Program-made: the position numbers and the translations under genes | UHGV virus genome: UHGV-0157652 | Direction: 5' to 3' (one strand) | Source: a virus | DNA: 10,326 nt | Notes under the pieces: model-generated | Seen by the model: only the letters and a program-made list of their open reading frames with translations | What the model was told of the DNA's origin: nothing | Database searches by the model: none | Part shown: piece by piece, positions 1 to 10,326 of the stretch | Layout of the letters: the number at the start of each line of letters is the position of its first letter | Position numbering within the stretch: position 1 is the first letter of the stretch

Positions 1-35
1 TCTTAGTTCGGTGCCTTAGTTAGAGAAGAGAGGTC

Positions 36-662
36 TTAGAGTTCGTATTGAACTCCTTTGACTACACCAATGATAAGGCAATTACCATTGATAGGGATGT
101 TGGGATACCGAGGATTTAATGGCACTAAAAACTTTTGAGGGCCATCGATGACTAATTTTTTTACTGTAGCTTCGTTTGTTCCATCAAGTCGAGCGATGAC
201 TATTTTTCCATGACGAGGTTCTGCATCTGGATCTACAATCACTGTTGCGCCTTCTGGTATTGTTGGGAGGCCATTAGGGTTAGTCATGGAGTCACCTTTA
301 ACCTCTAATGCAAATGAGTTATCACCAATCTTTAATGATGTATCTACCCACTTGTCCACTTCACTAAACACTTCTGCTGCCCTGCACTCAGTAAACTGCC
401 CAGCCTGAACCCACGATATTACAGGAACTCTGCGCATGTTTGTGACGAGTTTGCCTTCAAACTCAGCACCATAAAGAATGTAATCTATTGACGTATTGAA
501 GAACTTCGCTAATTTCGAAAGTGCCTCCCCACCAGGGGTATTGATGTCTTTCTCCCAGTACCCCACAGCAACGTCGCTTACTCCACAAAATTTACCCAAT
601 TCTTTCTGGGACGTTCCGGTAACTCTTCTCAGAGCTTTTATACGCTGACCAACCGTTTCCAT
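36..662 (-). CDS. cI: CI-type prophage repressor (HTH_XRE N-terminus + LexA/S24-like autopeptidase C-terminus)
   Basis: 208-aa ORF on the minus strand. N-terminal HTH-like segment (TSQKELGKFCGVSDVAVGYWEKD); C-terminal S24-type core with candidate Ala-Gly cleavage site (WVQAGQF), Ser in GDSM and Lys in VKKLV. Divergent from the cro-like gene across an operator-rich spacer. Confidence 0.85.
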   Translation of the reverse strand: METVGQRIKALRRVTGTSQKELGKFCGVSDVAVGYWEKDINTPGGEALSKLAKFFNTSIDYILYGAEFEGKLVTNMRRVPVISWVQAGQFTECRAAEVFSEVDKWVDTSLKIGDNSFALEVKGDSMTNPNGLPTIPEGATVIVDPDAEPRHGKIVIARLDGTNEATVKKLVIDGPQKFLVPLNPRYPNIPINGNCLIIGVVKGVQYEL

Positions 663-759
663 AGGAGCACCATTTCTTGAATTGCTAAGTAATCTTAGTT
701 TTTATTGACCAAAGATAGATTTGTAATTAGCATCTAATAAAACTTAGTTTGGAGGGCGT
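663..759. promoter_or_regulatory. Divergent immunity control region (OR-like operators, PR for cro, PRM for repressor)
   Basis: Inverted repeats CTAAGtaatCTTAG (685-698), ATTAGcatCTAAT (726-738) and AAACTtAGTTT (740-750). Candidate rightward promoter: -35 TTGACC (705-710), 17-bp spacer, -10 TAGCAT (728-733); SD GGAGGG (751-756) before cro ATG at 760. Lies between the divergent repressor and cro starts. Confidence 0.6.
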
Positions 760-960
760 ATGACAACTGACGATATCGAAAGCTACTTCGGCAGTATTGA
801 GAAAGTTGCTGCTTTTTTCGGCATAACAACTGAAGCCGTTTATCAGTGGCGAAACCGTCCGGGCCAGTTAATTCCAAAAGGACGTGCAGCAGAAGCTGCA
901 TATAGAACTTGCGGACGGTTGCCATTTAAACCTGAGCTTTATGAAAAATCTAATGGATAA
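760..960 (+). CDS. cro: Cro-like / YdaS-like small HTH transcriptional regulator
   Basis: 66-aa ORF with strong SD; HTH-like core (VAAFFGITTEAVYQWRNR); sits directly rightward of and divergent from the repressor, as cro does in lambdoid phages. Confidence 0.75.
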   Translation: MTTDDIESYFGSIEKVAAFFGITTEAVYQWRNRPGQLIPKGRAAEAAYRTCGRLPFKPELYEKSNG

Positions 961-1549
961 ATCGATTAACAGAAACCACAGAACGATGAGGCTAACCGTG
1001 GGTAAGCATCACTGGAAAGTAGAAAAACAGCCTGAGTGGTACGTGAAAGCTGTCAGAAAAACTATCGCAGCGTTGCCGGGTGGTTACGCTGAAGCAGCTG
1101 ACTGGCTGGATGTAACAGAAAACGCATTATTTAACCGCCTTCGTGCCGATGGCGATCAGATTTTCCCGCTGGGATGGGCAATGATTTTGCAACGTGCTGG
1201 TGGAACTCACTTCATTGCTGACGCTGTGGCGCAGTCTGCAAATGGCGTCTTTGTGTCTCTTCCTGACGTCGAGGATGTGGACAACGCCGATATTAACCAG
1301 CGCCTGCTGGAAGTCATTGAACAGATTGGCAGTTATTCCAGACAGATTCGTTCGGCAATCGAAGACGGTGTGGTGGAACCGCATGAGAAGACAGCAATTA
1401 ACGACGAGCTGTATCTCTCAATTTCGAAGCTGCAGGAGCATGCAGCACTGGTCTACAAAATCTTTTGCATTTCAGAAAGTAATGACGCCCGCGAGTGTGC
1501 AGCTCCGGGCGCCGTGGCGTGTCGTGACTGTGGAGAAACTAACGCATGA
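941..1549 (+). CDS. CII-like phage regulatory protein (start uncertain: in-frame candidates GTG 884, ATG 941, 953, 986)
   Basis: Long ORF immediately after cro; the segment [47 protein letters not shown] resembles, from memory, the HTH region of 186-CII-type (Phage_CP76-like) regulators. Stop TGA 1547-1549 overlaps the next ATG (ATGA). No database search run. Confidence 0.5.
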
Positions 1550-1884
1550 ACAGTTTAACAACACACTACCGTCGCTCGCAACTGATTGCGCTTCCTGTAC
1601 CGGGTGGAAAAGCGAAGGTGGAGTATTGCTATGCAGTTAATGTACCAGGTGACAGGGAAATTGTAACCCACAGCTTTGCTGAGTGGGCTGTGGGTGATTT
1701 CAACCGGCAGAAGGAGACAGTCCTTTGCGACAAGTTAACCGCTGGTTCAAAGATCACTACGGAGTGCCCGTCAGAGTCATTCGTTGGGAGCCGGAAACAC
1801 AACGAGTTATCTACCTCCGCGAAGGCTATGAGCATGAGTGCTTCAGCCCGCTCGAACAGTTTCGTCGTAAATTCAGGGAAATAG
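1546..1884 (+). CDS. Hypothetical protein (N-terminal ~60 aa look coding; C-terminal ~50 aa are Ser-rich low-complexity, possibly out of the true frame)
   Basis: ATG at 1546 is coupled to the preceding stop (ATGA). The translation downstream of ~1725 degenerates to [38 protein letters not shown], while a different frame is protein-like over the same DNA. Confidence 0.4.
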
Positions 1885-1904
1885 AGGTCGGTCATGAGCA
1901 CTAA
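1725..1904 (+). CDS. Alternative small ORF (59 aa, TTG start), or the frameshifted C-terminal part of the 1546 gene
   Basis: AAGGAG (1711-1716) lies 8 nt upstream of TTG 1725. Translation [59 protein letters not shown] is far more protein-like than the overlapping frame. Stop TAA 1902-1904 overlaps the O-like start (1894) by 11 nt. Absent from the ORF track because it lacks an ATG. Confidence 0.3.
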
Positions 1905-2835
1905 ATTAACCGGCTATGTATGGGATGGTTGCGCTGCATCAGGCATGAAATTATCCAGCGTGGCAATTATGGCCCGCCTGGCTGATTTCAGTAATGACGA
2001 AGGTGTGTGCTGGCCATCAATTGAAACTATTGCCCGTCAGATTGGCGCGGGGATGAGTACCGTCAGGACGGCTATCGCACGGCTGGAAGCAGAAGGCTGG
2101 TTAACGCGTAAGGCGCGTCGCCAGGGTAACCGCAATGCGTCGAATGTTTATCAGCTTAACGTTGCGAAGCTTCAGGCAGCGGCATTTTCTCAACTGTCAG
2201 ATTCTGACCCGTCAAAATCTGACGCATCAAAATCTGACCCGTCAAAATTTGATGCGTCGAAATCTGGCAAAAAAGCGGGTTTTCACCCGTCAGAATCTGG
2301 CGGGGATCCGTCAGTAAAATCAAAACATGATCCGTCAGATAAAAAACCTTCTCGTCCGGACGCTTCGCAACCGGACACGCAGACGGATGAACAGGATTTT
2401 TTAACTCGCCATCCTGATGCGGTTGTATTCAGCCCTAAAAAGCGCCAGTGGGGAACGCAGGATGATTTGACCTGCGCACAGTGGCTCTGGAAAAAAATCA
2501 TCGCCCTGTACGAGCAAGCCGCCGAATGTGACGGCGAGGTGGTTCGTCCCAAAGAACCGAACTGGACAGCCTGGGCAAACGAAATTCGCCTGATGTGTGT
2601 GCAGGATGGTCGTACTCACAAACAAATCTGCGAGATGTACAGCCGCGTCAGCCGCGATCCGTTCTGGTGCCGTAACGTGCTCAGCCCGTCGAAGTTGCGG
2701 GAAAAATGGGATGAGCTTTCCCTGCGCTTATCACCGTCCGTCAGCACGTACACCGAAAAACGCGAAGACCCGTACTTCAAATCCAGTTACGACAACGTGG
2801 ACTACAGCCAGATCCCGGCAGGATTCAGGGGGTGA
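1894..2835 (+). CDS. Replication initiator, O-like (N-terminal HTH DNA-binding domain, repeat-encoding linker, C-terminal domain)
   Basis: 313 aa; SD GAGGTCGG upstream. N-terminal region (SVAIMARLADFSNDEGVCWPSIETIARQIGAGMSTVRTAIARLEAEGWL) is typical of phage replication-initiator HTH domains. Internal tandem DNA repeats begin about 100 codons in, the same relative position as ori-lambda inside lambda O. Confidence 0.8.
   Translation: MSTKLTGYVWDGCAASGMKLSSVAIMARLADFSNDEGVCWPSIETIARQIGAGMSTVRTAIARLEAEGWLTRKARRQGNRNASNVYQLNVAKLQAAAFSQLSDSDPSKSDASKSDPSKFDASKSGKKAGFHPSESGGDPSVKSKHDPSDKKPSRPDASQPDTQTDEQDFLTRHPDAVVFSPKKRQWGTQDDLTCAQWLWKKIIALYEQAAECDGEVVRPKEPNWTAWANEIRLMCVQDGRTHKQICEMYSRVSRDPFWCRNVLSPSKLREKWDELSLRLSPSVSTYTEKREDPYFKSSYDNVDYSQIPAGFRG
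2196..2347. repeat. Iteron-like direct repeats (candidate replication origin) inside the O-like gene
   Basis: Five tandem 15-bp units at 2196, 2211, 2226, 2241 and 2256 (consensus about GTCAAAATCTGACCC), plus degenerate copies CCGTCAGAATCTGG (2288-2301), CCGTCAGTAAAATC (2309-2322), CCGTCAGATAAAAAAC (2332-2347), followed by a short AT-rich stretch near 2394-2405. The repeats are in frame and encode an SKSDx pentapeptide repeat. Confidence 0.6.
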
Positions 2836-2837
2836 TC

Positions 2838-3326
2838 ATGAGTCTTTTGAATGAAGTTCAGAAATTCATTGAAGCCCATCCGGGATGTACTTCCGGAGAC
2901 ATTGCGGATGCTTTTGCAGGTTACTCACGGCAGCGCGTTCTGCAGTCAGCAAGCAAGTTACGTCAGAGTGGGCGTGTGGCTCACCGTTGTGAAGGAGATA
3001 CACGCAGACATTTCCCGCGCCTGACTGAGAGAGCGCAGGAACCGGAACCACAACCAGTTCGAGAAACCAGACCTGTGCGCAATTTCTATGTCGGCACTAA
3101 CGATCCACGGGTGATTTTGTGCCTGACCCGCCAGGCTGAAGAACTGGAGTCCAGGGGCTTATACCGTCGTGCTGCAACCGTGTGGATGGCGGCATTCCGT
3201 GAAAGCCACTCCCAGCCAGAACGAAACAATTTTCTGGCGCGTCGTGAGCGGTGCTTACGGAAAAGCAGCAAGCGCGCTGCATCGGGTGAAGAGTGGTATC
3301 TGTCAGGGAATTACGTGGGGGCTTAA
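2838..3326 (+). CDS. PerC/Pch-like transcriptional regulator candidate with an N-terminal winged-helix-like domain
   Basis: ATG 2838 with SD AGGGGG 6 nt upstream (alternative GTG 2832, 2 nt after the O stop codon). C-terminal segment AEELESRGLYRRAATVWMAAFRESHSQPERNNFLARRERCLRK matches my recollection of the PerC-family core; not verified by search. Stop TAA 3324-3326 overlaps the next ATG (TAATG). Confidence 0.5.
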   Translation: MSLLNEVQKFIEAHPGCTSGDIADAFAGYSRQRVLQSASKLRQSGRVAHRCEGDTRRHFPRLTERAQEPEPQPVRETRPVRNFYVGTNDPRVILCLTRQAEELESRGLYRRAATVWMAAFRESHSQPERNNFLARRERCLRKSSKRAASGEEWYLSGNYVGA

Positions 3327-3979
3327 TGAGTAATAAATATTGCCAGGCGCTGGTGGAACTGCGGAACAAACCAGCCCATGAACTGAAGGAAGTGGGCGAT
3401 CAGTGGCGCACGCCGGACAACATTTTCTGGGGAATTAACACCCTGTTTGGCCCGTTTGTTCTGGATCTGTTTACTGACGGTGATAACGCCAAATGTGCCG
3501 CGTATTACACGGCGGAAGATAACGCGCTGGCGCATGACTGGTCAGAACGTCTTGCGGAGCTTAAAGGTGCTGCCTTTGGTAATCCCCCATACAGCCGCGC
3601 CAGTCAGCATGAGGGGCAATACATCACCGGCATGCGTTACATCATGAAACATGCCGGTGCCATGCGTGATAAGGGCGGGCGCTATGTTTTCCTGATCAAA
3701 GCTGCCACCAGCGAAGTGTGGTGGCCGGAAGATGCGGACCATATTGCTTTTATTCGCGGGCGTATTGGTTTTGAACTGCCTGCCTGGTTTATCCCGAAGG
3801 ATGAGAAGCAGGTGCCGACAGGCGCTTTCTTCGCTGGTGCTATTGCTGTTTTCGACAAGACCTGGAAGGGACCGGCAATCAGCTACATCGGGCGCGATGA
3901 ACTTGAGGCATGTGGTGAAGCCTTTTTGGTGCAGGTTCGCCAGCAGGCGGAAAAACTGGTCAGGGAGATGGCGGCATGA
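3326..3979 (+). CDS. Phage Dam-type N6-adenine DNA methyltransferase (orphan)
   Basis: 217 aa from ATG 3326, translationally coupled to the upstream gene. Carries the catalytic NPPY motif (AFGNPPYS) and an N-terminal WRTP segment that I recall as typical of phage Dam-family proteins. No adjacent endonuclease gene. Confidence 0.8.
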   Translation: MSNKYCQALVELRNKPAHELKEVGDQWRTPDNIFWGINTLFGPFVLDLFTDGDNAKCAAYYTAEDNALAHDWSERLAELKGAAFGNPPYSRASQHEGQYITGMRYIMKHAGAMRDKGGRYVFLIKAATSEVWWPEDADHIAFIRGRIGFELPAWFIPKDEKQVPTGAFFAGAIAVFDKTWKGPAISYIGRDELEACGEAFLVQVRQQAEKLVREMAA

Positions 3980-4302
3980 CGACGTTAACTCAATGCCAGC
4001 AGCAGGTGCTGGATATGCTGATTTCTTACCAGAAAGAGCGTGGCTTTCCGCCAACCAATCAGGAGGTGGCAACCATGCTGGGATACCGTTCAGTGAATGC
4101 AGCGGTAGAGCATCTTCGTGCACTGGAGAAAAAAGGCGTCATCACGATAAAGCGTGGCGTGGCCCGGGGGATAACGCTTCATACCGCGGTGAAGGACGAC
4201 GACAGCGAGGCGGTCGGGATTATCCGCGCACTGCTTGCCGGTGAGGAAAACGCCAGGCTGCGTGCAGCCCACTGGTTACATGAGAGAGGCCTGAAAGTAT
4301 GA
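3976..4302 (+). CDS. LexA-type N-terminal DNA-binding domain protein (no peptidase domain)
   Basis: 108 aa; LTQCQQQVLDMLISYQKERGFPPTNQEVATMLGYRSVNAAVEHLRALEKKGVITIKRGVARGITL follows the LexA DNA-binding winged-helix pattern. ATGA overlap with the methyltransferase stop and with the next gene start. Confidence 0.8.
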   Translation: MTTLTQCQQQVLDMLISYQKERGFPPTNQEVATMLGYRSVNAAVEHLRALEKKGVITIKRGVARGITLHTAVKDDDSEAVGIIRALLAGEENARLRAAHWLHERGLKV

Positions 4303-4654
4303 AGCTGATCTTGCCTTTCCCGCCCAGCGTGAACACGTACTGGCGACACCCCAACAAAGGGGCGTTTGTAGGTAAAAGCCTGATAAGCGAGGCGGGGCGA
4401 AAATTCCAGAGCGCGGCGTGCGCAGCAATAGTTGAGCAGTTACGTCGTCTGCCGAAACCAACGTCGGCACCTGCTTCAGTGGAGATCGTGTTGTTTCCTC
4501 CGGATAACAGGATCCGCGAACAACAACAACGGGGGTGTGGGAAGACGACAGCCAGGTGAAAAGAATGCTGGTGGAGTGGGGGCCGGTTATCCCGGAAGGG
4601 AAGGTCGAGATCACTATCAGTAAGTACGAGAAAACGGCGGGTGCAGCCGCCTGA
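4299..4654 (+). pseudogene. rusA: rusA (Holliday-junction resolvase), disrupted by an internal deletion plus frameshift
   Basis: Frame 0 (4299-4559) gives a RusA-like N-terminus (LPFPPSVNTYWRH ... VEIVLFPPDNR) then runs into a stop. The RusA-like C-terminus (GVWEDDSQVKRMLVEWGPVIPEGKVEITISKYEKT) is in another frame (about 4535-4654). The segment expected between them, which in E. coli RusA as I recall it holds the catalytic RRDLDN aspartates, is absent. Confidence 0.55.
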
Positions 4655-4673
4655 TTAAGAGGAGAAACGAAGT

Positions 4674-5471
4674 ATGAATAATCTGATGGTCATTGATGGT
4701 ATTGAAGTTCGTCGTGATGCTTATGGGCGTTACAGCCTGAACGATCTGCACAGGGCTGCCGGTTCTCAGGATAAGCATAAGCCTGCATTCTGGCTCCGCA
4801 ATGAGCAAACCGAACGTTTAATAAGCGAGTTGCAGATTTGCAACTCGGTCAATATAGAGCCAGTTAACGTTAGTCGTGGCGGAAATAACCAGGGGACGTA
4901 TGTCTGCAAAGAACTGGTGTATGCCTATGCAATGTGGATCAGCCCGTCATTCCATCTGAAGGTGATCCGTACTTTCGATATGGTAACCAGCGCACCGGAA
5001 AAATTATCCGGGCAGGCTGCTGACAAGATGCAGGCTGGTGTGATTCTGCTGGACTTTATGCGCAGGGAGTTAAACCTGTCTAACTCTTCAGTGCTTAGTG
5101 CCTGTCAGAAACTCCAGGAGGCTGTTGGCTTACCGAATCTGGCACCGCGCTATGCCATTGATGCTCCTGCTGACGCGCCTGATGGCTCAAGTCGCCCTAC
5201 GCTGTCGCTGAGTGCACTGCTGAAACAGTATGGTATCCGCCTGACGGCTAATCAGGCATATCACCAGATGGTGAAGCTGGGGATCGTCGAGCAGCGCGAA
5301 CGATACAGCCGTACCGCGATTAACAACATCAAAAAATTCTGGTCGCTGACAGCGAAAGGCTGCATGTTCGGCAAGAACATCACCAGTCCCGCAAATCCGC
5401 GCGAGACGCAGCCGCACTTTTTCGAATCCCGATTCCCTGAGCTGTTAAAGCTGCTCGATACCGTTCATTGA
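4674..5471 (+). CDS. KilA-N domain protein (antirepressor-like)
   Basis: 265 aa; SD AAGAGGAG upstream. N-terminal approx. 100 aa (MNNLMVIDGIEVRRDAYGRYSLNDLHRAAG ... YVCKELVYAYAMWISPSFHLKVIRTFD) fit the KilA-N fold pattern. Confidence 0.75.
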   Translation: MNNLMVIDGIEVRRDAYGRYSLNDLHRAAGSQDKHKPAFWLRNEQTERLISELQICNSVNIEPVNVSRGGNNQGTYVCKELVYAYAMWISPSFHLKVIRTFDMVTSAPEKLSGQAADKMQAGVILLDFMRRELNLSNSSVLSACQKLQEAVGLPNLAPRYAIDAPADAPDGSSRPTLSLSALLKQYGIRLTANQAYHQMVKLGIVEQRERYSRTAINNIKKFWSLTAKGCMFGKNITSPANPRETQPHFFESRFPELLKLLDTVH

Positions 5472-5472
5472 G

Positions 5473-6468
5473 GTGACCGTGAGAGCACTACTGACCCCTG
5501 AAATTGCCCCGCGTATGGGGATCGTATTGTTCAGACCCGGTTCAGAGCTGATGCCCCTGTTTAGGCAGGGGCGTGTCCTGCTGGAGCCTGAGCCGGAACG
5601 TTATTCATCTTTTGCCAGTGGTGCCGTTCCGGCGGCATCACAACCGCTGGCGGATGATCCTGCCGTTCGGGCCGTGTTCCGCAATGAGGCAGTGATCCGT
5701 CGTGCTGGTGGAGTGGAATGTCTTGAAAGCTGGTTACTTCGTGAAAAAGGCTGCCAATGGCCTCATTCCGACTGGCACAGCGAGAACATGACCACAATGC
5801 GACACGCGCCGGGCGCAATCCGTCTGTGCTGGCACTGCGATAACCAGCTGCGCGATCAGTTCACGGAACGGCTGGAATCAATGGCAACGGATAACTGTGC
5901 CCGCTGGGTGTTGTCTGTCGTGCGTCGGGATCTCGGTTTTGATGATAGTCACGTTGTGACAATGCCGGAACTGTGCTGGTGGCTGGTTCGTAATGACCTG
6001 GCGGATGCCTTACCGGAAAGTGCAGCCCGTAAGGCACTGAGATTACCGAAGCCTGTTGTGCCGTCTGTCACCCGGGAAAGTGACCTTGTGCCTTCGGTTC
6101 CTGCCACCAGCATCATCCAGGATAAAGCGAAAAAGGTGCTGGCGCTGAAAGTGGATCCGGAGTCGCCGGAGTCTTTTATGTTACGCCCAAAACGTCGCCG
6201 CTGGGTTAACGAAAAGTACACGCGCTGGGTTAAGACGCAGCCGTGTGCATGTTGTGGAAAGCCTGCTGATGATCCCCACCACCTGATAGGCCACGGTCAG
6301 GGCGGGATGGGTACAAAAGCGCATGACCTCTTTGTGTTGCCTTTGTGCAGAAAGCATCACGACGAGCTGCATGCGGATACCGTGGCATTTGAAGAGAAGT
6401 ATGGCTCCCAGCTGGAGCTGATATTTCGTTTTATCGATCGCGCGCTGGCAATTGGCGTGCTGGCGTAA
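5473..6468 (+). CDS. DUF968-family prophage protein (YdfU-like) with a C-terminal Cys/His cluster; start may be GTG 5473 or GTG 5479
   Basis: 331 aa. C-terminal QPCACCGKPADDPHHLIGHGQGGMGTKAHDLFVLPLCRKHHDELH is a zinc-binding, HNH-like motif arrangement. Sits immediately upstream of Q; as I recall, ydfU sits next to quuQ in the E. coli K-12 Qin prophage. Confidence 0.7.
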   Translation: MTVRALLTPEIAPRMGIVLFRPGSELMPLFRQGRVLLEPEPERYSSFASGAVPAASQPLADDPAVRAVFRNEAVIRRAGGVECLESWLLREKGCQWPHSDWHSENMTTMRHAPGAIRLCWHCDNQLRDQFTERLESMATDNCARWVLSVVRRDLGFDDSHVVTMPELCWWLVRNDLADALPESAARKALRLPKPVVPSVTRESDLVPSVPATSIIQDKAKKVLALKVDPESPESFMLRPKRRRWVNEKYTRWVKTQPCACCGKPADDPHHLIGHGQGGMGTKAHDLFVLPLCRKHHDELHADTVAFEEKYGSQLELIFRFIDRALAIGVLA

Positions 6469-6481
6469 GTGGAGAACGAGC

Positions 6482-7234
6482 ATGAACCTTGAAGCCTTAC
6501 CGAAATATTACTCCCCAAAATCTCCAAAATTGAGCGATGACGCACCGGCGACAGGCTCTGGTGGTTTAACAATTACGGATGTAATGGCTGCGCAGGGGAT
6601 GGTGCAGTCGAAAGCACCGCTTGGGTTTGCCTTATTCCTGGCAAAAGTTGGTGTTCAGGATCCTCAGTTTGCGATTGAAGGTCTGCTCAATTACGCGATG
6701 GCACTGGATAACCCGACATTGAACAAATTGAGTGAAGAAACCCGGCTACAGATCATTCCTTACCTTGTGAATTTTGCCTTTGCTGATTATTCCAGGTCTG
6801 CGGCAAGTAAGGCTCGCTGTGAGCATTGTGCTGGTACTGGATTTCATAATGTATTGCGCGAAGTGGTGAAACACTCCAGAAGCGGGGAATCTGTTATCAA
6901 GGAAGAGTGGGTAAAGGAACTGTGTCAGCATTGCCATGGTAAGGGAGAAGTCAGCACAGCGTGCAGAGGGTGTAAGGGTAAAGGGATTGTTCTGGATGAA
7001 AAAAGAACCCGGTTTCATGGCGTACCGGTATATAAGATTTGTGGGCGTTGTAATGGAAACCGGTTTAGTCGTTTACCGACCACGCTGGCACGACGTCATG
7101 TCCAGAAGCTGGTACCAGACCTGACCGATTATCAGTGGTATAAGGGGTATGCGGACGTCATTGATAAACTGGTAACAAAGTGCTGGCAGGAAGAAGCATA
7201 TGCTGAGATGCAATTAAGAAAAGTGACGAGATAA
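6482..7234 (+). CDS. Q: Late-gene antiterminator Q (lambda-Q family)
   Basis: ATG 6482 with SD GGAG 7 nt upstream (an in-frame ATG at 6452 overlaps the previous gene). N-terminus YYSPKSPKLSDDAPATGSGGLTITDVMAAQGM parallels lambda Q (FHSPKSPMMSDSP ... GTDVMAAMGM, from memory); contains Cys-rich zinc-finger segments (CEHCAGTG, CQHCHGKG, CRGCKGKG, CGRCNG). Confidence 0.85.
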   Translation: MNLEALPKYYSPKSPKLSDDAPATGSGGLTITDVMAAQGMVQSKAPLGFALFLAKVGVQDPQFAIEGLLNYAMALDNPTLNKLSEETRLQIIPYLVNFAFADYSRSAASKARCEHCAGTGFHNVLREVVKHSRSGESVIKEEWVKELCQHCHGKGEVSTACRGCKGKGIVLDEKRTRFHGVPVYKICGRCNGNRFSRLPTTLARRHVQKLVPDLTDYQWYKGYADVIDKLVTKCWQEEAYAEMQLRKVTR

Positions 7235-7265
7235 ATGATTTTCGCCGAAGATGGCGACATAATTC

Positions 7266-7306
7266 TTGCATTTTTCAAAAAATATGGATAAGATTTTCCC
7301 AACGAT
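7266..7306 (+). promoter_or_regulatory. Late promoter PR' with promoter-proximal pause element
   Basis: -35 TTGCAT (7266-7271), 17-bp spacer, -10 TAAGAT (7289-7294), then 6 nt and AACGATGGG (7301-7309). Lambda PR' has the same -10-like pause element AACGAT at +1 to +6 followed by ATGGG (from memory). Located directly after Q. Confidence 0.6.
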
Positions 7307-7341
7307 GGGCTTTGTATGTCTACCGTTGATAAGATTTAAGA

Positions 7342-7365
7342 ACCCGCCGCTGAGCGGGTTTTTTT
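7342..7365 (+). terminator. Rho-independent terminator (tR'-like) ending a short PR' leader transcript of about 65 nt
   Basis: Stem ACCCGC (7342-7347) / GCGGGT (7354-7359) with a 6-nt loop, followed by a run of seven T (7359-7365). Confidence 0.75.
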
Positions 7366-7484
7366 GTGCCTTGATGTTGGCAGTACGGTAAACACGCTGG
7401 TGGTCGTGAATACTGACTTTTTATCTTGCTGGCTTTTTAGACAAGAGTTATTGGTATGTCATGTTAACCAGAAGGAAAAAAGAC

Positions 7485-7679
7485 ATGCTAAAACAGCTAG
7501 ATATGACAGAAACGGCGAAAGTTGTTTTTAATGAATTAAGCGTCGAACCGGCAACAGTCGGGGAGATAGCACAAAACACATACCTTTCACGCGAACGCTG
7601 TCAGTTAATACTGACCCAGCTGGTTATGGCGGGGCTGGCAGATTACCAGTTCGGCTGTTACAGACGCCTTCAGCAATGA
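7485..7679 (+). CDS. Small HTH/winged-helix-like protein (64 aa), possible regulator, inserted in the late leader
   Basis: SD GAAGGA (7471-7476) 8 nt before ATG 7485 (in-frame upstream ATG at 7461 lacks an SD). Segment ATVGEIAQNTYLSRERCQLILTQLVMAGLA looks like a helix-turn-helix. Confidence 0.5.
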   Translation: MLKQLDMTETAKVVFNELSVEPATVGEIAQNTYLSRERCQLILTQLVMAGLADYQFGCYRRLQQ

Positions 7680-7828
7680 AGGGCTTTTAATTTGTGAAAA
7701 TGGGCGGCTGGTGGGTGTTGGTAGCACCTGCCAGCCATTCGCTCATGCTTACTGGTCACAAGCGAACCATGGCCCACTGCTTTAGCGCAAAAGCAGAGTG
7801 AGCCTACCAGAGTTACGCTTACTGATCC

Positions 7829-8881
7829 ATGAAAAATACTGTAAAAATAAACAGTGTTGATTTAATCAACGCTGATTGCCTGCATTTTATTCAGTCCCTG
7901 CCTGATGATTCCATTGACCTGATAGTTACCGATCCGCCGTACTTCAAAGTGAAGCCCAACGGTTGGGACAATCAGTGGAAAGGGGACGAAGATTACCTTA
8001 AGTGGCTGGACCACTGTCTGGCTCAGTTCTGGCGGGTGCTGAAACCTGCCGGAAGCCTTTACCTGTTCTGTGGACATCGCCTGGCATCTGATATCGAGAT
8101 CATGATGCGTGAACGTTTCAACGTGCTTAACCATATCATCTGGGCGAAGCCGTCCGGACGATGGAACGGGTGTAATAAAGAAAGCCTGCGGGCATATTTC
8201 CCCGCTACAGAGCGCGTTCTGTTTGCTGAACATTACCAGGGGCCATATCGCGGCAAAAGTGACGGCTATGCGGAAAAAGAAAGGGAACTCAAACAGCACA
8301 TAATGGCACCGCTGATATCGTATTTCAGGGATGCACGTGCCGAACTGGGTATAACGGCAAAACAGATTGCCGAAGCCACTGGTAAGAAAAACATGGTTTC
8401 CCACTGGTTTGGTGCCAGTCAGTGGCAGTTGCCGAATGAGGCTGACTACCGGAAGTTGCAGGCACTGTTTTCCCGTATAGCGGCAGAGAAGTTTCAGGAA
8501 CAACAACTGGAACAGACACACCACCAGCTGGTGGCATCTTATGATTCACTGAATCGCAAATATTCTGAATTGCTGGATGAGTTTAAATCTCTCCGGCGCT
8601 ATTTCTCCGTATCAGTCTCCGTGCCTTATACCGATGTCTGGACGCATAAACCCGTTCAGTTCTACCCGGGTAAACATCCGTGTGAGAAACCGGCGGATAT
8701 GCTCCGGCAAATAATCAATGCCAGTAGTCGACCAGGTGATCTGGTTGCTGATTTTTTTATGGGATCTGGTTCCACAATAAAAGCAGCAATGGAGCTGGGG
8801 CGTCGGGCGTTAGGTGTTGAGCTTGAGTCAGATCGGTTTAACCAGACGGTGAAAGAGGTAAGTGAACTGGTGGGGAAATAA
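7829..8881 (+). CDS. Orphan beta-class DNA methyltransferase (N6-adenine/N4-cytosine family; DPPY suggests N6-adenine)
   Basis: 350 aa. Motif IV DPPY near the N-terminus (DLIVTDPPYF) and motif I FxGxG near the C-terminus (VADFFMGSGST) give the IV-before-I order of beta-class amino-methyltransferases. Central region with an HTH-like segment could be the target-recognition domain. No endonuclease partner nearby. No recognisable SD before ATG 7829. Confidence 0.85.
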   Translation: MKNTVKINSVDLINADCLHFIQSLPDDSIDLIVTDPPYFKVKPNGWDNQWKGDEDYLKWLDHCLAQFWRVLKPAGSLYLFCGHRLASDIEIMMRERFNVLNHIIWAKPSGRWNGCNKESLRAYFPATERVLFAEHYQGPYRGKSDGYAEKERELKQHIMAPLISYFRDARAELGITAKQIAEATGKKNMVSHWFGASQWQLPNEADYRKLQALFSRIAAEKFQEQQLEQTHHQLVASYDSLNRKYSELLDEFKSLRRYFSVSVSVPYTDVWTHKPVQFYPGKHPCEKPADMLRQIINASSRPGDLVADFFMGSGSTIKAAMELGRRALGVELESDRFNQTVKEVSELVGK

Positions 8882-8888
8882 TTCTGGT

Positions 8889-8913
8889 GGCCACGTTGCG
8901 TGGCCTTTTTATT
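8889..8913 (+). terminator. Rho-independent terminator downstream of the methyltransferase
   Basis: Stem GGCCACG (8889-8895) / CGTGGCC (8899-8905) with loop TTG, followed by TTTTTATTT (8906-8914). Confidence 0.7.
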
Positions 8914-8958
8914 TCCAACACAGCACCCGCAAATAATCGCGAGGTGAGAGATGACGAA

Positions 8959-9294
8959 ATGCCTCATAACCCAAATACCTGGCCGGACTGGCTGGAGTTG
9001 TTCCAGAGCTGGTGGCGTGGAGATACGCCGCTGGGCGCAGTGATTATGTCGATTGTTATGGCTGGTTTGCGTATTGCCTATTTTGGTGGTGGTGGCGGCT
9101 GGAAACGAAAAACACTCGAAATTTTGCTCTGTGGCGCTCTGACGCTGACCTTTGCATCCGCGCTTGAGTATGTCGGATGGCCTAAATCGCTTTCTGTTGC
9201 CATTGGTGGTGGGGTGGGGCTGATCGGGGTCGATGCAATTCGTGGGGCTGCAATGAGAGTAATCGGTAACAAGTTTGGTGGCTCTAAGGAGTAA
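8959..9294 (+). CDS. S: Holin (lambda S-like, multi-TMD)
   Basis: 111 aa from ATG 8959 (SD GAGGTGAGAG 8941-8950); the ORF-track start at 8887 lies inside the upstream terminator. Hydrophobic segments GAVIMSIVMAGLRIAYF, ILLCGALTLTFASAL and VAIGGGVGLIGV with a charged C-terminus; overall layout parallels lambda S. Sits immediately upstream of the endolysin. Confidence 0.8.
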   Translation: MPHNPNTWPDWLELFQSWWRGDTPLGAVIMSIVMAGLRIAYFGGGGGWKRKTLEILLCGALTLTFASALEYVGWPKSLSVAIGGGVGLIGVDAIRGAAMRVIGNKFGGSKE

Positions 9295-9297
9295 TTT

Positions 9298-9774
9298 ATG
9301 CAGGTACTAAATTCCCAGCGTAAAGCTTTCCTCGATATGGTGGCATGGTCAGAAGGAACGGATAATGGACGGCAACCGACATGTAACCACGGTTATGACG
9401 TTATTGTCGGTGGTGAACTCTTCACTGATTACTCCGACCACCCTCGCAAACTTGTCACGCTAAACCCAAAACTTAAATCAACGGCTGCTGGACGCTACCA
9501 GATTCTTTCCCGATGGTGGGATGCTTACCGTAAACAGCTTGGTCTGAAAGACTTCTCCCCCAAAAGCCAGGACGCAGTGGCATTGCAGCAGATTAAAGAG
9601 CGTGGCGCTTTACCGATGATTGATCGCGGTGATATCCGTCAGGCTATCGATCGTTGCAGCAATATCTGGGCTTCACTGCCGGGCGCAGGTTACGGTCAGT
9701 ATGAACATAAAATCGGTGACCTGATTGCCCGATTTAAAGAGGCTGGTGGGGTGGTAAATGAAGTTGAGTTATAA
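9298..9774 (+). CDS. R: Endolysin, lambda R-type lytic transglycosylase
   Basis: 158 aa. Near-colinear with lambda R as recalled (QRKAFLDM-AWSEGTDNGRQ ... HGYDVIVGGELFTDYSDHPRKLVTLNPKLKST ... RYQ-LSRWWDAYRKQLGLKDFSPKSQDAVALQQIKERGALPMIDRGDIRQAIDRCSNIWASLPGAGYGQ), including the catalytic Glu in WSEGTD. SD AAGGAG upstream. Confidence 0.95.
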   Translation: MQVLNSQRKAFLDMVAWSEGTDNGRQPTCNHGYDVIVGGELFTDYSDHPRKLVTLNPKLKSTAAGRYQILSRWWDAYRKQLGLKDFSPKSQDAVALQQIKERGALPMIDRGDIRQAIDRCSNIWASLPGAGYGQYEHKIGDLIARFKEAGGVVNEVEL

Positions 9775-10150
9775 GCTGATTATCGCTGCTTTTTTCGTTA
9801 CTGCCATTGGTTCTTTCATCTGGTCAGCCAACTACTACTACAGCAAATATCAGTACGAAAAGAAACGTGCTGATGAGGCTGTACAAAATGCTGAATCAGC
9901 AACTGCCATTACCAATAACGTCCTGCAATCAATGCAAATCGTCAATACAGTTTTGGAGGCTAACCAGCATGCAAAACAGCAGATCGCACTGGAGTCACAG
10001 AGAACCCAGGAAGATATCAAAGTGGCTGTTGCGGATGATGATTGCGCTTCACGCCCTGTGCCTGATGTCGCTGCTGACCGGTTGCGGAAGTACGCGGACA
10101 GTATACGTGCAGGTTCCAACGATACCGTTACCGGCGAACCTGCTCGCTGA
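9758..10150 (+). CDS. Rz: Rz-like i-spanin (inner-membrane spanin subunit)
   Basis: 130 aa. N-terminal TMD (LIIAAFFVTAIGSFIW) followed by a charged, Gln/Ala-rich coiled-coil-like periplasmic domain. Starts 17 nt inside the 3' end of R; located where Rz lies in lambdoid lysis cassettes. Confidence 0.8.
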   Translation: MKLSYKLIIAAFFVTAIGSFIWSANYYYSKYQYEKKRADEAVQNAESATAITNNVLQSMQIVNTVLEANQHAKQQIALESQRTQEDIKVAVADDDCASRPVPDVAADRLRKYADSIRAGSNDTVTGEPAR

Positions 10151-10313
10151 AACTCCACAGCCAGTTATACCCAATCCTCTGACTTATGGGGATAGTCTTA
10201 GTTTGAATGTAAGTCTGCTATCAGCACTGGGGCTATGTAACCGTGATAAGTCTGATCTTCGTAGGTTAGGAGAGCAAAAGTACAATCTGCATTTGAATAA
10301 TAATATTCATTAG
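10035..10313 (+). CDS. Rz1: Rz1-like o-spanin lipoprotein (overlapped, not fully embedded, in a different frame from Rz)
   Basis: Tandem ATG ATG at 10035-10040; signal peptide with lipobox MMIALHALCLMSLLTGC, then a Pro-rich segment (VPTIPLPANLLAETPQPVIPNPL). Starts inside Rz and ends 163 nt past the Rz stop. At 92 aa it is long for an Rz1, so the true C-terminus is uncertain. Confidence 0.55.
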   Translation: MMIALHALCLMSLLTGCGSTRTVYVQVPTIPLPANLLAETPQPVIPNPLTYGDSLSLNVSLLSALGLCNRDKSDLRRLGEQKYNLHLNNNIH

Positions 10314-10326
10314 GTGAAATATTTTT

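Follow-up and report, generated by a model that had tools for sequence, protein, structure and literature searches.

An out-of-frame overlap between ymfM and a DUF4222 gene upstream of the replication initiator of an e14/SfII-type prophage

Rz/Rz1 of lambda and the overlapped LysB/LysC of P2 are out-of-frame overlapping gene pairs. In the case of Rz and Rz1, each protein sequence is under constraint, and the two products function jointly as a spanin. The pair described here resembles this type in that two genes on the same strand and in different frames share more than 100 nt, with the inner gene having its own ribosome-binding site. It differs in that the shared DNA is constrained in sequence in one frame only, the other frame apparently being kept open and nothing more. 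Lambda is not known to have a protein gene between cII and O. In the phages of the present group, the corresponding interval of the early rightward operon is likewise flanked by a cII-type regulator and a replication initiator, but it contains a gene for the YmfM N-domain, often a DUF4222 gene and sometimes an antirepressor gene between the two.

Both products of the overlapping pair have a described relative. YmfM of the e14 prophage was reported to be the cell-division inhibitor SfiC (Ansari et al., bioRxiv 10.1101/2020.11.19.390815). According to the accessible text of that report, the “ymfM open reading frame” carried in pBAD24 caused filamentation and loss of the Z ring, and SfiC was assigned with the help of a ymfM deletion; an embedded DUF4222 ORF is not mentioned in the same text (bioRxiv 10.1101/2020.11.19.390815). 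The K-12 e14 gene (b1148) and the gene studied here have ORFs of equal length (339 nt), are ∼98% identical in DNA and occupy the same position, such that the latter is an allele of the former. The preliminary description of this DNA regarded the block between the CII-like and O-like genes as extra content of unknown function, which for the 112-aa frame was out of date.

The only DUF4222 protein that has been studied is RgdR (ECs1581), encoded by prophage CP-933C/OI-51 of EHEC O157:H7, which is a prophage regulator that stimulates LEE1, represses motility and binds DNA non-specifically (Flockhart et al. 2012, PMC3378721). An RGD tripeptide was reported to be important for its activity (PMC3378721). 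RgdR and the 59-aa product examined here have the same Pfam domain and are 41% identical over 49 aa. Both are encoded by small prophage genes that directly precede a replication gene and overlap it; for rgdR, the replication gene is a P4-type primase gene (4 nt of overlap). The overlap between DUF4222 and replication genes is 11 nt in the present DNA and 4 nt in two other loci (L021 and L108). There are also differences. RgdR is 99 aa long and carries N- and C-terminal extensions, and rgdR resides in a P4-like element beside the primase gene, whereas the gene described here lies in a lambdoid immunity region. Moreover, the RGD of RgdR aligns with QVNRWF in the shorter protein. Because it has no RGD, the shorter protein is a member of the family but not an orthologue of RgdR.

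Gene context and the two products

The window, meaning the whole stretch of DNA that was analyzed (UHGV virus genome UHGV-0157652, 10,326 nt), contains the immunity and replication region of an e14/SfII-type lambdoid prophage, as established from its ORFs, matches to Pfam and NCBIfam profiles, and annotated relatives (Table 1). For ymfL, the longest ORF begins with a GTG at position 884, and the RefSeq start maps to 998. Its stop codon (TGA, 1547-1549) overlaps the ymfM start codon to give an ATGA junction. The O-like replication gene and ymfM share a reading frame (their starts, 1894 and 1546, both equal 1 mod 3), and the DUF4222 ORF, in the −1 frame relative to ymfM, extends 11 nt into the replication gene. 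Iteron-like repeats of 15 nt are present at 2182-2304, inside the coordinates of the O-like gene, and PerC-like, adenine-methyltransferase and LexA-like genes follow downstream. The positions that the preliminary description gave for both ORFs (112 and 59 aa), for the AAGGAG motif and for the overlap with the O-like start were all confirmed.

Table 1. Features of the immunity and replication region, with positions numbered from the first nucleotide of the window
Feature	Coordinates	Strand	Basis or remarks
cI/LexA-like repressor	36-662	−	
cro	760-960		
ymfL, CII/CP76-like regulator	998-1549	+	Pfam Phage_CP76, E 1.2e-13; NCBIfam YmfL equivalog, E 1.9e-49
GGAG, Shine-Dalgarno-like motif	1532-1535	+	10 nt 5′ of the ymfM ATG; read from the sequence
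ymfM, 112 aa	1546-1884	+	b1148 of K-12 e14; SfII_40; phrog_1170
Conserved YmfM N-domain, residues 1-52	1546-1701	+	Alignment, profile search, dN/dS
AAGGAG, Shine-Dalgarno motif of the DUF4222 gene	1712-1717	+	7-nt spacer to TTG 1725; read from the sequence
DUF4222/RgdR-family gene, TTG start, 59 aa	1725-1904	+	PF13973; PGAP CDS WP_001250269.1; phrog_1343
Out-of-frame overlap, 160 nt	1725-1884	+	Ser/Thr-rich YmfM tail (residues 61-112) in the +1 frame of DUF4222
TAGAGG, ymfM stop (1882-1884) overlapping GAGG Shine-Dalgarno motif (1884-1887) of the replication gene	1882-1887	+	12 nt before ATG 1894
O-like replication initiator	1894-2835	+	Pfam HTH_36, E 4.3e-11; phage records “O protein family” / “DNA replication protein O”

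The segment from 1400 to 2000 was matched in 2,701 of 5,426 complete E. coli genomes, with 412 records at least 99% identical; among the matches listed, the best from E. coli were 100% identical over all 601 nt. It was also matched in phages, such as SfII, SfIV and vB_EcoM-689R6. The geometry of a 339-nt ORF and a 180-nt ORF is identical in K-12 e14 and phage SfII. No Rfam family was found across the whole window. Because matches in a promoter and terminator scan were no more numerous than expected by chance, an oop-like antisense unit is considered absent.

The 112-aa product matches phrog_1170 from position 1 to 112 of 112 (E 3.8e-70), and an alignment of K-12, SfII and window DNA over ymfM has a mean column identity of 98%, with similarity along the full length. 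As for b1148 in K-12, ymfM lies between ymfL and the replication gene. Searches with this product gave no Pfam or NCBIfam family and no match to PDB sequences, and AlphaFold2 yielded no confident model of the 112-aa protein from a 13-sequence alignment (pLDDT 41).

Conservation of YmfM is concentrated in its first half. Residues 1-51 are nearly invariant in homologues down to ∼55% identity, and conservation collapses thereafter, in agreement with the earlier impression of a frame that looks coding for about 60 codons and then turns Ser-rich. When a profile of the first 61 residues was compared with 1.84 billion representative sequences, the N-domain family comprised 76 cluster representatives. 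Its motif is roughly M-N/S-x-L-T...P-Q-L/F-R-x-L-P-x-x-G-G...Y...G...N-H-S-F-x-E-W-A-V-G-D, and it occurs in two architectures: long proteins of 111-117 aa and stand-alone forms of 58-68 aa. YmfM variants of 76-105 aa in the databases correspond to rearrangement junctions or small deletions and not to point nonsense mutations. In one locus (L014), a third frame resembles the YmfM N-domain by coincidence; the ATG frame of this locus is the homologous one, having the QFRCLP and YVERL motifs in common with P0145, P0148, P0161 and P0180.

The 59-aa product scores 67.3 bits against PF13973 (gathering cut-off 27; E 8.6e-19) and covers profile positions 3-52 of 53, which places it above the gathering score across the entire domain, our criterion for membership of DUF4222. 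At the position homologous to TTG 1725, ATG is used in other genera, and a GGAG-like motif precedes this ATG in five other genus-level loci. The preliminary description had offered an unannotated TTG-initiated gene as one of two readings of this DNA. The gene itself is borne out by the full-length domain, by ATG-initiated homologues and by strong purifying selection (see below), but it is not unannotated, since a PGAP entry and a PHROG family both exist for it (Table 1).

A search of PDB sequences with the DUF4222 protein was empty. AlphaFold2 produced a model with a pLDDT of 85, and fold searches with this model returned only generic SH3, Tudor and KOW barrels; the protein is thus predicted to be a small SH3/Tudor-like β-barrel. 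The model also resembles Tudor domains that bind RNA polymerase (UvrD, PcrA, CarD and Mfd), which may serve as a lead but should not be taken as a result. Most likely, this small DUF4222 protein has an accessory or regulatory role in the replication module. Two unrelated loci have a nonsense codon at Trp7 of DUF4222 (TGA in L007 and TAG in L034) with the ymfM frame intact, and DUF4222 is deleted in a third (L009).

Selection on the two frames and the open ymfM tail

For calculations of dN/dS, the locus was divided into region A (1546-1724, ymfM upstream of the overlap) and region B (the overlap, 1725-1884). Pooled Nei-Gojobori values from 158 loci, a sample that was fetched by DUF4222 similarity and is unbiased for region A, were 0.34 for ymfM in region A, 0.09 for DUF4222 in region B and 1.88 for ymfM in region B, where the high value for ymfM is accompanied by avoidance of stop codons. 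Pairwise values among five genus-level loci (the window from E. coli, and Phytobacter, Atlantibacter, Raoultella and Citrobacter) ranged from 0.2 to 0.67, from 0.05 to 0.19 and from 0.94 to 10.9, respectively. In the same loci, pS in the DUF4222 frame was 0.55-0.78, near saturation.

Variation within E. coli follows the same pattern. Across 52 haplotypes, region B differences are divided into 22 synonymous and 14 non-synonymous when read as DUF4222, and into 5 and 31 when read as ymfM. Each common variant is silent for DUF4222 and changes the YmfM protein. All 18 of the variants in region A are synonymous in ymfM, although this sample is biased in that the haplotypes were picked for identical N-domains. 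We conclude that the YmfM N-domain and DUF4222 are protein-coding and under purifying selection, that the N-domain is the only part of ymfM under selection at the amino acid level, and that the amino acid sequence of the YmfM tail is unconstrained. The opposite pattern, raised in the preliminary description as a test, was full-length conservation of the 112-aa frame with none of the alternative frame. It was encountered in part: the length and openness of the 112-aa frame are conserved, but the sequence of its tail is not, and the alternative frame is strongly conserved.

The overlap is retained in at least 253 loci from several enterobacterial genera in which the ymfM frame runs through DUF4222. 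In all 160 loci of a set fetched by DUF4222 similarity, the frame of the upstream YmfM N-domain passes through DUF4222 without a stop, in the +1 frame in 159 and in frame in one. YmfM lengths cluster at 108, 111 and 112 aa. Stop-free runs of 52 codons are found in 10-24% of comparable windows in neighboring genes, and because such a run is not unusual in a single sequence, the evidence for openness comes from the comparison of loci and not from the window by itself.

Six genus-level loci, in each of which the ymfM frame is open and whose synonymous sites are nearly saturated relative to one another, were recoded synonymously with the DUF4222 protein kept. With codons drawn at E. coli frequencies, the ymfM frame would be open with a probability of 0.017-0.15; with local frequencies, the probability was 0.012-0.061. 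Codon choice at individual sites was also assessed. Test sites were xTN codons (Val, Leu or Ile) that precede an A; with A or G as the third base, they would introduce TAA or TGA into the ymfM frame. Such endings were absent from all 14 distinct site-codon observations at these sites, whereas 11 of 31 observations at safe sites had them (Fisher p 0.0098). As a control, the DUF4222 genes that are free of a ymfM overlap (L021 and L022) have several stop codons in the corresponding frame. These comparisons indicate, with a combined significance that is approximate because the lineages are related and are taken to be effectively independent at synonymous sites, that the ymfM frame is kept free of stop codons while the sequence of its tail drifts.

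The 3′ end of this frame has a constant geometry. In nearly all of ∼250 loci, the ymfM stop codon is located exactly 12 nt before the ATG of the replication gene and forms, together with the Shine-Dalgarno motif of that gene, the hexamer TAGAGG, TAAAGG or TAAGGG. The spacing is constant ahead of at least four unrelated replication genes, and the stop is made from the rare codons ATA or TTA of the DUF4222 frame. The position of the DUF4222 stop is variable, ranging from +14 to +53 nt relative to that of ymfM. Note that ymfM and the replication gene share a frame, so that some stop must persist near this site in any case. The location of the ymfM stop is constant by inheritance and did not evolve repeatedly.

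From this stop and Shine-Dalgarno geometry at the 3′ end of ymfM, together with the ATGA junction at its 5′ end, we infer a chain of translational coupling from ymfL through ymfM to the replication gene. Ribosomes leaving ymfL would encounter the overlapping ymfM start codon and would translate a small conserved domain from the first ∼52 codons. The last ∼52 codons would constitute an overprinted extension in the +1 frame of DUF4222, drifting in sequence with stop codons excluded, whose role would be to carry ribosomes to the start of the replication gene. Ribosomes would finish at TAG 1882-1884, within the Shine-Dalgarno motif of the replication gene, and termination-reinitiation could in this way couple replication gene expression to the ymfL-ymfM message. 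Production of the 59-aa DUF4222 protein would proceed by its own initiation at TTG 1725 behind AAGGAG. Taken as a whole, including the coupling, the explanation that two separately translated genes share positions 1725-1884 is the one that we consider probable.

The strongest competitor holds that only the first ∼60 codons of ymfM matter and that the tail is functionless read-through, remaining open by shared ancestry and the codon habits of DUF4222. Consistent with this, the tail exhibits no amino acid constraint, pS in the DUF4222 frame is not depressed, the stand-alone YmfM forms demonstrate that the domain itself can do without the tail, and a stop-free run this long is not exceptional within a single sequence. 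However, every overlapped locus examined is open despite DUF4222 synonymous sites that are near saturation, and the probability of this under recoding is between 0.01 and 0.15 for each locus. Furthermore, stop-forming codons are missing at precisely those sites where they would create a stop and are used at safe sites, and non-overlapped DUF4222 genes hold several stops in that frame. We therefore regard a functionless tail as rather unlikely, and favor a tail that is maintained as an open frame.

Alternatives involving a fused product

In two further alternatives, the YmfM N-domain and DUF4222 would be joined in one protein. The arrangement of the two genes in other loci is informative in this regard. 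In L021 and L022, the order is CP76, a short YmfM N-domain gene (67-68 aa), a KilA-N/ANT antirepressor gene (∼700 bp), DUF4222 (59 aa) and the replication gene. In L108 and L109, a 61-aa YmfM N-domain gene ends directly before the ATG of DUF4222, and in L103 and L104 a 59-aa N-domain gene is followed by a KilA-N gene in a locus that has no DUF4222. Because the two are found in these separate or rearranged contexts, the N-domain gene and DUF4222 are independent genes. The long form of ymfM arises when an N-domain gene adjoining DUF4222 continues into the +1 frame of the latter.

A programmed −1 ribosomal frameshift, as occurs in lambda G/GT or dnaX, could in principle fuse the YmfM N-domain to DUF4222. 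The DUF4222 gene is indeed in the −1 frame relative to ymfM, and rare in-frame variants show that a fusion is tolerated. The usual signs of such an event (a slippery heptamer, a stimulatory structure and a conserved frame relation) were nevertheless not found. There is no X XXY YYZ heptamer in the ymfM frame, as had been noticed previously, and the sole homopolymer of at least four nucleotides is the AAAA at 1608. RNA folding near the DUF4222 start is not significant (z −1.09). The frame relation varies among loci, being the same frame with an intervening stop in L108 and being interrupted by a whole gene in L021 and L022, and DUF4222 has a strong Shine-Dalgarno motif of its own. A fusion made by frameshifting is accordingly very improbable, and independent initiation of DUF4222 is preferred.

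The other reading in the preliminary description was a single ancestral N-domain-DUF4222 gene whose frame is disrupted near 1698-1725, either by mutation or through a sequencing error. Searches with an artificially fused translation do recover “fused” proteins of 118-119 aa from public assemblies (P0001-P0005). However, each of these near-identical sequences is present on a single contig and the switch between frames occurs at a different place in each, a pattern expected of assembly errors. An apparent natural fusion (P0052) likewise traces to a single contig of a metagenome, and the ordinary arrangement in two frames is seen in loci closely related to it (L014-L019).

In two lineages (L160 and P0028), the N-domain runs in frame into DUF4222 to give ORFs of 114-123 aa; the two-frame architecture is therefore not universal. 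These in-frame ORFs could be cited in favor of a broken gene, but the listed E. coli matches with full identity and the 412 closely similar records argue against one, as does the same geometry across several genera. Moreover, DUF4222 fills its Pfam profile without an N-terminal extension and has its own Shine-Dalgarno motif and start codon in every lineage, and ∼700 bp of another gene separates the two parts in L021 and L022. Thousands of independent assemblies contain the same sequence, K-12 e14 with its 339-nt ORF among them, and sequencing error is thereby excluded. A single broken gene is almost certainly not the explanation for this locus.

Consequences for SfiC and for annotation

The overlap affects how the experiments on ymfM are read. 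As deduced from the ORF coordinates, the published ymfM clone would also carry AAGGAG, the TTG start codon and 53 of the 59 DUF4222 codons, corresponding to the entire Pfam domain, and the published ymfM deletion would take out both genes. In the later literature, we found no paper that separates YmfM from DUF4222 in the SfiC effect. It is likelier that the 112-aa product is the division inhibitor. Possible, though we consider it unlikely, is that the SfiC block is caused wholly or partly by the DUF4222 protein or requires both proteins, in which case the YmfM tail might be a sequence-free “ribosome track” to the start of the replication gene. The identity of SfiC is an old question in the study of SOS-induced filamentation, and the clone and deletion on which the assignment is based cannot tell two overlapping products apart.

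The locus cleanly exemplifies an overlap where selection acts on the encoded protein in one frame and would act on nothing but openness in the other, and it suggests a coupling chain that extends from the cII-like gene via ymfM to the replication initiator. Neither gene is itself new, each having been annotated in one resource or another. The novel elements are the evidence for maintenance of the overlap, the geometry of the stop codon and Shine-Dalgarno motif, and the recognition that clones and deletions used for SfiC would affect DUF4222 as well.

Annotation of the pair is inconsistent, and each pipeline misses one conserved gene. The K-12 reference annotates ymfM (“cell division inhibitor YmfM”) only, and SfII likewise has only ymfM, as a hypothetical protein. 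E. coli genomes in RefSeq that were annotated by PGAP have only the DUF4222 CDS, leaving 1550-1724 empty. A few phage records keep both frames.

DUF4222 variants and loss

In two unrelated loci homologous to the window (L007 and L034), the codon for Trp7 of DUF4222, which corresponds to window positions 1743-1745, is replaced by a nonsense codon, and the overlapping ymfM frame is still open in both. These nonsense codons may mean that some resident prophages can do without DUF4222 or are under selection against it. DUF4222 was found to be gone through deletion in a third locus (L009), where YmfM is a 75-aa protein with a GTG start, joined to a different replication gene.

A rare variant is represented by one homologous locus (L160) and one homologous protein (P0028). 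Here the YmfM N-domain, over its first ~41 residues, continues in frame into DUF4222, giving ORFs of 114-123 aa. Since two distinct sequence lineages carry the variant, a sequencing error is an unlikely explanation. Profile detection also revealed a DUF4222-like ORF in the homologous loci L105/L106, with an HTH_36 replication gene just downstream. This ORF was missed by gene finders, which instead predict one ORF of 84 aa and another, on the opposite strand, of 96 aa, and it looks like another annotation gap.

Coordinates of features in the window and in homologous loci (L-numbers)
Feature	Location	Host	Detail
Trp7 nonsense, DUF4222	L007:1680-1870	Phytobacter	TGA
Trp7 nonsense, DUF4222	L034:1680-1860	E. 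coli	TAG
DUF4222 deletion	L009:1501-1730	Atlantibacter (prophage)	
In-frame YmfM N-domain-DUF4222	L160:736-1104		
DUF4222-like ORF	L105/L106:1675-1923		
Mosaic joint	window 1888-1900		CATGAGC
Tandem repeats in O-like gene	window 2182-2304		15-nt register
Genes 3' of replication gene	window 2832-4302		
Ambiguous ymfL start	window 884-1000		

The replication gene and its start

The sequence around the start of the replication gene forms a mosaic joint. When this site was considered together with the homologous junctions of L011, L111, L037 and L008, the same ATG was found to serve as the start of at least four unrelated replication genes. The C-terminus of DUF4222 varies along with the replication gene, and the forms seen include 59, 61 and 70 aa.

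Within the O-like gene, a unit resembling TCAAAATCTGAC(C/G)C(G/A) is repeated in six tandem copies, which encode the DPSKSDASKSDPSKFDASKS stretch of the protein. These repeats look like origin iterons sited within the initiator gene, as is also the case in lambda.

Neighboring genes

The genes 3' of the replication gene, for a PerC-family regulator, an N6-adenine methyltransferase and a small LexA-like DNA-binding protein, are closely packed, with overlaps of 4 nt to 34 nt. In the closest RefSeq genome, the next gene, RusA, carries a frameshift.

It is ambiguous where ymfL starts. With GTG 884 as the start, which gives the longest ORF, the gene would overlap cro (760-960) by 77 nt; the RefSeq start is at 998, and the alignment to the YmfL family profile begins only at residue 54 of the long form.

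Follow-up and report, generated by a model that had tools for sequence, protein, structure and literature searches.

A phage adenine methyltransferase occupies an optional cassette beside a LexA-like winged-helix gene in a lambdoid prophage

We analysed two adjacent genes, one for a Dam-type DNA methyltransferase (Dam) and one for a 108-aa protein with a LexA-type DNA-binding domain ('LexD'), in a 10,326-nt stretch of virus DNA (the window). Dam is likely a facultative cassette in a variable slot that runs from the PerC/replication genes to a LexD–rusA backbone, rather than one component of a dedicated gene pair. The pairing itself is ordinary, and both genes are very common in Escherichia coli prophages. 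LexD, as judged from its sequence, probably descends from LexA and acts as a DNA-binding regulator that cannot be cleaved.

Locus and operon context

The preliminary description of this DNA placed the two genes in a nin-like run of PerC, Dam, LexA DNA-binding domain and rusA genes joined by three start/stop overlaps. This context proved correct, and all three overlaps (TAATG at 3324–3328, ATGA at 3976–3979 and ATGA at 4299–4302) can be read in the sequence. Both genes are real open reading frames in the ORF list (217 aa from ATG at 3326–3979 and 108 aa at 3976–4302), and relatives in RefSeq have the identical gene order and identical annotated starts. The two genes probably share one transcript, that of the early-right (pR) operon, in an E. 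coli lambdoid prophage of the CPS-53/SfII type. The features of the locus are as follows:

2832–3326, plus strand: PerC-family gene (yfdN-like, 164 aa), which borders the methylase slot on its 5′ side (PF06069, E 8e-09; phrog_1324)
3326–3979, plus strand: orphan phage N6-adenine DNA methyltransferase, 217 aa (PF05869, TIGR01712, PADLOC MTase_II)
3330–3979, no strand assigned: optional 650-bp Dam cassette with ATGA at both ends (junction sequences, SfIV and 2H10 annotations, counts)
3976–4302, plus strand: LexD, 108 aa, LexA-type winged helix and tail without the S24 peptidase (PF01726)
4299–4654, plus strand: rusA (Holliday-junction resolvase), downstream of LexD, a pseudogene in the window (phrog_34 on the N-terminal part)

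The stop codon of the PerC-family gene (RefSeq name, 'yfdN: PerC family transcriptional regulator') and the start codon of Dam share TAATG. Such overlaps were found at most gene junctions of the early-right operon, and further overlapping junctions include O/PerC (GTGA, 2832–2835), the ORFs that meet at 1546–1549, DUF968/Q and lysozyme/Rz. No terminator-like site was found on the plus strand between 2832 and 4650. A Shine–Dalgarno sequence for LexD lies within the last codons of every gene found upstream of it. The start/stop overlaps are generic tight packing of the early-right operon, with nothing peculiar to Dam and LexD; given this packing and a LexD Shine–Dalgarno sequence in any upstream gene, the adjacency of Dam and LexD follows from the position of the slot.

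The orphan methyltransferase

Dam is an orphan phage N6-adenine methyltransferase. HMM searches, which the preliminary description had called for in naming the early gene an NPPY Dam-type orphan methylase, confirmed that assignment: the protein matched Pfam Dam PF05869 (E 3e-45, 154.3 bits; cut-off, 28.1) and the NCBIfam equivalog TIGR01712 phage_N6A_met (253.6 bits; cut-off, 97.05) over profile positions 1–165 of 165. The catalytic (D/N/S)PP(Y/F/W) motif is present as NPPY (aa 86–89, nt 3581–3592), and the PADLOC MTase_II model covers residues 1–217 of 217; PADLOC returned methylase models only, with no membership of another defence system. No cognate restriction endonuclease gene lies next to Dam, whose neighbours are PerC and LexD, which makes it an orphan. 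Identity with M.EcoGV and the Koudelka rRNA methylase was ruled out, since that enzyme is an MT-A70 protein with DPPW and another gene.

The window Dam is 97–99% identical to genes annotated 'dam' in phages SfV, SfII, mEp460 and cdtI. The remnant yfdM in CPS-53 of E. coli K-12 belongs to the TIGR01712/PF05869 family and matches the first 267 nt of the window gene. Set against that family, the window Dam is an orphan in a lambdoid early operon without any distinguishing feature. HP1 Dam, a member of the same family, methylates GATC. GATC occurs in the window about as often as expected (41 sites against 40), which gives no clue to the specificity of Dam, and a PDB sequence search with Dam found no solved relative. 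The enzyme would methylate replicating phage DNA during lytic growth, and this would probably shield the DNA from restriction once it enters the next host.

The prophage had been described as carrying two unrelated orphan methylases, and this description holds—the late methylase (7829–8881) belongs to PF01555 and is, on that basis, unrelated to the early PF05869 enzyme.

Dam as an optional cassette

Dam-less relatives delimit the cassette exactly. In about a third of near-identical LexD loci, PerC is joined straight to LexD through the junction TAATGACG, and across Dam-less relatives the cassette is precisely missing, leaving the junction GGGGC(G/T)TAATGACGACG. Phages SfIV and 2H10 likewise have PerC directly on LexD, with the same kind of overlap and no Dam. 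Five loci have a PerC/Dam deletion-fusion variant. Among 74 distinct LexD loci from the 80 best IMG/VR matches—a type of sample tilted towards close relatives and free of any phylogenetic correction—Dam was present in 48 and PerC met LexD directly in 26. The gene identities and folds, the cassette boundaries and the co-occurrence statistics are shown by the data.

A survey of complete E. coli genomes found Dam in 1725, LexD in 2222 and the adjacent pair in 1662, leaving at least 560 of the 2222 LexD-carrying genomes without an adjacent Dam; 96% of full-length Dam genes of the window allele in E. coli adjoin LexD. The overall pattern comes close to the outcome that the preliminary description had set out as refuting its idea, in which the genes are simply adjacent mosaic modules. 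The thousands of Dam–LexD co-occurrences represent one DNA block of 95–99% identity, and are not independent evidence of a partnership.

Outside this block the association loosens. Dam homologues of 67–70% identity occur without LexD in phiNP and Kp4882-1, and Edwardsiella EPP-1 has rusA and a Rha-family gene lying between LexD and a Dam-like gene. Phage records contain a PF05869-like gene in 582 cases and a LexD-like gene in only 63. A profile search of genome contigs with the LexD alignment was swamped by host lexA (from Halomonas and others), leaving only L008, L010 and L026 usable.

Most loci in three LexD clades have some methylase immediately upstream of LexD, and its identity varies. 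In the mEp390 clade the slot holds an MT-A70 gene in 66 of 77 loci (best-80 list), in most cases with a gap of ~220 nt before LexD. The Buttiauxella-type clade has MT-A70, C5 or D12 genes (Pfam-confirmed), and three loci carry MT-A70 and C5 in tandem. In related phages the slot may thus be empty or hold MT-A70, D12-class or C5 methylases, at times two in tandem. LexD was found without any methylase in three clades (26/74, 10/77 and 68/69 loci, the last being the Klebsiella clade; best-80 lists), and 12 of 80 MT-A70 loci (best-80 list) run straight into rusA without LexD.

These distributions bear on whether Dam and LexD work as one unit, with LexD as a controller protein of the methylase or as a nucleic-acid-binding subunit that directs it. 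Such a unit could account for the 1662 of 1725 Dam-carrying E. coli genomes in which LexD adjoins Dam and for the four unrelated methylase families found directly 5′ of LexD homologues, frequently with a 4-nt overlap, and it has a precedent in the M.EcoPA8orf6770P–PNB-2 holoenzyme (PMC10810198). We nevertheless regard it as quite improbable: LexD without a methylase, MT-A70 without LexD, diverged Dam without LexD and the ~220-nt gap of the mEp390 clade all speak against it, the E. coli co-occurrence comes from a single block, it is hard to see one protein physically partnering four methylase families of unrelated structure, and RusA-anchored loci show no positive association (2 × 2 table, 63/10/4/0). 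A broader version, in which LexD would be the partner of whatever methylase fills the slot—by controlling the timing of its expression, or by using its winged helix to read or steer methylation in the manner of PNB-2—would explain how PF05869, MT-A70, D12 and C5 enzymes all come to precede LexD in three diverged clades, but we consider it very improbable.

From the tight coupling of the two genes, the preliminary description had suggested a possible regulatory or anti-defence role for the pair. The data do not support taking this coupling as the mark of a functional Dam/LexA-domain pair, considering that Dam is an exact optional cassette, that diverged homologues are unpaired and that the constant partner of LexD is rusA.

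The LexD–rusA backbone

In three clades, and with LexD identity as low as 44%, rusA comes after LexD in 157 of 157 distinct loci, joined by ATGA or GTGA overlaps; of 77 RusA-anchored loci, 73 contain LexD. With rusA as the invariant neighbour of LexD and the methylase as the variable one, the architecture is that of a methylase slot before a LexD–rusA backbone, which agrees with Dam being a facultative cassette. The same conservation could be taken to mean that LexD and RusA form a recombination/repair module, for example one in which LexD regulates or targets the resolvase. This is improbable in our view—Klebsiella-clade loci have LexD with no rusA nearby, the two genes are separated in Edwardsiella EPP-1, RusA is also found without LexD, and the conserved adjacency may be mere shared descent of the backbone. 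The window itself also counts against such a module, since LexD is intact there while rusA is a pseudogene: alignment with intact copies revealed a 34-bp deletion and frameshift at ~4519–4530, with loss of the DLDNYNKALFDALTHAG segment.

LexD is a LexA-type DNA-binding domain without the peptidase

LexD comprises a winged helix (aa 1–68, nt 3976–4179), a flexible linker and a two-helix tail (aa 75–102, nt 4198–4281) that is kept across clades. The protein matches PF01726 LexA_DNA_bind from end to end (aa 1–65, profile positions 1–65 of 65, E 3e-19), and scores 70.5 bits against the LexA equivalog TIGR00498, below the cut-off of 110.95 and over profile positions 1–91 of 203 only. The S24 peptidase/dimerisation domain (LexA Ser119 and Lys156) is absent, as LexD stops at residue 108. 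The 108-aa protein had been proposed to be a LexA DNA-binding domain without the autopeptidase domain, and these results bear that out. A literature search on the lambdoid LexD family found nothing.

LexD shares 51% identity with the N-terminal domain of E. coli LexA over 68 residues, and its AlphaFold2 monomer model (mean pLDDT, 81) has as best Foldseek matches the LexA structures 1lea and 3jso (r.m.s.d. 1.1–1.3 Å), consistent with the same fold. Using a published list of the DNA-contact residues of LexA (PMC3091678), we found S39, N41 and A42 retained in the aligned LexD proteins of all clades; the window protein keeps four of the five contacts (S39, N41, A42 and E45), with E44 replaced by V. 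Across the four LexD clades E44 has given way to V, A or L; E45 is missing from the Klebsiella clade and from half the mEp390 clade. The linker is also alignable—LexD 'LLAGE' aligns with LexA 'VAAGE', and A88–G89 stands opposite the A84–G85 cleavage bond, in a protein without the catalytic domain. LexD differs from LexA in lacking the peptidase/dimerisation domain, in the V at position 44, in its phage-specific two-helix tail and in its location in a phage lytic operon.

LexD would accordingly be built from the LexA N-terminal winged helix, a remnant of the LexA linker and the two-helix tail. It would be made early in lytic growth and regulate through DNA binding, out of reach of inactivation by RecA; it may dimerise through the helical tail (as suggested by a monomer model) and may bind a CTGT-related palindrome, not necessarily the canonical SOS box.

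Binding of LexA-box-like sites by a non-cleavable LexD is plausible on sequence grounds. In its strongest form, this means that LexD would mimic LexA on host SOS boxes during lytic growth and re-repress the SOS regulon after LexA cleavage, silencing LexA-controlled competitors or suicide functions; for a resolvase, the phage would rely on its own RusA. The sequence and structural similarity to LexA, the four contacts kept in the window protein, the missing cleavage domain and the position in the early lytic operon, always beside rusA, are consistent with such a role. Loss of E44 throughout the family speaks against simple mimicry at SOS boxes and, together with the loss of E45 in the clades named above, suggests a shifted specificity; the LexA dimerisation domain is also missing. 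Overall, we see SOS mimicry as possible but rather unlikely.

A search of the window for LexD operators, covering CTGT/ACAG palindromes (spacings 0–20) and short inverted repeats, yielded one box only, a perfect SOS box (7839–7854) at the start of the late methylase gene. The box is kept in 79 of 79 M.EcoGI/GII-type alleles among the matches listed. We rejected it as a LexD target: LexD is absent from 49 of the 51 box-carrying loci with enough upstream sequence, and the box is more likely a host-LexA site. The sole canonical SOS box in the window therefore belongs to a methylase family that carries it in LexD-less phages, which also counts against SOS mimicry.

Distribution and significance

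About one in two complete E. coli genomes contains some part of the PerC/Dam/LexD/rusA block. The block is also found in Stx2a, Stx2c and Stx2k phages and in the Shigella serotype-converting phages SfII, SfIV and SfV, and K-12 carries its remnant yfdM/yfdN. Treating Dam as a swappable cassette and not as the partner of LexD guards against over-reading adjacency. LexD is widespread and uncharacterised, and is predicted to be LexA-derived and non-cleavable; should it act on SOS boxes, the phage would have in LexD a means of rewiring the host DNA-damage response. The PerC–LexD junction is a hotspot that gathers four methylase families, which makes it a convenient site to search for phage anti-restriction methylases.

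Comparison with known systems

The closest characterised analogue of LexD is gp6 of the Bacillus tectivirus GIL01, a 66-aa protein that consists of a LexA N-terminal domain only and activates the late promoter P3 through its own palindrome (PMC6182141). Both are phage early genes encoding the LexA winged helix alone, gp6 being a non-cleavable regulator with its own operator. The helical tail is found in LexD only. Homology between the two was rejected, given that BLASTP returned no alignment at E ≤ 100, and they were probably captured independently, each from the lexA gene of its own host. By the same domain logic LexD could be a transcriptional activator of a phage promoter; gp6 did evolve a distinct operator (PMC6182141), and the family-wide change at E44 would fit a private one. 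We hold this to be an unlikely account, as the lambdoid phages that carry LexD use the Q antiterminator (6452–7234 in the window), which already serves late transcription, the operator search of the window gave no candidate and LexD has no BLASTP similarity to gp6.

The M.EcoPA8orf6770P system of Stx phages, in which the adjacent winged-helix protein PNB-2 redirects an MT-A70 enzyme to 16S rRNA (PMC10810198), resembles the window in having a phage methylase beside, and co-transcribed with, a small winged-helix gene. It differs in enzyme family and gene order: M.EcoPA8orf6770P is an MT-A70 protein (DPPW) with PNB-2 upstream, whereas the window has a PF05869 protein (NPPY) with LexD downstream. 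Unlike obligate holoenzyme partners, Dam and LexD are each found alone in many loci. The Dam cassette is closer to the moron-like cassettes of lambdoid phages, with which it shares exact ORF-sized presence or absence, start/stop junctions and unrelated alternatives between conserved flanks; unlike the usual cassettes of this kind, those of this slot are strikingly specialised for DNA methylases, from four Pfam families.

Gene order and overlapping junctions

The 10.3-kb window derives from a CPS-53/SfII-type lambdoid prophage of E. coli and spans its immunity, early-right and lysis region; the genes are in the following order.

Genes of the window
36–662, minus strand: cI-like S24 repressor; then cro, a cII-like gene and a DUF4222 gene
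1894–2835: O-like replication gene
2832–3326: PerC/YfdN
3326–3979: Dam, the early methylase
3976–4302: LexD, our name for the LexA-DBD-only protein of 108 aa
4299–4654: rusA, next after LexD; then a KilA-N gene, a DUF968/HNH gene and the Q antiterminator
7461–7679: 72-aa ORF, after Q
7829–8881: PF01555 methylase (late methylase); then holin, lysozyme and Rz

Profile searches bore out the Dam-type assignment of the preliminary description (PF05869, E = 3e-45; NPPY at residues 86–89), and its sequence places the 217-aa product among the phage N6-adenine methyltransferases (TIGR01712 equivalog match of 253.6 bits; cut-off 97). The two methylases are indeed unrelated, the early one belonging to PF05869 and the late one to PF01555. 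Dam and LexD are both of known, previously annotated kinds, named in RefSeq as 'phage N-6-adenine-methyltransferase' and 'LexA family transcriptional regulator/protein'.

The three start/stop overlaps described around Dam and LexD can be read in the sequence (TAATG at 3324–3328, ATGA at 3976–3979 and ATGA at 4299–4302). Overlapping junctions are the rule for this operon, and others in the window occur at O/PerC, between ORFs meeting at 1546–1549, at DUF968/Q and at lysozyme/Rz. No terminator-like site was found on the plus strand between 2832 and 4650. Whichever gene precedes LexD, it ends with a Shine–Dalgarno sequence 7–9 nt ahead of an ATGA or GTGA overlap.

An optional methylase in front of LexD and rusA

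The PerC–Dam–LexD–rusA stretch matched 51 phage records at 95–99% identity, including SfII, mEp460, 1720a-02 and Stx2a, Stx2c and Stx2k phages; a LexD-only protein search added SfV, SfIV and cdtI. Some part of the block is present in 2,691 of 5,426 complete E. coli genomes. At ≥80% query coverage, Dam was counted in 1,725 complete genomes, LexD in 2,222 and the two adjacent in 1,662, such that LexD adjoins 96% of Dam genes, whereas in 25% of the LexD genomes, at least 560, Dam is not adjacent. These co-occurrences are not independent evidence because they trace to one DNA block of 95–99% identity. In Stx2a_WGPS2 (AP012537.1/NC_049941.1), the block is matched in three pieces over 3,166 bp (record positions 9719–12884) and contains IS629.

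In distinct IMG/VR loci with near-identical LexD, Dam was present in 48 of 74 and PerC led straight to LexD in the other 26. The Dam-less junction reads GGGGC(G/T)TAATGACGACG, with the LexD start overlapped by the PerC stop, which makes the Dam ORF a precise 650-bp cassette with ATGA at both ends. SfIV and 2H10 are annotated Dam-less phages, and yfdM of K-12 is a 267-nt remnant of the window's Dam gene. Five loci (L091 and four others, cluster U5) carry a deletion variant lacking most of Dam, in which a 111-aa ORF joins approximately the first 100 PerC residues to the last ten of Dam. Five short ORFs of 168–217 aa (P0023, P0092, P0098, P0120 and P0121) contain both PF05869 and PF01726, and are probably frameshift or deletion fusions over the Dam/LexD ATGA junction.

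Scanning IMG/VR with diverged LexD proteins, and classifying the flanking genes with Pfam checks on representatives, gave four clades.

Genes flanking LexD in distinct loci from best-80 lists
Clade (LexD identity); loci; upstream methylase; downstream
E. coli; 74; Dam 48, none 26; rusA 74/74
mEp390-like (~47%); 77; MT-A70 66, C5 1, none 10; rusA 77/77
Buttiauxella-type (~44%); 6; MT-A70 3, C5 2, D12 1; rusA 6/6
Klebsiella (~40%); 69; C5 1, none 68; 67-aa ORF then DUF968, no rusA

Four unrelated families thus occupy the site between PerC/O and LexD in related phages: PF05869, PF05063 (MT-A70), PF02086 (D12) and PF00145 (C5) (examples: L026 3297–4004, L010 521–1471, L177 1118–3004, L211 1938–2864 and L218 2088–2780), with MT-A70 and C5 in tandem in some loci. 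When loci were anchored on MT-A70, LexD followed in 68 of 80 and the methylase ran directly into rusA in 12; when anchored on RusA, 63 had methylase and LexD, 10 LexD alone, 4 methylase alone and 0 neither, which gives no positive methylase–LexD association. The block is a conserved LexD–rusA backbone behind a variable slot that is empty or holds an optional methylase cassette of one of these families, and the Dam–LexD adjacency follows from this architecture. The window's own rusA has lost 34 bp near 4519–4530, where an odd ACAACAACAA fills the gap and the reading frame shifts; it lacks the DLDNYNKALFDALTHAG segment, which is present in both aligned relatives (ET565 and SfIV). All best database matches span 1,853 bp against the 1,819-bp query, the difference being these 34 bp.

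In more diverged relatives the pairing breaks down. The 67–70%-identical Dam genes of Citrobacter phage phiNP and Klebsiella phage Kp4882-1 have no LexD nearby, 582 phage records were found with PF05869-like genes and only 63 with LexD-like ones, and Edwardsiella phage EPP-1 has rusA and a Rha-family gene between its Dam-like gene and a 71-aa LexD. The proposal that Dam and LexD form a functional pair is thus unsupported by the co-occurrence survey. A less favoured reading, that LexD could be a partner or controller of whichever methylase fills the slot, has a precedent in M.EcoPA8orf6770P, a Stx-phage MT-A70 methylase related to M.EcoGV that forms a 1:1 complex with PNB-2, a winged-helix protein encoded next to it, and in this complex methylates 16S rRNA (PMC10810198). 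That methylase is a different gene from the window's Dam. The slot and LexD genes come and go independently and the methylase folds in the slot are diverse, which speaks against this reading.

LexD, a probable non-cleavable regulator

LexD is, as first described, a LexA DNA-binding domain without the autopeptidase (PF01726 over all 65 positions, E = 3e-19; no peptidase domain), and its LexA equivalog score of 70.5 lies below the cut-off of 110.95. LexD and the N-terminal domain of E. coli LexA share 51% identity, and the alignment runs on through the linker ('IIRALLAGE' versus 'LVGRVAAGE') that holds the LexA A84–G85 cleavage bond. LexD residues 88–89 (4237–4242) are Ala-Gly, aligned with this bond, and the catalytic domain is gone; the corresponding residues in the other clades are S-G (mEp390), A-C (Buttiauxella-type) or A-E (Klebsiella). 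The AF2 model (mean pLDDT 81) comprises a winged helix (residues 1–68; top Foldseek matches 1LEA and 3JSO, r.m.s.d. 1.1–1.3 Å), a disordered linker (69–74) and a tail of two confident helices (75–87 and 93–102). This tail is kept across all four clades, and about ten representative clusters at 40–55% identity align over the full length, tail included. Among distant matches, P0133, P0148, P0151, P0152 and others (140–350 aa) have two tandem LexA-DBD-like stretches.

LexA touches DNA through S39, N41, A42, E44 and E45 (PMC3091678). In LexD, the first three are essentially invariant (exceptions: N41K in one Klebsiella-clade sequence and A42T/S in a few), position 44 has V, A or L instead of E in nearly every sequence of the four clades, and E45 is retained by the E. 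coli and Buttiauxella clades, not throughout. We infer that LexD is a regulator that binds DNA as a non-cleavable dimer; its half-site would be related, and probably not identical, to CTGT.

An SOS box in the late methylase gene

The window has a single canonical SOS box, close to the consensus (TACTGTAAAAATAAACAGTG, 7837–7856), which lies at codons 3–10 of the gene for the late methylase. All 79 IMG/VR alleles of this gene family carry a related box, CTGTAAAAATATCCAG, one with a single spacer base change, whereas flanking synonymous sites vary (L583–L662; phage 1720a-02 is L168). The box was considered as a LexD target and rejected: 49 of 51 boxed loci with enough upstream sequence have no LexD, so that it is not LexD-specific, and a site for host LexA is the more plausible reading. 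The late enzyme, of the M.EcoGI/GII gene type, is 80% identical to the 1720a-02 methylase, which Murray et al. describe as very similar to M.EcoGII, a non-specific adenine methylase that is silent in lysogens and harmful under constitutive expression (PMC5778455). The box may be a host-LexA brake on such a harmful, non-specific methylase. Just upstream of the late methylase gene lie the 72-aa ORF (no NCBIfam match) and a 10+10-nt palindrome (CTGCTTTAGC/GCAAAAGCAG, 7777–7796), which is nearly identical and one base shorter in 1720a-02; the ORF and the palindrome may serve this methylase as its private regulator and operator.

Comparison with known systems

A literature search for a paper on the lambdoid LexD family found none. 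Among characterised proteins, LexD has a single analogue, GIL01 gp6, a LexA-N-terminal-domain-only protein that activates a late promoter through its own palindrome (PMC6182141). BLASTP detected no similarity between LexD and gp6, which suggests that each phage lineage captured its own host's lexA independently.

Follow-up and report, generated by a model that had tools for sequence, protein, structure and literature searches.

What does a PerC-like protein do in the early region of a lambda-like prophage, when its gene stands directly behind the replication initiator, at the place where phage lambda encodes the helicase loader P? The question is posed by one ORF in the UHGV virus genome UHGV-0157652, of which a stretch of 10 326 nt (referred to here as the window) was analysed. 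A first-pass annotation had seen in this ORF a candidate PerC/Pch-like regulator that was fused to an extra N-terminal winged-helix-like domain, coupled to the replication and methyltransferase genes, and potentially able to influence the expression of host virulence genes.

Identity and distribution of the gene

The window ORF is yfdN, the same gene that encodes YfdN (b2357; UniProt P76510) in the cryptic prophage CPS-53/KpLE1 of Escherichia coli K-12, with 98 % identity over 164 aa. Residues 1–161 matched phrog_1324, 'transcriptional activator' (1.7e-78), and the protein belongs to the YfdN-type two-domain family that this group represents, the members of which are approximately 140–165 aa in length and combine a winged helix with a PerC-like C-terminal domain. 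In RefSeq, identical DNA carries the label 'yfdN: PerC family transcriptional regulator', and clusters bearing the name 'PerC family transcriptional regulator' number in the hundreds in the protein database, their sources being Escherichia, Salmonella, Citrobacter, Hafnia and Leclercia.

The 489 nt yfdN gene was detected by Megablast in 2668 of 5426 complete E. coli genomes, K-12 among them. Its carriers include the phages SfII, SfIV, SfV, mEp460, Ayreon, Kati and ST64B (Sb43), with both Shigella and Salmonella phages represented, as well as Stx2c phages and some Stx2a phages of O157:H7. The entire window is 99.7 % identical to prophages of porcine, human and sediment E. coli. The neighbours of the K-12 gene match those in the window: an O fragment (yfdO) precedes it and a Dam fragment (yfdM) follows. 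However, CPS-53 is a prophage remnant, whereas the early region of the window prophage looks far more complete, with cI, cro, cII, a full-length O, dam, Q and the lysis genes.

YfdN has also entered the literature, as the K-12 homologue of PerC. It was treated as such by Uhlich et al., who removed yfdN as a precaution before Pch proteins were tested on a ler-lacZ fusion (PMC5931665). Otherwise, the gene has been mentioned incidentally: it turned up when overexpressed genes were screened for glycogen accumulation, in a transcriptome study on nitric oxide and in a predicted interactome. Databases already contain the gene, the name of its family and the evidence of its wide distribution, and what had been put forward as a PerC/Pch-like regulator candidate is annotated as a PerC family regulator in thousands of genomes.

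Gene junctions and expression

The yfdN reading frame runs on the + strand from an ATG at position 2838 to a TAA at 3324–3326 (Table 1). The ORF listing also offers an alternative GTG start at 2832, two codons 5′ of this ATG; we prefer the ATG because a GGGGG stretch lies approximately 6 nt upstream of it, and because the residues M1-S2-L3 are invariant in close homologues. A gap of only 2 nt separates the stop codon of the O-like initiator gene (TGA, 2833–2835) from the yfdN start, giving the junction TGAtcATG, and the two genes are probably translationally coupled. At the other end, the TAA of yfdN overlaps the ATG of dam at 3326 (junction TAATG). Both junctions bear out the tight coupling to the replication and methyltransferase genes that had been proposed for this ORF.

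Table 1. Features of the yfdN locus, numbered from the first nucleotide of the window
Feature	Position	Strand	Details
pR-like promoter	705..733	+	Upstream of cro; consensus scan, pattern match only
O-like replication initiator gene	1894..2835	+	313 aa; Pfam HTH_36 at the N-terminus; phrog_391 'replication initiation O-like', 1.2e-135
Iteron array	2182..2343	.	15 nt period, ..GTCAAAATCTGAC..; inside the O-like gene; repeat search
yfdN CDS	2838..3326	+	162 aa plus stop; two-domain PerC-family protein; ORF list and sequence
Winged-helix domain	2838..3017	+	Residues 1–60; three helices plus beta-hairpin wing; AlphaFold2 pLDDT 85–92
Variable linker	3018..3104	+	Residues 61–89; mostly disordered, pLDDT <50 at residues 63–82; variable in both length and sequence within the family
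PerC/ANR-like three-helix domain	3105..3284	+	Residues 90–149; Pfam PerC part is residues 98–149, nt 3129–3284
C-terminal tail	3285..3323	+	..EEWYLSGNYVGA; pLDDT <50 at residues 149–162, predicted disordered, yet conserved
Phage N6-adenine (Dam) methyltransferase gene	3326..3979	+	Pfam Dam PF05869, 3.2e-45; TIGR01712, 6.1e-76

The iteron array within the gene for the O-like initiator is the probable origin of replication. One family of repeats in it (D1) is present in six copies at a spacing of 15 nt, and is accompanied by inverted repeats and by further repeats of the GATCCGTCAGA type. The arrangement is that of phage lambda, the origin iterons of which also lie inside O.

In a consensus scan of positions 600–4400, the pR-like element upstream of cro was the sole + strand promoter-like site ahead of yfdN, and no + strand terminator-like site was found in the same interval. 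Transcription of the gene most probably starts at pR, in an early operon that reads cro-cII-orf-O-yfdN-dam-... Because the pR-like element is the only candidate promoter and no terminator-like site follows it, YfdN is probably an early lytic product that is silenced by the prophage repressor, a timing that we infer from the two scans.

A winged helix joined to a PerC-like domain

An AlphaFold2 model of YfdN, computed with 18 homologues, had a mean pLDDT of 77.8. The N-terminal domain is predicted to contain helices at residues 3–13, 19–25 and 31–44, followed by strands at residues 47–52 and 55–60. In Foldseek searches, this domain resembled MarR (MepR), ArsR, BlaI and PerR proteins, with an rmsd of approximately 2–2.6 Å over 58–69 columns and a probability of about 1.0; as no match reached E ≤ 0.001, we take these likenesses as evidence at the level of the fold. 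Comparison of the family profile with the PDB returned the BlaI repressor (E = 1.4e-4) and also MarR proteins, and the N-terminal domain matched phrog_1687 (MarR) at 8e-5. The model, the structural matches and the PDB profile matches agree in supporting the extra N-terminal winged helix of the first-pass annotation, and a domain modelled in this way may be expected to bind DNA.

Beyond the linker, the model confidently places three helices, at residues 90–105, 109–122 and 126–149. A profile search of the PDB found no solved structures that resembled this PerC-like helical domain. The protein ends in a tail, ..WYLSGNYVGA, which has the family consensus [WC]-x-L-[AS]-G-x-[YF]-x-G. In close YfdN homologues, L155, G157, Y159, V160 and G161 do not vary, and even among relatives with 23–48 % identity G157 remains conserved to more than 90 %. 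No tail of this type is present in PerC and PchABC in the alignment.

An exhaustive HMMER search recovered approximately 30 clusters (at 50 % identity) that share the two-domain architecture of YfdN, with lengths of 138–165 aa and identities of 23–48 %. This number of clusters with the same architecture shows that YfdN represents a distinct subfamily, and not a one-off fusion.

Likeness to PerC and to the ANR regulators

The HMM search against the PerC family that the first-pass annotation had proposed gave a significant result. The Pfam PerC profile (PF06069) matched YfdN residues 98–149 at a score of 36.1 bits, for which the curated cut-off is 22.6 (E = 7.7e-09), and it was the sole Pfam match at E ≤ 0.1, so that no match to a different family, such as a replication accessory protein, was found. 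The segment by which the family had originally been recognized, LESRGLYRRAATVW...ARRERCLRK, corresponds to residues 103–142 and falls inside this match, which goes well beyond chance. By BLASTP, residues 98–143 share 17 of 46 positions (37 %) with residues 6–51 of EPEC PerC. When YfdN was aligned with the family activators, represented by EPEC PerC and a partial PchABC-type sequence, a core motif common to YfdN, PerC and PchABC emerged (KAE.LE.xG.YRRAA..W ... RR..C).

The match is nevertheless incomplete. Only positions 5–56 of the 90 in the PerC profile are covered, and the C-terminal half that PerC and PchABC have in common has no counterpart in YfdN in the alignment. Nor is YfdN, with its 162 aa, the small single-domain protein of approximately 90–105 aa that would be expected in the PerC family. 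EPEC PerC is a single domain of 89 aa, to which YfdN adds the N-terminal winged helix and a conserved tail of its own, and the EHEC PchABC proteins, encoded by genes of 315 bp (PMC5931665), have approximately 104 aa, compared with the larger, two-domain YfdN. The assignment to the PerC family thus stands in so far as the Pfam score exceeds its threshold and the core motif is shared, but it has to be qualified, both because the first half of the profile alone is represented and because the PerC-matching part of YfdN is no less similar to the small ANR regulators.

This second likeness has several sides. The NCBIfam ANR profile (NF033650) matched residues 96–142 with E = 3.3e-5, its score of 23.6 bits falling below the cut-off of 32, and the modelled C-terminal domain superposes almost exactly on phage ANR proteins of 60 aa, with an rmsd of 0.5–0.6 Å over 54–56 residues. 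YfdN shares with ANR proteins the three alpha-helices and a highly conserved cysteine: in YfdN relatives, C139 is conserved to more than 90 %, and it may be the parallel of the highly conserved ANR cysteine, judging by its conservation and not by an alignment. Besides their effect on AraC-type activators, ANR proteins are reported to bind H-NS as well. YfdN could, then, be an ANR-type negative regulator, the helices of which bind and inactivate an AraC-type activator or H-NS and so bring about repression and no activation.

The description of ANR proteins as small, stand-alone products of 39–80 aa, with three helices and a conserved cysteine, which are usually encoded beside AraC-type activator genes and dampen the activators (PMC4038620), fits YfdN in its helices and cysteine. 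Such a role would also agree with the behaviour of a PerC-like protein of a PICI, which represses LEE1 and which its authors suspect of ANR-like action (PMC11773190), and with a proteome-wide interaction prediction in which YfdN clustered under 'negative regulation of transcription'. However, ANR proteins of the Aar type stand alone and have no winged helix, whereas YfdN is a winged-helix fusion encoded in the replication and nin-type region of a phage. The window contains no AraC-type gene that could serve as a partner, as judged from the ORF list and Pfam, and the ANR score stays below its cut-off while the PerC score exceeds its own. We regard an ANR-type function as rather improbable.

Possible activation of the LEE island

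Membership of the PerC family raises the possibility that YfdN is a Pch-like activator that switches on ler/LEE1 in attaching-and-effacing E. coli, and so mediates cross-talk with the host. Its position in the Pfam family, the core motif shared with PerC and PchABC and its carriage by Stx2c and Stx2a phages of O157:H7 all point in this direction, as does the fact that researchers working on ler deleted yfdN from K-12 to guard against interference (PMC5931665). In the established cases, EPEC PerC and EHEC PchA/B/C activate LEE1/ler, and Pch does so by relieving the silencing of LEE1 by H-NS, StpA, Hha and YdgT, displacing H-NS (PMC4764244).

Among the PerC homologues, however, activation of ler has been demonstrated only for PerC and PchABC (literature including PMC5931665 and PMC11773190). 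PchD, PchE and PerC2/3 are inactive or weak and do not activate the LEE (literature including PMC5931665). The PerC-like proteins of the PICIs (EcCIMP1_025 and the copies in EcCIEDL933 and EcCICFT073) and PchD/PchE are, like YfdN, PerC-family products of mobile elements, and they show no LEE activation, being inactive, weak or repressing; they differ from the two-domain YfdN in being short and in lying in other genetic contexts. We rejected the idea that PchD or PchE is YfdN under another name: these proteins map to S-loop 72 and the Sp7 prophage of O157 Sakai, which are other elements, and yfdN is discussed separately as the K-12 homologue (PMC5931665).

The properties of YfdN itself also argue against such a function. 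The C-terminal half of PerC/Pch is missing. In contrast to the known LEE activators, YfdN is encoded by an early-operon gene that has no promoter-like site of its own; as this operon is probably transcribed from pR and controlled by the repressor, YfdN would be made mainly in cells already committed to lysis. The gene is present in about half of the complete E. coli genomes, K-12 included, and in Shigella and Salmonella phages, the hosts of which are, to our knowledge, LEE-negative. Given the place of yfdN in the early operon of pR and its presence in LEE-free hosts (K-12, Shigella and Salmonella), a role as dedicated activator of the island is unlikely, and a Pch-like switching on of ler/LEE1 by YfdN seems to us very improbable. 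A side effect of YfdN on the LEE in induced EHEC cells is conceivable.

The position of lambda P

The location of yfdN suggests a different function, namely that YfdN stands in functionally for lambda P, loading the helicase or otherwise assisting replication as a partner of the O-like initiator. Residues 166–277 of the initiator share 39 % identity with the C-terminal domain of lambda O, which is the part of O that binds P, and yfdN occupies the P position with probable translational coupling to this initiator. No gene for P, DnaC or DnaB was found in the window (ORF list, Pfam), nor in the six compared early operons that offered enough sequence (L002, L004, L006, L007, L009 and L022). The place of the gene is also kept at large evolutionary distances: in eight independently sampled neighbourhoods, a YfdN-like gene of approximately 22–36 % identity stands right after the replication module, often overlapping the initiator gene by ATGA, although the gene 3′ of it varies (MT-A70, Dam, D12-class methylase or ParB-like).

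A gene that fills the loader slot would be exclusive of other loaders and always present when the initiator lacks one, and the YfdN family behaves in neither way. In Hafnia phage Meifeng (L014), a lambda-type O is followed by P (PF06992, 224 bits) and only then by a YfdN-family gene, with both domains covered by the alignment, while at locus L023 Phage_rep_O and a DnaB helicase precede a YfdN-like gene with two winged helices. Conversely, in Citrobacter phage phiNP and in Klebsiella phage 1 LV-2017, a closely related initiator is followed at once by Dam, and the stretch examined contains neither YfdN nor a loader gene. In phage cdtI, a clean in-frame deletion of 396 nt has removed yfdN codons 27–158, and this phage is reportedly an inducible lambdoid prophage; in Stx2a_WGPS2, yfdN is split by IS629. 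Altogether, yfdN is absent or deleted beside loader-less initiators at three of the loci compared (L010, L011 and L017).

Two further observations speak against a partnership with the initiator. An identical YfdN was found after two initiators that share only 33 % identity, which indicates that the two proteins do not co-vary. By Pfam, YfdN resembles neither P nor DnaC nor DnaB; with this library, the true P of Meifeng scores 224 bits. The relatives encoded behind O plus P or O plus DnaB, the absence of the gene from phiNP and LV-2017 and the deletion in cdtI led us to reject a helicase-loader substitute, and we hold it to be highly improbable that YfdN takes the place of P.

The real position of the YfdN family is that of the first gene after the replication module, the equivalent of lambda ren; in modules that lack a loader gene, it coincides by chance with the P slot. 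The first-pass annotation was thus right that yfdN is located where lambda has P, but the O-plus-P and O-plus-DnaB relatives, and the loss of the gene from sister phages, show the correspondence to be a coincidence.

The initiators have a conserved C-terminal tail (..DY..P..GFR[GS]) that was seen only in modules without P, DnaC or DnaB. We considered whether this tail is a docking peptide for YfdN and rejected the idea, since the two occur independently of each other: the tail is present without YfdN at L010, L011 and L017, and a YfdN-like gene is present without the tail at L014, L022 and L023. That YfdN is instead a non-essential modulator of loader-independent phage replication and no transcription factor, with the conserved tails of YfdN and of the initiators docking onto the same host replication factor, strikes us as a very long shot, although the strict position beside the replication module also fits a non-essential, replication-linked role; if true, it would give the PerC/ANR fold a part in the control of replication.

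Proposed role of YfdN

Absence from phiNP and LV-2017, in-frame deletion in cdtI and disruption by IS629 in Stx2a_WGPS2 mark yfdN as accessory, and we view it as a conserved accessory gene of a lambda-like temperate phage lineage of the Enterobacterales. With moderate confidence, we favour a role for YfdN as a dispensable early-phase DNA-binding modulator of phage or host transcription, or of the nucleoid, and neither as a loader nor as a dedicated LEE activator.

According to this proposal, yfdN would be transcribed from pR only after inactivation of the repressor, or on infection. The winged helix, if the structural model is correct, would tether YfdN to DNA, and the flexible linker would join it to the three-helix domain. 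By analogy with the related regulators, Pch, the ANR proteins and the PICI PerC-like protein, which all act on silencing or on activators by contacting other proteins, the PerC/ANR-like helices may form a protein-interaction surface that modulates H-NS-type silencing or a transcription factor. YfdN would in this manner modulate phage or host transcription during early lytic growth, as an accessory and non-essential function. Whether by anti-silencing or by anti-activator action, the effect of the helices is proposed from the behaviour of PerC and ANR proteins, and to carry the Pch mechanism over to YfdN is an extrapolation, because the PerC-like segment comprises only half of the profile. The conserved, predicted-disordered C-terminal tail is left unexplained by the transcription-modulator model.

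YfdN is a very common protein of E. coli prophages, and as a discovery the finding is ordinary and matters little. Its meaning lies in how such genes are read. A PerC-family label on a prophage gene gives no basis for reading potential LEE activation into it, because the subfamily to which YfdN belongs corresponds to PerC in the ANR-like half alone, occurs in half of the complete E. coli genomes and is encoded in a lytic early operon.

The YfdN protein and its variants

The C-terminal tail of YfdN, the 162-aa PerC-family protein encoded directly after the O-like initiator gene, is strongly conserved despite being predicted to be disordered, with the consensus [WC]-x-L-[AS]-G-x-[YF]-x-G. This segment is not part of the PerC-like domain, and it distinguishes YfdN from PerC and Pch, which have no tail of this type. 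The YfdN tail also bears a loose similarity to the ..AGFRG terminus of the initiator. Two relatives are natural yfdN knock-outs: phage cdtI, in which a 30-codon remnant is left before dam, and Stx2a_WGPS2. The distant YfdN-like protein of Hafnia phage Meifeng (L014, 4676-5167), encoded after O and P, gave a weak, below cut-off match to DUF1627 (PF07789, E = 0.001), and because of this match the sequence hints that the theme of a winged-helix protein following the replication genes may extend to other lambdoid phages.

Features of the window and of two related loci (L015 and L017)
Feature	Position	Details
112-aa ORF	window 1546-1884	between cII and initiator
15-nt iteron array	window 2182-2343	GTCAAAATCTGAC-type, partly palindromic; within O-like gene
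Conserved initiator tail	window 2761-2832	final 24 codons of O-like initiator
YfdN C-terminal tail	window 3285-3323	residues 150-162
108-aa LexA-type DNA-binding protein	window 3976-4302	PF01726, 2.9e-19
rusA pseudogene	window 4299-4559	34-nt deletion near 4519-4530 relative to Stx2c phage copy
350-aa N6/N4 DNA methylase	window 7829-8881	PF01555
yfdN remnant, phage cdtI (NC_009514)	L017 3501-3590	396-nt in-frame deletion
yfdN split by IS629 insertion	L015 3599-5400	O157 Stx2a prophage, Stx2a_WGPS2

Other genes of the early and late regions

The ORF between cII and the initiator matched no Pfam family; SfII and three of the compared loci (L005, L006 and L007) have ORFs of about the same length at this point, and other relatives encode a DUF4222 protein there instead. 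Downstream of dam, many relatives retain the LexA-type protein, which consists entirely of its DNA-binding domain and has no S24 peptidase domain; it could occupy SOS boxes yet escape cleavage. The deletion in rusA shifts the reading frame after ..PPDNRIR, leaving 86 aa versus 129 in the Stx2c phage copy. In the late region, the N6/N4 methylase gene is flanked by the Q antiterminator and lysis genes, the late-operon position where Stx phages place stx, and its product is a second methyltransferase besides Dam within the same 10-kb stretch.

The replication module

The iteron array, which falls within the low-complexity DPSKSDASKS coding stretch, is the probable phage origin; lambda has the same arrangement, with its origin inside the O gene. 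Residues 166-277 of the O-like initiator (window 1894-2835) share 39% identity with the C-terminal domain of lambda O, although no P gene was found in the window. The initiator ends in a tail, ..(E)DPxFKsSY.nVDYsqIP.GFR[GS], that is common to the initiators of the window and of loci L002, L004, L006, L007, L010, L011, L017, L018 and L020, which between them carry at least three types of N-domain and at least three types of C-domain. Across the sequence examined, the ..GFR[GS] tail occurred only in replication modules without a P, DnaC or DnaB gene, and it was not found in any of the four initiators that precede a loader or helicase gene (those of lambda, Meifeng, phiP27 and L023, a locus in which DnaB follows the initiator gene). 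The tail might be a peptide that recruits a host factor.

Follow-up and report, generated by a model that had tools for sequence, protein, structure and literature searches.

A conserved, folded RNA of about 135 nt (7694-7828, probably + strand) may control a toxic DNA methyltransferase in the late operon of a temperate phage, and this RNA has apparently not been described before. It directly precedes the methyltransferase start codon in the UHGV virus genome UHGV-0157652, all 10,326 nt of which constitute the window analysed here, and a role as a cis-acting translational leader is its probable function to judge by the sequence. The gene pair that it accompanies is ordinary. It represents another copy of a cassette that has been sequenced in SfV and in many Stx phages, with an enzyme family that has been characterised. 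The new element is the leader RNA, which would add a family missed by current annotation.

The late-operon cassette and its distribution

The cassette lies between Q/PR'/tR' and the lysis genes, with all features on the + strand, a layout shared by N15 and phiKO2. The Q antitermination protein (6482..7234; PF03589, E = 1.1e-54, DnaJ-type zinc finger, phrog_127) is listed as an ORF opening at TTG 6452 (6452-7234); the start at ATG 6482 is our own estimate, guided by the PHROG alignment and by where SfV Q is annotated to begin. Downstream, a putative late promoter PR' (7266..7294; TTGCAT, 17 nt, TAAGAT) was picked by eye. It is a weak match (7 of 12 consensus positions, below the promoter-scan threshold), and its assignment is suggested by a placement like that of the late promoter and terminator annotated as a pair in N15 and phiKO2. 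The intrinsic terminator tR' (7341..7366), also recognised by eye, consists of a GC-rich 7-bp stem with a 6-nt loop (AACCCGC-CGCTGA-GCGGGTT) followed by T7, and the homologous site of SfV carries a rho-independent terminator annotation. The winged-helix gene (7485..7679), the leader RNA and the methyltransferase gene (7829..8881, 350 aa) follow. A terminator scan revealed a second intrinsic terminator in the gap between methyltransferase and holin (8889..8913; GGCCACG-TTG-CGTGGCC, then TTTTTATTT), and SfV, N15 and phiKO2 have annotated terminators at the equivalent place. The lysis genes (8959..10150), corresponding to S, R and Rz in SfV, comprise the holin (8959-9294; PF05106, phrog_126) as well as the endolysin (9298-9774) and Rz (9758-10150), both named by the position of the SfV-annotated lysin (R) and Rz. 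A promoter scan of 7367-7828 found no + strand promoter of the cassette's own, and a tRNA scan of the whole window found no tRNA.

All features of the initial annotation were recovered at or close to where it had put them (ORFs, Pfam/PHROG, terminator scan, SfV alignment). Its placement of the cassette in the late leader, from tR' to the holin, is borne out by gene order and by the layout of SfV, N15 and phiKO2, and the methyltransferase does have a downstream terminator of its own. In contrast, the two-gene insertion that it described is not a peculiar one. Of 5426 complete E. coli genomes, 2359 (43%) encode a homologue of the methyltransferase, and the window between 7200 and 9000 shows 97% nucleotide identity to SfV over the stretch covering orf47/orf48. 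The same cassette is found in mEp460, cdtI, phiP27, N15-like phages and Stx2a/Stx2c phages. Since the gene pair is conserved from E. coli through Morganella and Providencia, it is not a chance ORF pattern. The methyltransferase gene sits just upstream of the lysis genes in SfV, cdtI, N15, phiKO2 and PY54 and in Hafnia, Morganella, Citrobacter, Aeromonas and Serratia phages, with Q preceding it in most of these phages. The cassette is widespread and ancient, and we identify it as the one with which lambdoid and N15-like temperate phages carry a methyltransferase gene in their late operon.

The slot had also been compared with the one that carries stx cargo. The leader is indeed the same, and the site downstream of PR' is named the moron site in the literature (PMC4104026). 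However, the cassette does not take the place of stx. Phages Stx2a_1447 and 1720a-02 have it upstream of stx2 within this leader, an arrangement previously described in passing (PMC8456039), and in Stx2 phages with the cassette the tRNAs and stx2AB come after it.

The small ORF is listed as 7461-7679 (72 aa). The PHROG match beginning at residue 9, an AAGGA Shine-Dalgarno sequence before ATG 7485 and the identical start of SfV orf47 support the 64-aa version (7485-7679), the size initially given. The 64-aa protein matches phrog_331, of unknown function (E = 1.9e-34), and has 518 homologues (E <= 0.001), while a Pfam scan returned only TrmB and DprA_WH, both sub-threshold. Its AlphaFold model (pLDDT 90, topology H-H-H-beta-beta) predicts a winged-helix fold. 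A fold search with this model retrieved generic winged helices, namely the DNA-binding IclR and MarR and the RNA-binding SelB, and because neighbours of both kinds matched, the search does not decide the ligand. The gene is present in 69 of 101 loci and missing from 27 of the 79 loci with RNA and methyltransferase; it is an optional member of the cassette. Its proposed role as a controller was not supported: an XRE/HTH_3-type C protein was rejected given the winged helix, the lack of an endonuclease and the 27 loci without the gene. A Mu Com-type activator was rejected as well, given two Cys, no zinc-finger pattern, the winged-helix fold and a gap of 149 nt to the methyltransferase start, where a com gene would abut or overlap the modification gene. 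The alleles of the two genes are mosaic (small-ORF identity is 49% where the methyltransferase shows 98%, and 92% where it shows 80%), and the breakpoint falls in the spacer region.

A methyltransferase of the M.EcoGII family

Residues 29-341 of the methyltransferase match PF01555 (N6_N4_Mtase, E = 2.4e-42). DPPY (motif IV, residues 35-38) precedes FFMGSG (motif I, residues 309-314), with the target-recognition region between them, and neither motif varies among the seven aligned members, the most distant of which is 53% identical. The motif order is therefore that of the beta class and the catalytic motifs are intact, whereas an inactivating lesion had been considered in the initial annotation. 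No restriction-endonuclease family was detected among the window ORFs scanned, in line with the orphan beta-class enzyme that had been proposed; Q and the lysis genes are the neighbours of the methyltransferase in every locus examined.

M.EcoGII and the window enzyme share 280 of 349 residues (80%) over their full length including the central region, with 2 gap positions, and the reconstructed ancestor Anc291 is 88% identical; since both reference sequences were machine-read from a PDF supplement, these figures may be off by about 1%. SfV orf48 is 98% identical. By sequence, the window methyltransferase is a member of the M.EcoGII family of beta-class N6-adenine enzymes. A PDB sequence search returned distant beta-class enzymes only and no M.EcoGII structure.

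Two studies describe M.EcoGII as toxic, lacking sequence specificity and not expressed in the lysogen (PMC5778455; PMC12707154), and according to the former its constitutive expression is deleterious. Among more distant relatives, the specificity of PhiOS31_p25 (65% identical to the window enzyme) is extremely relaxed, and ARM81ld_p56 (53% identical) shows none at all (PMC7556043). Anc291 methylated both DNA and RNA, the RNA assay giving no sequence motif. As a member of this family the window enzyme is read as non-specific: by homology to these relatives, it almost certainly methylates adenine in any context. The initial annotation had held that specificity could not be told from the sequence, a question that the homology to M.EcoGII, PhiOS31_p25 and ARM81ld_p56 answers. 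Its suggestion of a late anti-restriction role agrees with the role published for the M.EcoGII family (PMC5778455, PMC12707154), which is probably that of the window enzyme, too.

The RNA leader and its strand

The spacer between the end of the winged-helix gene and the methyltransferase start measures 149 nt and is conserved above the level of the flanking coding DNA. On the + strand, we delineated five helices: P1 (7701-7705 with 7772-7776), P2 (7706-7717 with 7725-7736), P3 (7738-7746 with 7758-7766), P4 (7777-7783 with 7790-7796) and P5 (7797-7803 with 7817-7823). In addition, a candidate pseudoknot pairs GGUC 7754-7757 with GAUC 7824-7827 directly 5' of the AUG. In a plain MAFFT alignment, both sides change in 18 of 33 pairs, a value reached by none of 500 shuffles (0/500). 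The strongest count rests on an alignment fitted to the covariance model, in which both-side changes affect 27 of the 33 pairs and 142 cells (shuffles: 39.8 +/- 4.8), while controls with one strand slid by 1-3 columns gave at most 46 both-side cells. An IMG/VR scan with the methyltransferase alignment yielded near-identical loci only, which were therefore left out of the covariation analysis. The fold z-score of the window copy is -5.5. In the pseudoknot, 92% of cells allow pairing and one position swaps G-U with A-U; there is little true covariation because the partners are almost invariant. It is missing in Hafnia phage yong2, N15, PY54 and L123.

The covariance model detected one copy per locus in 79 of 101 related loci, which range from phages of E. 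coli to those of Vibrio and Aeromonas. All matches were on the + strand (75/75, and 7/7 in a second search, three of these being repeats). With one exception the RNA ends at the methyltransferase start codon, and it always stands directly before whichever start codon comes first in the cassette; in the exception, phiARM81ld, it ends at the start of a com-like gene that precedes the methyltransferase. The distance to the start codon is fixed in N15, VHML and phiARM81ld despite unrelated flanks. Positions -12 to -1 are mostly paired by prediction across 72 homologues; the short-context minimum-free-energy fold of the window copy leaves the AUG region open. At 7680-7828, where the initial annotation had envisaged a DNA target of the small protein, the data favour a structured RNA that is conserved.

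No Rfam 15 family reached its gathering threshold for 7694-7828, including in permissive short-window searches and with a diverged copy as query, and the best matches were at chance level (Plasmid_R1162, 16 bits versus 55; D12-methyl, 13 bits versus 57). The D12-methyl RNA motif (RF02950) is a structured RNA of unknown function found beside phage-type adenine DNA methyltransferase genes. It accompanies D12-class enzymes, whereas the window enzyme belongs to PF01555, and given a score of 13 bits against the gathering score of 57 the leader is not a member. RefSeq records have no feature annotated at the RNA site, and a full-text literature search with the core sequence, read in both orientations, retrieved no paper. 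Among known phage RNAs, the anti-sRNAs AgvB and AsxR differ in position (3' of moron cargo), and the Pas sRNAs are described beside genes for holin, sialate esterase or LpxR, a position unlike that of the leader; no methyltransferase is mentioned for them. A 33-aa leader peptide from the conserved AUG 7701 was rejected as well, with a stop at codon 8 in many homologues and frame-shifting indels.

By minimum free energy, the minus-strand fold is the more stable one in 62 of 71 copies, and the RNAalifold consensus is also lower for it (-79.1 versus -70.6 kcal/mol). P3 and P4 have more A-C than G-U cells, and some 50 copies show C-A and A-C cells side by side in P3; read on the minus strand, such mismatches become G-U. 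These features would suit a minus-strand RNA that spans the methyltransferase start and silences the toxic gene in lysogens, much as P22 sar or type I antitoxins act. In that case, the helices would be kept because antisense RNA and target both need stem-loops. By eye, the 3' strand of the minus-strand P1 (GCCCA) precedes a short U-run, and some copies show a promoter-like TCAACA, 16 nt, TATTTT over codons 2-3. However, the -10 element is gone where codon 3 is AAC instead of AAT, a minus-strand sigma-70 scan of 27 diverse loci found no other promoter at a conserved position, and the promoter scan of the window gave none. The U-run comprises 2-5 nt only and is missing from the Aeromonas copy, while in phiARM81ld the element precedes the com-like gene instead, with no evident promoter-like sequence downstream. 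The wobble pattern of P2, P5 and the pseudoknot favours the plus strand, since their many G-U pairs become mismatches on the other one. Wobble statistics as a whole are mixed as to strand, and we regard antisense silencing as unlikely.

On the plus strand, P1 encloses P2 and P3 in a three-way junction, and start-adjacent helices come next. This architecture, highly conserved unpaired nucleotides and a location within the 5' UTR of a gene whose product depends on SAM could point to a riboswitch that senses SAM, SAH or the nucleotide pool and ties translation to cofactor supply; such an RNA could also act in the 27 loci without the winged-helix gene. Yet the Rfam searches gave no match to known riboswitch families, and confinement to one phage gene family is commoner for protein- or self-regulated leaders, which makes direct ligand sensing distinctly improbable. 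Even less credible is a signal at the DNA level, with the spacer acting as a winged-helix operator or as a recombination boundary between modules and the helices being mere inverted repeats. P2 is an inverted repeat next to a gene for a winged-helix protein and the mosaic breakpoint lies here, but DNA symmetry offers no explanation for four or five helices that keep their pairing through compensatory changes and include many G-U pairs. The 27 loci without the winged-helix gene and the fixed start-codon distance in N15, VHML and phiARM81ld argue against it, too. As for the enzyme, we give hardly any credence to a sequence-specific methyltransferase or an epigenetic regulator expressed in the lysogen. 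M.EcoGIII, the CTGCAG enzyme of an O104:H4 Stx phage, sets a precedent (PMC6602927), but the tested relatives at 80%, 65% and 53% identity are all non-specific or relaxed, homologues of M.EcoGI and M.EcoGII leave no detectable motif in lysogen methylomes (PMC6602927), and constitutive M.EcoGII is deleterious, as cited above.

A proposed translational gate and related systems

The whole explanation that we favour, a late cassette expressed by Q read-through whose non-specific methylase is translated under RNA control, appears reasonably probable to us. In the lysogen, transcripts from PR' would end at tR' and the cassette would be silent. Upon induction, Q-modified RNA polymerase would pass tR', and read-through would cover the optional winged-helix gene, the ~135-nt leader and the methyltransferase before proceeding past the terminator (8889-8913) to the lysis genes, so that expression of the cassette in this prophage would depend on Q. 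The enzyme would methylate adenines in essentially any context, leaving phage DNA heavily N6-methylated before packaging. Such DNA would resist many restriction systems in the next host, the presumed benefit of the cassette. Non-specificity, toxicity and silence in the lysogen are taken from the literature, where they were measured on relatives.

Because the enzyme is toxic, we propose an extra gate at the level of translation. The methyltransferase gene lacks a recognisable Shine-Dalgarno sequence, and in the five-helix leader the P3 loop (G-R-UCA) can pair with UGAUC 5' of the AUG; both of these sequences are conserved. The fold may limit or time ribosome loading, and some protein may relieve or tune it. 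Candidates for this opener are the winged-helix protein where present, the Com-like protein in phiARM81ld, and the methyltransferase itself. The more far-reaching proposal, that 7694-7828 represents a new regulatory RNA family specific to M.EcoGII-family methyltransferases and gates translation by a pseudoknot between loop and start site, which a protein or small ligand would open, is tentative, and we rate it somewhat below an even chance.

Footprinting of chromatin and RNA makes wide use of M.EcoGII as a reagent. To our knowledge, its natural regulation has been described only in terms of silence in lysogens and toxicity when expressed; a leader RNA before the gene gives a concrete handle on the regulation of this family. 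If true, an RNA gate would explain how a toxic genome-wide methylase can be harmless in 43% of complete E. coli genomes, and would free the enzyme only late in lytic growth. In Stx2 phages with the cassette, stx2 is located just downstream on a shared late transcript, and RNA elements could affect toxin expression as well. In addition, the database labels 'site-specific DNA-methyltransferase' and 'TrmB family transcriptional regulator' can be corrected.

In functional terms, the cassette resembles Mu com/mom, in which a toxic, late, broad-spectrum anti-restriction modification gene stands at the end of a late unit. Translation of mom is controlled by mRNA structure near the start together with a small protein encoded upstream. 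The annotated Com-like gene of phiARM81ld, located between RNA element and methyltransferase, recalls Mu com. However, the small protein of the window is a winged helix rather than a zinc-finger Com, its RNA has five helices over ~135 nt rather than a single hairpin, and its enzyme is a methyltransferase rather than Mom. Homology between the two systems was not detected, and the resemblance is functional only. Non-specific adenine methyltransferases are reported to replace mom in Mu-like prophages (PMC3299994).

A close counterpart is SfV, where the order Q, terminator, orf47, orf48, terminator, S equals that of the window and nothing material differs. In SfV-type records, orf47/orf48 bear the labels 'unknown' or 'site-specific methylase', contrary to the M.EcoGII family data. 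M.EcoGII and M.EcoGI of E. coli O104:H4 C227-11 resemble the window enzyme in size (349-350 aa), class (beta) and motif order (DPPY N-terminal, FxGxG C-terminal; Murray et al. 2018, PMC5778455), and they are likewise prophage-borne with no endonuclease partner. M.EcoGII differs from the window enzyme by 20% divergence that includes the target-recognition region, and the available parts of the M.EcoGII papers mention neither a structured leader nor a winged-helix gene. Around the M.EcoGII-like allele of Stx2a_1447 (93% identical) we find the same context as in the window: winged-helix gene, RNA leader, methyltransferase.

A widespread cassette in the late leader

The initial annotation had singled out a two-gene insertion between tR' and the holin gene, a small ORF and an orphan beta-class methyltransferase gene with its own terminator. 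All of these elements are present at or near the claimed positions on the plus strand. A putative weak promoter after Q (TTGCAT, 17 nt, TAAGAT; 7266-7294) precedes a clear intrinsic terminator (7341-7366), seen in the sequence and annotated in SfV. The small ORF was read as 64 aa from ATG 7485 because its AAGGA Shine-Dalgarno sequence, the beginning of the PHROG match (residue 9 of a longer version) and the start of SfV orf47 (ATG 7485) agree. The methyltransferase gene (7829-8881, 350 aa) matches PF01555 (E = 2.4e-42), and the beta-class order of DPPY (residues 35-38) before FxGxG (FFMGSG, 309-314) is present, both motifs being invariant among relatives. A terminator scan placed a strong terminator between this gene and the holin gene (8889-8913). 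The scanned ORFs of the window included no restriction endonuclease, in keeping with the description as an orphan.

The finding is correct but ordinary, as both the cassette and the enzyme family are known; the interest lies in the conserved structured leader at 7694-7828, not in the gene pair. Rather than being odd, the insertion is common. Several E. coli chromosomes match the region 7200-9000 at 99.9% identity and Shigella phage SfV at 97%, and the SfV annotation runs likewise from Q through a terminator, the small ORF, the methyltransferase gene and a second terminator to the holin gene. Of 5426 complete E. coli genomes, 2359 have homologues of the methyltransferase, with a maximum of 8 copies in one genome. 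The gene order is also seen in cdtI, Hafnia yong2, Morganella IME1369_02, Citrobacter phiNP, Providencia PSTRCR_117lys and others. The proposal that the cassette is cargo in the slot used by Stx phages for their toxin genes was borne out in part. The position downstream of PR' is a recognised moron site (PMC4104026), but in Stx2a_1447 and 1720a-02 the cassette is located between Q and stx2, 5' of the tRNAs where tRNAs exist. It accompanies the Stx toxin genes and is not a replacement for them. The slot from tR' to the leader forms a cargo position of its own, with variable content: in Serratia phage OS31 (methyltransferase locus L176, 536-1566), the winged-helix gene is replaced by two larger ORFs between Q and the RNA element, p23 and p24, which the authors on that phage proposed to be a toxin-antitoxin pair, and the same slot holds a 192-aa ORF in LLS and a 50-aa ORF in Flotzy.

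The enzyme, the small protein and the surrounding genes

Whether the methyltransferase is sequence-specific had been left undecided. It shares 80% full-length identity with M.EcoGII, a non-specific beta-class adenine methyltransferase of an E. coli O104:H4 prophage, and 88% with Anc291, a reconstructed ancestor (reference sequences machine-read from the supplement of PMC11551740). Anc291 methylated DNA and RNA, with no sequence motif in the RNA assay. PMC5778455 describes M.EcoGII as a prophage-borne enzyme that modifies adenines whatever the surrounding sequence, stays unexpressed in the lysogen and is deleterious under constitutive expression; a 2025 review places it with Mu Mom as toxic and silent in lysogens (PMC12707154). 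Specificity is 'extremely relaxed' in PhiOS31_p25, which shares 65% identity with the window protein, and absent from ARM81ld_p56, which shares 53%; the same study predicted non-specificity for the phiP27 and Morganella homologues (PMC7556043). Since the window protein is bracketed by experimentally non-specific members, it is very probably non-specific as well, which settles the question as far as homology reaches.

The small protein, previously suggested to be a controller-like regulator, qualifies neither as an R-M controller protein nor as a Com protein. It belongs to phrog_331, a PHROG of no assigned function, and a profile search returned 518 homologues at E <= 0.001, most of which carry the NCBI label 'TrmB family' or 'DprA-like winged helix'. 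Its AlphaFold model (pLDDT 90) is a canonical winged helix. The structural neighbours are generic winged-helix domains of both DNA binders (IclR, MarR) and the RNA-binding SelB, so the fold gives no ligand. Two of its alleles share about 49% identity and recombine freely with differing alleles of the methyltransferase gene. With its gene in 69 of the 101 methyltransferase loci and absent in 32, the winged-helix protein is an accessory, not an obligatory partner. Judged by sequence, N15 gp51 (30% identity, E = 7e-4) and phiKO2 gp51 (hhalign probability 76%), whose genes are located just 5' of the annotated late promoter, are probably distant homologues.

By its sequence the window is the immunity-to-lysis segment of a lambdoid prophage. 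A cI-type repressor gene on the minus strand (36-662) is followed by genes for Cro, a CII-like protein, a replication-initiator-like protein, a PerC-like protein, a Dam-family methyltransferase, a LexA DNA-binding-domain-only protein, KilA-N, DUF968/HNH and Q (PF03589), and then by the cassette region, holin, endolysin and Rz. Within the initiator-like gene (1894-2835), a plus-strand stretch at about 2130-2320 encodes a repetitive protein sequence (DPSKSDASKSDPSKFDASKS) and is repetitive in the other frames too. This suggests direct repeats of the iteron type, and hence an origin of replication within the initiator gene like that of lambda O. The Dam-family protein (3293-3979, plus strand, probable start ATG 3326; PF05869, E = 3.7e-45, NPPY motif) is a second orphan adenine methyltransferase. 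It is encoded in the early/nin region, and the prophage therefore has one early Dam-like and one late M.EcoGII-like enzyme. At 3976-4302 (plus strand), a 108-aa protein comprises the LexA DNA-binding domain (PF01726, E = 2.9e-19) without the S24 protease domain and could be an uncleavable LexA mimic or decoy; phage 1720a-02 has a gene labelled 'SOS-response repressor and protease LexA' at the equivalent position upstream of rusA. In the region 4299-4623 (plus strand), an 86-aa ORF begins MKLILPFPPSVNTYW and breaks off, with the reading continued in another frame (ORF 4432-4623). By eye, we take it to resemble the N-terminus of RusA resolvase; Pfam gave no match to it at E <= 0.001, and rusA is intact in 1720a-02 (about 130 aa). 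The region is probably a frameshifted rusA. Directly upstream of Q (5473-6468, plus strand), the DUF968 protein has a weak HNH-nuclease match (PF16784, E = 4.4e-6) and is labelled HNH endonuclease in some phage records. It was not counted as a restriction partner because it keeps the same position in several related loci.

A conserved structured RNA in the spacer

The small ORF and the methyltransferase gene are always 138-153 nt apart. The intervening sequence is more conserved than the coding DNA on both sides and has an invariant core, AAATGGGCGGCTGG. The element is kept in phages without the small ORF (Flotzy, LLS), and a diverged form is found directly 3' of tR' in N15 and PY54. A further 80 loci from different species have the same element with clear compensatory changes: helix P2 reads GGCTGG...CCAGCC in E. 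coli, GACTGT...ACAGTC in Providencia, GGCAGAAGAGTG...CACTGCTTCTGCC in Yersinia and GATCGGAGAGCG...CACTCTTCCGATC in Lonsdalea. Four helices were set by hand, with P2 and P3 inside P1 and P4 after them. In a plain MAFFT alignment of 36 sequences, 18 of the 33 pairs changed on both sides, which was reached by none of 500 shuffles. A covariance model made from this alignment gave exactly one match in 75 of 96 sources, all on the plus strand. All matches but one end at the methyltransferase start codon, the exception being phiARM81ld, where the match ends at the start of a com-like gene. In the model-fitted alignment, both-side changes affected 27 of the 33 pairs and 142 cells (versus 39.8 +/- 4.8 in shuffles and at most 46 in slid controls). 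The model also matched phiKO2, Serratia OS31, PhiR46_1, Vibrio VHML and Aeromonas phiARM81ld, and in total the element is present in 79 of 101 loci.

The covariance model matched neither P2-like phiO18P, where the methyltransferase gene is located between holin and lysin, nor 17 Photorhabdus and Xenorhabdus loci. Copies of the latter inspected by eye (L149-L175, about 1390-1500) retain the winged-helix gene; of the leader they keep a P2-like hairpin, with CATTCGCC after it, but not the P1 3' strand, P3 or P4. This spacer looks like a shortened leader variant. A coding sequence in the spacer was rejected, since in many copies the ORF from the conserved AUG runs into a stop at codon 8.

Rfam 15 gave no match to the element, RefSeq records have no feature annotated at it, and a full-text search of the published literature for the core sequence returned no paper. 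The structured RNA is apparently undescribed. That the conserved leader is a real RNA-level feature, broadly distributed in phages of Gammaproteobacteria and absent from Rfam, is well supported.

Because the helices look alike on both strands, the strand can be told by wobble pairs only, and this evidence conflicts between helices. Many cells in P3 and P4 are A-C, corresponding to G-U on the minus strand, which also folds more stably in 62 of 71 copies; both observations would fit an antisense RNA, or a sense/antisense pair, as the functional RNA. However, the G-U pairs of P2, of a fifth helix (P5) and of a candidate pseudoknot are compatible with the plus strand alone. No conserved minus-strand promoter was found, and the best candidate hinges on a synonymous AAT/AAC codon that varies freely. 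We consider a functional antisense RNA, or a sense/antisense pair, unlikely and favour an mRNA leader, since the latter needs no extra promoter or terminator and is in fixed register with the start codon.

The start-codon region and its possible gating

Sequence inspection revealed no Shine-Dalgarno motif before the methyltransferase gene. P5 ends about 6 nt 5' of the AUG; its sequence differs across lineages, yet 81% of cells stay paired and 3 of its pairs have changed on both strands of the helix. The candidate pseudoknot would join the conserved P3 loop, G(G/A)UCA, to the complementary and likewise conserved UGAUC at -7 to -3, with which it can pair in 92% of cells. The pairing alternates between G-U and A-U at one position, is picked by single-sequence folds of longer constructs and, in Providencia-type copies, lengthens to 8 bp, taking in the AU of the start codon. 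Among 72 homologues, positions -12 to -1 are mostly paired by prediction.

A Dam site, GATC, is found with hardly an exception 1-3 nt 5' of the methyltransferase ATG (7823-7828 in the window, homologous positions in loci L096-L172), and about one copy in three has GATCAC as its P3 loop. Codons 3-9 (7836-7853, plus strand) contain an inverted repeat, ACTGT-N8-ACAGT, that is kept in most homologues with variable middle bases. The repeat may carry the regulatory structure on into the ribosome footprint, or simply mirror the conserved peptide TV(K/N)(I/L)(N/S)S.

Folded over the start region, the mRNA leader would restrict ribosome access to the toxic methyltransferase gene, and its position could explain how so promiscuous an enzyme is controlled. 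The winged-helix protein is excluded as a general gate opener because 27 element-bearing loci are without its gene. Such a limit on ribosome access would be in the spirit of Mu com/mom. In phiARM81ld (L010, 1532-1877), the late terminator is followed by the RNA element, a gene annotated as Com-like and the methyltransferase gene, whose start the Com-like gene overlaps; the distance from the element to the com-like gene equals that from the element to the methyltransferase gene elsewhere.
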